64,000 nt of DNA from contig OY760686.1 of the NCBI GenBank assembly GCA_963663865.1, forward strand, positions 2,400,001 to 2,464,000. The letters are read 5' to 3'. Below, one piece after another: positions 1-64,000 of the stretch. The stretch's first letter is position 1; each line of letters starts with the position of its first letter. This DNA comes from Spirochaetota bacterium (GTDB lineage: Bacteria > Spirochaetota > UBA4802 > UBA5550). The notes under the pieces were generated by a model. That model ran no database searches and had not been told where the DNA came from. It was given only the letters and a program-made list of their open reading frames with translations. Position numbers and translations under genes: made by a program.

Positions 1-1
1 C

Positions 2-850
2 GCGGCCCAGTCCAACCGCATTGCCAATCATGAGATACAGCTCACTATTCAGGGCCAGACCATCACCAGCATTTACGGCACCGAAGAGCACTTCAGCCAC
101 AACTTTGAGCAGCTGCTCGTTGCCGGAATGACAAACTGCCTTTCGGGAAAGGACAATGTCATATCCGAAGACTCGAGGGCGCTCATTGAAGAGCTCTCCG
201 AGATAAGCTATGAGTCCTATACATCGCTCAAGAACCACGAGATGTTCGTGCCCTACCTTGAGAACAGAAGCCCGCTGAAATACTACGGAAAGGCAAAGAT
301 AGGCAGCAGGCCGGCCAAAAGGACAAAGGCCGAGAAACTCGACCTCAAGGACCTCAGGGCGATACCCTTTGTCGGCTCGTGGAGCCAGATAAAGCAGAAC
401 GTCCCCGGATACTACGGCATCGGCACAGCGCTCAGGAGGCTCGCTGACTCAGGAAGGCTTGAAGAGCTCAAAAAGGCCTTTCAGGAAGTACCCTTCTTCA
501 GGGCCCTCATTCTGAACAGCATGATGTCGCTTATCAAGTGCAACTTCGGGCTTACGAAGTACCTGTCAGAAGATCCGGAATACGGGGGCTTCTGGAAAAT
601 GCTCTACGATGAATACGAGCTATCAACAGAGATGACGCTGCTCATTTCGGGCTACAGCACACTGATGGAGAAGGAGCCAGTAACGAGAAGCTCAATTCTC
701 ATCAGGGAGAGAATTGTGCTTCCACTTCTGATCATTCAGCAGTACGCCCTCATGAAGCTCGAAAGCGGCGACGAGAACCGGGAGGTCTACGAGAAGATTA
801 TTGAGCGGTCCATGTACGGAAACATCAACGCGAACCGTAATTCTGCGTGA
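2..850 (+). CDS. ppc: Phosphoenolpyruvate carboxylase, C-terminal part (truncated by window start)
   Basis: Frame is open from position 2 (EIQLTIQGQTITS); PEPC motifs IGSRPAKR and LRAIPFVGSWSQ; C-terminal RNSA. Confidence 0.93.
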   Translation, partial: AAQSNRIANHEIQLTIQGQTITSIYGTEEHFSHNFEQLLVAGMTNCLSGKDNVISEDSRALIEELSEISYESYTSLKNHEMFVPYLENRSPLKYYGKAKIGSRPAKRTKAEKLDLKDLRAIPFVGSWSQIKQNVPGYYGIGTALRRLADSGRLEELKKAFQEVPFFRALILNSMMSLIKCNFGLTKYLSEDPEYGGFWKMLYDEYELSTEMTLLISGYSTLMEKEPVTRSSILIRERIVLPLLIIQQYALMKLESGDENREVYEKIIERSMYGNINANRNSA

Positions 851-864
851 GCAAAAACAAACAG

Positions 865-885
865 CCGGGCCCTTCGAGGGCCCGG
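865..885. terminator. GC hairpin between convergent ppc and lipoprotein gene
   Basis: CCGGGCCC-TTCGA-GGGCCCGG with an A-tract upstream and a T-tract a few nt downstream. Confidence 0.7.
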
Positions 886-1023
886 AAAATGCATTTTTTC
901 GTCAGAGATTAGATAATGTACAATATCGATAAACGCGGCAATCTCTCATTAAAACAGAAAAATCGGGGAAACGGCTTTGAAATTTCAGGTTAATCTTCCC
1001 AGTTCAGATTATTAATTACTATT

Positions 1024-1635
1024 TTATTCAGCCCGCGCAAATGTATAAGTTGATTTTAAAGACGTATCTCTACTGTTATTCAAATACAGGAAACTATTGT
1101 CTTCAGAAAGACTTAGCTCCATATTTGAAGGCAGTTCTATGCCGTTGCTTGAATAACAAACCTCTTCACCATTGAACGTATACTCCTGAGTATCATCACA
1201 TTCCTGCGTTTTATCAACACTTAATATAATTACAGGATAATTTGAATCATCAATATCAGACTGTACATAATACAAAATTATTTTACCAAAAAGAACAAGC
1301 TCGTTATTTTTAAACATCTTAAAAATGCCGGTCTCTTCGATTTTCAGAAGGTCATAATCTTCGGTAACGGAATCAGTACAGCTTACAGCTAAATCCCCTC
1401 CGCATAGTGAAGACGGCACCCAGCTGCTATAAACGGCCATATAATTATCAGGAAATATTTCCTCATCATAGTAATAATTTTCCGGGAGATTGGCGGTATC
1501 ATTGAGTCTGGTAATGTCAGAACCAATGTTTGATGCATCATCAGAATCTGTTGTATCACACGAAGGAATCATTAAAACTGTTAAAATACATATCAGCATA
1601 GACACAAACACACTAACGAACTGTGAACTTTTCAT
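1024..1635 (-). CDS. Hypothetical acidic lipoprotein
   Basis: 203 aa; hydrophobic signal ending MIPS-C; GGAGG RBS; AT-rich; no family recognised. Confidence 0.7.
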   Translation of the reverse strand: MKSSQFVSVFVSMLICILTVLMIPSCDTTDSDDASNIGSDITRLNDTANLPENYYYDEEIFPDNYMAVYSSWVPSSLCGGDLAVSCTDSVTEDYDLLKIEETGIFKMFKNNELVLFGKIILYYVQSDIDDSNYPVIILSVDKTQECDDTQEYTFNGEEVCYSSNGIELPSNMELSLSEDNSFLYLNNSRDTSLKSTYTFARAE

Positions 1636-1929
1636 TTCTCATCCTCCTGTATTTTAAAAAGCACATCCATTTAATTATAGTAACATAAGCACACTTAAGT
1701 CAATATATTTTTAAAATTTTAAATTCTTGCATCCAAAATAAGGCATGGTTGATTCTCATACGATTAGAACAATACCGCTAATCTGTGATGGAAAGAAAAA
1801 CTATGGTGAAGCATTCGCCTTCACAAGAATCAGGAAATCGATTGAAGTTCAGCAATGCCAGAAAAGACCCTGATGTATGTTCAACTGTTTTCATGGGACA
1901 GGCAAGTCAGAAATGATTTATTGAATCCC

Positions 1930-2811
1930 TCACTGATGAAGACTGCCGCATATCTCCCAGAAAACGCGTACCGGCGCCGGGACAATGCCCGTTTTGCGCG
2001 TACAGAAACCCACCCTGTAAGGCTTTAAAGCAGGCTTTATCTCAAGAACTCTGATGCCGTCCTTAAGCGGGCTCTGGTCGAGGACAAGGCCTGGCACAAC
2101 GCCTATCCCGCAGCCCAGGCTGACCATAGCGATAATGGCCTCGTTGCCGGAGACATCGGCATAGACGTTCATCTTCTTCATCTTGACTCTGAACATGTCC
2201 TCAACGCGTTCTCTTGCAAGCCCCTGCTCCGGCAGTATGAGCGGCAGGTCCCACCATGACCTCCAGTCGGCTTTGAGTCTGTCGCTAACATAGCATCCGC
2301 ACTCCGGTGCTATGAACAGCAAGGGCGTGACTGAGTGTTCAAGAAAGTCAATATCATCCGGAAGCATATCCGGCCTTGCCGCTACAGAAATATCCGCGGC
2401 CCTGTCCTGAAGCATTCTGACAGCCCTCGACTCCTCTCCAGTTTTAAGCTTGATATGCACCTTCGGATACTCTGCCCTGAACCTGTCCAGGATACCATGG
2501 AGAACACCGTAAGCGGCCGTTACGGAACAGTATATATTGATTTCGCCCTGAAGCTCCTCCTCGGCTGTCCTTTCCCTGAAAAGCCTCCACCTGTTCAGCG
2601 CGTCAGATGCATATTCCTTGAAAAGCCGTCCAGCGGGAGTAATAAGCACTCTGCGGTTGTCGCGTATAAACAGCTGCTGCCCTGTTTCCTTTTCAAGACG
2701 CTGAATAATCCGGCTCAGCCCCGAAGGCGTTATAAAACACTCACGGCTTGTTTTGCCAAAATGAAGCGTTTCTGACAGATGCAGAAACAGCTTTAATGAA
2801 TCAAGATCCAT
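1930..2811 (-). CDS. ilvY: LysR-family transcriptional activator IlvY
   Basis: LysR HTH MDLDSLKLFLHLSETLHFGKTS; IlvY-like CSVTAAY and VSGNEAIIAMVSLGCGIG; divergent from ilvC. Confidence 0.9.
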   Translation of the reverse strand: MDLDSLKLFLHLSETLHFGKTSRECFITPSGLSRIIQRLEKETGQQLFIRDNRRVLITPAGRLFKEYASDALNRWRLFRERTAEEELQGEINIYCSVTAAYGVLHGILDRFRAEYPKVHIKLKTGEESRAVRMLQDRAADISVAARPDMLPDDIDFLEHSVTPLLFIAPECGCYVSDRLKADWRSWWDLPLILPEQGLARERVEDMFRVKMKKMNVYADVSGNEAIIAMVSLGCGIGVVPGLVLDQSPLKDGIRVLEIKPALKPYRVGFCTRKTGIVPAPVRVFWEICGSLHQ

Positions 2812-2826
2812 TGGGATTAACCTTTA

Positions 2827-2872
2827 TTGATATTTTATCAACACTACATTCTTTTTATTTCATATAATGCAA
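2827..2872. promoter_or_regulatory. Putative tandem IlvY operators
   Basis: TTGATA-TTT-TATCAA (2827-2841, perfect inverted arms) and TTTCATATAATGCAA (2858-2872); both T-N11-A, centres 31 bp apart. Confidence 0.6.
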
Positions 2873-2993
2873 CCACTTATTTTATTTACATTGAAAGGGC
2901 ATGACAGACTAAGTTCCTTATCGCGGGCCGCATTCTTAAAACATTGAGAACTGCCGTCGCGGAATCATTTAACAAAAAAATGGAGAAAGCATT

Positions 2994-4466
2994 ATGGAGC
3001 TTAATTTTGAAACATCGGCATTTGAAAAGGAAAAGGTACAGATGGGAACTTCCTTCGAATACATCGTTAAGGGCGGAAGAGACAAATTCAGCAGACTCTC
3101 AGATGCCTTCAGCGGAATTGAACAGATTGGAGTAATCGGATGGGGCTCGCAGGGATTCGCCCAGTCACAGAACCTGCGGGATTCGCTTGAAGGGACCGGC
3201 ATCAGGGTTAAAGTAGGTTTGCGGAACGGGTCATCTTCTGCGGTAGAAGCGGAAAAAGCCGGTTTTTCCGCAAAGGACAACACACTCGGTGAGATGATGG
3301 ACGTCGTCTCTGAATCAGACCTTGTCATACTTCTGATTTCCGACGCGGCCCAGGTTGAGCTCTATCCACAGATTTTCAAGGCCCTCAAGCCTGGCGCGAC
3401 CCTCGGGCTTTCACACGGATTTCTCGTCGGATACCTGGAATCTAAAGGTGAGTCATTTCCGGAGAATATCAACATCATCGGTGTCTGCCCCAAGGGAATG
3501 GGATTGTCTGTAAGAAGGCTCTACGAACAGGGCCGTGAGATTGGAGGCGCGGGAATAAACACAAGCTTCGCTGTCTATCAGGATGTTGACGGAAGGGCAA
3601 CGGATTACGCCTTAGGCTGGTCGGTGGCTATCGGCGCGCCGTACATATTCATGACAACACTGGAAAACGAATACAAGTCGGACATCTACGGCGAAAGAGG
3701 AATTCTGCTCGGGGCTGTTTACGGAATAGTTGAAAGCGTTTACAGACGCTATCAGGCTGAGGGGAAAACACCGGAAGCAGCCTACCTTTCAACAGTTGAA
3801 TCTATTGCCGGCCCAATATCGGCGCTTATCTCCAAAAAAGGCCTGAAGGCCGTGTACGAGTCTTTCAACGACGAGGAAAAAGCGTTATACAAAAAGGCGT
3901 TCACAGCGGCCTACAACCCCGCGTTCAGCGTTCTTCTGGAAATGTACGATGAAGTCGCAAGCGGCAACGAAATCAACTCTGTCATCCTTGCCGGCAAAAG
4001 AGCAAAACGTTTCCCTATAAGCAAAATAGAAAACAGCCCGATGTGGAAGACCGGGAAGAAGGTCCGCGAGAACAGAGATTACAGCAAAATACCTGTTGAT
4101 CCGTTTGTAGCAGGAATCTACATGGCTGTCATGGCAGCCCAGATAGATGTGCTGGCAGAACATGGGCATCCCGGCTCAGAGATAGCGAATGAATCCGTTA
4201 TTGAGGCTGTAGATTCGCTGAACCCGTTCATGTTCGCTCAGGGACTCTCGTCAATGGTTGATAACTGTTCGGTGACCGCCCGCCTTGGAGCCAGGAAGTG
4301 GGCCCCGAAATTCCATTACATGCTTGAAGAGGAAGTATATCCTGCAATAGACAGCGGCGCTCCCGCTGACGAGGATATTTTCAACAAGTTCATGAACAAT
4401 CCGATTCACGACGTAATCGCCGTATGCGCTGAGCTCAGGCCGAGCGTCGATATAAAGGTCCAGTAG
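2994..4466 (+). CDS. ilvC: Ketol-acid reductoisomerase, long plant-like form
   Basis: IGVIGWGSQG, LGLSHGF, VCPKGMG, EYKSDIYGERGILLG, NESVIEAVDSLNP, TARLGARKWAP. Confidence 0.95.
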   Translation: MELNFETSAFEKEKVQMGTSFEYIVKGGRDKFSRLSDAFSGIEQIGVIGWGSQGFAQSQNLRDSLEGTGIRVKVGLRNGSSSAVEAEKAGFSAKDNTLGEMMDVVSESDLVILLISDAAQVELYPQIFKALKPGATLGLSHGFLVGYLESKGESFPENINIIGVCPKGMGLSVRRLYEQGREIGGAGINTSFAVYQDVDGRATDYALGWSVAIGAPYIFMTTLENEYKSDIYGERGILLGAVYGIVESVYRRYQAEGKTPEAAYLSTVESIAGPISALISKKGLKAVYESFNDEEKALYKKAFTAAYNPAFSVLLEMYDEVASGNEINSVILAGKRAKRFPISKIENSPMWKTGKKVRENRDYSKIPVDPFVAGIYMAVMAAQIDVLAEHGHPGSEIANESVIEAVDSLNPFMFAQGLSSMVDNCSVTARLGARKWAPKFHYMLEEEVYPAIDSGAPADEDIFNKFMNNPIHDVIAVCAELRPSVDIKVQ

Positions 4467-4484
4467 CAGAAGCCTCACCTCTCC

Positions 4485-4520
4485 CGGTTTCATGCGGAAT
4501 TCCCGCATGAAACCGCTTTC
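4485..4520 (+). terminator. Intrinsic terminator after ilvC
   Basis: 13-bp stem CGGTTTCATGCGG / CCGCATGAAACCG followed by CTTTT. Confidence 0.8.
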
Positions 4521-4707
4521 TCTTGCAGTGAATCTCCTTCATTATTTTTAGTTCTTCAATAAACTCATTTTTCTGGAAATATTTTCTCTGCTGAATATAT
4601 TTAAAGTACCAGCCGCTTTTGGTATCTGTTATACTTTTCTGCCTTTTCAGGTTTATGGCCTGTTCCCATAACAGGGAACGGAGAGATGTGCAAAACTAAA
4701 TCGGAGG

Positions 4708-5364
4708 ATGAGGATGAGAATTAAAGGAAAAGTGTATTTGTTGTTCTGTCTGGTCTCTTTAATTGTTCTAATTGGATGCGGAGGCGATGACACAGATGGT
4801 GTCGGAGGCGCCGGAGCTGATTTTGATGCCTCTCTCTACTATTCAAAAACTGATCTCGACGGAGGCGCGCTGGACGGCAGGTACTTTACGGAAACAGAGC
4901 TTAACACCGGAGAGCTGGACTCAAGGTACTATCAAAAAACTGATGTCGACGCGCTTGTGCCCTCTGTTGACGACACAACATGTTTCCTTGACGGATACGA
5001 CAGCTCTGGGACTCCAGCTCCGTTCGGATGGGACAGCCGCACAGACAGTCAGTCAAATGAAACATCAAGCAGTTACGCCGGTTGGACTGTCCCGGATGAC
5101 GCAAGATTCGCGCTTTTCCAAATAGAGATTAACAACTGCACCGCTACGACTCCGGTCAGCATAACCTGGGCGGCTGACATTAATAATTCGGCAGCAACCA
5201 TCACGATCCATCAGGATCTGTTTAAATCTTCGGTTACAACCTGCTTTGTGCCTGTATCAAATTTCCAGGGTGATACGCTCTACGCCTACATCGGCATGGG
5301 ATTTGACCCGGGAATAACCTATGCTAATCCAATATCAATACGGCCTGTAATATACTTCAGGTAG
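4708..5364 (+). CDS. Lipoprotein with three 15-aa LDxRY(Y/F)x(K/E)T(D/E) repeats
   Basis: Lipobox LIG-C; Gly/Asp linker; tandem repeats; C-terminal beta-rich domain. Confidence 0.75.
   Translation: MRMRIKGKVYLLFCLVSLIVLIGCGGDDTDGVGGAGADFDASLYYSKTDLDGGALDGRYFTETELNTGELDSRYYQKTDVDALVPSVDDTTCFLDGYDSSGTPAPFGWDSRTDSQSNETSSSYAGWTVPDDARFALFQIEINNCTATTPVSITWAADINNSAATITIHQDLFKSSVTTCFVPVSNFQGDTLYAYIGMGFDPGITYANPISIRPVIYFR
4822..4956 (+). repeat. Three 45-bp (15-aa) tandem coding repeats
   Basis: FDASLYYSKTDLDGG / ALDGRYFTETELNTG / ELDSRYYQKTDVDAL; DNA copies tactattcaaaaactgatctcgac and tactatcaaaaaactgatgtcgac. Confidence 0.75.
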
Positions 5365-5371
5365 CATATCT

Positions 5372-5402
5372 GAGGGCCTCCTGCCCCGGGCGGGAGGCCC
5401 TC
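5372..5402 (+). other. Strong intergenic stem-loop without U-tract
   Basis: GAGGGCCTCCTGCCC / GGGCGGGAGGCCCTC between co-oriented genes. Confidence 0.55.
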
Positions 5403-5417
5403 GCTATGGAGAAGATA

Positions 5418-6020
5418 ATGAAGCTTGTACACTTAATATTGCTGTTCAGCTTAGTGTCGCCCTTCTGCTCTCCTGACAGGCCATCAGTTGATGGGCCTCA
5501 CCGATGGGCCGCATCCTCGATAGAATTCTATCTCAATAAGGAAGCTAACTTCCTTACAGAGACGGTTGTCCGGGAGACCTTCCAGAGCTGGGCTGAAAAG
5601 ACACACTTCAGCTTTGTGTACAAAGGACGTAACAAAGCAGGAATCATCAGGGATGGGAAAAACACTGTTTCCTTCCTGATTCGATGGCCCAATGATATCC
5701 CGATCAATAAGACGGCGTACTGCAGGTCATGGTACGACAGAAAGGGCAATATTATTGAATCCGACATCATATTCAACATGCAGCTTGCCAGATTTACGAC
5801 CCTTCGCACAAACAAACCGGACTCATACTTAATTGAAGGTGTTCTTTCGCATGAAATCGGGCACATGATCGGACTCAATCACATCGATAACAAGCAAAGC
5901 CTTATGAAGAGCTTCTCTCCTGTAGAGGAATCGTACTTCAAAGGCAGAATTGACAGTCTCACCATAAACGCCTACAGAGAGCTCTACTCCGCGGTCTTTC
6001 AGGATGAAAAGCGAAAATGA
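5418..6020 (+). CDS. Secreted matrixin (M10) family zinc metalloprotease
   Basis: HEIGHMIGLNH zinc motif with SLM Met-turn; IIESDIIFN; signal peptide. Start 5418 has GGAG upstream; alternative start 5406. Confidence 0.85.
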   Translation: MKLVHLILLFSLVSPFCSPDRPSVDGPHRWAASSIEFYLNKEANFLTETVVRETFQSWAEKTHFSFVYKGRNKAGIIRDGKNTVSFLIRWPNDIPINKTAYCRSWYDRKGNIIESDIIFNMQLARFTTLRTNKPDSYLIEGVLSHEIGHMIGLNHIDNKQSLMKSFSPVEESYFKGRIDSLTINAYRELYSAVFQDEKRK

Positions 6021-6147
6021 TTCGATTACGCCGATATCCCCAACCCAAAAAAATATAGTTGATGCAAAAGTTGCTTTAGAAATAATTCTTTATCTTTAAG
6101 ATATTAAATGCTGTAATGGAGTATATAATAATTATCTGGAGGCTCTC

Positions 6148-6759
6148 ATGAAACAACGCCGCATAATCTTTCTTTTATTAGCAGCGGGCTTTTTTTTCTC
6201 ACTCATCCCTGGTCTTTCCGCCACGGACTTCAGCGGAATATGGATAGTTAAAAAGGATAAATACCAGATTGTGGTCAATAAAAGCGGCAGCGGCTACAGC
6301 TTCAAAAAGATTTCATTCTGGAAGGGGAAACGCAGCGAACATTCTGGAACCTTTACGGTCAGGGGCAACCGCCTTCAGATAAAATATGCCGCCGGAACAA
6401 CCGCCTCAGCTGTCATCAAAACGCCTGAGCACTTTGTCGAATCGTCGACAGTAAACTGGGAAAAAGTCAAAAACTCAACCGACTTCCCTTCATTTTCCAT
6501 CAGCGGTAAATGGAAGCATTTCAACTCGGAAATAATACTGACGCAAAAGGGAAATACTGTTACCGGGAAGAAGATGTTTAACGGCAAGGTTATGTCAAAT
6601 TACACCGGCCTGATCGAAGGGTACCTTTTGAAGCTTAAAGAGGAGCAGCAGGGCGCCCGTCCCATGGAACTTTCATTGCTGATACTTGACAACAGCAGAA
6701 TACTATTTGCCGCCGGATGGGGTCCCAGAGACAATCTCTGGGAAAGAGTGAAACCATAG
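6148..6759 (+). CDS. Secreted hypothetical protein with two similar small beta domains
   Basis: Signal peptide ending LSA; FSGIW and ISGKW repeat units; GGAGG RBS. Confidence 0.7.
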   Translation: MKQRRIIFLLLAAGFFFSLIPGLSATDFSGIWIVKKDKYQIVVNKSGSGYSFKKISFWKGKRSEHSGTFTVRGNRLQIKYAAGTTASAVIKTPEHFVESSTVNWEKVKNSTDFPSFSISGKWKHFNSEIILTQKGNTVTGKKMFNGKVMSNYTGLIEGYLLKLKEEQQGARPMELSLLILDNSRILFAAGWGPRDNLWERVKP

Positions 6760-6781
6760 AGCTCTGACTTTCCATTACTCT

Positions 6782-6800
6782 GGGCGGCGCCAGGCCGCCC
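6782..6800. terminator. Hairpin between convergent genes
   Basis: GGGCGGC-GCCAG-GCCGCCC; no good U-tract. Confidence 0.4.
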
Positions 6801-9076
6801 TATCTATCAAGAACCTCTCTGACTACTGCAGCCAGTTCCTTCCTGTTAATTGGCTTATATATGAGCTTTTTTATCCCCGCCTCTTCAGCTATTTCATTAT
6901 TCATCGTATCGCTGTATCCGGTATACAGGATTATCCTTGCATCAGGACGGATTGATACAATTTTTTTTGCAAGGTTTAAACCTGTCATGTGCGGCATTGT
7001 CTGATCGGTTATTATCAGATCAAAGGAATATGGCGACCTGGTAAATATTTCCAGGGCCCTGACACTGCTGTTTGAGGTAGTCACTGAATAACCAAGAGAG
7101 CTTAAAACTTCCTCTCCCATCTCGAGAAGAAGTTCTTCATCATCCACAAACAACAGCCTCTCCTTCCCCAGCGATAAAACAGGTTCTTCATCATTCACTG
7201 TTTCATCCGGATCGGTGCAGACATAGGGCAGCAAAATTGTAAAGGAAGTACCTTTCCCCTGCTTGCTTGAGACAGATATTTCACCTCCGTGGTTTTTGAC
7301 AATTCCCTGAACTACAGCAAGTCCCATACCAGTCCCTCTGCCAACTTCTTTTGTCGTATAATATGGCTCAAAAATCCTCTCAATAATATCAGGAGGAATT
7401 CCATTCCCGTCATCCGAAATCGTAAGTTCCGCGTAAGGTCCTGTAACCAGTCCCTTAAACCTTTCCATATCTTCATCCGTTAGAATACGAGACGATAATG
7501 AGATTTTTATTACCCCGCCGTTTTCATCCATAGCATGTGACGCATTGGTACATAAATTCATTAATATCTGATGAATCTGTGTTGCGTCTGCATAGATAAG
7601 CCCATACTCCTTTTCTGAAGAAAATGATATTTCTATTGTCGAAGGCAGTGTTGAACGAATAAGCGTAATTTCTTCACTAATTATATCAGATAGCCTTACA
7701 TTTTTCTTTTCTTCACGTGTTTTTCTGCTAAAAACGAGTATCTGATGAATAAGTCTTTTTGCACGCTCAGAAAGCTTAAGAATTAAGTTATTATACTTCT
7801 GAACACGCTCATCAGTCTTTCCCTTTTCTACAGCGAGTTCAGCATAACCAATTATTCCCGTTAGTATATTGTTAAAATCATGAGCAATTCCTCCCGCAAG
7901 GGTGCCTATAGCTTCCATCTTGTGAAACTGCCTCATTGCATCATCAACCTTCTTGCGTTCGGTTATATCATAAAAAAGTCCAAGCACTCCAAAAATATAT
8001 CCTGAATCATTTCTCAATGGCGCTTCATTTATAAGAAAAAATTTTTCTCCGGATATTGGCAAAAACAAAGTCACTTCCCTGTCATAGACAGGTCTGCCTG
8101 ATGTCATGACTTCGTCCTCTATTTTTCTCAAAGACTCAGCGTCTTCATCAGTCCATGGCAGAGAATGATCGGTGTTACCGATTACCCTGTCAGAACTTTG
8201 TATCCTTAGAGCTTCTGCAAACGCCCTGTTACACCCGAGATATTTTAAAGATTTATCTTTCCAGAAAACATACTGTGGTATATTATCAAGGACGTTATTC
8301 AAAATCTCACTTTGTTCCAGCAGCTTATCTTCAGTTACTCTTCTTTCTTCAATTTCCATCTCGAGAGTGCTTCTTGATACTTCAAGCTCTTCAGCCATTC
8401 TGTTAATATCTTCGGCTAAATTCCCGATTTCATCTTTACTATCAAGCTCAATTTTTAAATCCAGGTTTCCTCTTTCAATCTCTTTAATCCCGGACTTTAG
8501 AACAGCAAAAGGTTTCGATAAAAAACGGGATATTATAATAGAAGTAAGCAGAGGTGCTATTATAATAATCAATAAGCTGATAATCACAAGGATATTCCTG
8601 TGTTCATCAAGATCTTCATCAATCGCGGTTTGTGATACTCCAAAATGAAGAACAGTATTTTCAGGCGCGCTTAAAAGAATCCTCAGATGCTGAATTCTCC
8701 TGCCGCTGCCGTCAACAATTGGCGTTACATCCACCATGGAAGAGTCCCCAATTGCTGAAAGAGAAAGCAATCCTCTCGGTACGCCTTTATTAAATGTATG
8801 AAGATAGACTTCCCCATTTTGTTCTGCAAAGATATAGTCAATGTAGGGGTCTATTTTTACGATTGAAGCATACAAGTTATATAGCTCAATCCTGTCATTT
8901 CTCAGGATATAGTCCTCTGACTTGAGAGCCGAAAGCCTGGCAAGCTCCTTTTCTGATCTTAAAACTGTATATCTGTGGTGTTTGAGTATCCACAAATGGG
9001 TGAAAAAAAACATACCCGCAATGATCACAAACGAAGAGATAAATACCAGAATAAAGATTTTGCGTGTAAATCTCAT
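6800..9076 (-). CDS. Hybrid sensor histidine kinase (2 TM, HAMP, PAS, HisKA, HATPase, REC)
   Basis: H-box LAGGIAHDFNNIL; QILMNLCTNA; DDGNGI; GRGTGMGL; receiver FVDDE and ITDQTMP. Confidence 0.92.
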   Translation of the reverse strand: MRFTRKIFILVFISSFVIIAGMFFFTHLWILKHHRYTVLRSEKELARLSALKSEDYILRNDRIELYNLYASIVKIDPYIDYIFAEQNGEVYLHTFNKGVPRGLLSLSAIGDSSMVDVTPIVDGSGRRIQHLRILLSAPENTVLHFGVSQTAIDEDLDEHRNILVIISLLIIIIAPLLTSIIISRFLSKPFAVLKSGIKEIERGNLDLKIELDSKDEIGNLAEDINRMAEELEVSRSTLEMEIEERRVTEDKLLEQSEILNNVLDNIPQYVFWKDKSLKYLGCNRAFAEALRIQSSDRVIGNTDHSLPWTDEDAESLRKIEDEVMTSGRPVYDREVTLFLPISGEKFFLINEAPLRNDSGYIFGVLGLFYDITERKKVDDAMRQFHKMEAIGTLAGGIAHDFNNILTGIIGYAELAVEKGKTDERVQKYNNLILKLSERAKRLIHQILVFSRKTREEKKNVRLSDIISEEITLIRSTLPSTIEISFSSEKEYGLIYADATQIHQILMNLCTNASHAMDENGGVIKISLSSRILTDEDMERFKGLVTGPYAELTISDDGNGIPPDIIERIFEPYYTTKEVGRGTGMGLAVVQGIVKNHGGEISVSSKQGKGTSFTILLPYVCTDPDETVNDEEPVLSLGKERLLFVDDEELLLEMGEEVLSSLGYSVTTSNSSVRALEIFTRSPYSFDLIITDQTMPHMTGLNLAKKIVSIRPDARIILYTGYSDTMNNEIAEEAGIKKLIYKPINRKELAAVVREVLDR

Positions 9077-9128
9077 TTAATCTGCCTGACTAAAGAGTAC
9101 TTTGCCTGGGTAAGCCCGGAGGTCCATT

Positions 9129-10091
9129 TCATTTTACAGGTTTCCTGCTGGTATATTTCAGAAGATCCCTGACCGATTCATAGTCCCCGTCATTCCCCGC
9201 CACAAATCTGTCAATTCTCAGCTCATTAAGAACTGCTCTACCTTCTGATTTTTTATGAATGGATAAGAATAATGAACGGATTTTTCTCTTTAAATTATCT
9301 TTCATTGAAGGATGTACGACTACAGGAGGCATTCCGTAAGGAGCAGACTTCTCAACAATAATTGTATTGCTTACTGAAGCCGGATCTTTCGCTGCGATAA
9401 ACTCATAAATCAGCGAATCAACAGCAGCTCCGTCAGCAATACCCTTCGCAACTGCACGTATCGAATTATCATGACTGTTTGAAAAAAAAGTACTCTTAAA
9501 GAAAGTATCTGTACTGTATCCTTTTTTTCCGACATAGTATACCGGAACCATGTACCCAGTGTTTGACAATGGATCAGTAAAGGCAAAAGTCTTTCCCCTG
9601 AAGCAGTCAAAAGTTTTTATTCCACTTTTTTTCGACGCTATGAAATAGGAGTAGTAAACCTTCTCTCCGTTACAGACTGGGACAGCTACAATCTCCATGC
9701 CGAAGTCACGCTTCCCAAGAACATAAGGCCCGGAGCACACAAAAGCTATATCAATCTTCTTTTGCTTCATCATCATATTTACTTCAGAGTATGTCTTCCT
9801 CTGTATGAAATCGACACTCCTTCCCAGCTCTTTTCCGACCAGCTTCAACAGCTCGACATAGTGCTTATATGTAGTGGAAGGTGAAATCATTGCGGCTACT
9901 GCAATCCTCAAAGGATTTTTCGTATCATTATCATCATGGCCAGATTCTGACACCACGTCATTGAAATCAATCTTGAGACGTTCACCGGCGAGAAGCTGAC
10001 TGCGCCTGGTATCGCCAATAATGCTCCCCGAAGAAGTTAAGAATATAAAACAGAGTATTAACGACTTATGGTGTTTAGCAGTATTCCCCAT
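9129..10091 (-). CDS. PhnD-family phosphate/phosphonate-type substrate-binding protein
   Basis: AFVCSGPY, FAFTDPLSNTG, SHDNSIRAV, ADGAAVDS, PPVVVHP; start placed at ATG 10091 after GAGG. Confidence 0.85.
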   Translation of the reverse strand: MGNTAKHHKSLILCFIFLTSSGSIIGDTRRSQLLAGERLKIDFNDVVSESGHDDNDTKNPLRIAVAAMISPSTTYKHYVELLKLVGKELGRSVDFIQRKTYSEVNMMMKQKKIDIAFVCSGPYVLGKRDFGMEIVAVPVCNGEKVYYSYFIASKKSGIKTFDCFRGKTFAFTDPLSNTGYMVPVYYVGKKGYSTDTFFKSTFFSNSHDNSIRAVAKGIADGAAVDSLIYEFIAAKDPASVSNTIIVEKSAPYGMPPVVVHPSMKDNLKRKIRSLFLSIHKKSEGRAVLNELRIDRFVAGNDGDYESVRDLLKYTSRKPVK

Positions 10092-10403
10092 CACATCCTC
10101 TCGTGTGCGCAAACTTAGCTTAATTCGTTCAAAGATTAAATATTATTCAGACCATCATAATCAAAGAAAACTTTTCGAATTATATCACAGGGATAGATAT
10201 ATTACATTATTTTTTTCAATAACGAATGGAAGAACCATAGTTCCAATTTTTATAGCGAACTTTTCAAATGTTTTTATTTATTTTATATTTTATGTATTTT
10301 TAAAAGTTTTTTGACCACTTATTTTCATATTTTGTTGACACTATTATACATTAGATTTTTCTGACAGAGAAACCGCATTAATGGAACCGGAGGCAATCCG
10401 AAA

Positions 10404-11396
10404 ATGAACAGATCAAAATACATCGCGGCGTCCACAGCCGTCCTTGCACTGATAGCCTTTTTCGCCTGGTACGGACTCAAGCCGTCCCCGATGATTATTC
10501 AGGGAGAGGTTGTTGCTGTCGAAGCAAAGGCCGCTGCCAAATTAACCGCGAGAGTCAGGGAGATACTCGTCAAGGAAGGAGAAACGGTCAAGGCAGGCCA
10601 GCTCCTCCTGAGGCTTGAGAGCCCCGAAATAGAAGCAAAATATAAACAGGCCAACGCCGCTCGCAGGGCGGCCGCGGCCCAGAACGCACAGGCCCTATCC
10701 GGCGCGAGACGAGAGACAATTGAGGCCGCGAAAAGCACATGGCTCAAGGCGGAGGCCGCCGCTGAACTTGCCGCCAAAACATTTGAAAGAAGCAGAAGGC
10801 TTTTTGACGCCGGAGTCATCCCCGAACAGAAGATGGACGAGGCCGAAACAAACAGGAAGGCTGCTGAACTCACGGCCAGGGCCGCACGAGCCAATTATGA
10901 CATGGCTCTCACCGGCGCACGCGACGAGGAAAAAAACGCCGCCTCGGCGCTTTTCGACAGGGCCTCAGGAGCGGTTTCCGAGGTCGAATCGTTTCTAAGC
11001 GAAACCGAGCTCAGGGCCCCCATTGACGGAGAGGTCACGGAGATTATGCCCAACACCGGGGAGCTGATCTCAGCCGGATATCCGTCAGTTATTATCACCG
11101 ACCTCTCTGACATACATGTAAGAATAAATCTAAGGGAGGATATGCTGACAGAAATCCGGATGGGCAGCATTATAAGCGCAGGCTTCCCGGCCCTGGGAAG
11201 CCGGAAGATAAAGCTCAGAGTAACCTATATTGCTCCAATGGGAGAGTTCGCTGCGTGGCGTGCCACCAGAACCAGCGGAGATTTTGACATGAAGACCTTC
11301 GAGATCAAAGCTGAACCAGTGAGCCGTGTTGAGGGGCTCAGGCCGGGAATGACCGCCGTCATCAGCTGGCCTCAGGATATTGAAAAGGTAAAATAG
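10404..11396 (+). CDS. HlyD-family periplasmic adaptor (membrane fusion protein)
   Basis: N-terminal TM; VKEGETVKAGQLL lipoyl-like motif; coiled coil; LRAPIDGEV; GLRPGM. Confidence 0.9.
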   Translation: MNRSKYIAASTAVLALIAFFAWYGLKPSPMIIQGEVVAVEAKAAAKLTARVREILVKEGETVKAGQLLLRLESPEIEAKYKQANAARRAAAAQNAQALSGARRETIEAAKSTWLKAEAAAELAAKTFERSRRLFDAGVIPEQKMDEAETNRKAAELTARAARANYDMALTGARDEEKNAASALFDRASGAVSEVESFLSETELRAPIDGEVTEIMPNTGELISAGYPSVIITDLSDIHVRINLREDMLTEIRMGSIISAGFPALGSRKIKLRVTYIAPMGEFAAWRATRTSGDFDMKTFEIKAEPVSRVEGLRPGMTAVISWPQDIEKVK

Positions 11397-12584
11397 ATGA
11401 ACTGGTTCACCGCGTTCAGGACAGTCTTTACAAGAGAGATCAGAACAATTCTAAACACAAGGCTCATCTTTACATTGACCATTGTTCTTCCGCTTGTCTC
11501 ATTCGCTCTGTTTGCCGCTATGTTCATCAGGGGCAGCGTCAGAGACCTTCCCATAGCTGTTATGGATGAGGACTCCTCCTCCCTGTCGCGCAAAATAACA
11601 TCGTCGCTCGACGCTCTGCCCTCTATAAATGTCGCCGAAAGCGCATCCTCGCTTTACGAAGGCAGGAAGCTTATCGAACAGGGCAGAGTTTTCGCGCTCA
11701 TATATCTTCAGAAGAACCTGCATGCGAAGATGCTCAGGGGAGAATCGCCCGGCGTGGTCTGCTTCTACAGCAACCAGAACCAGGTCGCGGGCGGCACCAT
11801 GCTCAAAGATATCACCGGAACAATCAGAGCCATCTCGGGCGGCATACTCGCGGACAGCTTTACGATGGCAGGGGTCCCCTCAGACGCGGTGCGCGCGCTT
11901 GTTGAACCCGTGCGGGTTGACACCCATACCCTCTTCAATCCGTTTATGAGCTACCTCTACTATCTGGCTTCAAGCCTTATGCCTACAATGCTTCAGTTTT
12001 TTATTCTGATCTGTTCCATTTATTCGCTTGGCTGTGAGCTGAAAATGGGCACAGGCGCGGAAGTCTACTCGGCAGCAGGAGAGCGGATAAGCGCCGTCAT
12101 TGCCGGAAAGCTTTTCCCATACACTGTCATCTTTGTGACCCTTGGCATGTTCATGCTTGCACTTTTCTTTTCATTTCTGAAATTTCCCTTAAAGGGCAGC
12201 CCCGCCCTCATAGCAGGGGCCACAGTTCTTCTCGTTATTGCTTATCAGTCTGTCGCTGTATTCTACGTTTCAATAAGCGGAAAGCTTATCATGGCGCTGC
12301 TCTCAGCATCATTCTACGCGAGCACGGCATTTACGTTTATCGGCATGACATTCCCCTACATCTCAATGTACTGGCCGGCGCAGCTATGGGCCAACCTGCT
12401 GCCTCTGTACCATTACACAAAGATATACATGGATTCCGCGCTAAAGGGCCTCCCAATTAATTACACGGCCGCATCGTTTATGGCTCTCTTTGCCTTTATA
12501 TTGCTGCCGCTTTTGACGGCCCCGAGGCTTCGCAGGCTTTACAGGGAATCATCGTTTCCAGAATGCCGGGGAGGACTCAGTTGA
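11397..12584 (+). CDS. ABC-2 type permease (YbhS/YbhR-like)
   Basis: DLPIAVMDEDSSSLSR, LFNPFMSY, multiple TM helices. Confidence 0.88.
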   Translation: MNWFTAFRTVFTREIRTILNTRLIFTLTIVLPLVSFALFAAMFIRGSVRDLPIAVMDEDSSSLSRKITSSLDALPSINVAESASSLYEGRKLIEQGRVFALIYLQKNLHAKMLRGESPGVVCFYSNQNQVAGGTMLKDITGTIRAISGGILADSFTMAGVPSDAVRALVEPVRVDTHTLFNPFMSYLYYLASSLMPTMLQFFILICSIYSLGCELKMGTGAEVYSAAGERISAVIAGKLFPYTVIFVTLGMFMLALFFSFLKFPLKGSPALIAGATVLLVIAYQSVAVFYVSISGKLIMALLSASFYASTAFTFIGMTFPYISMYWPAQLWANLLPLYHYTKIYMDSALKGLPINYTAASFMALFAFILLPLLTAPRLRRLYRESSFPECRGGLS

Positions 12585-13771
12585 TAAGATACATCCTTAA
12601 AATAATAAGACCTGAAATGATTTTTGCCGTTATGGTCCGCGAATACAAACGGATTGGTTCGGATATCGCCGTTATTACGCTTTTCCTTGGAGTACAGATT
12701 CTTTATCCGATCATCTACCCGCTGGGCTTCTACGGCGGTCACGCCAATGTAAGGGAACTCCCGGTCGCCGTAGTTGACCTGGACAAGTCAGCTGCTTCCC
12801 GTCAGTTCATATCAATGGCTGACGCGAATGAGAACATTGAAGTCCGTTATAGACAGGAGTCACTCTCCGAGGCCGTCAGTCTTTTCAACTCGGGCAAAGC
12901 AAGCGGAATAATTGTTATACCCGGGGAATTTTCGCGCAACATCTACAACGCTGAACAGGCGGCAGTGTCCGTCTACTGCGACGCAAGCCTTTTTTACATC
13001 TACAAGCAGGTACTTCTCGGCGTAAAAACAACGGCAGGATACATGTCTGCCGGAGTGCAGATCAAGCGCCTCACCGCAAAGGGCATGTCTTCCGCAGAGG
13101 CCGCTCGCAGGAGAGACCCGCTGCCCTTAATCTCTTACCCGCTGTATAATCCTTCCAGCTCCTATATGGACTATCTTCTTCCGGGAGTTCTTCTGATGAT
13201 TCTTCAGCAGACGCTGATAATCGGAATAGGCACCTTAGCCGGCATATCGCGGGAAAGCGGCGATCTTTCACAGGAGAGAGAGCAAATCAGTCAATATGGT
13301 CTCTTAAGGTTCATCATTGGCCGTGCATCAGCATATCTCTCCATATTCATTCTACACTCGTTCTATTTCTTCACTGCAGTTTTTAAATTCCATTCACTGC
13401 CGATGAAGACCGGCATATTGAGCCTTATGCTCTTTACGCTTCCATTTCTAACTGCCTCAGTGTTTCTCGGAATGTCACTATCCGTCTTTTTCCAAAAGAG
13501 AGAATCCGCGCTGATGATAATGCTGTTCAGCACCATCCCGCTTTTTCTTTTAAGCGGATACAGCTGGCCCCTGTTCTGCATGCCCGCTCCGCTTCAGATA
13601 ATCTCTCAGATAATTCCGTCAACCCCAGGGCTGGCCGGCTATACTCGAATGACATCTATGGGCGCGACTTTCAGCGACGTTCTACCGGAATGGCTCTCAT
13701 TGTTCTCTCTGAGCCTTGTTTACTTTTTAACGACTTATTTTCTCTTCAGGAGGTTATATAAAGCATCATGA
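12563..13771 (+). CDS. ABC-2 type permease, second paralogue
   Basis: ELPVAVVDLDKS, LYNPSSSY, LSGYSWP, IPSTPG; exact start uncertain (TTG 12581 possible). Confidence 0.88.
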   Translation: MPGRTQLIRYILKIIRPEMIFAVMVREYKRIGSDIAVITLFLGVQILYPIIYPLGFYGGHANVRELPVAVVDLDKSAASRQFISMADANENIEVRYRQESLSEAVSLFNSGKASGIIVIPGEFSRNIYNAEQAAVSVYCDASLFYIYKQVLLGVKTTAGYMSAGVQIKRLTAKGMSSAEAARRRDPLPLISYPLYNPSSSYMDYLLPGVLLMILQQTLIIGIGTLAGISRESGDLSQEREQISQYGLLRFIIGRASAYLSIFILHSFYFFTAVFKFHSLPMKTGILSLMLFTLPFLTASVFLGMSLSVFFQKRESALMIMLFSTIPLFLLSGYSWPLFCMPAPLQIISQIIPSTPGLAGYTRMTSMGATFSDVLPEWLSLFSLSLVYFLTTYFLFRRLYKAS

Positions 13772-15270
13772 TATATTTTAGATACACTCACCTCAGGTTC
13801 CTTCTAACGGCGTTTCTGGCAGCCTCATGTTTCACAGTTTTCGCCGGAGATGTGTACGCGGAGGAAGGCGTGCCTCTTGACTTCGACGAAGCAGTACTGA
13901 TAATGATGCAGTCAAACCAGCTCCTCAATGCGGCAAAGCAGGAAAGCGAAAAAACATCATATGAAATCAACGCCGCCAGAGGTCTCTTCTTTCCGAAGAT
14001 TGATTTAATGTTCACATATACGCACCTGAGCGGCCCCATACAGATGGATTTCAACCCTCTGAAGGAAGCCATGATCGGTCTGTCATCGCAGGCATACGCC
14101 GCTAACGCGGCGGCAAACGCCGGGTACGCGGGCGACAGCAGTGTGATCTCACAGTACGCAGAGGCCTTTGCTGCACAGGCTCATGCCAACCCTGAGCTCG
14201 CGGATTCACACTTCATCGAAACGGTACAGAAACAGGACTTCTGGATGGCGGCGGCTGCAATAAGACAGCCGATATTTACCGGCGGAAAGATTATCGCGGC
14301 GAACAGGGCGGCTGAAGCAAGGCACAGGGTATCACATTACAAAGTTGCCTATACGGAAAACTTTCTGATTTCCCAGCTTGTTCAGAGGTACTACGGATAC
14401 AGCCTCGCTCTGAAGGTTGTTGATGTAAGAACCGAGGCGCTTGAAGGAATACAAAAGCACGCTGAAGATGCAAGGGCCATGTTCGCCAACGGCGTAATCT
14501 CCAAAGCTGAACTCCTTCACGCCGAAGTGGCTCTTACCGAAGCCAACCGCGAGCTGGTAAGGTCTAAAAGAGACGCTGACACCGCGCTGGCCGGGCTGAA
14601 AAACACACTCTCGACTTCCGGGAATGTCATTCCAGGGTCAGAGCTATTCTTTGTTGATAAAATACAGCCTGTAGAATACTTCCGGCAGAAGGCTCTTGAA
14701 AAAAATCCGGTTCTACTTCAACTTACAGCAAACAGAGACCTCGCTCATCAGGGCTATATGAAGGAGCTTGCCGGTATGTCTCCAGACATATTTCTTTTCG
14801 GATCAATGAACCTCTACGAGCATAATCTGACAAGATATGCTCCCGACTGGTTCGTTGGCGCCGGGGCCAAATACACATTATTCGAAGGAATGAAAAACTA
14901 CAATGAAATCAGAGCCGCAAAGGCAACCGAGAAACAGGTTGAAAGCGCCCTAAAAAAAGCAAGGCTGGATATCAATACACTTGTTGAAAAAAACTACAAT
15001 GAGCTGATCAACGACGTTGAACAGCTGAAGAGTTTTTCAACCTCGCTGGAATTCGCCAATGAATTTCTGAGAGTAAGGGAAAAGGCCTTCAAGGAAGGCT
15101 TCGCCGCTTCCGCGGATGTTGTGGACGCACGGCTGAACCTTTCAAAAGTCACTATTGAAAAGCTCCAGGCAATGTACCAGTTCGACCTCTCGCTTGCCAG
15201 GCTTCTCGAAGCCTGCGGCATTAGCAATGATTTTGATGCCTATAGAAGTAAAGCACTAAATATTGAATAA
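13768..15270 (+). CDS. TolC-family outer membrane efflux protein
   Basis: ARGLFFPKIDL, QPIFTGGKI, FKEGFAASADVVDA; ATGA overlap with upstream permease. Confidence 0.9.
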   Translation: MIYFRYTHLRFLLTAFLAASCFTVFAGDVYAEEGVPLDFDEAVLIMMQSNQLLNAAKQESEKTSYEINAARGLFFPKIDLMFTYTHLSGPIQMDFNPLKEAMIGLSSQAYAANAAANAGYAGDSSVISQYAEAFAAQAHANPELADSHFIETVQKQDFWMAAAAIRQPIFTGGKIIAANRAAEARHRVSHYKVAYTENFLISQLVQRYYGYSLALKVVDVRTEALEGIQKHAEDARAMFANGVISKAELLHAEVALTEANRELVRSKRDADTALAGLKNTLSTSGNVIPGSELFFVDKIQPVEYFRQKALEKNPVLLQLTANRDLAHQGYMKELAGMSPDIFLFGSMNLYEHNLTRYAPDWFVGAGAKYTLFEGMKNYNEIRAAKATEKQVESALKKARLDINTLVEKNYNELINDVEQLKSFSTSLEFANEFLRVREKAFKEGFAASADVVDARLNLSKVTIEKLQAMYQFDLSLARLLEACGISNDFDAYRSKALNIE

Positions 15271-15299
15271 ACAGAAAGGGCCGCCCTGGAGGCGGCCCT
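15268..15299 (-). terminator. Terminator hairpin between tolC-like gene and hppA
   Basis: AGGGCCGCC-CTGGA-GGCGGCCCT with upstream A-rich tract (U-rich on minus strand). Confidence 0.65.
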
Positions 15300-15320
15300 G
15301 AAGAGTTAACATATTGTGAA

Positions 15321-17645
15321 TTAGAAACCAAGCCACTCTGAGATAGCCGGTGAGTACTTCACTATAACACCGGCAAAAACCACAGAGACCATAGTCATGA
15401 GTTTTATCAGAATGTTGAGTGAAGGTCCTGATGTGTCTTTGAACGGATCGCCTACAGTATCGCCCACTACAGCAGCTTTGTGGCTGTCAGAACCCTTTCC
15501 TCCATGATTGCCCTTCTCGATAAACTTCTTTGCATTGTCCCACGCGCCGCCGGAGTTGTTCAACAGACAGGCAAGTGAGAATCCGGCGGTTAGGCCGCCG
15601 ACGAGAAGACCCATTACACCCGGGACCCCCAGGAAAAGCCCTGTTACAACCGGAATAACTATAGCCATAAGGGACGGAACGAGCATCTCCTTCTGCGCTC
15701 CTGCCGTCGAGATTGCAACACATCGCGCGTAATCAGGCTTATCCTTTCCAGTCAGAATGCCCGGAAGTTCCCTGAACTGTCTCCTCACCTCGTCGATCAT
15801 CGCGCCTGCTGCCCTTCCGACTGCCTTCATGGTCATGGCACTGAAGAGGAAAGCCATCATTGCGCCCAGGAAGATACCGCAGAGCACCTTTGGATTCATA
15901 AGGGTGATATCGTATGCCCTGGTAAAATCGCTGATCTTAGCGAAATGTGCAAGTATGTTGTTTGCGTCAGCAGTAACTCCTTCCGGGAGTATGTTGTAAA
16001 ACTTGATTTCGCCTACCTGAACAAAGCCCTGTCCCGCGAGCTTGCCAAGCCATATCTTGATCTCTTCAAGATAGGCGGAAAGCAGAGCAAGAGCGGTGAG
16101 TGCAGCTGAACCGATCGCGAACCCTTTTCCTGTCGCGGCTGTCGTGTTGCCAAGCATGTCAAGGGCGTCTGTTCTCTGACGAACCTCAGGCCCGAGACCG
16201 CTCATCTCCGCGTTGCCGCCCGCATTGTCGGCTATAGGCCCATAGGCATCTGTAGCAAGCGTAATACCGAGTGTTGAAAGCATACCGACTGCGGCAAATC
16301 CTATACCGTAAAGCCCCATGGCCATGCTTTCAAAGCCGCCGGAAACACCGTACGCGACCAGAATACCGACCACTATCGTGAAAACCGGAATAGCTGTTGA
16401 ATACATTCCTGTTGCGATACCTTCAATGATTGTTGTCGCATAACCCATCTTTGTCTGTTCAGCGATACCCTGTGTTGGCTTGTACTCGTCCGATGTATAA
16501 TATTCAGTAGACTGTCCAATTATCAGACCGGCAATAAGTCCTGTCACTACCGCTCCAAATATTCCCCATGTAATAAAATCGGTGTATGCCATAAAAGCGA
16601 TAGCCGCAAGAATCAATGCCGAGCTGCCCCATACGCCGATATTCAGCGATCTGAGCAGGTTCTTCATTGTTGCATCTTCCTTTGTTCGGACGGCGAATAT
16701 ACCGAGAACAGAGAAAACTATGCCGAGGCCGGCGACAATCATCGGAGCTATAACAGCCTTAAGGCCTCCAATCCCGCCGCTGAGAGGAAGGGCTGCTCCA
16801 AGGGCCGCGGTCGCGAGTATTGATCCGCAGTAGGACTCGTACAGGTCGGCGCCCATACCTGCCACGTCACCGACATTATCCCCCACATTGTCCGCTATAG
16901 TAGCCGGGTTTCTGGGGTCGTCTTCAGGAATACCTGCCTCTACCTTCCCGACCAGGTCAGCACCAACGTCCGCCGCTTTGGTAAAAATACCTCCGCCGAC
17001 CCTGGCGAAAAGGGCCTGAGTTGAAGCACCCATACCGAATGTAATCATGGTCGTTGTTATCTCAACAAGCTTGGCTTTCTGGAACTCCGCGGTACTGATG
17101 AGATCCATGCTGAAAACGCTTGCAGACTCTATCTTGTGCATCAGCACCTGGCTAACGCCCCATATATTGTTATCGTAGAAGAAGTTTAGAAGGATATACC
17201 ACGCGGAAATATCAATGAGGCCAAAGCCGACAACAACGAGCCCCATAACAGCTCCTGAACGGAAGGCCACTTTCAATCCTGAATTAAGCGATTTGGAAGC
17301 TCCCTGCGCTGTTCTTGAAGAAGCGTTTGTAGCGGTGCGCATTCCAAGATATCCGCAAAGTCCCGAGAAAAAACCGCCAGTAAGAAAGGCTACCGGGACA
17401 AAGGGGTTCTGAACGCCCAAAAAGGCAAGCACTGTGAATATAACCAGAAGGATGAGAAACACTATTGAAACGACCTTGTATTGCCTGTATAGATAAGCGA
17501 GAGCGCCCTCTCTGACGTGACCGGCAATCTCTACCATTTTCGCGTTACCCTCATCGGATTTCATCATGGATTTATAAAAAATCCACGCGAAAAGCAGAGC
17601 CACTATTGAGCCGATCGGCGCAATATAAAACAAACTGTTTTCCAT
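15321..17645 (-). CDS. hppA: Membrane-bound ion-translocating pyrophosphatase, K+-dependent, probably Na+,H+-PPase subfamily
   Basis: DVGADLVGKVE, DNVGDNVGD, GNTTAA (Ala at the K+-dependence position), GGAWDNAKK, GDPFKDTSGP. Confidence 0.95.
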   Translation of the reverse strand: MENSLFYIAPIGSIVALLFAWIFYKSMMKSDEGNAKMVEIAGHVREGALAYLYRQYKVVSIVFLILLVIFTVLAFLGVQNPFVPVAFLTGGFFSGLCGYLGMRTATNASSRTAQGASKSLNSGLKVAFRSGAVMGLVVVGFGLIDISAWYILLNFFYDNNIWGVSQVLMHKIESASVFSMDLISTAEFQKAKLVEITTTMITFGMGASTQALFARVGGGIFTKAADVGADLVGKVEAGIPEDDPRNPATIADNVGDNVGDVAGMGADLYESYCGSILATAALGAALPLSGGIGGLKAVIAPMIVAGLGIVFSVLGIFAVRTKEDATMKNLLRSLNIGVWGSSALILAAIAFMAYTDFITWGIFGAVVTGLIAGLIIGQSTEYYTSDEYKPTQGIAEQTKMGYATTIIEGIATGMYSTAIPVFTIVVGILVAYGVSGGFESMAMGLYGIGFAAVGMLSTLGITLATDAYGPIADNAGGNAEMSGLGPEVRQRTDALDMLGNTTAATGKGFAIGSAALTALALLSAYLEEIKIWLGKLAGQGFVQVGEIKFYNILPEGVTADANNILAHFAKISDFTRAYDITLMNPKVLCGIFLGAMMAFLFSAMTMKAVGRAAGAMIDEVRRQFRELPGILTGKDKPDYARCVAISTAGAQKEMLVPSLMAIVIPVVTGLFLGVPGVMGLLVGGLTAGFSLACLLNNSGGAWDNAKKFIEKGNHGGKGSDSHKAAVVGDTVGDPFKDTSGPSLNILIKLMTMVSVVFAGVIVKYSPAISEWLGF

Positions 17646-18103
17646 AAATGTTCCACTCCTTTAATTGTATTTGTTTTAATCGTATATAAAACATCTTCCG
17701 GTTAACCCGGCACGAATAAACAACAGGAATCTCTGAATGCCCGTAATTAAGAAATGAAAGGACGTTTCTGAAGGACATGCCAGAGGAGTGAATTACACAA
17801 GGTCAAAATCAATATCTTTTAACTAAACGGAATCTCCTGAAATTAAAATCACATATTAAAAACTAAAACAGGGATTAGGGATGTCAAGTTATTTTCGATA
17901 AGGACTGCCAATAGATTCTCTGAATTAGGCGTATATCACATGAGATCTTATCGATCCATGCAAAACTGATTTGATAACAGGATAATTCTGAAAACTACTT
18001 TACCGCTATATAAAGCAGATTGTTGCTGAAACGGCCAAATACTAAATACAGCATTATCAACTCCAAATCAATAAATCAGACAGCAGAAGCACGGATTTTT
18101 GTT

Positions 18104-18132
18104 TTGACTTTTCACATTCTCCAGACTAAAAT
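18104..18132 (+). promoter_or_regulatory. Sigma70-like promoter of MCP gene
   Basis: TTGACT-N17-TAAAAT upstream of GGAGG RBS. Confidence 0.55.
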
Positions 18133-18155
18133 CATAATCGCCTGGAGGCGATTAC

Positions 18156-20159
18156 ATGAAATCAATTAGAACAAAGATGATCGTGCTTTTTGGACTCTCA
18201 ATGTTTGTGCTCATGTCCCTTACGGCCGCTGTCATAGTCTATCGTGTAAATTCAACTTTCATTCCCTATGCGGAGGAATCGGCAGGAAGGATCGGCGAAG
18301 CTCGTTCTGATGAAATTGGAGAACTGCTCAATAGTTACATGAGAGAAATCAAGTCTCTTTCGAAGCTTGATGCTTTCATATCAGGTAATATAAATACCGC
18401 TAAAGACTTATTCAAAAACATTACACAGGATTATAACAGTGATTTTGACTACCTCATATATGCCATCCCTTCCGGAAGGTTGGTTACCAGCCTCCTGGCA
18501 GAAACGGATGTAACTGACAGGGATTATTTCAAGGCAATAATTGTTGAAGGAAAGGATTCATTTACGAGTATGCCGGCAATCTCTAGAACAACAAAACGTC
18601 AGGTGTTTTATGTGGTATCATCAGTCAAAAACGCAGCTGGAAAAACCGTTGCTCTTCTCGGCGCAACGGTGAAACTTGATACTTTGACACAAATCGCTTC
18701 CAGAATCAAAATCGGGGAAGCCGGTTACGGGTGGCTTGCTGACGGGACAGGTTTAATGATAGCCCACCCTGACAAGAAAGCGATTATGAAACTCAATTTA
18801 TTAAAAGCTTCAGATTTCGGATACGTTAATCTTGATTCTGTCGGCAAAAACATTGTGAACGGCAAACAGGGTATTTCAAATATCGTTTTGCCCGACGGAA
18901 GAAAGGCTGTAACCATTTACAACCCTGTCAAAAACTCTCCAAACTGGTCGCTTGGTATAACAATACCCAGATCAGAGCTGTTATCCAGAGGCTATTCTCT
19001 TCTTAACACCATCCTTATAATTATCTCTATTATTATCGCATGTGTTATTGCTGTTATACTGATTCTGGCTAAATACATTTCAGACCCTTTAAGAGCATCT
19101 GCCGAACACATTGAACGGATTGGTAACGGAGACTTAACAATTACAGTCAGTGAGAAGTCAATGAGCTTCCAGGATGAACTGGGCATAATCTCAAGAGCCA
19201 TCAGCAAAACCGTTTCGTCAATCAAAACCATGATTGAGAATGTCCAGGTTCACGCCTCAGAGCTGACAGATTCATCCCGCGAAATGAAAAACACAGCTGT
19301 CTCATTCGCGGACAATGCGCAGAATTCTGCTTCAGCGCTGGAAGAACTCACAGCTGCCGTTGAAGAAATCTCGGCGGGTATGGACTCTGTTACTGCAAAC
19401 GCCGATGTCCAGACATATAAACTGAATGAGCTGATGAGCAAGATGGAAAACCTTACTTCAGTAGTCAGCAAAATGGGCGAGTTAATTAATGGGGCTCTTG
19501 AAAGAGGAAAAGACATTTCCAGAATGTCCGGAGAGGGGGCACTTGTACTGGAAGCAATGAACAAATCAATGGCCGCCATCACGGAAAGTTCAGGAGACAT
19601 GGTAAGCATTATAAAAATCATCAATGATATCTCTGAGCAGATAAATCTCCTGTCTTTGAACGCAGCAATCGAAGCTGCCAGGGCCGGAGAAGCCGGTCGC
19701 GGATTCGCTGTAGTTGCAGATGAAATCTCAAAACTTGCGGACCAGACCTCGCTCAGTCTGAAAGACATCGACAGGCTTATCAAGGAAAACGGGGAAGAAA
19801 TCAACCGAGGGAAGGAAACGATTGAGATTACCACAAGTACAATTCGCTCAATTACCGGTGCGATTGATTCTATCACAGCAAATATCGGCATGATATCAGA
19901 GCAGATGGATATTCAGACTGCTATTTATGGTGAAGTCCAAAATGGAGCAGGTTTTGTTAAATACAGTTCAGAAGAGATAACAAACTCTATGGGTGAACAA
20001 AAAACAGCGATGAGAGAAATAATGCAGTCTGTAGCCGACATAAACGATACAACTCAGCAAAACGCCGCGGGGGCCGAGGAGATGTCCGGCTCAATGGAGA
20101 ATCTTTCTTCGCTTGCAGTGAAGCTTTACCAGGAATTAGGCATTTTCAAGGTTAAGTAA
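18156..20159 (+). CDS. Methyl-accepting chemotaxis protein with dCache sensor
   Basis: 2 TM; DRDYF and IGEAGYGWL...IAHPD Cache motifs; HAMP; [30 protein letters not shown]. Confidence 0.93.
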
Positions 20160-20177
20160 TAATCTTTCAGATTAAGA

Positions 20178-20210
20178 GCCTCAGACAGAGAGACAGATAC
20201 TGTCTGAGGC
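20178..20210 (+). terminator. Hairpin after MCP
   Basis: GCCTCAGACAG / CTGTCTGAGGC, 11-bp stem; no clear U-tract. Confidence 0.5.
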
Positions 20211-20278
20211 GCATCAATCCTATCAATGTATATGTAAATATATCAATCTTAAAGACTTAGTAAGGCTATAATTATCCA

Positions 20279-20317
20279 CTTAATCTGGAGAAAGGATTTG
20301 ACTCCCCCCAGATTAAG
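20279..20317 (-). terminator. Hairpin after GH78 gene
   Basis: CTTAATCTGG / CCAGATTAAG inverted repeat. Confidence 0.45.
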
Positions 20318-20340
20318 CCTCAAACAACTACACAGTACAG

Positions 20341-23300
20341 CTATTCAACTTCACTAACAAACTCGTAATTGCCCGATTCCAGCTCAATAACAACACATCC
20401 ATTTTCAAACCCTTTCACAGCAAGGCCTTCAGTTTTTGAAAGTGATCTGCCGCTTTCCTTAACATCATCCTGAGACAGAGCAGGCAGGTACAACGTCGCC
20501 GAAGTATTAGCCGGAACAGACACATTGTATTTAAAGTCAGTGCCATCAAGCTCCCATGCTGACTCAATAGTACCATACATGGAGTCATAATGACCTTTCG
20601 CGTATGTCATATCACCCCCGAATTTGGGCTGCAATATGAAATGCTTGAAACCGGGACTGTCCTCATCACGCCGAATTCCGAGAGAATAATTATACATCCA
20701 TGCCCCTATAGCACCCAGAGAATAGTGATTAAAGGAATTCATTCCATTATTTCCTCCGAAGCCGTCCTCAACTGTATAGGAGTTCCATCTTTCCCAAATT
20801 GAGGTCGCACCATTTATTACGGGATAGAGCCATGAAGGATAATCCGTTGATTCAAGAAGCCTGTAGGCAGTATCGTCATATCCATAAGCGCTCAAGGCCG
20901 GACATAGAGGCCCTGTCCCTATAAAACCCGTTGTAACAATATAGCCAATATCCTCGCTCACTTCTGCAAGTCTTCCTGCCGCAGCTGTTGCATGCTCGTC
21001 ACTGAACATCCCATATGATAATGGCAGTGAATATGAAGCCTGAGTATCCTGCACGGTTCCGTCATATGCCCGCGTAATATGCGCATCCGTTACGTACAGC
21101 TCATTCCACTCTGACTTAATATTATTAAAAAGAGCAGCGTATATTTCCGCATCAGACGACTCACCCATTGCACCGGCCATTTTAGACATGCAGTTTACCA
21201 TAAAACCATATATGGCCTCTCCCAGCATCTCAGTATCAGTCGATACATAGGAGAGATGGTCTCCAAGCATTCCAGTCTGGCCTGTCATATACTCTGTGCC
21301 CGGTTTCACATTTGCTCCGAGATAATCAATAAATGTTTTCATTGAGCTGTAATGGCTCCTGATCAGCTGAATATCATTATACTGCTGGTAGAGCTCCCAC
21401 GGGATAATCACTCCGGCAGCAGACCATGCCAGACCAAGTGAAAATGATGATCCATAACTCGGTGCATATGATGGATACATATTATTCTGATCATCCCTCA
21501 GGATTCTAATATAATGCCTGAAAAACTGGTCAACATTGGCATTAAAAGTAGCAGTTCGGGCAAAAACCTGCGCGTCACCTGACCAGCCCATCCTCTCATC
21601 CCGCTGAGGACAGTCAGTAGGAATACTCAGAAAATTTCCCTTCTGTGAGCGCAGAATATTTCTGTAAAGCTGGTTAACATCGGGATTTGAGCACTCATAG
21701 TTTCCAGTTAGGCTGTCGACAGAGCTTAATACTATACCCTGCACATCCGATACAGGCAGAGGAGAATCTATTCCGGTTATTTCCAAATACCTGTAACCAT
21801 GGAAGGTAAACCTCGGGTTATAGGTTTCCCCAGACAAACCTCCTTTCATTATGTACGTATCAGTCGAAAGGGCCGCCCTCAAATTTTCAGTGAGTATCAT
21901 CCCCACCATGCTCTCACCGTTCATGTCCTGATACTCAGAAAGGTCAGGATACGTTATCTCAGCCGTTCTGAACACAACTTTTGTGCCCGCGTCACCCTGG
22001 AGTGTAACCCTTGGGACTCCTACCATATTCACGCCCATGTCATAGACGTATACACCGGGTCTTGGTTCAGTATATGACCTGGCGCTTATAACCTCAATTT
22101 CCTTTACCGCGTTTCCTATCTGTGATACAATTTCAGGATCAGCTGTCGACCCAACAAGAACAGACTCCCCCCACGCACTGTCATCAAAACCCGCTTCTGA
22201 CCAGCCGCTTATCGCGGCCTCTTTTCTCGCATCGTAGTTCTCTCCGCTAAAAAGTGAAGCATATGTAACGGGGCCGTCTCCATAATACTTCCAGTCCCCT
22301 TCCTTTGAAACAATGATATCAGAAGCTCCACTCTCATAGTTGATGAGAAGTTTAATCTTAACTGACTGTCTCGCTCCGAAATAGTTATAGTTAGTGAGAG
22401 TATATGTCATCTGATCGCTGAACCAGCCGGAAGACAGAACAGCACCAACTGCATTTTCACCACTTACAATCAAATCAGTTAAATCGTAGGTCTGATAGGT
22501 TATGTGCCTGTTAAAGTCGTCACTACCGGGAGCTAACCAGTCAGAACCGGCCTTTTCTCCATTTATATACAGCTCATAGATGCCGCGGCTGCAAACATAA
22601 GCTCTGGCGCTCTTTATTCCGCTTCCGGCTGTAAAGCCCTTTCTGAGCATTGGACACGATGTATGACTCGGATCTTCATAAAACATAACGCCAGAACTGC
22701 CGCCGTCAATGGAAAGTGAGCCATTTGCAACAGATACTGCGCTTCCATCCACATGTGATGAAAAAATCCCATTATATCCGGAATTATACTCCTCTGAAAA
22801 TACTACTGCTTCCGGTTGCCCATACTCCTCAACTCTGAGCCCGCTGAACACCGCCAGCTGAGATGCATCAACAGAGAACCCTATATTGTTAAGCCTCGGG
22901 TAACATGGTACATCCTGTATAGCGTTAAGAGGATTCAATGTCCTTCCGCTGAGCGTTGTTCCTCCCCAGCCAGTTGTTTCCTGACCATCAACAAGTGTAC
23001 CGTCAATATATGCAATAACGCTGTTTCCGGGACATACAAGCCTGAATGTATGAGACTGATTTGCATTCGTGCTGTTAATAACTGAAGAAGGAATATCAAC
23101 ACTCCCAATCGGCAATGATTCATTGACCGCACCGAGGAGAGAATCAGGACCGTATCCAACCCTGTAAATATTGAGCTTTGCGGCATCCGGATCAGTAATA
23201 TCAAGTTCATACTTGATGTAGTTCTCTCCTTCAATACTGTAGTTATTCTTATTTCTGTCAAGAAGCCGTGGATCTGCTGCTCCAAAAACAAAACCGGCCC

Positions 23301-23865
23301 TGGTTGAACCTGCATTGATAACCATGCTATACTGTATTGTAAACACCGGTTTTGATGCAGCATTGAAGACATATTCATCCCCTCCAATCCATTCAGCATC
23401 GCTCCAATTTTCAACTCCGTCAGTACTCATCAAACCTGTTTCGAACCATGAAGTAGAAGACAGCTTTTTGCCGTCGCTGTCTGTAACAGTCACTGTCCAG
23501 TTATATTTGGATGATGGTTTGAGACCCAGCCCCGAATAAGGAATCCCAAGCGAAATATCGCCCGAAACAACACCGCTGTTCCATATCTCCTCACCACCGT
23601 CTTCAACGACTACAATCTGGTAGTCAGTCTGACTGTATCCTCTCTGCCCGGCAGGTGCGGCAATCTGCCAGCTGAAAAGTGGACTATTGGAATCAACACC
23701 AAGCGGTATTTCCGTATAATCGACCATCATTTTCTCAACTGAGCCTGTCTTTCTGCTCTTTGAATCAGAACTGCACCCGACCACAACAAGCAACATCAAC
23801 ACTGCCATAGTCGAAAAAGCGGGCATCAACTTTCTTATAAACATCTTAAACTGCAGTAACATCAT
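20341..23865 (-). CDS. Alpha-L-rhamnosidase, GH78, predicted lipoprotein
   Basis: IPTDCPQRDERMGWSGD, FTFHGYRY, GATSIWERWN, MNSFNHYSLG; lipobox VVG-C; start moved to ATG 23865 after AGGAGG. Confidence 0.92.
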   Translation of the reverse strand: MMLLQFKMFIRKLMPAFSTMAVLMLLVVVGCSSDSKSRKTGSVEKMMVDYTEIPLGVDSNSPLFSWQIAAPAGQRGYSQTDYQIVVVEDGGEEIWNSGVVSGDISLGIPYSGLGLKPSSKYNWTVTVTDSDGKKLSSTSWFETGLMSTDGVENWSDAEWIGGDEYVFNAASKPVFTIQYSMVINAGSTRAGFVFGAADPRLLDRNKNNYSIEGENYIKYELDITDPDAAKLNIYRVGYGPDSLLGAVNESLPIGSVDIPSSVINSTNANQSHTFRLVCPGNSVIAYIDGTLVDGQETTGWGGTTLSGRTLNPLNAIQDVPCYPRLNNIGFSVDASQLAVFSGLRVEEYGQPEAVVFSEEYNSGYNGIFSSHVDGSAVSVANGSLSIDGGSSGVMFYEDPSHTSCPMLRKGFTAGSGIKSARAYVCSRGIYELYINGEKAGSDWLAPGSDDFNRHITYQTYDLTDLIVSGENAVGAVLSSGWFSDQMTYTLTNYNYFGARQSVKIKLLINYESGASDIIVSKEGDWKYYGDGPVTYASLFSGENYDARKEAAISGWSEAGFDDSAWGESVLVGSTADPEIVSQIGNAVKEIEVISARSYTEPRPGVYVYDMGVNMVGVPRVTLQGDAGTKVVFRTAEITYPDLSEYQDMNGESMVGMILTENLRAALSTDTYIMKGGLSGETYNPRFTFHGYRYLEITGIDSPLPVSDVQGIVLSSVDSLTGNYECSNPDVNQLYRNILRSQKGNFLSIPTDCPQRDERMGWSGDAQVFARTATFNANVDQFFRHYIRILRDDQNNMYPSYAPSYGSSFSLGLAWSAAGVIIPWELYQQYNDIQLIRSHYSSMKTFIDYLGANVKPGTEYMTGQTGMLGDHLSYVSTDTEMLGEAIYGFMVNCMSKMAGAMGESSDAEIYAALFNNIKSEWNELYVTDAHITRAYDGTVQDTQASYSLPLSYGMFSDEHATAAAGRLAEVSEDIGYIVTTGFIGTGPLCPALSAYGYDDTAYRLLESTDYPSWLYPVINGATSIWERWNSYTVEDGFGGNNGMNSFNHYSLGAIGAWMYNYSLGIRRDEDSPGFKHFILQPKFGGDMTYAKGHYDSMYGTIESAWELDGTDFKYNVSVPANTSATLYLPALSQDDVKESGRSLSKTEGLAVKGFENGCVVIELESGNYEFVSEVE

Positions 23866-24106
23866 AAACTCCTCCTTGTTTTTTTTGAGGAGAAGCCTAA
23901 CACAGGTCATTCAGGTAATGCTATCCATTCAAAGATAAACTGAATTCGGGAGCCTTTCATTTCAAGACTTCTACAGATAAGACATATTAATAGCCTTGGA
24001 GAAAGGAATATCGTTGATTTTTAAATAAACTCGGGTAATATTATCAATAATGACTTTGTTTATTCAACTTCAACATTCGTAGATTACTTATTTCCCGGGT
24101 AATATA

Positions 24107-25279
24107 ATGGCACATAGGATTCTTTTAATCTCAATACTGTCACTACTCTCATTGTCAGCTGTAATGCTTATCAATGTGCTTAATAAAACTAATGATAATG
24201 TCGATCAAACCAATCCTCAAAAACCATTGATTTACTATATTAACTTTTTTAAATCCAATAGCTCTCTGATAGAGAAATCTAAATCCCCTGAAAAATTAAA
24301 CTTCAGAAAATTTTTTTCATACTTTAAAACATTCAAAGAATTCACAATATCAGCAGCTAAAGACCTGGGATACGATATAGAGTTTATAAACATTAACCCT
24401 GATAGGATGGACGATGAGCTTAATGACTACCTCACCTTGAGAAAACCTGAAGGCATAATATTCGGCGGGATTTTTTACAACTCTGCATCTATACTTGAAT
24501 ATCTTGAAAAACGTAGAATTCCTTCAATAGTTCTGAACGGACCTCCCCATGGCTATTCCGGCCATCCCCGGGAAAAATACAAGTACTGGATAGCAGCTAT
24601 TAATCCTGATGAATACAGCGCAGGATATGAACTAGGCAAATTGCTGATCAGGCGGGCAAATAAAATAATATCGAACAGAGAAAAAGATATTCATATTTTA
24701 GCCTTTATGTCTGACTATAAACCACTTGAACAGCGACTGACCGGTCTTGTTGCTGCAGTTTCTGAATCACAAGATGCAGTCATAGACCAGGTTGTAGACC
24801 TATCTTTCCCATCACACGAAGATGTTAAGAGTAAATTTATCTACATGAAAAAATACAGATACCCGGGTGTTAACATCGTCTGGTGCTTCTCCGATACCAC
24901 AGCGCTTGCTGTCCTTGATGGCGCCAGAGAACTGGGACTGACACCAGGCAAAGACATTCTGATTGGAGGAATTGACTGGATTGAAGATGCAACAATCGAA
25001 ATTAGAAATGGGACAATTGAAGCCAGTATGGGAGGGCAGTTGGCCATCGGAGCCTGGGCTGTAATTTTAATCCATGACTACACCCATAAAAAAGATTTTT
25101 TTAGTGAACAAACTGAATTCAAAATAAAGATGTACGCTGCCGAAAAATCGAATATTGACAGTTTTTGTGTTATAAAGAACAAAAACTGGAGTAAAATCAA
25201 CTTTAAAAAATTTTCAAAAGTACTCAACCCTGAATTGGTGAAATATAATTTTGATATTCTTGCAATAACTTGTGAATAG
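24107..25279 (+). CDS. Periplasmic-binding-protein type 1 (sugar-binding-like) with N-terminal anchor
   Basis: YKYWIAAINPDEYSAGYELG, VWCFSDTTALAV, GKDILIGGIDW, SMGGQ; AT-rich. Confidence 0.8.
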   Translation: MAHRILLISILSLLSLSAVMLINVLNKTNDNVDQTNPQKPLIYYINFFKSNSSLIEKSKSPEKLNFRKFFSYFKTFKEFTISAAKDLGYDIEFININPDRMDDELNDYLTLRKPEGIIFGGIFYNSASILEYLEKRRIPSIVLNGPPHGYSGHPREKYKYWIAAINPDEYSAGYELGKLLIRRANKIISNREKDIHILAFMSDYKPLEQRLTGLVAAVSESQDAVIDQVVDLSFPSHEDVKSKFIYMKKYRYPGVNIVWCFSDTTALAVLDGARELGLTPGKDILIGGIDWIEDATIEIRNGTIEASMGGQLAIGAWAVILIHDYTHKKDFFSEQTEFKIKMYAAEKSNIDSFCVIKNKNWSKINFKKFSKVLNPELVKYNFDILAITCE

Positions 25280-25292
25280 AAGTACTGGAACA

Positions 25293-26408
25293 ATGCAAAA
25301 CAATTATATTCAGAAATTCATACTTGTATCTGCCGTCCTTATAATTTCAGGCGCCGCGATTATTATTTACTCATGCAAAAAAAACAATGAAACTGATTTC
25401 GATTCGCTCCGGGAAAGAGCTGAAAAGCTGACAGATGAAATCATTCTCTCAATGGGCAGCAATCCTTTTGACAAACTCGAAATAGATAAGGCATTCTATA
25501 ACAATACTGATATTAGTGAAATAATCATAAGGAATAACAGTGGAGCCATTGTCGCTAAGTATTCAAAGATAATGGACTATCAGAATTTCTGCGACATTGA
25601 AAAAGAGATTAAGAAACATGGCACTCTTGTGGGAAACCTCAGACTGAAGCTTACCGACCACAGCTTTTTTATGGAATGCCAGAAAACAGCCGACCGCATT
25701 GTCACAGCTAATAGCGATAACGTCAGCAACTACAACATGAATGATTTGAAATCTTCAGCAAATGTTTTCTTCAAAGACAAAAATATAAAAAAACTGCATA
25801 TTAAAGATATCTATGCCAATACGTTTATCGATCTTAACAGAGAAGCAGAGCCTGTGCAAGGTTCTATTGACATAAGGAGAGCTTTTTATCACAATGGATT
25901 TAGGACTGCCGAACTTCTTGTATCATTCTCAGATATCTCTGAAACTGAATCTGGCAAGTCTGGTAGTTCTATTTTAATCATAGTTATCTTCATGCTGCTT
26001 ATAATCGGAGCAATTATTGTTTTTTTAAATTATCGGACCTTTAAAGACACAAAACCATATCTTACCGAAAAGAGTAAAATAATATCTGCCGATTCAAAAG
26101 AAAAAATCGAATCTGCGATTGAATATATCAAACACAATTACAACAGAAGCATCAGTCGGGAGGGACTTGCCTGCATGGTTTCAATCAATCCTGATTACCT
26201 GGGCAAACTCTTCAAACAGTATACCGGCCTGCGGCTCAACGACTACATCAACAAGCTCAGAATTGAAAACGCGGCTGTTCTATTGAAATCGACCGGAAAA
26301 ACTATAACAGAGATTGCCTTTGAGGTCGGCTTTGACAGTATGAGTACTTTTTACAGGATTTTTTCTGCATTAGAAAAAACTACTCCTAAAGACTTCAGGG
26401 AAAAATAA
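25293..26408 (+). CDS. Transmembrane AraC-family regulator with two periplasmic sensor repeats
   Basis: Two hydrophobic segments; C-terminal AraC HTH (INPDYLGKLFKQYTG, LRIENA, ITEIAFEVGFDSMSTFYRIF); alternative start GTG 25272. Confidence 0.85.
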   Translation: MQNNYIQKFILVSAVLIISGAAIIIYSCKKNNETDFDSLRERAEKLTDEIILSMGSNPFDKLEIDKAFYNNTDISEIIIRNNSGAIVAKYSKIMDYQNFCDIEKEIKKHGTLVGNLRLKLTDHSFFMECQKTADRIVTANSDNVSNYNMNDLKSSANVFFKDKNIKKLHIKDIYANTFIDLNREAEPVQGSIDIRRAFYHNGFRTAELLVSFSDISETESGKSGSSILIIVIFMLLIIGAIIVFLNYRTFKDTKPYLTEKSKIISADSKEKIESAIEYIKHNYNRSISREGLACMVSINPDYLGKLFKQYTGLRLNDYINKLRIENAAVLLKSTGKTITEIAFEVGFDSMSTFYRIFSALEKTTPKDFREK

Positions 26409-26559
26409 GATGATTTAATGAAAGAACATAGTACACCTTTGATTAACAGACCGCTGGAAAAGCAGGAGACAATTCGTACTTGTTCCATATTAAAACCATT
26501 TACATGCATCCTGTAAACACACATAATATATGCGAGATTAATGAATGATCCTTCATTAA

Positions 26560-28152
26560 TTATCTGTCAAATTTTTCATTCAATTTAAAATTATTAATCA
26601 ATGACATAAGTTCCTGTGATAGGTTATGCATTTCTCTGCTTGCATAGGCCGTGTTTTCGGCCAGTAGTGAATTCTGCTGTGTCATTGAATCCATGCCGTT
26701 AATCAAGATGTTTATCTGGTTAATCCCTTCCTTTTCCTCGAAGCTTGCGGCAGAAATTTCGGAAATAAGGTCCGACACGTTACTGATAGCCGATACTATT
26801 TCGATAAGAGAATCACTGCTTTTGCTGGCAAGCGTCACTCCCTTTTCGACTTTATGCAAAGAGTCATTAATCAGTGTTTCTATCTCTTTCGATGCGTTTT
26901 TTGAACTTTGTGCCAGAGTCCTGACTTCTCTCGCAACGATAGCAAATCCCCTTCCGTGTTCCCCGGCTCTTGCAGCCTCAATTGCAGCATTAAGTGCAAG
27001 AAGATTTGTTTGAAAAGTTATTTCGTTGATAACGCCGACAATCTCAGCAATTTTTTTGCTTGAATCCTTTATTTCTATGATGGCGTCAACTGCCTCTTCA
27101 ACAATTCTTCGTCCTTCATTTGCAATATTCGAAGTTTTCAAAGATACTTCTTTTGCCGTTTGGGCATTGTTTGCTGTTTCAGAAATTGTCCTGGCTGTCT
27201 GTTCGATTGTAGATGCAATTTCTTCCAGGTAGGCAGCCTCTTCCGACGAGCGTTTTGAAAGGTCTCTTGTCCCGTCCGAAATACTTTCAGTACTTGATGT
27301 TATTTTTCGAGCTGTTAAAAAGGATTGAACAACAAGATCGTGAATTTCCGTTACAAATCCGTTAAAGTAGCCGGCCATTTCTCCAATTTCGTCATTCGAT
27401 TTTGATTCCATATGCGCGGTGAGGTCGCCCTTCGCACCCCTGAGCAGAAGGATTAATGCGTTAATCGGCCTGAGTATTTTTCTTTTAAGAATCTTTCCGA
27501 AAATGATATTTATTATAACAATTATTAAGACAGAAGATGCAAGAAGGATGGAAATCAGTTTTTCGGTTTGGGCTATTTCATTTTTTACGATGTTGATTGT
27601 TGTTTTTTTTGAATATATAGAGTTGGAAATAAAGCCTTTAAGTTTTTTCAAGCTGTGATCAACATGAAGGTTAAAATGACGTATCGCCTTACCCTGATCC
27701 CCGTTTCTATACAGGTTAATACACCTGACTATATTGGTCCTTATTTCCAGTATGACCGGTTCATTTTCGGTAGCGAACGAGATATCCTCAGCAATGCTGT
27801 ATTTTTCGGCTGTATTCTTGTATTCTTCAAAAACGGAAAAAATATTCTCATTTCTGGCAAAAAGCTCGGATATTAAATCGTTTTTTCTGTTGTAAATAAT
27901 GTTCAGAATTTCCGCTCCTGATTCACTCAACAGACTGTTGAGCTGCAGGGATGCCTGGTTCTGATCATTATATTTATTCAGAAGGTTATTCTTTTTATCC
28001 AGGATGCCGTAGAAAACGAGCATTGCAGCAATCAGCACAAAAATGTAAAAAATATTGATTACGTAGATAGTAGTTATTTTCCTGTCTATTACCCTTCTGG
28101 CTTTGTTTGCCTTCTCCGCTTTTTCTTTATTTTTCTTCTTTTTCTTTTTCAT
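26560..28152 (-). CDS. Methyl-accepting chemotaxis protein with helical periplasmic domain
   Basis: 2 TM; [12 protein letters not shown]; [32 protein letters not shown]. Confidence 0.92.
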
Positions 28153-28187
28153 AAATCAACCACACCGGAACAGATGCAAAAATACTA

Positions 28188-28226
28188 AGTCATTCCTGCC
28201 CCCGGAGGACTGAGACAGGAATGACT
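28188..28226. other. Intergenic stem-loop between NHL gene and MCP
   Basis: AGTCATTCCTG / CAGGAATGACT inverted repeat. Confidence 0.45.
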
Positions 28227-28242
28227 CCAGGACTGCCGAAGA

Positions 28243-29181
28243 CTACTTTGCAGGTTTGAATTTCTGGATCCTGTTGTTGGCGCTGTCAGCCACGTAAAGA
28301 TTGCCCTGACCGTCGGCTATTATGCCGTGAAGGTTTCCGAATTCTCCCTGTCCGGTCCCTGCCTTTCCCCACATCGTGATAAATTTTCCGTCTTTGTCGA
28401 ATTTCTGAATTCTGTTATTTCCAATTTCGCTGATAAAAATATTGTTATCCTTGTCGATTGCGACACCTGCCGGTTTTCTGAATTCACCATGCATATTTCC
28501 CGATTTACCGAATGTTTTAAGGAATTTGCCCTGAAGATCATATATATTCACCCGGTCATTGCCAAGGTCAGCCACCACTATCTGATTGAGTGAATTAGCT
28601 TTAGCAGCTTCCGGTCTCCTGAGACCTCCGCCGTCAGAGCCCTTGTCACCAAAAAGAAATTTAAACTCTCCGTTCAGGTCGAACACATCCACCCTGTTGT
28701 TGCCGGCCTCGGCCATATAAAGAAGGTCATTTGAGGCTATAGACATGAACTCTGATTCCATATTCTGACCCGGTCCGGTGCCGTATTCACTGAATGTTTT
28801 AACCCACTTGTAATCCTTATCAAATATTTTGATAAACCCGGTCACGTAGTCCGCAACATATATTCTGCCCTTCTTATCAACTGCAATTCCTTCCGGTTTA
28901 GCCAGCTCATCATTGTCCTTACCATTGCCTTTTTTCCCGAATTTGGTTATAAATTTTCCGTCTTTGGAGAAAACCTGGACATTGGCATTCAGAGCATCCG
29001 TAGCAAGCAGATATCCATTTTTATCAAAGGCAAAGTCTTCTACATACTGGAACTGTCCGTCACCCGTACCCTTGGTCCCCCACATTCTATCAAACTCATA
29101 AGAGCTTTTTTTAGTACATCCCCCGGCAGCCATTATTATGGATAATAAAATCAAGAGCGGTATTAGACCTGATTTTTTCAT
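28243..29181 (-). CDS. NHL-repeat six-bladed beta-propeller lipoprotein
   Basis: Lipobox AGG-C; six repeats of PxG(I/V)AxD...(Y/V)VAD..NxR(I/V)QxF. Confidence 0.9.
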   Translation of the reverse strand: MKKSGLIPLLILLSIIMAAGGCTKKSSYEFDRMWGTKGTGDGQFQYVEDFAFDKNGYLLATDALNANVQVFSKDGKFITKFGKKGNGKDNDELAKPEGIAVDKKGRIYVADYVTGFIKIFDKDYKWVKTFSEYGTGPGQNMESEFMSIASNDLLYMAEAGNNRVDVFDLNGEFKFLFGDKGSDGGGLRRPEAAKANSLNQIVVADLGNDRVNIYDLQGKFLKTFGKSGNMHGEFRKPAGVAIDKDNNIFISEIGNNRIQKFDKDGKFITMWGKAGTGQGEFGNLHGIIADGQGNLYVADSANNRIQKFKPAK

Positions 29182-29233
29182 AATTTTTCTCCCTGTTATG
29201 TGTTTTAATGTTATAACAAACCAAAAATCATGT

Positions 29234-30439
29234 TTAGAATTTCACCATTGCGTTCAAGCGTACCCTTGTAATGTATTTATCCTTGTCCTCTGCGCCAGGG
29301 ACAAACTTGTTGTATTTATAGTAATAAGCTGTAATGTTTAAAAAAGTATCAGGAAGCACCACGTAATCCAGTTCAAGTGTGTGCTGCTTGTAATTGCTGG
29401 ATATCTCCGTATTGTTGTTTGAAAAGGCGGCAAACACCGCATCGGCATCTGTCTGAGAGTAGCCGTAATGCACACGGAAATCGTTTACTTCCTTCATTCT
29501 GCCGACAAACAGGTCTATCGCGAATCCGGTGTCTTCTTCAGTTTTTTCAACACCGAGAATGTCTGCATACTCATCCGCTCCAAGGTTTAGTACATAATTG
29601 CCGGTCAGCTTGATCGGAAGTCTGCTCCCCAGACCCAAATATTCCACCGACATGTACCCTTCAACCAGGTCGTAATCCGAAACATAGCGGTCATCGTCTC
29701 CATCTCCATCCGTATCTGCCGTCCTGTTGGAAAGAGTATCGCCAGATCCAACATCATTTGAAAATGGATCCGTGGTAATTCCGTAATCATAATATGAACC
29801 GGCAAGAGTAAAGACCAGAGTTTCCGGAATCTTATAGCTCAGTGAAATCTGACCCCCGTTCATGCTGCTGTCAGTATCTTTTGAATCTTCCTCTATGATG
29901 AAATGTATCCCGGAAATTGAAGCGTTCAGTCCTCCCATATCAGGCGTTTTGTACATCGCTGCGGCACCCTGCGGATTAACATCTCCGTCCCATACAAGGT
30001 CAGTTTTGATAAAAAGATTGTTGAACTTTCCTCCGTACAGGGACAGACCCATCAGATTAAAATTGATATAAGCAAGATCGGCGCTGATTTCCAGATCGTT
30101 GTTGAATGACCCCAGAGTGACATCAGTTGAATTAGGATCATCAGCCGAACCGGTAACAACCCGCGCGCCGGTTTTGATCATATCGTTAACGGAGTATTCA
30201 AAGCCGGTCCTGAGACGCAATGCCCCGCGCCTTCTATTCGGCTGTTCGGTCTGATCCGGCGTATTGGCATACTGGCTGTCGTTCAGTTCATAACGGACCC
30301 GAACATCACCGGAAAAATCGAGGCCTGCCTTTTCTCCTTTTGCCAGCCCGGCTTTTGCCGCGCTCTGCTGTGCAGACAAAGAAAAAGGCAAAAAGATCAA
30401 AAGCAGCAAAGTCAGAAAAGCTAATCTTAAAGTCTTCAT
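29234..30439 (-). CDS. Putative porin (outer-membrane beta-barrel)
   Basis: Signal peptide; FSGDVRVRYE, DPNSTDVTLG, LVWDGDVNPQG; C-terminal RLNAMVKF. Confidence 0.8.
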   Translation of the reverse strand: MKTLRLAFLTLLLLIFLPFSLSAQQSAAKAGLAKGEKAGLDFSGDVRVRYELNDSQYANTPDQTEQPNRRRGALRLRTGFEYSVNDMIKTGARVVTGSADDPNSTDVTLGSFNNDLEISADLAYINFNLMGLSLYGGKFNNLFIKTDLVWDGDVNPQGAAAMYKTPDMGGLNASISGIHFIIEEDSKDTDSSMNGGQISLSYKIPETLVFTLAGSYYDYGITTDPFSNDVGSGDTLSNRTADTDGDGDDDRYVSDYDLVEGYMSVEYLGLGSRLPIKLTGNYVLNLGADEYADILGVEKTEEDTGFAIDLFVGRMKEVNDFRVHYGYSQTDADAVFAAFSNNNTEISSNYKQHTLELDYVVLPDTFLNITAYYYKYNKFVPGAEDKDKYITRVRLNAMVKF

Positions 30440-30866
30440 AAAAAACCTCCATGTATTTATTAAATCATTACAAGGAATTTAATAGAATCATGTCTGGATG
30501 CTCATATATGAATGAAATGAACGGTACCAGGAATCGGAAACAGGTATATTCTAACCCGGAAGAACGAAAAAGTCAACATTCCGAAAATAAAAAACGACTA
30601 TTATTGCATTTTGAGAATAAACTTCCCATGTAACAATAAATTATTTTTTTTCATCCTCTTCCACCACATCCTGCTCCGGCTGCATCATTAAAGAGTGTTT
30701 TCTGTTCAGTGAGCAATATTAAATGTAGACTGAATACCAAAGTGTAAAGAATATGAGATGCTTTTTGCTATGAAATAACTATAATGAGAAAAAATACGTT
30801 GACATGTCCTTGCAAAAGTACGAGAGTGGATTCATATAATTTAAATTGGAGATTCGGCATAAGACC

Positions 30867-30962
30867 ATGTTAACTGCTTTGACACTCAACACCCTGATTC
30901 TCACAGTCGTCACACTTGTGGTGGTGGTCGTCAACGCACATACATACAGGCCTGTGCCATAA
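30867..30962 (+). CDS. ilvBN leader peptide, 31 aa (IvbL-like)
   Basis: MLTALTLNTLILTVVTLVVVVVNAHTYRPVP: 8 Val, 6 Leu, 6 Thr, 1 Ile; directly upstream of a terminator and ilvB. Confidence 0.85.
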   Translation: MLTALTLNTLILTVVTLVVVVVNAHTYRPVP

Positions 30963-31022
30963 GGGTTTTCAAAAATGAACATAACAAAGCCCCTGACGGC
31001 AAGGCCGTCAGGGGCTTTTTTT
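30962..31022 (+). terminator. Attenuator terminator of ilvBN with antiterminator arm
   Basis: AAAGCCCCTGACGGC-AAG-GCCGTCAGGGGCTTTTTTT (30986-31022); upstream GGGTTTT can pair with AAAGCCC. Confidence 0.85.
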
Positions 31023-31094
31023 ATGCATAAAAAAGGCACCCGCCGGGTTCAGCAATATCAGCCCGGAAAATGCCCGAAACAATCGGAGGAAATA

Positions 31095-32768
31095 ATGAAA
31101 TACACCGGAGCGGAAATCATTGTCAAATCACTCGAAAGTCTTGAAATTAAAACAGTTGCCGGAATACCTGGAGGCTCAAACCTCCCGCTCTATGACGCCC
31201 TTTACAAAAGCAGCATCAGGCATATTCTGGCTCGTCACGAGCAGGGAGCGGGATTCATAGCACAGGGCATGGCACGGACGAGCGGACGCGCAGCAGTATG
31301 CTTCGCGACATCAGGACCAGGTGCGACCAATCTGCTTACAGCGGTTGCCGACGCGAGGCTGGATTCAGTTCCGCTTGTTGCTATTACAGGCCAGGTACCG
31401 CTCGCCATGCTGGGAACCGACGCCTTTCAGGAGGTAGACACACACGGCCTCTGCATTCCAATAACAAAGCACACCTTTCTTGTAGAGAGCGCAGAAGAGC
31501 TTGCCCGGGTCATTCCTGAAGCTTTCCGAATCGCCGAGAGAGGAAGGCCTGGTCCCGTAGTAATTGACGTCCCAAAGGACGTTCAGCTTCAGAAGGCGGA
31601 TGTTGAGATTTGGCCGGAACGTGAGCTTCCCGAAAAACCGGCATCGCCAGACCCTGCAACCCTATCCAGGATATCAGCGATGATAGACGCGTCAAAGAGG
31701 CCTGTCCTATATATCGGAGGCGGAATAACGTCTTCAGACGCCAACGGATATCTGACAGAACTCGCCGAGAGAAACTCAATTCCGGTAGCTTCAACGCTCA
31801 CAGCGCTTGGATGCATACGGTCCGACCACCCGCTTTCGCTTGGAATGCTTGGCATGCACGGAGAGCGAAGCACAAACCTCATACTTAACGAGGCAGACCT
31901 TCTCATCGCGGTAGGAGTGCGCTTCGATGACAGGGCTACAGGCCGGCTGTCAGGGTTCTGTCCCAACGCAAGCCTTATTCACATAGACATTGACAGAGCC
32001 GAAATTGACAAGATCAGGCAGACCGAGATATCGCTTGAGGCTGACGCTGCCGAAGCCGTCAGGGGCCTAATTCCGCTTCTGGCTAAAAGAGAACGTATTG
32101 AATGGATGCGTCTCGTTTCAGAACTCAGAGAGTCTCATCCCCCCCTTGACTTTAAGGATAACAGCTTCATTCACCCGGCAAACCTGATAAAAATGATTGG
32201 CCGCCTCGTTCCCGAAGACGCAATCGTTTCAACCGATGTTGGGCAGCACCAGATGTGGACGGCCCAGCACTTCCCTTTCAAACGACCGAGAACCCTTCTG
32301 ACATCAAGCGGACTCGGGACCATGGGATTTGGACTGCCCGCGGCAATAGGTGCTGCCCTCGAAAATCCGGACAGGCTTTCTCTGTGTATAAGCGGTGACG
32401 GATCGCTCCTTATGAATATACAGGAGCTTGCTACTCTGGCGGACCTCAAACTCAACGTGAAAATTGTACTTATAAACAACAATTGTCTCGGGCTGGTAAG
32501 GCAGCAGCAGAAGCTTTTTTTCAAAGGCAACTATTCCGCCTCCAGCTTTGACTCATCACCCAATTTTGCCGCTATCGCAGCAGGCTTCGGAATCAATGCA
32601 ATAAGGATAAATCTCGGACATAGCTTTGAGGACCAGCTGAACTCGTCGCTTTCCTCAGAAGGCCCAGTTCTCATTGAGATACCGACCGATCCGGACGCCC
32701 TCGTTCTTCCGATGGTCCCGCCGGGGGAAGACAACACAACCATGATAGGAGGAGAATACTATGAGTAA
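31095..32768 (+). CDS. ilvB: Acetolactate synthase large subunit
   Basis: RHEQGAG, ATSGPGATN, GTDAFQE, TDVGQHQMW, GLGTMGFGLPAAIGA, GDGSLLMN; start moved to ATG 31095 after GGAGG. Confidence 0.95.
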   Translation: MKYTGAEIIVKSLESLEIKTVAGIPGGSNLPLYDALYKSSIRHILARHEQGAGFIAQGMARTSGRAAVCFATSGPGATNLLTAVADARLDSVPLVAITGQVPLAMLGTDAFQEVDTHGLCIPITKHTFLVESAEELARVIPEAFRIAERGRPGPVVIDVPKDVQLQKADVEIWPERELPEKPASPDPATLSRISAMIDASKRPVLYIGGGITSSDANGYLTELAERNSIPVASTLTALGCIRSDHPLSLGMLGMHGERSTNLILNEADLLIAVGVRFDDRATGRLSGFCPNASLIHIDIDRAEIDKIRQTEISLEADAAEAVRGLIPLLAKRERIEWMRLVSELRESHPPLDFKDNSFIHPANLIKMIGRLVPEDAIVSTDVGQHQMWTAQHFPFKRPRTLLTSSGLGTMGFGLPAAIGAALENPDRLSLCISGDGSLLMNIQELATLADLKLNVKIVLINNNCLGLVRQQQKLFFKGNYSASSFDSSPNFAAIAAGFGINAIRINLGHSFEDQLNSSLSSEGPVLIEIPTDPDALVLPMVPPGEDNTTMIGGEYYE

Positions 32769-33060
32769 CATAATACTTGACCTGAAGGTACGCAACCATC
32801 CCGGAGTGATGTCACAGATAACAGGGCTGTTTTCAAGAAGGCGCTTCAATCTCGAAGCTATACTATGCTCTGCTCTCAATGGCGGCGAGATAAGCCGTAT
32901 GTTTCTGCTGGTTAAAGACGATGACAGGCTTACTCAGATAATCAGCCAGGTAAGAAAGCTCTATGATGTCCTGGAGATTGAGCTGCATGGGGAAGATAAG
33001 CCCGAATACGGGAGGCTTGAAGCCCTGCTCGCCATGGCAGCGTCTGACTGCGTAGAGTAG
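32761..33060 (+). CDS. ilvN: Acetolactate synthase small regulatory subunit (ACT domain)
   Basis: VRNHPGVMSQITGLFSRRRFNLEAI; short IlvN-type; overlaps ilvB. Confidence 0.9.
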   Translation: MSNIILDLKVRNHPGVMSQITGLFSRRRFNLEAILCSALNGGEISRMFLLVKDDDRLTQIISQVRKLYDVLEIELHGEDKPEYGRLEALLAMAASDCVE

Positions 33061-33075
33061 AAAACGGAACTCTGT

Positions 33076-33879
33076 TTATTCAAAGCTGTGCTCAGGGGCG
33101 GGAAACCGTCCCTCCTTCACTTCAGCTGAGTAAGTGTTCACGGCGGCTTCAATATCATCGCGAAGCGAAGCATACTTTTTGACAAACCTTGGCGTGAAGC
33201 CTGTATTCATTCCAAGCATATCATTAATAACGAGCACCTGTCCGTCGCAGCCGGCTCCCGCTCCAATGCCTATTGTCGGAACCGAAACGCTGGCCGTAAT
33301 CTCACTTGCCAATCCCTCGGGAACCATCTCAAGAACGATCGCAAAAACGCCCGAATCTTCAATAATCCTCGCGTCCTCAAGTATTTCCCGCCGGCGCACC
33401 TCTTCCCTGCCCTGGACATGGTATCCGCCAAAGCTCTGCACCGATTGAGGCGTAAGCCCCAGATGCCCCATTACCGGAATTGAGGATCTGACAAGAGCGC
33501 TGATCGCGGAGGCGAAATGACGTCCGCCCTCAAGCTTGACAGCGTTGACTCCAGACTCCTTCATGATCCTGCCGGCATTGCGAAGCGCCTCTTCCACGCT
33601 GACCTGATAGCTCATGAACGGCATATCGGTTACTATGAATTTTTCAGGAGCCCCTCTCTGTACGATTGTTGAATGGTACACCATCTGATCTACTGTAACA
33701 GGCAGCGTATTCTGGAAACCGGCAACTACGTTGCCCAGAGAGTCACCAACCAGAAGCACGTCTATCTCTGTCCTTGACAGGATGGAGGCAAAAGCATAAT
33801 CGTAGCAAGTCACAACGCTGATCTTCTCACCAGCGCTTTTCATTTTTTTAAAGTCGTTAATGTTTTTTATCGAGTTCAT
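33076..33879 (-). CDS. panB: 3-methyl-2-oxobutanoate hydroxymethyltransferase
   Basis: LLVGDSLG, DMPFMSY, VKLEGG, GHLGLTPQ, TIGIGAG. Confidence 0.96.
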   Translation of the reverse strand: MNSIKNINDFKKMKSAGEKISVVTCYDYAFASILSRTEIDVLLVGDSLGNVVAGFQNTLPVTVDQMVYHSTIVQRGAPEKFIVTDMPFMSYQVSVEEALRNAGRIMKESGVNAVKLEGGRHFASAISALVRSSIPVMGHLGLTPQSVQSFGGYHVQGREEVRRREILEDARIIEDSGVFAIVLEMVPEGLASEITASVSVPTIGIGAGAGCDGQVLVINDMLGMNTGFTPRFVKKYASLRDDIEAAVNTYSAEVKEGRFPAPEHSFE

Positions 33880-34324
33880 TTATAAGCTCCCTGACGGTTA
33901 GACCCGTAACAGGGTCTGTAATTGATTCGTCAATCACGGCAAGCTGGTCAAGAATGAAGGCCCTTTCCCGCATGGCCGGGTGCGGTATCTCAAGTATTTC
34001 CGATTTGTGAATTATATCATCATAGAGTATAATGTCAATGTCGATGTTGCGGGGCCCCTTTGGCAGGGTTCTAACCCGTCCCATATCAGACTCAATTTTT
34101 TTTATTACTTTTAAAAGATCTTCCGGAGGATATTCTGTCTCAACTACAACGATTCTGTTTATAAACATAGGCTGTTCGAGATAATCAACCGGCTCGGTTT
34201 CAGCATTATCAGTCGAATCGATAATCCGGATTCTTTCGTTTGAACCCAGCCTTAGTACTGCTTCGTCAATACTGGCCTCGCGGTTTCCGATATTGCTCCC
34301 GAGCCCCAGGAAGACCTTCGCCAT
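33857..34324 (-). CDS. folK: 2-amino-4-hydroxy-6-hydroxymethyldihydropteridine diphosphokinase
   Basis: FLGLGSNIGNR, GPRNIDIDI, IPHPAMRERAF. Confidence 0.95.
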   Translation of the reverse strand: MAKVFLGLGSNIGNREASIDEAVLRLGSNERIRIIDSTDNAETEPVDYLEQPMFINRIVVVETEYPPEDLLKVIKKIESDMGRVRTLPKGPRNIDIDIILYDDIIHKSEILEIPHPAMRERAFILDQLAVIDESITDPVTGLTVRELINELDKKH

Positions 34325-35148
34325 CAGATCTCTTTCCTGTAGTCATCGCCGCTTATTTCCATGATACGGCACATTTCTGATATGCGCGAGAGCACCCTGC
34401 CGCCTGAAAGCTCATTAAGCGCTTTCGCCGGATTGTTGTTCGAAGTAAATATTGTGAACTTTCTCGCTTCATATCTCGCGTCAACGAGATTGTAGAGGGT
34501 CTCCTGCTCCCAGGGTGAATCACGCTGGACACCGAAATCGTCAATTACAAGTACATCAGCCTCGGCAAGGCGGCGCTCTATCTGCGACGACTGACCGAAG
34601 GAGTCAGAGCTCTCGTTAAACGTGTTCTTCAGCTTGTTAAGATAGTCACGGGATATTTTCACAAACAGCCCATCCACAGCATATCTTGTAATAAGCTCCG
34701 TAAGAATAATTATCGAAAGAAGCGTTTTCCCTGTTCCCGGGTTTCCCCAGAGATACAGCCCCTTGTTTACATTCGGAAAATTCATTACTATTTCGTAGGC
34801 CGCGTTTTTTGCTTCGCTGGCCATTCGGCTTCTGTTAGCGTCGTAATTGCCGAGAAACTTCCACTTGAAATAGCGGTCAATCCCCGAGCGGTTGTAGATA
34901 TTTTTAATACGCTCAATTCTCATTCTCACTGACCGGCAGGGACAGTCGCTAATCTTGCCGTCTTCGAATATGTAGTAAGGCGCGACTCCTCCGCACTTGC
35001 AGTCCGGGAGCACGCATCTTTCGCAGGGAATCAGAGGGGATTCTCCCTGCACATCGTAGTAGGGATTGTGTACAATTCCGTCAAACTCGCAATATGTGCA
35101 TTTTTGCTTCTGCGCCGTCTGTCTATCTGTCTTGTCTGCCATCTGCAA
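34324..35148 (-). CDS. DnaC/IstB-like AAA+ ATPase with Cys-rich N-terminus
   Basis: Walker A GNPGTGKT; Walker B VLVIDDFG; FTSNN; RVLSRISEM; CxxC/CxxC/CxC/CPC clusters; start may be ATG 35142. Confidence 0.85.
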   Translation of the reverse strand: MQMADKTDRQTAQKQKCTYCEFDGIVHNPYYDVQGESPLIPCERCVLPDCKCGGVAPYYIFEDGKISDCPCRSVRMRIERIKNIYNRSGIDRYFKWKFLGNYDANRSRMASEAKNAAYEIVMNFPNVNKGLYLWGNPGTGKTLLSIIILTELITRYAVDGLFVKISRDYLNKLKNTFNESSDSFGQSSQIERRLAEADVLVIDDFGVQRDSPWEQETLYNLVDARYEARKFTIFTSNNNPAKALNELSGGRVLSRISEMCRIMEISGDDYRKEI

Positions 35149-35363
35149 TCGTCCGGTTATCAGCTGTTTAGTGCGGTGTCTGCCAGGCTTCCGCGTCCCC
35201 TTTACTCAAGCCTTGTGTGGCCTGAAGCATTATCCGGGAATGTTCTCCTGATATGACCTTGAGCCGGCTGTGTCAACAAAATAAAGGCGTGATAAAATTG
35301 CATTTTTCTTGAATAATTAGACACAAATACAGTAATATTGTACCAAATAATATCCATAAATAA

Positions 35364-35391
35364 TGAATTTTGGCGGCTGTCGTGCCGATAA
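35364..35391 (+). promoter_or_regulatory. Sigma28 (FliA)-like promoter upstream of fcpA
   Basis: TGAA-N16-GCCGATAA; the -10 box is an exact consensus match. Confidence 0.55.
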
Positions 35392-35433
35392 TTTACCTGT
35401 ATATTATCCCAAGTTGTAACCAAGAGGAATCCA

Positions 35434-36279
35434 ATGATCATGAAACCAGTTAGAAACCTGTTATTCGCCTTATTAGCACTTATAATCGGTGCCGGAACGC
35501 TTTCAGCGCAGCAAAATCCGCAGAACGCAGAACAGCCTGCTGCCCAAAAAGAAGACATGACCCCGGAACCCGGCTGGAGGGTCAGAGACTTTCAGCCCTA
35601 CATAAAAGCAATCGAAGAATTGGAGAAACTCAACAAGGAGTACTCCGAAACCCTTCTCAAACTCGCGATTGATGAATACTCAACCGGGCTTGACATACTC
35701 GAAGACATGGAAAATGACATCATAAAGATGGCTGAACAGAACAAGAAAAAGAAAAACCTGAACGAGAGATGGTACTGGCAGGAGATTGACAGACGCAATC
35801 AGGAGCAGAGACAGATGGCAATGCGAAAGCACGAAGCCAAGATGAAATCGGTTACCTATCTTACAAAGTCGATTAAGTTCCTTGATTCAATTGAAAACGT
35901 TGAAGTAATAAAAGATCCAAAATTTATCAACTTTCAGTCGAGACTGTTTCAGGTCTATGTCTCAACACAGTACGACCTTATGAACTTTAAACCCTGCATC
36001 CCGATTCTTGAAAGGTATGTCACCCTGAGTGAAAACAACAAGAAGGATGTGTGGGCTTACAAGTACATGGCAAGCTGCTATGGGTACATGGAAAAGATTC
36101 TCCAGAAATACCGCCATTCAACAGAAGATGAAATTATGCAGTTCAGAAATAAGAAGAACTCGAGCATTTTGCAGGCCGTTGAGCTGAAATACGGAATAGA
36201 ATCGCCGCATTACAAGCATATTCAGGAAACCGTTCAGCAGGATGAGAAGAAGAGCGAACGCATAAACGATTTCAGATAA
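35434..36279 (+). CDS. fcpA: Flagellar coiling protein A (FcpA) homologue
   Basis: Signal peptide; WYWQEIDR, QYDLMNFKPCIPILERY, KYMASCY, ELKYGIESPHYKHI match Leptospira FcpA as recalled from memory. Confidence 0.8.
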   Translation: MIMKPVRNLLFALLALIIGAGTLSAQQNPQNAEQPAAQKEDMTPEPGWRVRDFQPYIKAIEELEKLNKEYSETLLKLAIDEYSTGLDILEDMENDIIKMAEQNKKKKNLNERWYWQEIDRRNQEQRQMAMRKHEAKMKSVTYLTKSIKFLDSIENVEVIKDPKFINFQSRLFQVYVSTQYDLMNFKPCIPILERYVTLSENNKKDVWAYKYMASCYGYMEKILQKYRHSTEDEIMQFRNKKNSSILQAVELKYGIESPHYKHIQETVQQDEKKSERINDFR

Positions 36280-36293
36280 TCCATGGCATTTAT

Positions 36294-36325
36294 CAGTCCG
36301 GGTTCGCTTTGTTCGGCCCGGACTG
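36294..36325. terminator. Hairpin between convergent fcpA and hypothetical gene
   Basis: CAGTCCGGG / CCCGGACTG stem. Confidence 0.55.
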
Positions 36326-36344
36326 TATGATATGAATTCTCCGT

Positions 36345-37388
36345 TTACTCCATTACTGTAGAAATAGAAACCCTGTACTTTATCACTCCCCTCACAATAC
36401 CCAGCTTGATTATTCTGTTTAGCGGCAGATAAAACTTTACGGCATCAGGCTGCATGATATTGTTCTCTCTGCGGTACACGCCGCTTTCCGCGTCCAGCTT
36501 CCAGCGTTCAGCCCTCAGAATATGGTACTCGCCGGCCTTGCAGCTGTAGACTGATCTTCTCGGCAATATACTCAGGCCGGTATCGGTCCTGCCGGCTTCA
36601 GCGCCGTCCAGAAATATTTTGTAGAAGACAAGATTTTCAGAATTCTGCCTTGTATCTTCTGCGGCCTCATCCCACGCTTCAACCAGGAGATTGAATTCAT
36701 CGGGAAGCGCGGGCCTGAGCTCAGGCGAAAAAACATAGAGACTTGCCCCCCGCACGTAATCCACAATCTCTGAGACCGTGCCATTACTGACCCCCGCAAG
36801 CCCGTTGGCTCCCAGGATTTCAATTGATGCCGGCTTTTCAAGGCTGACTGGAAGCTTGACATCTCTAAACATAACGAAAAACCCATCAACGCCGGCGCAG
36901 AGGAGCAGAAGCTCTTCATCGGCAAGCGCAGCGTCTACGACACCGTCCCTTACCTGAACAGCGCCTCCGCCAGCGGGTATTCTGTAAAGAAACGAAGCGC
37001 TGCCGGTTTCAGTCATGTTCTCCGCCAGGACAAAGGCAGCCTGCCTGTTGAAAAAAAGCCGTCTGACAGAGCCCGGGCTGACCGGCGCTGGAAGCGGCAC
37101 CTCTGTGACTACACCGTCCTCAAAGTATCCGCAAACATACGAGCTGTTTCCGCCGGCTGAATCCTCGCGTATATAAGTGTTCTTCCCGAACGAGCGGCTG
37201 TAGTACACAACCATGCCCTGCAGCGGCGGTATACGGATTTCTGAAGCTTTCAGCTCTCCCTCTTCGATGTAAATATCGTTTCGAGTTGACGCATAGGACT
37301 GCGCTGTAATTGCATCATTTGCGCTGTTTACCTCCGACTGCAAGATTAGAACTGAAAGCGCTGAGGCCAGAGTCATACATGAAAGCAT
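36345..37388 (-). CDS. Hypothetical exported protein, overlapping the end of panP
   Basis: 347 aa ORF; weak N-terminal hydrophobic segment; beta-rich; no family recognised. Confidence 0.65.
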   Translation of the reverse strand: MLSCMTLASALSVLILQSEVNSANDAITAQSYASTRNDIYIEEGELKASEIRIPPLQGMVVYYSRSFGKNTYIREDSAGGNSSYVCGYFEDGVVTEVPLPAPVSPGSVRRLFFNRQAAFVLAENMTETGSASFLYRIPAGGGAVQVRDGVVDAALADEELLLLCAGVDGFFVMFRDVKLPVSLEKPASIEILGANGLAGVSNGTVSEIVDYVRGASLYVFSPELRPALPDEFNLLVEAWDEAAEDTRQNSENLVFYKIFLDGAEAGRTDTGLSILPRRSVYSCKAGEYHILRAERWKLDAESGVYRRENNIMQPDAVKFYLPLNRIIKLGIVRGVIKYRVSISTVME

Positions 37389-39079
37389 TCAAACCTCCGG
37401 GAAAATTCTGATTCGTATATCGCAAGGCCAAGCCTGTTCTGCTGATTCAATATCTCCGTGAGGATTGCCTTTGTTGTCAGAGGATTGACCGTTATCGCCC
37501 TCAGAATTACAATGTTCTGACGGAAATAATACGGTATCTCAAGCATTGTCCTTGAGACAAAGCTCGCATCCTCTTCCCTTAGCGCCTTATGCAGCTCAAT
37601 GTTCAGTTCGTTCAAAAGCTCGTTGATAGCGGCAATGTCTGTAAGCGACTTTTCTTTATCAAGGCCATCCTGCTTTGCACTTTTCATTTTTTCTCGGAGT
37701 AACGCCATTACGTTTTCAGGAACAAATCTGTAATTTGTGATAAATAGATCGGGCCTGTTAGTACGTTCAAAGTTTGAATGCGCGTCTATGATTCTGCTCA
37801 GCTCGCCGGTCAGTCCAAATGCGTAGTCAAACAGAAGTTTGAAGCCTGCCCTGCCGATAACCTTTAACGTGGCCCAGGGCTTTAGAGCTGAAAAAGGCCT
37901 TGATCCTTCCACGCTGAAGCGTCCGAGGTCAACTGAATCGGGGCGTATTATGTAATTCGAAAAATGCTTTATGTGTCCCAATGCCTCAAGGCTTTTGAAG
38001 ACCGTAACCCCCATTGAAACAGGCGAATAGAGCAGCTTGTGAGCGTCAAGGCAAACTGAATCGGCCCTTTCAATACCTTTGAACTTTTCACGCTGCTCAT
38101 CAACGATAAGCACAGCCCCTCCCCAGGCCGCGTCAACGTGAAAGAATATTCCATACTCACGGGCAATATCTGCCATCTCATCAAGAGGGTCAATTGAGCC
38201 AGTCTCAGTAGTCCCGGCTATTCCAACCAGAGCCACAATCGCCGTTCTTTCTGATCCATCAGCGTTGCTTTCCCTGATACCGTCAAGTACAGACCTCAGG
38301 GCCGCAATATCAATGCGGTCATTTTCATCTACAGGAATTTTTATTACATTTTCATCGCCTATTCCGATGATTCTGGCGACCTTATCAATTGAGTAATGAC
38401 CCCTCTGAGAAACAATAATCACTGCCCTGTCTATTCCGGCATGTTTATAAGCCGCAGCTACACCTGAGTGCCGTATCCCCTTGAATTCACCGTCTGACGG
38501 AAACAAACTGTTTCTCGCAACCAGAAGCGCCGTCAGATTCCCAAGAGTGCCGTCCAGCACGACAGTCCCGGCCCTGAAGTCTCTGTTAAGCAGGTTCTCT
38601 CTGTAAAAGCTGTCATCGCGCCCGTATACGAGACGGTGCATCCATGTGATAAACTCTCTTTCCACGAAAGTTGACGCCTTGGCGGTCTCAATCTTCACCT
38701 GGTTCTGGTTCAGGGAAGCTATTATCATCTCAAGAAGAATCATGAAGTAAGGTATGGCGCTCGTCATGTGTCCTATATAGTAGGGACTGCCGACCTTAAC
38801 TGAATGTGCAACGAGGCGGGTGCGTACCTCTTCAAGAACGTCCTTTAATAGAGAAGGATCATCGGGGATAGAGGTATCTGAGAAAAGCGAGTAGAGTTCG
38901 CCAAGCGAAATTTCACTGTGGATGCCGCCCTTTTCCTTAAAAAAACTGTGTATAAGAGATAGAAGCTCTCTTCCAAATTCAATGAATTTATCAGGGGAAT
39001 CCGGCATAATAAAGAGCTTCCTCAGATGCTCCATATCGCTAACTATTATTTTCTTTTCAGTGCCGGAAACAGGGGACAT
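37373..39079 (-). CDS. panP: PLP-dependent group II decarboxylase, PanP-type aspartate 1-decarboxylase
   Basis: GHMTSAIPYFM, LNQNQVKIETAK, GIAGTTETG, FHVDAAWGG, DAHK (PLP Lys), EGSRP; panB nearby. Confidence 0.8.
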   Translation of the reverse strand: MSPVSGTEKKIIVSDMEHLRKLFIMPDSPDKFIEFGRELLSLIHSFFKEKGGIHSEISLGELYSLFSDTSIPDDPSLLKDVLEEVRTRLVAHSVKVGSPYYIGHMTSAIPYFMILLEMIIASLNQNQVKIETAKASTFVEREFITWMHRLVYGRDDSFYRENLLNRDFRAGTVVLDGTLGNLTALLVARNSLFPSDGEFKGIRHSGVAAAYKHAGIDRAVIIVSQRGHYSIDKVARIIGIGDENVIKIPVDENDRIDIAALRSVLDGIRESNADGSERTAIVALVGIAGTTETGSIDPLDEMADIAREYGIFFHVDAAWGGAVLIVDEQREKFKGIERADSVCLDAHKLLYSPVSMGVTVFKSLEALGHIKHFSNYIIRPDSVDLGRFSVEGSRPFSALKPWATLKVIGRAGFKLLFDYAFGLTGELSRIIDAHSNFERTNRPDLFITNYRFVPENVMALLREKMKSAKQDGLDKEKSLTDIAAINELLNELNIELHKALREEDASFVSRTMLEIPYYFRQNIVILRAITVNPLTTKAILTEILNQQNRLGLAIYESEFSRRFECFHV

Positions 39080-39427
39080 AGCTCTTCCCTTCGGGCAGGC
39101 TGAATAAAAGAATGTCAGTCCTGGCCGCCTATATAGATTAATAAGCCGGTATTTTTACTACAGTCGTTCCGATACTTCAGAACCGTATCCGCCGGCAAAG
39201 GGTCAGGATTAATCATTCTGATCAGTTTACCAGAGGATTTCAATGATAACCGGCAAGCAGTGTCATCAAATTGGCCGATAATCATTTTTCAAGTGATTTT
39301 TCATGTCAGAAGCGGCACGTCCCCCTGACTTCATACAAAGAAATTCTCTTCCTTCATCATAATTATACTCATCATTTATGACAGCATTCCCGATAATAAT
39401 ATGAAGGGATTACGATCCTGGAGGAGA

Positions 39428-39739
39428 ATGATGAACAGAAAATTCACCAAGTGGAGCTTTCCTGTAGTTGTTCGTTACGATGAGATTTCTGAGTATTCAC
39501 TGATGCTGAAGAAAGTCGAGGAAAGAGAGAACGTTCTATTTGACCTTTCAGAGACAAAGCGCATCAATTCCTCGTTCATCGGCTTTCTTATTCACGCCAA
39601 AGAATACATTGAGAACCGTAATAATGGACAACTGCATTTAAAATTTTCTGACAGTATTGAAAGAATTGTTGCCCTTCTCGGTCTTACTGCACATTTCTGC
39701 GTTAACACCGGAATTAATCCGGATATTAAAAGCGCATGA
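39428..39739 (+). CDS. STAS-domain (anti-anti-sigma-like) protein
   Basis: FDLSETKRINSSFIGFL and IVALLGL; GGAGGAG RBS before ATG 39428. Confidence 0.75.
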   Translation: MMNRKFTKWSFPVVVRYDEISEYSLMLKKVEERENVLFDLSETKRINSSFIGFLIHAKEYIENRNNGQLHLKFSDSIERIVALLGLTAHFCVNTGINPDIKSA

Positions 39740-39750
39740 AAGAAAACCTG

Positions 39751-39780
39751 TTGACATATTATTGCAGAATTTAATAAAAT
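39751..39780 (+). promoter_or_regulatory. Sigma70-like promoter for ArsR gene
   Basis: TTGACA-N18-TAAAAT. Confidence 0.5.
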
Positions 39781-39846
39781 TCATTAATTGTTTAGATATC
39801 CCTGAAAAGGGAAAACCCCCAGTGCCTTCGTGTGAGGAAACTTTTA

Positions 39847-40149
39847 ATGAGTGAAAAGGTCACAGTCCTGTTTTCAGATGATCAAGTGGAAAATACCACT
39901 GAGCTGCTCAAATCCATTGCCCATCCGATCAGGTTGAAAATACTCTGCTATCTCATGGCTGGCGAGAAAAAGGTTAGCGATATCGAACAGCAGTTCGACT
40001 CAACAATATCGAACATATCACAGCATCTTACTGTCCTCAGAAAAGCGGGAATTATAACAAGACGGAAGCAGGCAAATTTCATGTTCTATTCAATAAGCAA
40101 CGAACGAATCATAACGCTTATGCAGGCGTTAAAAACAAGCTTCTGCTGA
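39847..40149 (+). CDS. ArsR/SmtB-family regulator, two-Cys BigR/SqrR/YgaV type
   Basis: LKSIAHPIRLKILCYL, SNISQHLTVLR, C-terminal FC; alternative start GTG 39832. Confidence 0.85.
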   Translation: MSEKVTVLFSDDQVENTTELLKSIAHPIRLKILCYLMAGEKKVSDIEQQFDSTISNISQHLTVLRKAGIITRRKQANFMFYSISNERIITLMQALKTSFC

Positions 40150-40151
40150 AT

Positions 40152-40988
40152 CTACATAACTGACTCAATTCTTCCTGTATTAAAAAGCCTCTCTCCCCCT
40201 CTCAGGTGACAGTAAGCAACGATGTATTCCTTCTTTCCGTCACTGACAATCTTCCTGGGGATTATCTTCCGAACAGTCACATTGCCTGATGAATCACGGT
40301 ACTTTATGACAGCAGGCTGGCCGACTGTCAGGCCGGGCATAACTCTGCCGCTGCGCCGCATATCAGCCTTTAACCTTGGAGCAAGGAGCTTGCCGTGAAA
40401 AGCGGTCAGATCCGCAAGAGTCCACCTGCAGCCAGGATCCTTAAGGCGCAGCACGTCCCTGAAAATATCATGGCATCCCTCGGTGTCGCAGAACGCCCTG
40501 TGATGATCAGCAACCTCTCTGCCTATGTGTGAACATACAGTATCAAGCCTGTAATTCCCAAGGCCAGGATACGCGGCCCTCGCGAGCCGCACCGTGTCAA
40601 CGGCCCTGAAGCCTGAACAGTCATAGCCATTATCCTCCATCGCGCGGAACAGAAAAGACATATCGAAGCCGGGGTTCTGAATTACAAGCAGAGCGCCGTC
40701 AATCATGCTCGCGATTCTGTCCATGAACGCAGAAATCGGCGGGCTCTGTTCGACCATGCTGTCTGTAATACCATGAATAGCCGTTGTTTCCGGGGGGATA
40801 TTAACCCCCGGATTAACGAGCGCCTGAAATGTCTCGACTTCACCCTTCAGGCTGAAACGAATCATACCGATTTCAACAATTTCGTGCATCGCGGCGCTGA
40901 TGCCTGTCGTTTCAAGGTCTATGGCACAGAATGTCATCTCAGAGAGCTTTTTCCCCGGATTGTAATCGGTATTGAATGAAAATTTCAA
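40152..40988 (-). CDS. DEDDh (DnaQ-like) 3'-5' exonuclease with C-terminal WYL domain
   Basis: AIDLETTG, EIVEIG, IHGIT, NPGFD, HRAFCD; WYL region IKYRDSSGNVTVRKIIP...YIVAYCHLRGGERLFNTGRI. Confidence 0.85.
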   Translation of the reverse strand: MKFSFNTDYNPGKKLSEMTFCAIDLETTGISAAMHEIVEIGMIRFSLKGEVETFQALVNPGVNIPPETTAIHGITDSMVEQSPPISAFMDRIASMIDGALLVIQNPGFDMSFLFRAMEDNGYDCSGFRAVDTVRLARAAYPGLGNYRLDTVCSHIGREVADHHRAFCDTEGCHDIFRDVLRLKDPGCRWTLADLTAFHGKLLAPRLKADMRRSGRVMPGLTVGQPAVIKYRDSSGNVTVRKIIPRKIVSDGKKEYIVAYCHLRGGERLFNTGRIESVM

Positions 40989-40993
40989 ATTGC

Positions 40994-41911
40994 TTAAAAC
41001 TCGCCAATAATTTTGATTTCAGGTTCGAGATCTATACCGTATTTCTCTTTTACCTTTTCCTGAACGGTTCTTATCATCCTGAGGATATCGCCTGACGTAG
41101 CCCCGTTACGGTTTATTATAAAGTTAGTGTGCTTCTCAGAAACCTGGGCCCCGCCTGTTAAAGCGCCCTTGAGCCCTGCCCCATCAACAAGCTGCCAGGA
41201 ACTGCGCCCTTCAGGATTTTTAAATACCGAACCCGCTGAAGGATATTCAAGTGGATGTTTATTTGCTCTGTCGTCGAGTATCTCCTGAATCTTTGCCATT
41301 GACTTTTTGCTGTCGACTGACTTTTCAAGCTCAAAATCGGCTCCGGTTATCACAGCCATATCCGGAAGGTCAAAAAAGCGGTACGACGTCATCTCGGGGG
41401 CTACCCTGACATATCTCTCTTCGCCCATGTTATCAATGTAATAAACGCCTCTCATAATATCAATAAATGAACCTATGTACGTTCCTGCGTTCATGATAAT
41501 ACCGCCGCCAATCATTCCGGGAATTCCGGCCATGAACTCAGCCCCGGCAAGACCGGCTTCGGCAGTTACGTCAACAAAGCGCTCCTTCGCTACGCTGGCA
41601 TCAGCATAAACGTTAAGGCCATTAATCCTTATTTCACCCTCTGCTTCATTTTTTTCTCTTACGGCGATTACCGCGCCCCTGAGCCCCCGGTCTCCAACGA
41701 GGAGATTTGAACCTCCGCCTACAACTGTATATGGAACGGATTCTTCTCTGAGCAGCCGGATAATGCCTCGAAGACTCTTGACATTTTCCGCCTCGCAGAC
41801 AATATCTGCAGGCCCCCCGGTCCTGAATGTGGTATAATTCGACATCTGCCTTTCGGCATAGACCCTGCCGAAAGCACCAAGGGCTTTTATAAGTTCTTCA
41901 CTGTAAGTCAT
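40994..41911 (-). CDS. murB: UDP-N-acetylenolpyruvoylglucosamine reductase
   Basis: TTFRTGGPAD, GGGSNLLV, GIPGMIGG..MNAG, PSAGSVFKNP, SEKHTNFI; start placed at ATG 41911. Confidence 0.95.
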   Translation of the reverse strand: MTYSEELIKALGAFGRVYAERQMSNYTTFRTGGPADIVCEAENVKSLRGIIRLLREESVPYTVVGGGSNLLVGDRGLRGAVIAVREKNEAEGEIRINGLNVYADASVAKERFVDVTAEAGLAGAEFMAGIPGMIGGGIIMNAGTYIGSFIDIMRGVYYIDNMGEERYVRVAPEMTSYRFFDLPDMAVITGADFELEKSVDSKKSMAKIQEILDDRANKHPLEYPSAGSVFKNPEGRSSWQLVDGAGLKGALTGGAQVSEKHTNFIINRNGATSGDILRMIRTVQEKVKEKYGIDLEPEIKIIGEF

Positions 41912-42066
41912 AAAATAGTTATCCTGATTGTTTTGGTATATTTTCAGGCCGTTTGATATTCTGTCAATCATATTCGCCCGCTGTTTTATTCTTGATAAGT
42001 GGGTGCATTGTGCCGAAATTGGAATATAGGGCTTTTCAATGCCTGATGATACTGGATAATTCAGAA

Positions 42067-42570
42067 ATGGCTAAATCGACAAACAAAACCGTTCTTAAGG
42101 ATATGAAGGAATTCACTGACGAAGAGGGAAAGAAGTGGATTCAAACTTCACCCGACGACCTCTTTACGATGAAAGAGTTCAGTGAACTCTTCGCTGAAAG
42201 GGACAAACAGAAAAATGATATTGTACTTGCCCGTATTGATTTTCAGAATGTGAACCGCGAATACTACGAAACAGCTCTTGACCTGCAGAAAAAGCTCGAG
42301 AAGCAGGGAAAGCTCCTGAAAACTGTGACCGAGCAGTCGAAGGTCATCATTGACAGAAAAAACGCCAAGCTCAAGGAGCTGATCGAATACATACGTACCC
42401 TTCACGCCTTCATAGCCAATCTCAATGAAAATCCTGGAGCAGTGAACTCTGTAGCCCTGGCGGAGCCGGCTGAGCCTTCAGACGAGAAGAAAACGAGGAA
42501 ATCGGTTTACGCCGATGTTGAAGAGATTGTTATTGATGAGGAAGGGGATATTGACGCTCAGCTTGTATAA
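42067..42570 (+). CDS. Hypothetical coiled-coil protein
   Basis: Charged helical ORF from MAKSTNK; acidic C-terminus; followed by a terminator hairpin. Confidence 0.7.
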   Translation: MAKSTNKTVLKDMKEFTDEEGKKWIQTSPDDLFTMKEFSELFAERDKQKNDIVLARIDFQNVNREYYETALDLQKKLEKQGKLLKTVTEQSKVIIDRKNAKLKELIEYIRTLHAFIANLNENPGAVNSVALAEPAEPSDEKKTRKSVYADVEEIVIDEEGDIDAQLV

Positions 42571-42593
42571 GCCCCGCCTTAAGGCAGGGCTTT
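42569..42593. terminator. Bidirectional terminator
   Basis: AAGCCCCGCCTT-AAGGCAGGGCTTT between convergent genes. Confidence 0.65.
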
Positions 42594-42604
42594 ATATACG
42601 CGGT

Positions 42605-44041
42605 TTATTTCTGTGATTTCCCCGTCAACAGCTCGTCGAAACTGTATGAAACAGCGAGGGACATGGCAAGAGGGGTATCATTGTCGGTATTCTGATTGGT
42701 GTTAACTGAATGACCTGACATGAAATCAGGCCCCCGCGTGAACAGGTCAACATTAACAAGCCAATCAAGCCTGATATTGTACATTATCGCTGAAAGTCCA
42801 AGGCTAAGCTCTGTCACTGACTGCGAATTTGAATTTACCGTGTACTTGTATGACGCTCCGCCAACTGCCCCGGAAATATCGCCGGAGGTATTTCCGTAAA
42901 TCACATGGCTCAGCCCAAACCTGGCTTCAAAGTTATCAGTAGGCCTTACCTCCATTCCGATATAAACAGGTAATTCAATTGATGTAAGGTCTGACTTATA
43001 AAAGTTTACGTTATTGTCAGGTGTGATAGCGTCATTCGGAGTATAGTCGTTCTTGAACATTGTTATCGTTGAATCAATTCCTGCAAAAATCGTTACTTTA
43101 TCTGATGGACTTAATTCGTCAGAGACTCCGAGCCTTATTCGCTGTCCTTTTCTTGCATATGTATCGGAGCTGTTCTCCTGAATGATTGTATTCAGGTTGC
43201 TTCCCGCGGCAGATCGGTTCAAATAGGAATAGCCAGCCCTTACGTGGAGCTTCTGAATACTGTCTATTTTCAAATTGTAGCCGGCAAGCACATTTATATC
43301 CATTGCTCCGTCTGATTTATAGGATGTTTTCTGATTTCCGGCGGCGCTGTTCAGCTCATAGCTGTTATCAAGAACATAAAACGAAGAGCCCACCGAAAGT
43401 GTTGCATCCATGACAGGGCTGATTCTGTAAAGCCCTCCGAGTCCTACGTCATACTGAGCATTCGAAAATAGATATGAGTCGTTTGAATCCGTCACAGTAT
43501 CGTTGCCGTTCCACGACGAAGAGTAAGCAAAATTCAGGCCTACCGCTGCTGCTCCGAAATCGTATGCCGTAATTAGCCTGAAATTCTGCTGATCAAGTCC
43601 CTCTCTTTCCATTGAATCGGCATTGTCAAAATCGACTGCGCTTCCGTCCAGAGCTGTTGTCTCATAAGTCGTGACAGGATCGTAGTTTCCCGTATAAAAA
43701 AGGCCCGTCCCGTCAGAGGCTGAATTCCATATTCCGCTTTCGACGCGAGTGCCGGAAAACAGAGCCACGGTCAGCCCGTTTACGGGGCTCCAGATAAAGC
43801 CACCTGAATTCAAATAGCCGTCATCCTCAGTCCTTTCAAAGAATACTGAATTTTTGAACTGAGGAAGATACGAAGGATTTTCATAGATGTAGGACTGCAA
43901 ACCGTCAATCATCCAGGCATGTCCGGAAAGCCCCATGCCTGAATCCCTCGTAGTTGACGCCGAAGCGCCGCTTGCTGCCGTAAAGATCAGCATTGCCGCC
44001 GCAGATAGAAACATTCCCATTCTCTTCATTGATAACCTCAT
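42605..44041 (-). CDS. Putative outer-membrane beta-barrel protein with FadL-like N-terminus
   Basis: Signal peptide ASA; N-terminal RDSGMG...IYENPSYL; alternating amphipathic strands; final strand SLAVSYSF. Confidence 0.65.
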   Translation of the reverse strand: MRLSMKRMGMFLSAAAMLIFTAASGASASTTRDSGMGLSGHAWMIDGLQSYIYENPSYLPQFKNSVFFERTEDDGYLNSGGFIWSPVNGLTVALFSGTRVESGIWNSASDGTGLFYTGNYDPVTTYETTALDGSAVDFDNADSMEREGLDQQNFRLITAYDFGAAAVGLNFAYSSSWNGNDTVTDSNDSYLFSNAQYDVGLGGLYRISPVMDATLSVGSSFYVLDNSYELNSAAGNQKTSYKSDGAMDINVLAGYNLKIDSIQKLHVRAGYSYLNRSAAGSNLNTIIQENSSDTYARKGQRIRLGVSDELSPSDKVTIFAGIDSTITMFKNDYTPNDAITPDNNVNFYKSDLTSIELPVYIGMEVRPTDNFEARFGLSHVIYGNTSGDISGAVGGASYKYTVNSNSQSVTELSLGLSAIMYNIRLDWLVNVDLFTRGPDFMSGHSVNTNQNTDNDTPLAMSLAVSYSFDELLTGKSQK

Positions 44042-44148
44042 TTATCACTCCATTTATTACCGGGCATTTGCCCTGACTTCAAATGCCTGAGCTTGAAAAA
44101 TGTCAGGCAGCTTTGTCTGTATAACGGATAAAACATATTCTCCGTTAA

Positions 44149-44730
44149 TTAAAACGAATACGCAGTAAAAATATTGAGCCCTGCCGTAGAAGAACTCTTC
44201 TTTTCAAAATAATAATTTATGTTAGCTTCAACTCCAACTGTGTAACGCCCTGAAAATGTCTTCATAAGCGCCGCGCCGCCTGAGAGTGTAAAGTCCGTGG
44301 ATGAGCCGTCCGCCTCATAACCGTCATTTCCCTTGAGCGATGTGCGAATATGAGTCAGGCCGCATCCTCCCTTAAACTGAATGCGGATCAGATCTTCGGC
44401 CGGCATAACGTTAAAAGTAAGAAACGCAAGCGCAGGTACATACAGGACATGCCCCTCGTATTCAGAATCCTTGAGATATAGCCCTCCTGCCTCAAATGAG
44501 AAGCCGTGACCTGTACCTGCTGGAAGAATCTGGTAAAATAGCCTGCCCCCCGTAAAGCCGGGCTCAAGGTACTCTGACATATCACCGAAGGCCGTGTAAT
44601 ATCCGCCCGCGATACCGGCCATGCGCGTTTGTGCTGCAGCAGAAGAACCAGCCCTACTCTCCTGAACAAAAGCTCCGGAAAGCATCAGTCCAGTTGTAAA
44701 AAAAGTCATTATTATAAAACGTTTCATCAT
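44149..44730 (-). CDS. Small outer-membrane beta-barrel protein
   Basis: Signal peptide; about 8 amphipathic strands; C-terminal FTAYSF. Confidence 0.7.
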   Translation of the reverse strand: MMKRFIIMTFFTTGLMLSGAFVQESRAGSSAAAQTRMAGIAGGYYTAFGDMSEYLEPGFTGGRLFYQILPAGTGHGFSFEAGGLYLKDSEYEGHVLYVPALAFLTFNVMPAEDLIRIQFKGGCGLTHIRTSLKGNDGYEADGSSTDFTLSGGAALMKTFSGRYTVGVEANINYYFEKKSSSTAGLNIFTAYSF

Positions 44731-44736
44731 TATTTA

Positions 44737-47700
44737 TCACCAGTCCATAAACGAAAGGTTATGACAATTAGGTATACCTCCATCAGCAAAATCACTGTAA
44801 ACCGTAATACTCCTCTTTGACCTTGATGCACCCTGAATATTTATTTTAAACATCCTCCAGTAGCGGTCATTGTTTGTCTGTTCTGCTGATGGCGCATCAG
44901 ATGGAATGGATATCTCCCTGGCAAGCCCCTGCGAATCAAATATTCTCACAACGGCGTTCGAATCGCTCCACGAATTATAGTAAGAATACTTGTGAATTGT
45001 GTACGTGTAAATTCCATGGCAGTACTGAACATCACCGAGGCGGAAAATATTTATAGCCTCGGGCCCGTATCCGTCAACATCGTCAAGGACAAGACTTGAC
45101 GTTGAAAAGCTACCATCTGGATCGCCGTCGGAGCCGGCTGTATATACACCTGTACTTTCATTGTATGATTTCTTGTTTGACCAGTACACGTGAAATCTTC
45201 CCTCGGCAAGGCTCTCTGTAGGCCCTGCAAGATGAAGGTCCAGGTCAGAGGGCCTTGACTTCCACTGAACGACAACCCTCACCTGCGGTTCTGTCAGCCT
45301 TTCACATATAGCAAGTCTGTCAAGATTGCTGCTTCCATTTACTGTAACATTGTCTATAATCAGACTGAAGTAGCCTGTGTTTGATATTGTAACTGTATAG
45401 GTTCCGGGAGCAAGTCCTCCTCCTCCGGCGGAGTCAAGGGTAAAGCTGCCGTCCGCACCGCTTGTGGATGATGCTGCCTCTGATGCCGTCCAGTCGCTTA
45501 TCACAACCGAAGCGCCGCTTATTACGCTGCCGGTGTTCGCATCTATTACGGTGCCCGATACTGTCCCGGCGGAGCTTCCCTCTGGCACGAGATAAATCAC
45601 CCCGATATTTGTTACGGAACCCGGGTCAACAGTGACATTGTTTTTAAGAGCGCTGCCATATCCGGAAGCAGCGAATGTAATCTGATATCTGTTTGTTCCG
45701 ACAGGCACGCCGCTCACTGTAAAGTTACCGGTTGCTTCCGTAGTACCGGAGGCTATCTGGTCGCCGGTATCGGTTTCCTTTACGATCACTTCAGCTCCCG
45801 TTACCGGATTGCCCGATGTGTCCTTGAGCTGCCCTGAAACGTGGCCGGCTATATCCACCCCATTGCTTGATGTGCCAAATGGAGACCAGTTTCCCGCGCT
45901 GTCTCTGACGCTGATTCTCGCGTAATATTTCGATCCGTCAGCAAGGTCGGCCGTGTAGTCGAAAAACTCCGCGTTGCCTACGCTTATCCCGTCTGTGCCG
46001 CCGTAGACAACGTGAACAAATGAGCTGTCTGTAGCGATCTGTATTCGGGCCTCAACTGTATCTGCCGGGTTAACCCAGCTGAAGGAAAGCTGCACATCAG
46101 AGTCAAAATCGCCCGTGTCATAAACTGCGGGAGCCTCGGGAGCAGTAAGGTCTATCTCCCATGAATGTTCTGTCGCTGAACTGTCAGACTGCCAATTGCC
46201 CGCGCTGTCCTTCGCTATTACCTTAATAACATGATTTCCCTCGGGAAGGCCCGCAACCGATATCGCCTGCGAAACCAGTCTTTCCGCGCTCCAGCTGTCG
46301 GTATCAATTCTATACTTGTAAGTAACAGCATCGCCCGGATCTACTGTAATTCCAATACTGCCCTGGGTCGTCAGCGGGAGCGGCAGTTCGTACAATATCG
46401 CTGCAGGAGGAGTCAGGTCAACTCTCCATGTGTAGTCAGTTGAGCTTGAGACATCCTGCCATATTCCGGAGGGTTTTCTGCCTATTACCCTGAGTACATG
46501 CATAACTTCAGATATGCCCGCCTCGCTTATGGGTTCAGCTATCGAATACTCCTGGCTCCATTCGCCGCCGTCGAGAGAATACATGTACGCCGAGATATCA
46601 TCCCCCCCCACTGAAACGCTTATAAAATCCTTCTGCGAAGGGTGGGAAGGAAGGTTGGAAAGCTCGGCTTCAGGCGCCTCGAAGTTTACAGTCCACGTAC
46701 AGACAGACGCGTCAGCAGCCTGGTTCCAGTTACCCGCATCATCGCGCGCTATAACATATAGTGTATGTATTCCTTCAAAAATCCCTGAAAGTGAAAGAGG
46801 CAACTCAGCGTTGTATTCAGTGAGCGCGTCCCAGTCGTTGTCATCCGGAACTTCCGCGGGGTCGAGGATGAACTTATATGCAGCAGTATCCGCCCCGTTT
46901 ACTGTTATTAAAGCGCTTGAGCTGTTCGTGGGACTGTTTGGTGTATTCAGCAGTTCGATAACCGGAGCAACCGTATCAACCTCCCAGGACTTCTGCGTAG
47001 GACTGTCGAGAGGCTGCCAGTTGCCGGCGGCATCTCGCCCGATGACTCCCAGAGTCTGACTGCCCTGGCCTGTGACGGTTTCTATTCTCAGCGACGAGCT
47101 CCTCTCCGAACTCCAGGTTCCGCTGTTTAATCTGTACTTATATGCGACTATATCGCCGCCCGCCCTGACGCTTATTGAGCTTGTGTTTACCACACTTACA
47201 GGATAGTCATACAGGACAGCTGTAGGGGCGGTAAGGTCGACCCTCCAGCTGTAAGATGACGGCTCGCCCTTAAACTGCTGCTCATTTCCGGCAGCGTCAA
47301 TGGCCGATATATACAGAGTGTGATACCCCTCCGATATTCCCTCGACGCTTACAGGAGAATCAGGATCAAGAACACCGCTCCAGTTCCCGTTGTCGAGCTT
47401 CCAGCGGTATGAGGCTATGTCTTCATCGCTGTCAATCCTCACATTGATAAACTGATTGGATGTCGAAAGGGCCGGCAGAGTGGACTCGGTCATAACCGCC
47501 TGAGGCGTCGTAAAATCTACAGTCCATTTGTAAACCGCGCTGATTTCATCTTCAGGATAATCACCGAATACAGTCCGCCCCTGAATTTGGACAGTGTATT
47601 CTCCTTCGGTAAGCCCCTCAAGCCTGATTGACTCAGCAGCATCAATATCGCTGCTCCATGAACCTCCGTTTACTCTATAGCGCCAGAGTGAATATTCTTC

Positions 47701-48750
47701 ATCAGCAGCGATGCCAATGACTGCATTGCTGCTGTTTGTAAACTCCGCCGGGGCCTGTGAAATCACCGGGAGAAGGCTTGCTGAGTCGACCGTCCATGTG
47801 CAGATTGAAGCAGACATCTCGTCCTGCCAGTTGCCTGAGGCGTCGCATCCAATGACCCTCAAGGTGTATTCTCCGTCAGTGAGGCCTTCAAGCTCGATGG
47901 GAACATCAGCGGCAATTTCATTGCTCCATGCCGCGCCATTTAAGCTGTACATATAGAGATTAACATCGCCCCCGGTGACAACAATGGATGTTGTCTCATC
48001 CGATGTGCTGGTTGAAGGACAGTTTGCAAGACCCGCAATCGGTGCCGTAAGGTCGACATACCAGGTATAAACTGTAGGCTGGTTCATCTCCTGCCACTTC
48101 CCGTCCGATGAATCCTTACCTACGACCTTAACAGTGTGATAACCTTCGCTTAATCCCTGAAAATTCATAACTTCAGAAACCGGCATCTCGCCTGACCACT
48201 CGCCGTCGTCAAGGCTGTACTGATACGATTCAATTCCGGACGCATCAACGGTTATCACGGCATTTACATCTGATGTCACCTTTGCTGGAAGCCCGCTTAG
48301 CTTTGCTACAACATTCCCGAGTCCGTTAAATGTCGTATATGCCGCACTTAGAACATTCCCTTCAACGTCGGCGATATTTCTGGCAAGAAGTGTGTACTTT
48401 TTGCCGTTCAGCATCCTGTAGTCTTCGTCACCTTCAACGCTTAAAAGAACTGTTTTACCGTCGTCGGAAAGCCATGCATCGCTTATTTCTATCCTGTTTA
48501 CTCCCTGAATCTTAAAGTTATCAGGATTCGACGATTCTTCGGGATTAACCGGCTCTGAGAAGAGAACCTGAACCTCGCTCCGATTCAGCGCCTCGGCCTT
48601 CTCTATCGCCGGAGGTATATCATCGATAATATCCTCAGGCACGATTCCGGCGTACTCTCTCTGTTTTTTATATTCGTCAAACGCATCTCCCATGCATCCA
48701 TTAAGCAGCATGAACAGAAAAATTATTATCGTTGATATATTTCTTAGCAT
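44737..48750 (-). CDS. Large surface lipoprotein with 8 Ig-like repeats, two carboxypeptidase-regulatory-like domains and a YfaP/DUF2135-like C-terminus
   Basis: Lipobox LNG-C; eight ~90-aa units YxYxLDggxWS...EGxHTLxVxgxDaaGNWQ...WxVD; VVVQWKSRPSDLDLHL and DDVDGYGPE. Confidence 0.8.
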   Translation of the reverse strand: MLRNISTIIIFLFMLLNGCMGDAFDEYKKQREYAGIVPEDIIDDIPPAIEKAEALNRSEVQVLFSEPVNPEESSNPDNFKIQGVNRIEISDAWLSDDGKTVLLSVEGDEDYRMLNGKKYTLLARNIADVEGNVLSAAYTTFNGLGNVVAKLSGLPAKVTSDVNAVITVDASGIESYQYSLDDGEWSGEMPVSEVMNFQGLSEGYHTVKVVGKDSSDGKWQEMNQPTVYTWYVDLTAPIAGLANCPSTSTSDETTSIVVTGGDVNLYMYSLNGAAWSNEIAADVPIELEGLTDGEYTLRVIGCDASGNWQDEMSASICTWTVDSASLLPVISQAPAEFTNSSNAVIGIAADEEYSLWRYRVNGGSWSSDIDAAESIRLEGLTEGEYTVQIQGRTVFGDYPEDEISAVYKWTVDFTTPQAVMTESTLPALSTSNQFINVRIDSDEDIASYRWKLDNGNWSGVLDPDSPVSVEGISEGYHTLYISAIDAAGNEQQFKGEPSSYSWRVDLTAPTAVLYDYPVSVVNTSSISVRAGGDIVAYKYRLNSGTWSSERSSSLRIETVTGQGSQTLGVIGRDAAGNWQPLDSPTQKSWEVDTVAPVIELLNTPNSPTNSSSALITVNGADTAAYKFILDPAEVPDDNDWDALTEYNAELPLSLSGIFEGIHTLYVIARDDAGNWNQAADASVCTWTVNFEAPEAELSNLPSHPSQKDFISVSVGGDDISAYMYSLDGGEWSQEYSIAEPISEAGISEVMHVLRVIGRKPSGIWQDVSSSTDYTWRVDLTPPAAILYELPLPLTTQGSIGITVDPGDAVTYKYRIDTDSWSAERLVSQAISVAGLPEGNHVIKVIAKDSAGNWQSDSSATEHSWEIDLTAPEAPAVYDTGDFDSDVQLSFSWVNPADTVEARIQIATDSSFVHVVYGGTDGISVGNAEFFDYTADLADGSKYYARISVRDSAGNWSPFGTSSNGVDIAGHVSGQLKDTSGNPVTGAEVIVKETDTGDQIASGTTEATGNFTVSGVPVGTNRYQITFAASGYGSALKNNVTVDPGSVTNIGVIYLVPEGSSAGTVSGTVIDANTGSVISGASVVISDWTASEAASSTSGADGSFTLDSAGGGGLAPGTYTVTISNTGYFSLIIDNVTVNGSSNLDRLAICERLTEPQVRVVVQWKSRPSDLDLHLAGPTESLAEGRFHVYWSNKKSYNESTGVYTAGSDGDPDGSFSTSSLVLDDVDGYGPEAINIFRLGDVQYCHGIYTYTIHKYSYYNSWSDSNAVVRIFDSQGLAREISIPSDAPSAEQTNNDRYWRMFKINIQGASRSKRSITVYSDFADGGIPNCHNLSFMDW

Positions 48751-48759
48751 AGTGTCACC

Positions 48760-51700
48760 CTAAAACCGATAAACTTTTATATCGTCAATAAGCACATCAT
48801 TCCCATTCTCTCCCCCTGACACGGCTCTTAAACGAAGTCTGACTTCCGTGTTCGAAGGACCGCAATATCCCGTCAGAACTGCTGCATGAGTCACTACACG
48901 AGGACTTCCCGTGATCAGCGGATTGTAGCGGAATATTTCACTGTACTGTACGGCCTCGTAGCTGCCGCCGTTGACGGACACTTCAATAATTACCCGGTCG
49001 GATGAGCTTAGAATATTTTCATGACACATTTTGAAGTACAGAACGTACTGTCCCTCGACCGAGAAATCCAGACTTTCACCTGCGACTGACTCAAGAAGAA
49101 TGTATTCATCCTGATCGAGACCTATGGTCTCGGCCCTGATCATGTAATTGCCTTCAATAGCAGAAGCAAGAGGAGGGTTATTGCTGTCAACGCATGGATA
49201 CCAGTCATAGCTGTCGCCGGAAACATTGTCAAAGGCACAGCCTGAATCAAACACGTAGTTGCTGCCCTGCCAGCTTGAGCCCTCAAAGTTTTCGGCAAGC
49301 AGCTCAACGGGACTTCCCAGCACAGTAAAAGCTAAAGAATTCCCGTCTGAAAGAGCTGAAAGGTCAAGCTCGGCTCCCGCGTGAGAGATGAATCCGTTCA
49401 GCTCCAGAGAGTACACTCCATCAGTAATCCCGCTGAGAGGCACAGTGAGCACCCTTCCCGACTCAGACCAGATAACTGTTCCAGTGCTGCCGCTGCCGGT
49501 TAATGAGACAGTACCGATTGAGGGATTCATCCTGTCGCTGAACCTGAAGACAGCCCTGTCCACAGCAGCCAAAGTGCTTCCATCCTCCGGAAAAACAGAG
49601 AGTATTTGAGGATGAGTGGAATCACCGCCAGTCGTAAACGAGTATTCATATTCAAGAAGGTTAACATTGCCATCAAGAAGATTACCCGCTTCATCAGCGA
49701 AAGTCGATCCAAACTGTTTCAATGATACTGTATAATCCGTGTTAGCTGACATTCTCTCAAGGACCGGCAGAGTCAGGGTTTTGCCGGCATTCGACCAGAT
49801 GCCCTTACCCATGACTCCCGGACCGCCGGAGAGCACAGCCGCCGACCTTCCAGTGTCCATTGCCTCGCTGAATGTTATAATAATCTCTGTGAGGTTCCTG
49901 TCTACATCCGTGTTTCCGTCAAGGGGATAAGTTCCGTCCGCGTTTACTGTTGGATTAACATCGTCACTGGTAACAGTAAAACTCCAACTGACCGGACTCA
50001 GTTCATTGGGAACTGCCGCCCTGTCAGTAATGTCGGATGTAAGGTGGACTGTATAAGTATAACCGAGCTGCAGAAGAGAGTCCGGATTAAGTGTAGCTGT
50101 TCTGGAATTCTCGTCATATTCAACTACTGAATAGACTTTATCTGAGCCGCTCATCAGGTAAAATGAATTGCTGTCAACATTGCTCACCGCTTCAGTAAAA
50201 CTTACAACTACATTCAAATCACGTTTTACATCGGTTTCACCGTCCACTGGCGTCCTTGTATTCAGTGCCGGCCTGGTCTCATCGGCCTTCGTAGTAAAGG
50301 TCCATATCGGGCTCGCTGCTGAAAGATAGTTGCCGGCATAGTCCCTGAGTCCTGCGCCCGAGGCAAGCAGCTCCACCCTGTAAACTGTATTCTCATTCAG
50401 TTCATCCACAATCGGATTAAGAGTAGCCTCAGACGTGGATTCCATGTATTCTACTGTAGCGCTGACCGTATAATTATCCGAATTTCCGATAAGCTTAATT
50501 GACTCGGTATTGACCGATGACGGATTTAGCGGTTCCGTAAACTTAATGACTATATTAGCGTCCAACTCAACTCCAGCCGCCTCAGCCCCTGGAACGGCTG
50601 AAAATATTTCTGGCGGTGTAGTATCTGGATTTGTTCCGGTAGTAAATATCCACTGCTCTCCGGCAAAGCTGTTGCCCGAGAAATCAGTCACAGATGATGC
50701 CACCGAAACACGGTATCTTGTCTCCTGAACAAGATCACTCTTTGGATTCAGATAGAACTCTCTGTCATTTTCGATCACAAAGAGGGGGACAGGAGAAACC
50801 GGGGCCCACACCCCTTCTGAGACCTCAGCTTCAAGAATGAATGTTTCCGAACTAATTCCGTTTACCGGCTCATTAAAGCCCACTGAGACATTCGTGTTAG
50901 TAGGAACTGAAACAGCACCGGACGCCGGCGAACGCTGTGAAATAACCGGAGGATTCGGATCGCCTGTTCTGAAGGTCCAGACAACAGGGCTGTAGTTGAG
51001 CTGATTACCGGTTGCGTCCGCTATCAGCGATGTCAGCCTGACCGAATAGTAGGTCATCTCTTCAAACCCGCTCGCTGGTGAAAATGTGCACTTGAAGGGC
51101 GTCTGTCCACCAGCCGCAAGCGATCCATCAAGACGTTCAGAAGACCTCACGAATGAGCTTGATCCAAGATTGACATTTTTCCCTGAACCGATTGAAAAGC
51201 CCTTGCTGCCAGCCTCGTTGCTTATCGAGCCGGTGATGACAAATTCAGTTCCGGCTGCGTCGTTATAGATATCACCTGCATCGACTTCAGAAAGATCAAC
51301 TGAATCCGCAAAGGACACCAATCCTGAAATACTGTCGTATGAAGGCGGAGTCAAAAGCGATGTCTTCATTTTATAAACTGCGAATGATGCTGTATTCAAA
51401 CCGAGAACGCTCTCACTGAATTCAGCGTATATGCTGTCGTCAACCGCAACATTCATTGTACCATCCGGAGGATATTTAGCCGTTACATAAGGCCTGACAG
51501 TATCAAGTTCGCTGGCAGTCTCGAAGCTCCAGACAGTACCAGAGCCGTCGCCTCCCTCGGGGTCAAGTTGATTGCTGTTCTCTGAAGCGTCCGTTATTCC
51601 CGATAGAATTGATACCGTATAAATGGTATCCGGATTGAGATACCTGGTTGAGTGGTTTTCATCGGGGATATCGGGTGTGATAACCGCTGAATAAGTTGCG

Positions 51701-52641
51701 CTGTCATAGACCACGGTTACCGGAACAGACTTTCCCGACTCAGCAATGAGAAGAAGTACCGTATTGCGGTTAACGTTTCTGACATCTTCGCTGAATGTAA
51801 ACAGTATTCTCGTGTTTATGCCAGCCCCGGTCATGTTGGGTTCAGGCGTTCTTGATATTATTACAGGACCGGTAACATCTTCTGTACTGAAAGTATACTC
51901 CTCACCGACAACGGGATTCCCGGCCAAATCAGCCACATCTACGGTCACAACCAGAGAGTAGTTTGTGTTTTCCTCTAAGCTGTCAGCCGGAGTCAGGCTT
52001 ACAGTGTATGTCTCTTCGTTATATTCTACTGAGGAATCGACAATCTGTGCCGAGTCGGTTTTTCTCAGAAAAACTGACCCGCTGTTAACGCCTGTTACCG
52101 GCTCACTGAAAACTATCTGAGGAACAGCATCTACAGAGACATTGACTGAATTAGGTACCGGCGTCCTTGACAGAATATATGGCGCCTCTGTGTCAGCCAG
52201 CTCTCCAGTGGTAAAGCTGTACACTGTATTCTCAATGTTCTTTCCGTAGATATTCACTATTTCTGAAGTTAGCGTCACCGCATAGAGAGAATCCGGTTCA
52301 AGGTCCGTTTCAGGTTCGTCAGGATATGGAGTAAGCACGGCGGTGTTAGTAACGCTGTCGAAGCTAACCCTGGCTGGTACGTCATTTACGGCACCGAGCT
52401 TCTTCAGTGTGAAGCTCGTCGAAGTACCTTCAATGTTTCCGACCTTTTCGCTGAAGACCACCGTAATTTCAACATTTAAAGCTACATCGGTTGAACCATC
52501 CTGCGGCGATATTGATATTATTTCAGGGTATGTAACGTCAATTTCACCCGGCTTTTTAACTGAGCAGCTAACAGCCATAATGAGTGAAAGGGAGAGATGT
52601 ACTGTCAGATATGCGAACTTTTTGTGAATTTTTGGAATCAT
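48760..52641 (-). CDS. Large surface lipoprotein with 9 Big_5-type Ig-like repeats and a C-terminal beta-sandwich domain
   Basis: Lipobox AVS-C; repeats DxxxP...P...IxxFSE...YxV...DxxGN...FTT; C-terminal ENFEG...IDDIKVYRF. Confidence 0.82.
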   Translation of the reverse strand: MIPKIHKKFAYLTVHLSLSLIMAVSCSVKKPGEIDVTYPEIISISPQDGSTDVALNVEITVVFSEKVGNIEGTSTSFTLKKLGAVNDVPARVSFDSVTNTAVLTPYPDEPETDLEPDSLYAVTLTSEIVNIYGKNIENTVYSFTTGELADTEAPYILSRTPVPNSVNVSVDAVPQIVFSEPVTGVNSGSVFLRKTDSAQIVDSSVEYNEETYTVSLTPADSLEENTNYSLVVTVDVADLAGNPVVGEEYTFSTEDVTGPVIISRTPEPNMTGAGINTRILFTFSEDVRNVNRNTVLLLIAESGKSVPVTVVYDSATYSAVITPDIPDENHSTRYLNPDTIYTVSILSGITDASENSNQLDPEGGDGSGTVWSFETASELDTVRPYVTAKYPPDGTMNVAVDDSIYAEFSESVLGLNTASFAVYKMKTSLLTPPSYDSISGLVSFADSVDLSEVDAGDIYNDAAGTEFVITGSISNEAGSKGFSIGSGKNVNLGSSSFVRSSERLDGSLAAGGQTPFKCTFSPASGFEEMTYYSVRLTSLIADATGNQLNYSPVVWTFRTGDPNPPVISQRSPASGAVSVPTNTNVSVGFNEPVNGISSETFILEAEVSEGVWAPVSPVPLFVIENDREFYLNPKSDLVQETRYRVSVASSVTDFSGNSFAGEQWIFTTGTNPDTTPPEIFSAVPGAEAAGVELDANIVIKFTEPLNPSSVNTESIKLIGNSDNYTVSATVEYMESTSEATLNPIVDELNENTVYRVELLASGAGLRDYAGNYLSAASPIWTFTTKADETRPALNTRTPVDGETDVKRDLNVVVSFTEAVSNVDSNSFYLMSGSDKVYSVVEYDENSRTATLNPDSLLQLGYTYTVHLTSDITDRAAVPNELSPVSWSFTVTSDDVNPTVNADGTYPLDGNTDVDRNLTEIIITFSEAMDTGRSAAVLSGGPGVMGKGIWSNAGKTLTLPVLERMSANTDYTVSLKQFGSTFADEAGNLLDGNVNLLEYEYSFTTGGDSTHPQILSVFPEDGSTLAAVDRAVFRFSDRMNPSIGTVSLTGSGSTGTVIWSESGRVLTVPLSGITDGVYSLELNGFISHAGAELDLSALSDGNSLAFTVLGSPVELLAENFEGSSWQGSNYVFDSGCAFDNVSGDSYDWYPCVDSNNPPLASAIEGNYMIRAETIGLDQDEYILLESVAGESLDFSVEGQYVLYFKMCHENILSSSDRVIIEVSVNGGSYEAVQYSEIFRYNPLITGSPRVVTHAAVLTGYCGPSNTEVRLRLRAVSGGENGNDVLIDDIKVYRF

Positions 52642-52964
52642 TATATCTCACACTCCGGCCGTTACATTGTTTGCAAAGCTTTTCAATATAAAAAAATTTT
52701 GTTAAACAGTCAAGATTTTTAACCCGCCCGTATGGGTTTTATTTATAATTTATATTGTCTACATATAATTATCTGTTCACTGACATCAAAACTTGAATCT
52801 TTTAGGCCCTGCGAATTATATAAATATTTATATTGTTATATTCTTATTATTATATGTTGGCCATTATTAACCAATCTCTGTGTAGATACCGTTAATTTTT
52901 AACAAAAAAATATATTTGACATATAACTGCCTGATGAGCCCCTTTTTGTATATCCGGAGGAAAC

Positions 52965-54395
52965 ATGCCACTGAAAATTCACAATTCCATGACCAAAACA
53001 AGAGATGAAATCATTCCCGGAGGAGTTAAAAAGGATGATATAAGCCAATATCCTCCCCTGACCCTTTATTCATGCGGCCCGACTGTTTACGACTACGCTC
53101 ACATTGGAAACTTCAGAACATTCGTGTTCAATGATTTGCTGAAACGCTATCTCCGCTTCAGAGGATTCAAAGTAAAACACGCAATGAATATCACTGACAT
53201 TGACGACAAGACCATTGCTGGAGCCGCGCGGGAGAATATTCCCCTTGGCGAGTACACCTCCAGATATACGGATATTTTTTTTGAAGACCTGAAAACGCTT
53301 AACATTGAACCGGCAGAGTTTACGCCGAAAGCTACTGAGTCTATAAGCGAAATGATCGACATAATTCAGAAGCTTGACAGCAAAGGGATGACTTACACCA
53401 GGGAGGGTTCGACTTATTTCAACATTTCGCTCTATGAGAACTACGGCAGACTCAGCCGCCTTGAGAAACGGGACATCATCTCCGGAGCAAGATACGACGC
53501 TGACGAGTACGACAAGGAAGACGCGCGCGATTTCGCCCTCTGGAAAGCCTCGAAGGACGACGAAGTATCATGGGAAACGCCTTACGGCCGCGGCAGGCCG
53601 GGCTGGCATATAGAGTGTTCAGCCATGATACGCAAGATATTCGGCACAACCATTGACATTCACACCGGCGGAGTCGACCTGATATTCCCGCATCATGAAA
53701 ACGAGATAGCCCAGAGCGAGGCCGCGTACGGGGAGCCCTTCGTTCGTTACTGGATTCACGCCGAGCACCTGCTGGTCAATGGAACAAAGATGTCCAAGTC
53801 AAAAGGCAATTTCTACACGCTGCGTTCACTTGTAGAAGACGGATACTCTCCCCGATCAATACGTTATCTGCTGATATCCGCGCCCTACCGCAAGCAGTTC
53901 AATTTCACCCTTGAGGGCATCAAACAGGCTGACAACGCCCTCGCGCGGATAGACAACTTCCTGCTCAGACTCTCGGACTCAAAAAAAGATGGACCGGCAT
54001 CCGAATCGACTGAAAAATCCGTCTCGGACATGCTCAAAGGCTTTACGGATAGTCTCGATGACGACCTGAACATATCAAAAGCTCTGGCAGCGCTTTTCGA
54101 CTTCATCAACCTGTTCAACACAAGGATAAGCAATGATGACGTCACGACAGGAGACAGGGACGCAGCCGAGGCAGCACTTAAAAAGATTGATTCAGTTTTA
54201 GGATTCATCTTTTTCAAAGGCAATGCGATTTCAAAAGACGAAAGCGAAAGAATAGATGCCCTCGTTCAGGAAAGAATAGCGGCAAAAAAAGAAAAGAACT
54301 TTCAGAGGGCGGATGAGATAAGAAATCAGCTCACAGCAGAGGGAATTACACTTGAAGATACCAGGGAAGGCACGCGGTGGAAAAGAACGATATGA
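52965..54395 (+). CDS. cysS: Cysteine--tRNA ligase
   Basis: CGPTVYDYAHIGN, GRPGWHIECSAM, FPHHENE, KMSKS. Confidence 0.97.
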   Translation: MPLKIHNSMTKTRDEIIPGGVKKDDISQYPPLTLYSCGPTVYDYAHIGNFRTFVFNDLLKRYLRFRGFKVKHAMNITDIDDKTIAGAARENIPLGEYTSRYTDIFFEDLKTLNIEPAEFTPKATESISEMIDIIQKLDSKGMTYTREGSTYFNISLYENYGRLSRLEKRDIISGARYDADEYDKEDARDFALWKASKDDEVSWETPYGRGRPGWHIECSAMIRKIFGTTIDIHTGGVDLIFPHHENEIAQSEAAYGEPFVRYWIHAEHLLVNGTKMSKSKGNFYTLRSLVEDGYSPRSIRYLLISAPYRKQFNFTLEGIKQADNALARIDNFLLRLSDSKKDGPASESTEKSVSDMLKGFTDSLDDDLNISKALAALFDFINLFNTRISNDDVTTGDRDAAEAALKKIDSVLGFIFFKGNAISKDESERIDALVQERIAAKKEKNFQRADEIRNQLTAEGITLEDTREGTRWKRTI

Positions 54396-55111
54396 TTCTC
54401 GGACGCAATCCAGTCCTCGAATACCTGGCAAGCGCACGCGGCAGATCAGGGCTTGTTCTGTACATATCTGAGGGCTCTCACGGCAGAATAGTTGAAAAAA
54501 TCACTACCGAGGCCAAAAGGCAGGGAGTTCCTGTAAGGTCGCAAAACAAGTCCTTTTTCGCTTCGCTGGGCCCCTCGTCTCTGCACCAGGGCGTTGCGTT
54601 GAAATGCCCGTCAGCTTCATCAAGTCAGCAATCCGGCGATCCGATTTCGGATGCGGCAGCCTCGGGCGGGACAATAGTGGTCCTTGACCACCTGACCGAC
54701 CCTCACAATGTCGGTTCGATTATCAGGACTTCTGAAGCTCTCGGCTGCTCGGCCGTTGTCATGCCAAAGACCAACCAGGCCGGAATTACCCCGGTTGTAG
54801 TAAAGACTTCTGCAGGCGCTACCGCGCATATTCCTGTAATCACAGTACCGAACATTTCGGCTTTTCTGGATTCAGCCAAAAAGAAGGGATTCTGGATAAT
54901 TGGGACTTCAGACAGAGGCACATGCTCTCTTGAAGATGTATCGAAAATCAAACCTGCCCTTATTGTAATTGGCAGCGAAGGCGACGGTATGAAGAGGCTG
55001 ACATCAGAAAAGTGCGACTACATCGTCAGCATACCCTTAAAAGGCAAGGTCTCTTCATTGAATGCCTCAGTCGCGGCCGGCATCGTTATTCATGCCCTCA
55101 CGCACGTCTGA
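54392..55111 (+). CDS. rlmB: 23S rRNA (G2251) 2'-O-methyltransferase, TrmH family
   Basis: GRNPV, HQGV, DPHNVGSIIRT, IGSEGDG, SLNASVA; ATGA overlap with cysS. Confidence 0.92.
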   Translation: MILGRNPVLEYLASARGRSGLVLYISEGSHGRIVEKITTEAKRQGVPVRSQNKSFFASLGPSSLHQGVALKCPSASSSQQSGDPISDAAASGGTIVVLDHLTDPHNVGSIIRTSEALGCSAVVMPKTNQAGITPVVVKTSAGATAHIPVITVPNISAFLDSAKKKGFWIIGTSDRGTCSLEDVSKIKPALIVIGSEGDGMKRLTSEKCDYIVSIPLKGKVSSLNASVAAGIVIHALTHV

Positions 55112-55225
55112 CTGCAAAATTATTGTTGATAAAATACGGGGCTGTTTATTGCTGTAGCAGAGAACTCTCATCGGCATGGCAGTTCATTTCGTTAAAAATT
55201 CAACAATCACCACAGGAATGAAAAT

Positions 55226-57022
55226 ATGGATCTCCGCCTCATAAGAAACTTTTCCATTATCGCGCATATAGATCACGGAAAATCCACTCTGGCAGACAGA
55301 ATTATTGAGCGGTGCCATCTGGTTGACCCCAGAAACCAAAAATCTCAGCTGCTCGACACAATGGATATTGAACGGGAACGCGGAATAACGATTAAGTCAA
55401 ACGCTATTACGCTTAATTATAATTCCAAAGACGGCAACATCTACACATTCAACCTCATTGACACACCGGGTCATGTCGACTTCACATACGAAGTAAGCCG
55501 GGCCCTCACATCCTGCGAAGGAGTACTTCTCGTAGTCGATGCTTCGCAGGGAGTTGAGGCTCAGACAATAGCGAATCTCTATCTCGCGATGGAGAACAAT
55601 CTCGAGATTCTGCCCGTAATCAATAAAATCGATATGCCCAGCGCTGATATCGAGCGCACAAAGGACAGCATTGATCGAACATTAGGGCTTGACCCTGAAA
55701 CCGCAGTTCCAGTTTCTGCAAAAGAAGGAATAGGGATTGACGACCTTCTTGAAAAGCTCATTCAGGTCATTCCTCCGCCGACAGGTACCCCGGAAGAGCC
55801 GCTGACCGCCCTGATTTTTGATTCGTTTTTCGACAAGTATCTCGGCGTAATCATGAAAGTCCGTGTTTTCAGCGGAAATGTAAGAAAAGACGACATTATA
55901 ACCATGTACGCGACCGGAAAAGAGTACCAGGTCAGCGATGTCGGTGTCTTCAGACTCAGCCTCGAAAAGAGGGAGATGCTCGGCCCCGGCGAGGTTGGTT
56001 ATATTGTTGCCGGAATAAAAAGCGTTACCGACACTAAAATTGGAGACACTGTAACCCTTTCATCAAATCCCTGCCCAAAACCGCTCAAAGGCTTCCGCGA
56101 CGTTAAGCCGATGGTATTCGCAGGATTGTACCCGATGTACAGCGATGACTACGAAAACCTCAAGGATTCGCTGCATAAGCTGAAGCTCAATGACGCTTCG
56201 TTTATCTTCGAACCCGACAACTCGTACGCCCTTGGTTTTGGATTCAGGTGCGGATATCTCGGGCTGCTGCACATGGAAATCATCCAGGAACGCCTGGAGC
56301 GTGAATTCGACCTGGCGCTGGTCACCACGGCCCCGAGCGTTGAATACCACATCAACCTGAACAACGGTGAAAAGCTTGTAATTGACAACCCTGTGAAGCT
56401 TCCGGAACCCGGAACTATTGCATCAATAGAGGAACCCTACGTGGATGCGGTCATCGTGACGCCGAAGGAGTTCGTTGGCAACATTATGGCTCTCGTGACA
56501 CAGAGCCGCGGTATTCACAAAAACATGCAGTATATTGACACTAACCGGGTTCAGTTGGCTTACGACCTTCCCCTTTCGGAGATCGTTTTCAACTTCTACG
56601 ATAAGCTGAAATCATGTTCCCGGGGATATGCCTCTTTTGACTACGAAATCCGGGATTTCCGTCCGGCAAAAATGGTGAAAGTTGACATACTCGTAAATGC
56701 CGAACCGGTTGACGCATTGTCCTTTATTGTTCATGAGGACAAAGCCCGTGACCGCGGAAAGGACATAATTGAAAAGCTGAAGGACATTATTCCCAAACAC
56801 CAGTTCAAGATTCCACTTCAGGCCGCTATCGGCGCGGCAATTATAGCCCGTGAAAACATTTCAGCGATGAGAAAGGACGTAACCGCCAAGTGCTACGGCG
56901 GTGACATCTCCCGAAAACGCAAGCTCCTTGAGAAACAGAAGGAAGGCAAGAAGCGCATGAAGCAGATAGGCTCAGTCGAGGTGCCACAGGAAGCATTCAT
57001 GTCGATTCTGAAAATAGATTGA
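55226..57022 (+). CDS. lepA: Elongation factor 4
   Basis: [56 protein letters not shown]. Confidence 0.98.
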
Positions 57023-57735
57023 TGCTTATTGACATTGAAATGATAAATAACAGCAGCAGCGAAAAAGACCTGTCATCTTTCAGGGTTGTAGAGCCTCATA
57101 TAGTCGACAGGGCCTCAGAATTCGCACGTGAAAGGATGGGAGGCATCCAGTCGAGCCACGGCTGGGACCATGTCCAGCGTGTCGTCAACACGGCGAAGGC
57201 AATAGCCGCGACAGAGAAAAAAGCTGATCTTTTCATTGTCAGGATATCGGCTTTTCTGCACGACATCGCAAGAAGTGTTGAGATTGAATCCGAGGGAGCG
57301 GTTTGTCACGCTGAAGAAGGCTCCAAAACAGCATACGAGTTTCTTACCTCCCAGGGGCTCGACCCTCTGCGGTCGCATCATATAGCTGACTGCATTTTAA
57401 CGCACAGATACAGAAACAGACGGCCTCCAGCGTCGATTGAAGCAAAAATACTCTATGATGCCGACAAGCTCGACAGCATCGGAGCAACAGGAATAGGCAG
57501 AGCCTTCCTGTTTGCCGGCGAAGTCGGAGCAAGACTGCATAACTCCGACATAGATATTGCGAACACCTTTTCATACAGCCGGGAAGACACAGCTTACCGT
57601 GAATTCATGTTTAAACTCAGAAAGGTGAAGGACAGCATGCTGACCTCTGAAGGCGGCAGACTGGCACAGGCAAGACATGATTTCATGGAGCATTTTTTCA
57701 GACAGCTCGACACAGAAATACACGGGAACCTATAG
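57022..57735 (+). CDS. HD-domain metal-dependent phosphohydrolase
   Basis: SHGWDHVQRV, FLHDI, HAEEG, DADKLDSIGATGIGRAF; start uncertain. Confidence 0.88.
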   Translation: MLIDIEMINNSSSEKDLSSFRVVEPHIVDRASEFARERMGGIQSSHGWDHVQRVVNTAKAIAATEKKADLFIVRISAFLHDIARSVEIESEGAVCHAEEGSKTAYEFLTSQGLDPLRSHHIADCILTHRYRNRRPPASIEAKILYDADKLDSIGATGIGRAFLFAGEVGARLHNSDIDIANTFSYSREDTAYREFMFKLRKVKDSMLTSEGGRLAQARHDFMEHFFRQLDTEIHGNL

Positions 57736-58581
57736 GTGGTAACCTCCAGCTCTTAATACCATCTTAGAGGCAATACTCTCTACCGCCATAGTCAGCGAGT
57801 TTGAGAGGTCGCTCTTTGAACTGTAATCGGCTGAAACGAGATTGGAGACCCTTCCATCCTCAATAAAGCTCCAGGCCCTTCCCCACTTGTTCTTCTCGTC
57901 CCTGTCATATACCGCTATAGCAACGCCCCCGTTCTTCTTTACCAGAGAAAAACACGGAACATCAGTAAATCCATCTCCCACAAAGATAAGCTGATCCATA
58001 GGGATACGGTATTCTCCGGGATTGACCTTTTTGTTAACCTCGAAGGGCCTGCCCATATACTTCTCATCAATAAAACCCTTCGATATCTGAAAGATGTATC
58101 TCGTCTTGTCGGTAAAGCTGATGACCCGTTTGGGGAAATCTGCTGCGCCGGTTCTGGTAAAATTGAACTCAGAACACCAGATTCCGGTAAACTTCTGCGC
58201 AATCTTCGTGTTCCTGACTATATCCCCTATCCCGCTGCTGATTACATAGAATTCAAGCTTAATATCAGGTGAAATTCTCGCTGCCTGTCTTATCAGCCTT
58301 GAGAAGATTGTAGTCACACCTTTTTTCAGCGGGCATCTCTTTCCCCAATCAATCAGAGACTCACGGCTGACCTTAATTTTCATATCTTCAGTAAGCCTTA
58401 TCATTCGGTACAGATACGCGGGCACCGGGTCCCATCCGTCTTCAATATCTCCCTGAACCGTTTCCCAGAAAGATGCAACATCAACTCCCATCGCGGAGAG
58501 ATAACCTGTCGTGCTGTCCGGAGCAAGCGTATCGTCAAAATCAAAAATTACAGCTATTATATTTTTTCCTGTGTTTTTCAT
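57730..58581 (-). CDS. HAD-superfamily hydrolase
   Basis: FDFDDTL (motif I), VISSG, FVGDGFTDVPC; start placed at ATG 58581. Confidence 0.85.
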   Translation of the reverse strand: MKNTGKNIIAVIFDFDDTLAPDSTTGYLSAMGVDVASFWETVQGDIEDGWDPVPAYLYRMIRLTEDMKIKVSRESLIDWGKRCPLKKGVTTIFSRLIRQAARISPDIKLEFYVISSGIGDIVRNTKIAQKFTGIWCSEFNFTRTGAADFPKRVISFTDKTRYIFQISKGFIDEKYMGRPFEVNKKVNPGEYRIPMDQLIFVGDGFTDVPCFSLVKKNGGVAIAVYDRDEKNKWGRAWSFIEDGRVSNLVSADYSSKSDLSNSLTMAVESIASKMVLRAGGYHL

Positions 58582-58753
58582 CTGATCAAAGTGTCCCTGC
58601 ATTACGCATAATAACAAGCACTTTTCATGCCTTGAAGACATTCCCCCGTCTGAAATCACATTTTCGATTCATGATGAAAAATACATATTGACTTCAACGA
58701 TATAAGAAAAAACAATCTTGATGAAAGAGAACATCAAAAATAAGAGCTTACTT

Positions 58754-59602
58754 ATGGAACAAAAAAATAATACTCATATACTTCTCATCGACTGTCAGGA
58801 CTCTCCCGCGCTAATACACAGAATTACCGGCGTCATTTCAGATTTTAATTGTAATATTATTTCTAACGGTGAATATGTTGATCCGTCAACAGGCCATTTC
58901 TACATGCGCAGTGAGTTTACAGGCAAAATTGACTCCGGCATAGCTTTAAGGACTCTAAATACAGTTCTTCCAGAAGGCTCCAACGTAAAACTGTTAAAAA
59001 AAAGGCGAAAGCGTATAGTCGTTTTGGCTACACGTGAACATCACTGTCTCGGTGATATCCTTCTGAGAAATCACTTCGACGAATTGGACGCAGAGATACT
59101 TACAGTCATCAGCAATCATGATGTCCTGCGCCCGCTCACCAGCAAATTTGATGTACCCTACGTTTACATACCCTCAGAAAGTCTTTCAAGAGAGGAACAC
59201 GAAACCAGAGTTCTTGAAGTAATAGCCCCTTACAAGCCAGATTACATTATCCTCGCAAAGTATATGAGAATATTAACACCCCGTTTCGTATCCGCATATC
59301 CGGGTTCAATAATAAACATCCACCACTCCTTTCTTCCTGCCTTTATCGGAGCAAGCCCCTATAAGCAGGCATTCGAACGCGGCGTAAAAATTATAGGGGC
59401 AACCGGCCATTTCGTTTCAAATGATCTCGACGAGGGTCCTATTATCGCTCAAAGTGTTATTGAAATTGATCACAGCCATTCACTGAACACAATGATCCGC
59501 AAAGGGCGGGAAATTGAGAGAACAGTTTTGGCACGATCAATGAAATTAGCTTTTGAAGACAGAATTATTGTAAGGGACAACAAAACAGTCATTTTTGAAT
59601 AG
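58754..59602 (+). CDS. purU: Formyltetrahydrofolate deformylase
   Basis: N-terminal ACT domain; HCLGDIL, LAKYMRIL, INIHHSFLPAFIGA, LDEGPII; start may be 58721. Confidence 0.95.
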   Translation: MEQKNNTHILLIDCQDSPALIHRITGVISDFNCNIISNGEYVDPSTGHFYMRSEFTGKIDSGIALRTLNTVLPEGSNVKLLKKRRKRIVVLATREHHCLGDILLRNHFDELDAEILTVISNHDVLRPLTSKFDVPYVYIPSESLSREEHETRVLEVIAPYKPDYIILAKYMRILTPRFVSAYPGSIINIHHSFLPAFIGASPYKQAFERGVKIIGATGHFVSNDLDEGPIIAQSVIEIDHSHSLNTMIRKGREIERTVLARSMKLAFEDRIIVRDNKTVIFE

Positions 59603-59729
59603 CTGTTGCGCCATTTTTTTAACCGCGACTACTGTAAAAAAGTGTAGTAATAATAACACCCTTCGTCAACTGTGGTAAAAAATACCCGACTGGAATCTCC
59701 ATTCCAGAATTTAAACAGGAAACCGCTTA

Positions 59730-61541
59730 ATGAAGAACATCAAAAACATTGCGATTATTGCTCACGTCGACCACGGCAAAACAACTCTCGTAGACGCTCT
59801 GCTTCGTCAGACAGGGGTCTTCAGGGAGAACCAGCAGATCGACGAAAGGATTATGGACTCTAACGATATAGAAAAGGAACGGGGCATCACCATTTTTTCA
59901 AAAAATGCTTCCTTTTCCTATGGCGATTATAAAATCAATATAGTTGATACTCCCGGTCATGCCGACTTCGGTGGAGAAGTCCAGCGAATAATGAAAATGG
60001 TTGATTCGGTGCTCCTCGTTGTCGATGCTTTTGAAGGGCCGATGCCTCAGACAAAATATGTTTTAAAAAAATCGCTTGAGCTCGGCCTTAAACCGATAGT
60101 TGTAATAAATAAAGTCGATCGTCCTAACTGCAGGCCCGGACAGGTTCTGGATATGGTATTTGACCTCTTCGCTCAGCTCAACGCGACTGATGAACAGCTC
60201 GATTTTCCAGTTGTCTATGCTTCTGCAAAAAACGGTTTTGCCCGGCACAATCTAAATGATACAAACGAGGATATATTTCCACTCATAGAAACAATTATAA
60301 AACACGTCGACGACACCTCGGGTGACCCCAAGTCTCCGCTGCAATTTCTCGTTTCAGCTATAGAGTACGACAATTATATCGGCCGTCTCGGAACCGGCAA
60401 AATTTATAACGGCGTAATTTCCTGCGGGGAGGATGTACTTCTGATAAAACGCGACGGAAGCAGACTACCATACAGGATAACAAAACTCTTCGCTTTCGAA
60501 GGCCTTAAGAAGACAGAGATACAATCCGCTACCGCAGGAGACATTATAGCTATCGCAGGGCTTGACAAGATTGATGTTGGCGAGACAGTAGCTGACAAAC
60601 TAAACCCGGAAGCCCTTCCCCTGATATCGATAGATGAACCTACTCTTGCGATGACCTTTTCAGCGAACAACTCTCCTTTTCTCGGCAAGGATGGTAAATA
60701 TGTTACGTCTACCTGCCTCTGGGACAGACTGACTAAAGAGAAGGACAACAATGTCAGCATTGTAATTGAAAAGTCCCTTAACTCAGACGCATTTATTGTA
60801 AAAGGACGAGGGGAACTTCAGCTCGCGATTCTTATTGAAAATATGAGACGTGAGGGCTTCGAGTTCCAGGTTTCAAGACCTGAAGTAATCTACAGGGTAG
60901 AATCCGGAAAGAAACTTGAACCGGTTGAAATTGCAGTAATAGACGTAGGCGATGAGTATGTCGGACCGGTAATTGAGAAGATGAGCATCAGAAAGGGCGA
61001 GATGCTTGATATGATACAGGGAAATGACGGCTATACACGTCTTGAATTCAAGATTCCTTCGCGTGGACTCATAGGCTTCAGGAGCCAGCTTCTTACCGAC
61101 ACAAGAGGCACAGCGGTCCTCAATCACAGCTTCTACGACTATGAACCTTTCCGGGGCGAAATTCCCTCACGCACAAGAGGAGCACTTGTTCAAATTGAAC
61201 AGGGAACCTCCTTTGCCTATGCCCTTGACGGACTTCAGGAACGCGGAGAACTGTTCATTAAACCCGGCACTGAAGTCTATGCCGGGATGATTGTGGGCGC
61301 GAACAGCCGAGATGAGGATATGGACGTTAATGTATGCAAGATGAAAAAGCTCACAAATATACGAGCTTCCGGTTCGGATGACGCTGTCAAACTATCGCCT
61401 CCAAGAGAATTCAGCCTCGAACAGGCGCTGGAATACATCGACGACGATGAGCTCCTTGAGATTACACCAAAAAACATTAGGATGAGAAAGAAAATACTCG
61501 ATAAAATCGAACGCAAGAAAAGCCTGAAAAAAGCCAATTAA
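59730..61541 (+). CDS. typA: Translational GTPase TypA/BipA
   Basis: NIAIIAHVDHGKTTLVD, DTPGHADFGGEV, GRGELQL, KKLTNIRASGSD. Confidence 0.97.
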   Translation: MKNIKNIAIIAHVDHGKTTLVDALLRQTGVFRENQQIDERIMDSNDIEKERGITIFSKNASFSYGDYKINIVDTPGHADFGGEVQRIMKMVDSVLLVVDAFEGPMPQTKYVLKKSLELGLKPIVVINKVDRPNCRPGQVLDMVFDLFAQLNATDEQLDFPVVYASAKNGFARHNLNDTNEDIFPLIETIIKHVDDTSGDPKSPLQFLVSAIEYDNYIGRLGTGKIYNGVISCGEDVLLIKRDGSRLPYRITKLFAFEGLKKTEIQSATAGDIIAIAGLDKIDVGETVADKLNPEALPLISIDEPTLAMTFSANNSPFLGKDGKYVTSTCLWDRLTKEKDNNVSIVIEKSLNSDAFIVKGRGELQLAILIENMRREGFEFQVSRPEVIYRVESGKKLEPVEIAVIDVGDEYVGPVIEKMSIRKGEMLDMIQGNDGYTRLEFKIPSRGLIGFRSQLLTDTRGTAVLNHSFYDYEPFRGEIPSRTRGALVQIEQGTSFAYALDGLQERGELFIKPGTEVYAGMIVGANSRDEDMDVNVCKMKKLTNIRASGSDDAVKLSPPREFSLEQALEYIDDDELLEITPKNIRMRKKILDKIERKKSLKKAN

Positions 61542-61555
61542 GCTATATTGACGAC

Positions 61556-61587
61556 AAAAAAGCCCTCTCGAAAGAGGGCTTTTTTTT
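61556..61587. terminator. Bidirectional intrinsic terminator
   Basis: AAAAAAGCCCTCT-CGAA-AGAGGGCTTTTTTTT. Confidence 0.9.
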
Positions 61588-61608
61588 AACTTAATATCAC
61601 CGTTATCA

Positions 61609-63261
61609 TTATTTTACAACAAAGAAGTCTACTTTTGATTTAAGTCCTTCAGCTATGGTGTTAATCTCACCCGCGCTGTTAGAAAGCTGATCTGCGTTGC
61701 TGGCGTTCTCCTGGGTCATTGTACTGATGCTGTTTACCGAAGTAACAATCTCGTCAATTGAAAGCTTCTGTTCATCGGTTGCTGTTTTAATCTCGACTGA
61801 TTTTGTCTTAACGATCTCCGCCTGCTTGCTAACAAAATTACCGGTTTCAATCTGTTTCTGCATAGCTCCAAAAGTGAGGTCAATCTTGTCGCTGATTTTA
61901 TTGACTCCAGAAATGATGATGCCGGTATTTGCGACCGTGCTCTGCACGCTCTTCATACCCTTTTGTATCTCATTATCGTTCTCTTTAATGATCTTGACGA
62001 TATCCTTGATACTCGCGGCTGTTTCATCAGCAAGTTTTGTGATCTCATCTGAAACAACTGCAAATCCGCGTCCAGCGTCTCCAGCTCTTGCGGCCTCAAT
62101 AGCGGCGTTAAGGGACAGCAGGTTTATCTGCTCAGAGATATCGCTTATAATATTTACAATGCCCGTCATGACCTTGGAGCTTTCACCAATTCGAGTCATA
62201 CTCTGACTCATCAAATCAAGTGAACTCTCGGCTTCTTTAACATTGTCTGAGATGTTTCTTGTCTCCTGCTGGACATCGCCTATCATCTCGTTCATTTCTG
62301 AATTGTATCTGGATAGATCCTGAATGCGTTCAATAAGCATATTTAGGTTTACAAGCTGATCTTCAGCGCCTTCCACAACATTCTTGACCCTGACAGCCAT
62401 ATTCTCAATACCGGAGTTTATTTCCTCAGAGGACGCAGCCTGATTCTGAGCATTGTCCGAGAATGAGACCGAAGCAACATGCATCTCTTCAATTGAATGA
62501 ATCAGTTTTGCGGATACGAACTTAACATCACGAATAACATCGATAATTCTGACAGTAAACTCGTTGAAACTGTAAACAAGCCGGACTATTTCATCCTTTA
62601 TGCTTGCGTAATTTATAGTGTCCGAGATTGCTGATGAAATTGACATATCCATACTGTTGTCGCCGTCAATAGTCAGATCACCCTGTGTTATCTTGTTGAC
62701 CTTGGAAACAAGGAATGGAATAGGTTCAAATACTATCTTGGAAATCCATGTTATCGTCAGAGCTATCAGCACAAAAACGACGCAGGCCATTATAAACATT
62801 TTGTTTCTGACACTCGTAAGGGCCGCCTCACGGTGATAATCGGTAAAGGTCACCTCAAGCGTTCCGATTTTGATATCATCCATAACGAATTCACGTTTAA
62901 CAGATATGTCGTTGGATCCCTTAATTTTCTTTGTCAGGTTAACAAGCTCAATACCGCTTCCTTCCTTAATGTTGATTCTCGTTATATCAGGGTCGGAGAA
63001 AAAGGACTTACAAATGCTTTCCATCGCTCCCACTTCATACTGCCAGAGGTTATTCATATTTGAAGCGATAATAAGATTTGTGAACCTTTCAGTTTTGTCC
63101 TTTAAATCCTTTGTATCCTTGCCCCTCATGCTGCCTGTAATAAAGAGCGTAAAAATCAGGAAAGATGCAAACACTACCATAATGGTAGGTATCATGATTT
63201 TGTTTTTAAGTGTCATCTTGTAAAGGTACTGATGAAACTTAATCCATAGCTTGTTGTTCAT
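61609..63261 (-). CDS. Methyl-accepting chemotaxis protein with small single-Cache-like periplasmic domain
   Basis: 2 TM; HAMP; [30 protein letters not shown]. Confidence 0.92.
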
Positions 63262-63290
63262 CGCGAAGTCCCCGTTTTTTTTGTTTACTG

Positions 63291-63998
63291 TTACTGTATC
63301 TGATTAAGTATCATATTAATACTGAAATTATATCTGCCAAGACCCCTGTTAAAGGCCTTTGAAAAGCGCTTAAAGTCAATCTGACCCCAGTTCTCCTTCG
63401 ACAATTTCCTGGTGTAAAGATTTGCAGTGTATCTGTTTATCTCTGCCATTTTTGAATTCTGAACTACTCCTTCGGATGCGAAGTCCGCTCCGTTAAAATA
63501 GTCATAAATCATTATTGCTGCCCAGGCCCCTTCCATAAAGTGTCCGCCGAGGCTGACATTCATATCACCTTCGCCCACACTTTTGAAACCGTCCTGGCTC
63601 CAGTCGATACCTCCCGTTACAACATCTGCGCCGGGCTTAAATCCGAGTTTTTTACAGCCCTGCACAACTCCGACTGAAATCGAATCACTTGCCGCCCACA
63701 CTGCTGTGGTTTCAGGATAACGGCTTCTCTTAAACAAATCAAACTTCTGCTCAGCCACTGCTGAGGACCAGTCAGTGTTAAATATCTGTTTCAAATCTAC
63801 ACGAGGGTTATTCTTTACTGCTCTCTTCAATCCTTTAACCCTTTCAATCGAGGCTCCGTCAGCAATATTGCCTGCAAGAGCAACCATCTCGATTTTGCCT
63901 TCCCTGTTTCTTCCGGCATTTTGCATAAGAATATTGGCAAGCCGATATCCCGCCTCTTCGTCGTCAGGTGTAATCTGCCCAATCCAGTACTTGTACTT
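63291..63998 (-). CDS. Periplasmic-binding-protein type 1, paralogue of 24107..25279 (5' part outside window)
   Basis: Frame open to the window edge ([21 protein letters not shown]); [39 protein letters not shown]. Confidence 0.85.
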
Positions 63999-64000
63999 CT

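Follow-up and report, generated by a model that had tools for sequence, protein, structure and literature searches.

A predicted sugar-sensing cassette pairing a transporter-less binding protein with a membrane-bound AraC regulator in a spirochaete

Within the 64,000-nucleotide stretch of a Spirochaetota genome analysed here (the window), the gene pair at 24,107–26,408 appears to constitute a sugar-sensing cassette, a reading to which we assign a probability of roughly 0.65: the binding protein SBP1, once loaded, would dock onto the second periplasmic repeat of the membrane-bound regulator AraC1 and thereby switch the promoter of a GH78 gene. In general terms, a sugar-binding protein without a transporter probably docks onto a small periplasmic domain of a membrane regulator or, once, of a chemotaxis receptor. 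The pair is best read as a putative binding-protein-dependent transmembrane transcription factor with LuxP/LuxQ-like sensing. This model was built in silico on homology, gene adjacency, transporter absence, fold and a predicted interface, and from these we infer that binding takes place, which ligands and promoters are involved, in which sense regulation acts and that dimerisation is the switch.

In the proposed mechanism, SBP1 would bind a sugar in the periplasm, probably L-rhamnose or a fragment containing rhamnose that the adjacent GH78 lipoprotein sets free, and would serve no transporter. Docking of the sugar-loaded protein on repeat 2 of the periplasmic loop would alter the pairing or conformation of membrane-bound AraC1, whose cytoplasmic domain could then activate the GH78 promoter on the divergent side and probably also the operon of AraC1 itself; the unloaded binding protein could instead inhibit. 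The same binding-protein family and docking domain would feed the chemoreceptor at 61.6–64 kb. The features concerned are the following:

20341..23910, minus strand: GH78 alpha-L-rhamnosidase, 1189 aa, lipoprotein-type signal (..VVVGC), Pfam
23911..24106, no strand: divergent intergenic region, 196 bp, candidate operator
24107..25279, plus strand: SBP1, class I (Peripla_BP_4) sugar-binding protein, 390 aa, Pfam and alignments
25272..26408, plus strand: AraC1, two-pass transmembrane AraC-family regulator, 378 aa
25317..25373, plus strand: AraC1 predicted membrane helix 1, residues 16–34, hydropathy window 2.48
25416..25658, plus strand: AraC1 repeat 1, residues 49–129, degenerate domain copy without the W-x-Y loop, HMM i-E 4.1e-18
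25674..25934, plus strand: AraC1 repeat 2, residues 135–221, canonical copy and predicted SBP1 docking face, HMM i-E 3.5e-23
25971..26027, plus strand: AraC1 predicted membrane helix 2, residues 234–252, hydropathy window 3.61
26166..26402, plus strand: AraC1 cytoplasmic AraC/XylS DNA-binding domain, residues 299–377, HTH_18 and HTH_AraC
61609..63261, minus strand: chemoreceptor (MCP), 550 aa, MCPsignal and domain HMM
63291..64000 within the window, minus strand: SBP2, SBP1 paralogue, alignment and Pfam

The initial annotation had delimited the SBP1–AraC1 pair exactly, and the motif strings it quoted are all present in the translations. Its proposal that the binding proteins at 24,107 and 63,291 are paralogues holds: SBP1 and the partial SBP2 (63291–63998) are 36% identical over 232 residues (E 6e-49), have KYKYWI, GGIDW, S(M/L)GG, GAWA and FK.FSK...YNF in common, and both exceed the Pfam Peripla_BP_4 cut-off of 35.1 bits (40.1 and 54.0 bits, respectively). 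The full SBP2 gene encodes 368 aa and extends to base 64397, beyond the window. SBP1 starts with a hydrophobic signal or anchor, lacks a transporter partner and falls into the 3h75 subfamily (PDB entry matched by phmmer at E 2.1e-20 and by the family profile at E 9.8e-60).

The reading frames of SBP1 and AraC1 share 8 nt, AraC1 starting before SBP1 stops. According to the predicted topology, the two helices enclose a periplasmic loop and together with it make up the N-terminal 250 residues, and the helix-turn-helix domain follows helix 2, the arrangement of a transmembrane one-component regulator; HTH_18 is matched at residues 299–377 with 71.6 bits (6.9e-20; cut-off 33.6) and HTH_AraC with 41.8 bits (1.1e-10; cut-off 26.6). 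A Pfam scan revealed neither a classical AraC-type cytoplasmic N-terminal ligand-binding/dimerisation domain nor a HisKA, HATPase_c or receiver domain in this protein. At the second locus, the SBP2 gene sits 29 nt upstream of the MCP gene, whose product (MCPsignal 96.5 bits, 2.1e-27; cut-off 34.6) carries one copy of the periplasmic domain (residues 56–141, 62839–63096; 1.8e-27 with the genome-iterated HMM), flanked by predicted helices at residues 22–40 and 148–166. Past SBP2, beyond base 64000, genes follow for a glucokinase, an MFS transporter, a 400-aa protein, a GH3 enzyme and a second two-repeat membrane AraC, and the gene order GH3, unknown, MFS, glucokinase, SBP, MCP is found again in another spirochaete record (L031). 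Glucose or beta-glucoside products would probably be the ligands of the SBP2–MCP pair. Near the two loci lie 400-aa porin-like proteins, which bear no detectable relation to each other.

The genes downstream of the two binding proteins share a periplasmic domain of about 86 residues, as had been claimed: the MCP stretch matches AraC1 by BLASTP (repeat 2, E 1e-7; repeat 1, E 2e-5), and an HMM iterated on the 7197 open reading frames of the genome recovered 14 proteins and no others. Given these E-values and the 14 matches among 7197 frames, the homology is well beyond chance. The proposed swapping of this domain between outputs is likewise supported, by profile homology and by the outputs seen in public proteins. 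Public proteins with the domain number 332, and the 97 best matches scanned include 17 AraC regulators, 30 MCPs, 21 histidine kinases, 2 GGDEF-EAL, 3 HD-GYP-type and 2 SpoIIE proteins, some of the kinases linked to the domain elsewhere being hybrid kinases. A word-indexed homologue search with the AraC1 loop returned two proteins only, an AraC1 fragment and a protein of 83% identity; the domain family is too diverged for this kind of search. In 15 full receptors the domain is covered by no Pfam family at E <= 0.05, the exceptions being stray fragments of SMP_2 and dCache_1. Among 25 repeats, two touch CHASE8 (best E 0.0049), three CHASE5 (0.012) and one LapD_MoxY_N (0.069), all far below the family cut-offs; these three families are also the Atlas neighbours of the domain, at 0.90–0.91.

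An AlphaFold2 model (pLDDT 82.1, pTM 0.75) predicts for each repeat a long helix, a short helix and four strands, pointing to a reduced PAS/PDC unit that comes nearest to periplasmic domains of the LapD type. Among solved structures one of these, 4u64, matches best (Foldseek E 3.9e-4; VIA Z 12.9, rmsd 3.0, 110 aligned); it was also the best relevant match of the repeat profile to solved-structure sequences, at E 0.046 in a search that returned nothing significant. The second repeat seems to be the canonical one: an aromatic residue at HMM position 18 is present in 20% of 20 repeat-1 copies as compared to 97% of 138 single-domain receptors, and the W and the Y of W-x-Y each occur in 19 of 22 aligned tandem proteins. 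The AraC1 motif itself has Ser in place of the family Trp and retains the Tyr.

The arrangement is repeated throughout the genome (3.16 Mb, a single contig, 98.24% complete). It encodes 14 binding proteins of the SBP1 type and an equal number of domain-bearing receptors, of which 13 are AraC proteins and one is an MCP. Of these 14 receptors, 13 have a binding-protein gene directly upstream on the same strand, with spacings across the 13 pairs that vary between an overlap of 16 nt and a gap of 139 nt. Nine of the 12 AraC cassettes (SBP plus AraC) have a GH3, GH78, carboxylesterase, sulfatase or esterase-like gene as a direct neighbour, and no separate set of kinase and receiver-AraC regulator was found among the neighbours of the 12 pairs. 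Distances between binding proteins correlate with those between docking repeats (Mantel r 0.41, p 0.007, 13 pairs), a signal which may reflect joint duplication alone, since binding-protein and HTH distances correlate too (r 0.35); nearest neighbours in the two trees agree in 3 of 13 cases only. The remaining receptor, AraC2, has the domain and no family binding protein nearby, and W-x-Y is missing from both of its repeats. Loss of the motif as a mark of receptors without a binding protein is true of AraC2 and was rejected as a rule, because two AraC proteins of genome G037 and a 740-aa protein of G004 keep it without an adjacent binding protein. A 509-aa Teredinibacter protein also has the domain without a family binding protein nearby.

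Outside this genome, a binding protein followed by a two-repeat AraC recurs in two relatives (G024, G015), and one followed by a single-domain receptor in G015, G037 and L031; in records of Kiritimatiellia, SAR324 and Comamonadaceae a family binding protein abuts a hybrid kinase. The repeat profile from the spirochaete's own genome (A1) gave a single match in five distant genomes that hold the binding protein. A broader domain profile built from public matches, which still missed the kinase of L046, matched 6 of 309 open reading frames in 30 binding-protein loci, and all six adjoin the binding protein; at 22 of the 30 loci, where neighbours are only partly annotated, no adjacent sensor was found.

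The initial annotation had made its case depend on a predictable complex, and one is predicted: SBP1 and AraC1, modelled 1:1 without ligand, scored 0.70, 0.64 and 0.70 (best control 0.00), with 100% contact agreement between runs and a partner pLDDT of 81. Of 157 solved complexes 116 attain that mark, as do 2 of 215 mismatched pairs, a calibration that holds only roughly here because the alignments are shallow (19 and 22 rows). It should also be noted that solved complexes of binding proteins with PAS-type domains exist (LuxP-LuxQ), so that the pass may partly reflect likeness to these rather than binding of SBP1 to AraC1. On the receptor, the predicted interface is formed by the W-x-Y loop and strand turns of repeat 2 (D149, S152–N157, D179, Y181, N183, H207, N208 and T212). 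It is small, with 18–21 contacts to a single SBP1 stretch (residues 228–251), and as predicted does not alone account for a readout of sugar loading. Conservation of the SBP1 patch (0.544, mean 0.484) is equalled or exceeded by 32% of same-shaped windows and, not being significantly above them, was not counted as support.

That the binding proteins are ordinary uptake components, with their transporter encoded elsewhere and the adjacency reflecting operon organisation only, is hardly credible. The family does score, weakly, against solved binding proteins of ribose, YtfQ and allose transporters (profile E 1e-14 to 1e-21), but the CUT2 ABC permease family PF02653 has no match in the whole genome (the control was positive in 12 of 14 genomes), and the cognate BPD_transp_2 permease and ABC ATPase by which the CUT2 uptake class is defined do not accompany these proteins. 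No ABC transporter lies near either locus, as the initial annotation had stated for the window, the genes past base 64000 beyond SBP2 include none, and membership in ABC operons, which it had named as decisive, was not found for any of the 14 paralogues: within 10 kb there is neither an importer ATPase motif set nor an ATPase/permease set. The only two ATPase-like frames in the 30 foreign loci resemble, by appearance, an ABC-F/exporter type and an HlyD-linked exporter. Left without this job, the binding protein has no other obvious one, which also weighs against the idea that the AraC1 repeats sense the inducer directly in the manner of Cache/PDC domains and that SBP1 is merely co-expressed for capture, buffering or chaperoning. 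This direct sensing, which we consider unlikely, would suit a fold of the PAS/PDC sensor class, since sCache and PDC sensors, many of them ligand-binding, match the predicted structure at Z 8–10; it would also suit the domain proteins without an adjacent binding protein and the case of TfoS, which appears to sense chitin oligosaccharides with no binding-protein partner reported in the accessible parts of the source (PMC3903286). However, the modelled repeats lack the helices that in PDC sensors lie between strands 2 and 3 and form the pocket, the fold they resemble most is the periplasmic output domain of LapD type, of a kind that docks proteins, and in addition to the predicted complex, 13 of 14 receptors come with their own upstream binding protein, often in overlapping frames.

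The sign of the signal might also be the opposite of the one we favour, with unloaded SBP holding the regulator inactive and sugar releasing it. Such a precedent is the chitin-binding protein of Vibrio, which in its unloaded state is reported to keep ChiS inactive until sugar binding releases it. The high score of the ligand-free 1:1 model agrees with this, but AraC2, having neither its own SBP nor W-x-Y, would then be constitutively active, which is possible; altogether we hold such a reversed switch to be improbable. In the favoured reading, activation by loaded SBP1, the regulated target of AraC1 is likely the GH78 gene, judging from its position only. This gene, divergent from SBP1, encodes a protein with Bac_rhamnosid6H (2.3e-97) and four more rhamnosidase domains. 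In the candidate operator between the two genes, CGGGTAATAT occurs in two exact copies (24032–24041 and 24096–24105) and nowhere else in the 64-kb window; if at most one mismatch is allowed, it is matched 10 times where 2.87 matches would be expected, and the longer 18-mer has a 78% copy at 23911–23928. Sigma-70 and terminator scans of 23800–26700 performed no better than shuffles.

Taken more broadly, the chances seem about even that the 86-residue unit is an undescribed docking domain, which in several phyla links transporter-less binding proteins from the 3h75 subfamily with six or more kinds of output, and that its AraC form is a route without phosphorelay, expanded in this spirochaete to a dozen cassettes as the main glycan-sensing network, with one rewired to chemotaxis. 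If true, no path by which a sugar outside the cell acts on a promoter could be shorter than a membrane AraC switched by a binding protein, and a function would be gained both for a domain of hundreds of receptors that Pfam lacks and for the solved but unassigned 3h75 family. With a different enzyme gene next to each, the dozen cassettes in parallel would form a natural specificity panel that could be mined for sugar biosensors and cognate-pairing rules. Moreover, they hint at how spirochaetes, in which transmembrane regulators are noted to be abundant (PMC10269533), may control glycan degradation without systems of the Bacteroides or clostridia type.

The initial annotation had regarded the system as the best candidate for an undescribed one in the window, which needs qualification: membrane-bound AraC regulators as such are already known (PMC3903286, PMC2386152), and forms coupled to a binding protein or with tandem repeats were not found described in the literature, as far as the sources were accessible. 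A 2021 review lists binding-protein-dependent sensing for chemoreceptors, kinases, cyclic-di-GMP enzymes and Ser/Thr kinases, and we found none of the terms 'one-component', 'transcriptional regulator' and 'ToxR' in its text (PMC8050422). TfoS of Vibrio cholerae is a membrane AraC activated from the periplasm, for which dimerisation was proposed as a model (PMC3903286), and in Saccharophagus degradans 16 of 31 AraC regulators are membrane-bound, 13 being paralogues and several lying beside cellulases (PMC2386152). As far as the accessible descriptions go, these proteins resemble AraC1 in their membrane anchor, periplasmic sensing part and polysaccharide-related genes; TfoS differs in its one large periplasmic domain and, in the portions available, has no reported binding-protein partner, and the Saccharophagus paper does not mention binding proteins. 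In clostridia, non-transport sugar-binding proteins control AraC-type outputs for sugar or glycan use in XylFII-LytS-YesN and CuaD-type systems, according to the accessible parts of two sources (PMC10384115, PMC8050422). This likeness to SBP1–AraC1 ends at the histidine kinase and AraC response regulator through which those systems are routed, the pair having neither kinase nor receiver, and XylFII is distant from the SBP family (5xsj, E 3.7e-8, compared with 3h75, E 9.8e-60). In Bacteroides hybrid two-component systems of the BT1754 type a single chain combines the binding-protein-like sensor domain, detected by our profile (2x7x, 1.8e-15), with kinase, receiver and AraC domains; SBP1, by contrast, has its own gene, and kinase and receiver are missing.

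Delivery of a signal to a membrane receptor by a periplasmic partner is shared with Tar-MBP, Trg-RBP/GGBP, ToxR-ToxS and VtrA-VtrC. Tar and Trg have four-helix-bundle domains, and their binding proteins also serve transporters. ToxR-type regulators differ by their winged-helix domains and by partners that are not solute-binding proteins. The periplasmic domain of LapD holds LapG, and the CHASE8 protein YfiN holds YfiR. LapD/CdgS9 is the best structural match to the domain, with weak sequence echoes of CHASE8, CHASE5 and LapD_MoxY_N; unlike in those systems, the predicted partner here is a sugar-binding protein and the signalling would be directed inward. Co-component systems couple a periplasmic partner directly to a membrane-bound transcription factor, as stated in the accessible parts of PMC9214523 and PMC10269533. 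The analogy with LuxP/LuxQ, which the initial annotation had drawn, stands in part. LuxQ has a hybrid histidine kinase as output instead of a DNA-binding AraC without phosphorelay, no sequence relation was detected between LuxQ and the AraC1 domain, and the units here have about 86 aa and four strands, with predicted contact on repeat 2 only; against the model, LuxQ is a middling match (3c38, Z 8.0; 2hje, Foldseek rank 44) and the closest solved fold is of the LapD type. The analogy does fit structurally because the periplasmic part of both receptors consists of PAS-like units in tandem, in which no ligand pocket is evident, and in both systems the gene of a transporter-less class I binding protein lies beside that of the membrane receptor.

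Two loci, both on a single contig of 3.16 Mb (45.9% G+C) of which the window covers bases 2400001-2464000, combine a binding-protein gene with an adjoining receptor gene, and the two receptors carry different outputs; a further regulator of the same type lies upstream of the second locus.

24107-25279, plus strand: SBP1, binding protein of 390 aa with an N-terminal hydrophobic signal or anchor (Peripla_BP_4, 40.1 bits; cut-off 35.1)
25272-26408, plus strand: AraC1, membrane AraC regulator of 378 aa, its last 80 residues being the AraC-type HTH_18 domain (71.6 bits)
61609-63261, minus strand: MCP, chemoreceptor (MCPsignal, 96.5 bits)
63291-64000, minus strand: SBP2, binding protein, C-terminal two thirds inside the window, gene extending to window coordinate 64397
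71782-73053 (window coordinates), same strand as SBP2: AraC2, a second two-repeat membrane AraC

The initial annotation took SBP1 and SBP2 for paralogues and saw a matching periplasmic domain in AraC1 and the MCP, and both observations are borne out. The binding proteins have 36% identity over 232 residues (E 6e-49), with every quoted motif common to both, and the periplasmic stretch of the MCP can be aligned to either half of the AraC1 loop (second half E 1e-7, first 2e-5), the match of this 86-aa domain being recovered by HMM as well. According to hydropathy, membrane helices at residues 16-34 and 234-252 of AraC1 and 22-40 and 148-166 of the MCP flank the shared domain, which is therefore predicted to face the periplasm in both. 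The AraC1 gene starts 8 nt ahead of the SBP1 gene end, so that the two overlap. Two more chemoreceptors flank this first locus (18156-20159 and 26560-28152; one dCache_1-HAMP, one HAMP-only), and the 86-aa domain is absent from both.

Searching the 7197 ORFs of the genome with phmmer gave 14 paralogues of the binding protein, while an HMM that took the three repeats as its seed converged on 25 domains in 14 proteins, all of them membrane AraC regulators (13) except the MCP. Eleven of these AraCs have two repeats and one has a single repeat, and the order helix-loop-helix-HTH holds in all intact ones (hydropathy and domain scan). The remaining 290-aa form, which has a single repeat followed by helix 2 and the HTH, is apparently broken: at this locus (L003:10550-11730; genome 695550-696730, minus strand) a 122-aa ORF overlaps the 290-aa ORF by ~60 nt, which may reflect either a frameshift in the gene or an error in the sequence. 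Directly upstream of 13 of the 14 receptors, on the same strand, lies a binding-protein gene, with spacings that range between an overlap of 16 nt and a gap of 139 nt; the exception is AraC2, which has none of its own. An orphan binding protein (L005:11013-12146; genome 760013-761146) has flavodoxin and DUF2023 genes downstream of it and no receptor. Among the 107 neighbouring ORFs scanned with Pfam are GH3 genes (at four pairs and AraC2), the GH78 rhamnosidase of the pair in this window, carboxylesterases (two pairs), a sulfatase with its radical-SAM maturase and esterase-like EstA_Ig_like proteins, and 9 of the 12 AraC pairs directly adjoin a GH3, GH78, carboxylesterase, sulfatase or esterase-like gene.

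That the binding proteins might belong to ABC operons finds no support in this genome, in line with what had been proposed from the sequence. No importer-like ABC ATPase was found by motif scan within 10 kb of any of the 14 paralogues; two matches were set aside, a carboxylesterase false positive and an ABC-F gene. This ABC-F-type gene, a double ATPase on the opposite strand, is the sole ABC-like gene near the SBP2-MCP locus. The CUT2 permease family PF02653 has 0 matches in the whole 98%-complete genome (the control search was positive in 12 of 14 genomes), so that none of its class I (Peripla_BP_4) binding proteins, which number at least 15, has a cognate permease of this family anywhere in it. 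One SBP-AraC cassette directly adjoins another pair of binding protein and MCP (L007:9105-11824; genome 2258105-2260824, minus strand). The binding protein of this pair belongs to a different Peripla_BP_4 subfamily (128.2 bits) and, given the missing CUT2 permease, may be sensor-only as well; the 564-aa MCP lacks the 86-aa domain.

A physical pairing of SBP1 with AraC1 is suggested by complex prediction. SBP1 residues 31-390 and the AraC1 loop scored 0.70, 0.64 and 0.70 over three runs and 0.00 in all three controls. Of 157 solved complexes 116 attained that mark, as did 2 of 215 mismatched pairs. Because the alignments were custom-made and structures of related complexes have been solved, the pass may in part reflect likeness. 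All contacts (100%) are common to the runs, and the partner has a pLDDT of 81. On SBP1 the predicted contacts are Q228, V230-S233, D239, S242, K243, Y246, M247, Y250 and R251; the Q, K and R are near-invariant across the family (0.95 each), and the patch overall is no more conserved than other windows, 32% of which score equal or higher. On AraC1 they are D149, S152-N157, D179, Y181, N183, H207, N208 and T212, all in repeat 2, residues 152-157 being the family L-W-x-Y-N loop, in which W and Y each occur in 19 of 22 aligned tandem proteins and AraC1 itself has S in place of W. The residue at the W position is aromatic in 97% of the single-repeat receptors (n = 138), in 80% of the second repeats (n = 20) and in 20% of the first repeats (n = 20). 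Repeat 2 is thus the canonical copy, equivalent to the single copy of the MCP, and repeat 1 a degenerate duplicate. In AraC2, the sole regulator here without its own binding protein, the motif is missing from both repeats. Motif loss as a mark of receptors without a binding protein was rejected, since motif-bearing proteins without an adjacent binding protein exist. Distances among binding proteins correlate with those among canonical repeats (Mantel r 0.41, p 0.007, 13 pairs) and also with those among HTH domains (r 0.35, p 0.04), and nearest neighbours in the binding-protein and repeat comparisons agree in 3 of 13 cases only; the cassettes were thus duplicated as whole units, and the correlation lends no independent support to the contact.

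The model of the AraC1 loop (199 residues, 22-row alignment, mean pLDDT 82.1, pTM 0.75) predicts that each repeat consists of one long and one short helix together with four strands in antiparallel order. Its best solved match in Foldseek is 4u64, the periplasmic output domain of the LapD orthologue CdgS9 (E 3.9e-4, TM 0.62 on target), followed by tandem-Cache sensors with poor superposition; an independent search likewise returned 4u64 (Z 12.9, rmsd 3.0, 110 aligned) ahead of single PAS/PDC sensor domains at Z 8-10. LuxQ (3c38) matches at a middling Z of 8.0, and since values of about 8 are common by the tool's own note, only 4u64 stands out. PDC sensors form their ligand pocket between strands 2 and 3. 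Helices between these strands are absent from the model, which would favour docking over direct ligand binding. A single solved structure belongs to the binding-protein family by sequence: 3h75, a 'Periplasmic sugar-binding domain protein' (family profile E 9.8e-60, SBP1 alone 2.1e-20), which has the family motifs; the Bacteroides fructose sensor 2x7x (1.8e-15) and XylFII (5xsj, E 3.7e-8) are far more distant.

A profile of the 25 repeats matched 332 of 1.84 billion representative proteins at E ≤ 1e-3 (35 at ≤ 1e-10, 9 at ≤ 1e-30), so the domain is rare. Pfam outputs in the best 97 of 150 listed matches were MCPsignal (30), histidine kinases, mostly hybrid (21), AraC HTH_18, including two-repeat forms (17), HD_5 of HD-GYP type (3), GGDEF-EAL (2), SpoIIE phosphatases (2), HAMP only (2), GAF only (1) and PAS only (1), while 18, many of them short fragments, had no family at E ≤ 1e-9. 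Single-repeat proteins carry the domain at about residues 45-140, then HAMP where shown. No Pfam family covers it: among the 25 repeats there are two marginal matches to CHASE8 (best E 0.0049), three to CHASE5 (0.012) and one to LapD_MoxY_N (0.069), all far below cut-offs, and 15 full receptors have nothing over the domain at E ≤ 0.05 bar stray fragments. Protein Atlas neighbours are CHASE8, LapD_MoxY_N, sCache_4 and CHASE5 clusters (0.90-0.91), at the level of a lead. At E ≤ 1e-5 the domain occurs in 8 of 41 related genomes, this one included, with 25 matches here versus 1-5 in the others, which makes the dozen cassettes a lineage-specific expansion among the genomes searched; at E ≤ 1e-8 it occurs in 5 of 301 genomes of the phylum (≤18 candidates scored per genome).

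Tabulating profile matches, adjacency and outputs, as the initial annotation had suggested, we found that the pairing recurs in relatives and several phyla, albeit not universally. Among related genomes, a binding-protein gene precedes a two-repeat AraC in G024 (followed by an 807-aa ORF) and in G015, where a GH3-size ORF, a binding protein and a single-repeat 555-aa receptor also follow one another elsewhere; G037 has a binding protein before a single-repeat 566-aa receptor, and also two adjacent two-repeat AraCs with no binding protein, and no binding protein was found near the 740-aa domain protein of G004. A scan for the binding-protein family, one genome per species, gave 30 loci from Spirochaetota, Gamma-, Alpha- and Deltaproteobacteria, SAR324, Myxococcota, Kiritimatiellia and Comamonadaceae. 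A sensor gene directly adjoins the binding protein in 8: an AraC with a single-repeat receptor (L029), an MCP (L031), hybrid kinases (L033, L035, L046, L038), two hybrid kinases (L034) and a dCache kinase with a LuxR-type regulator (L032); in the other 22 none was found among partly annotated neighbours. Among the 309 ORFs in these loci, a broader domain HMM matched six, each of which adjoins the binding-protein gene; the hybrid kinase of L046 gave no match. Linkage is not strict, however: in Teredinibacter, a protein carrying the domain lacks any family binding protein within 6 kb. In a gammaproteobacterial MAG (L050:520-7699), six binding-protein paralogues stand head to tail with neither receptor nor transporter beside them.

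The surroundings suggest how the first cassette might work, the ligands, sign of regulation, operator and SBP1-AraC1 binding all being putative. Divergent from SBP1 lies the GH78 gene, which starts with a lipoprotein signal, and the 196-bp spacer holds two exact copies of CGGGTAATAT (24032-24041 and 24096-24105, 64 bp apart), the only ones in the 64-kb window, the second abutting the SBP1 start codon; a 78% copy of a longer 18-mer lies at 23911-23928. These copies are a candidate AraC1 operator. The exported rhamnosidase would free rhamnose or rhamnose-containing fragments, SBP1 would bind them and, once loaded, dock onto AraC1 repeat 2, and the resulting pairing or conformational change of the membrane-bound regulator would activate the divergent promoters. 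At the second locus SBP2 would feed the MCP. The genes upstream of SBP2 share its strand and encode glucokinase, an MFS transporter, a protein of 400 aa that matches nothing in Pfam, a GH3 glycosidase and AraC2, and because of the GH3, MFS and glucokinase neighbours SBP2 is probably glucose- or beta-glucoside-specific; L031 has the same synteny (GH3, unknown, MFS, glucokinase, SBP, MCP).

Taken together, the initial interpretation of a binding protein and docking domain swapped between AraC and MCP outputs, akin to LuxP/LuxQ, is supported in silico. In the literature covered, mostly outside subscription journals, we found neither a binding-protein-coupled membrane AraC nor the 86-aa domain described. 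According to a review of signalling binding proteins, their partners are chemoreceptors, kinases, cyclic-di-GMP enzymes and Ser/Thr kinases, the text containing neither 'one-component' nor 'transcriptional regulator' nor 'ToxR' (PMC8050422), and a survey reports transmembrane regulators to be enriched in Spirochaetota, the word AraC being absent from its main text (PMC10269533). Membrane-bound AraCs as such are known: in Saccharophagus degradans they stand beside polysaccharide-degrading enzymes (16 of 31 AraCs, 13 of them paralogues; PMC2386152), and for the experimentally studied membrane AraC TfoS a dimerisation model similar in kind to the proposed AraC1 pairing has already been put forward (PMC3903286). 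Clostridial three-component systems, in contrast, reach an AraC output via a kinase and a response regulator (PMC10384115). Binding-protein-dependent transmembrane sensing is thus known, whereas the direct AraC output and the uncatalogued domain family appear, on in silico evidence, to be new.
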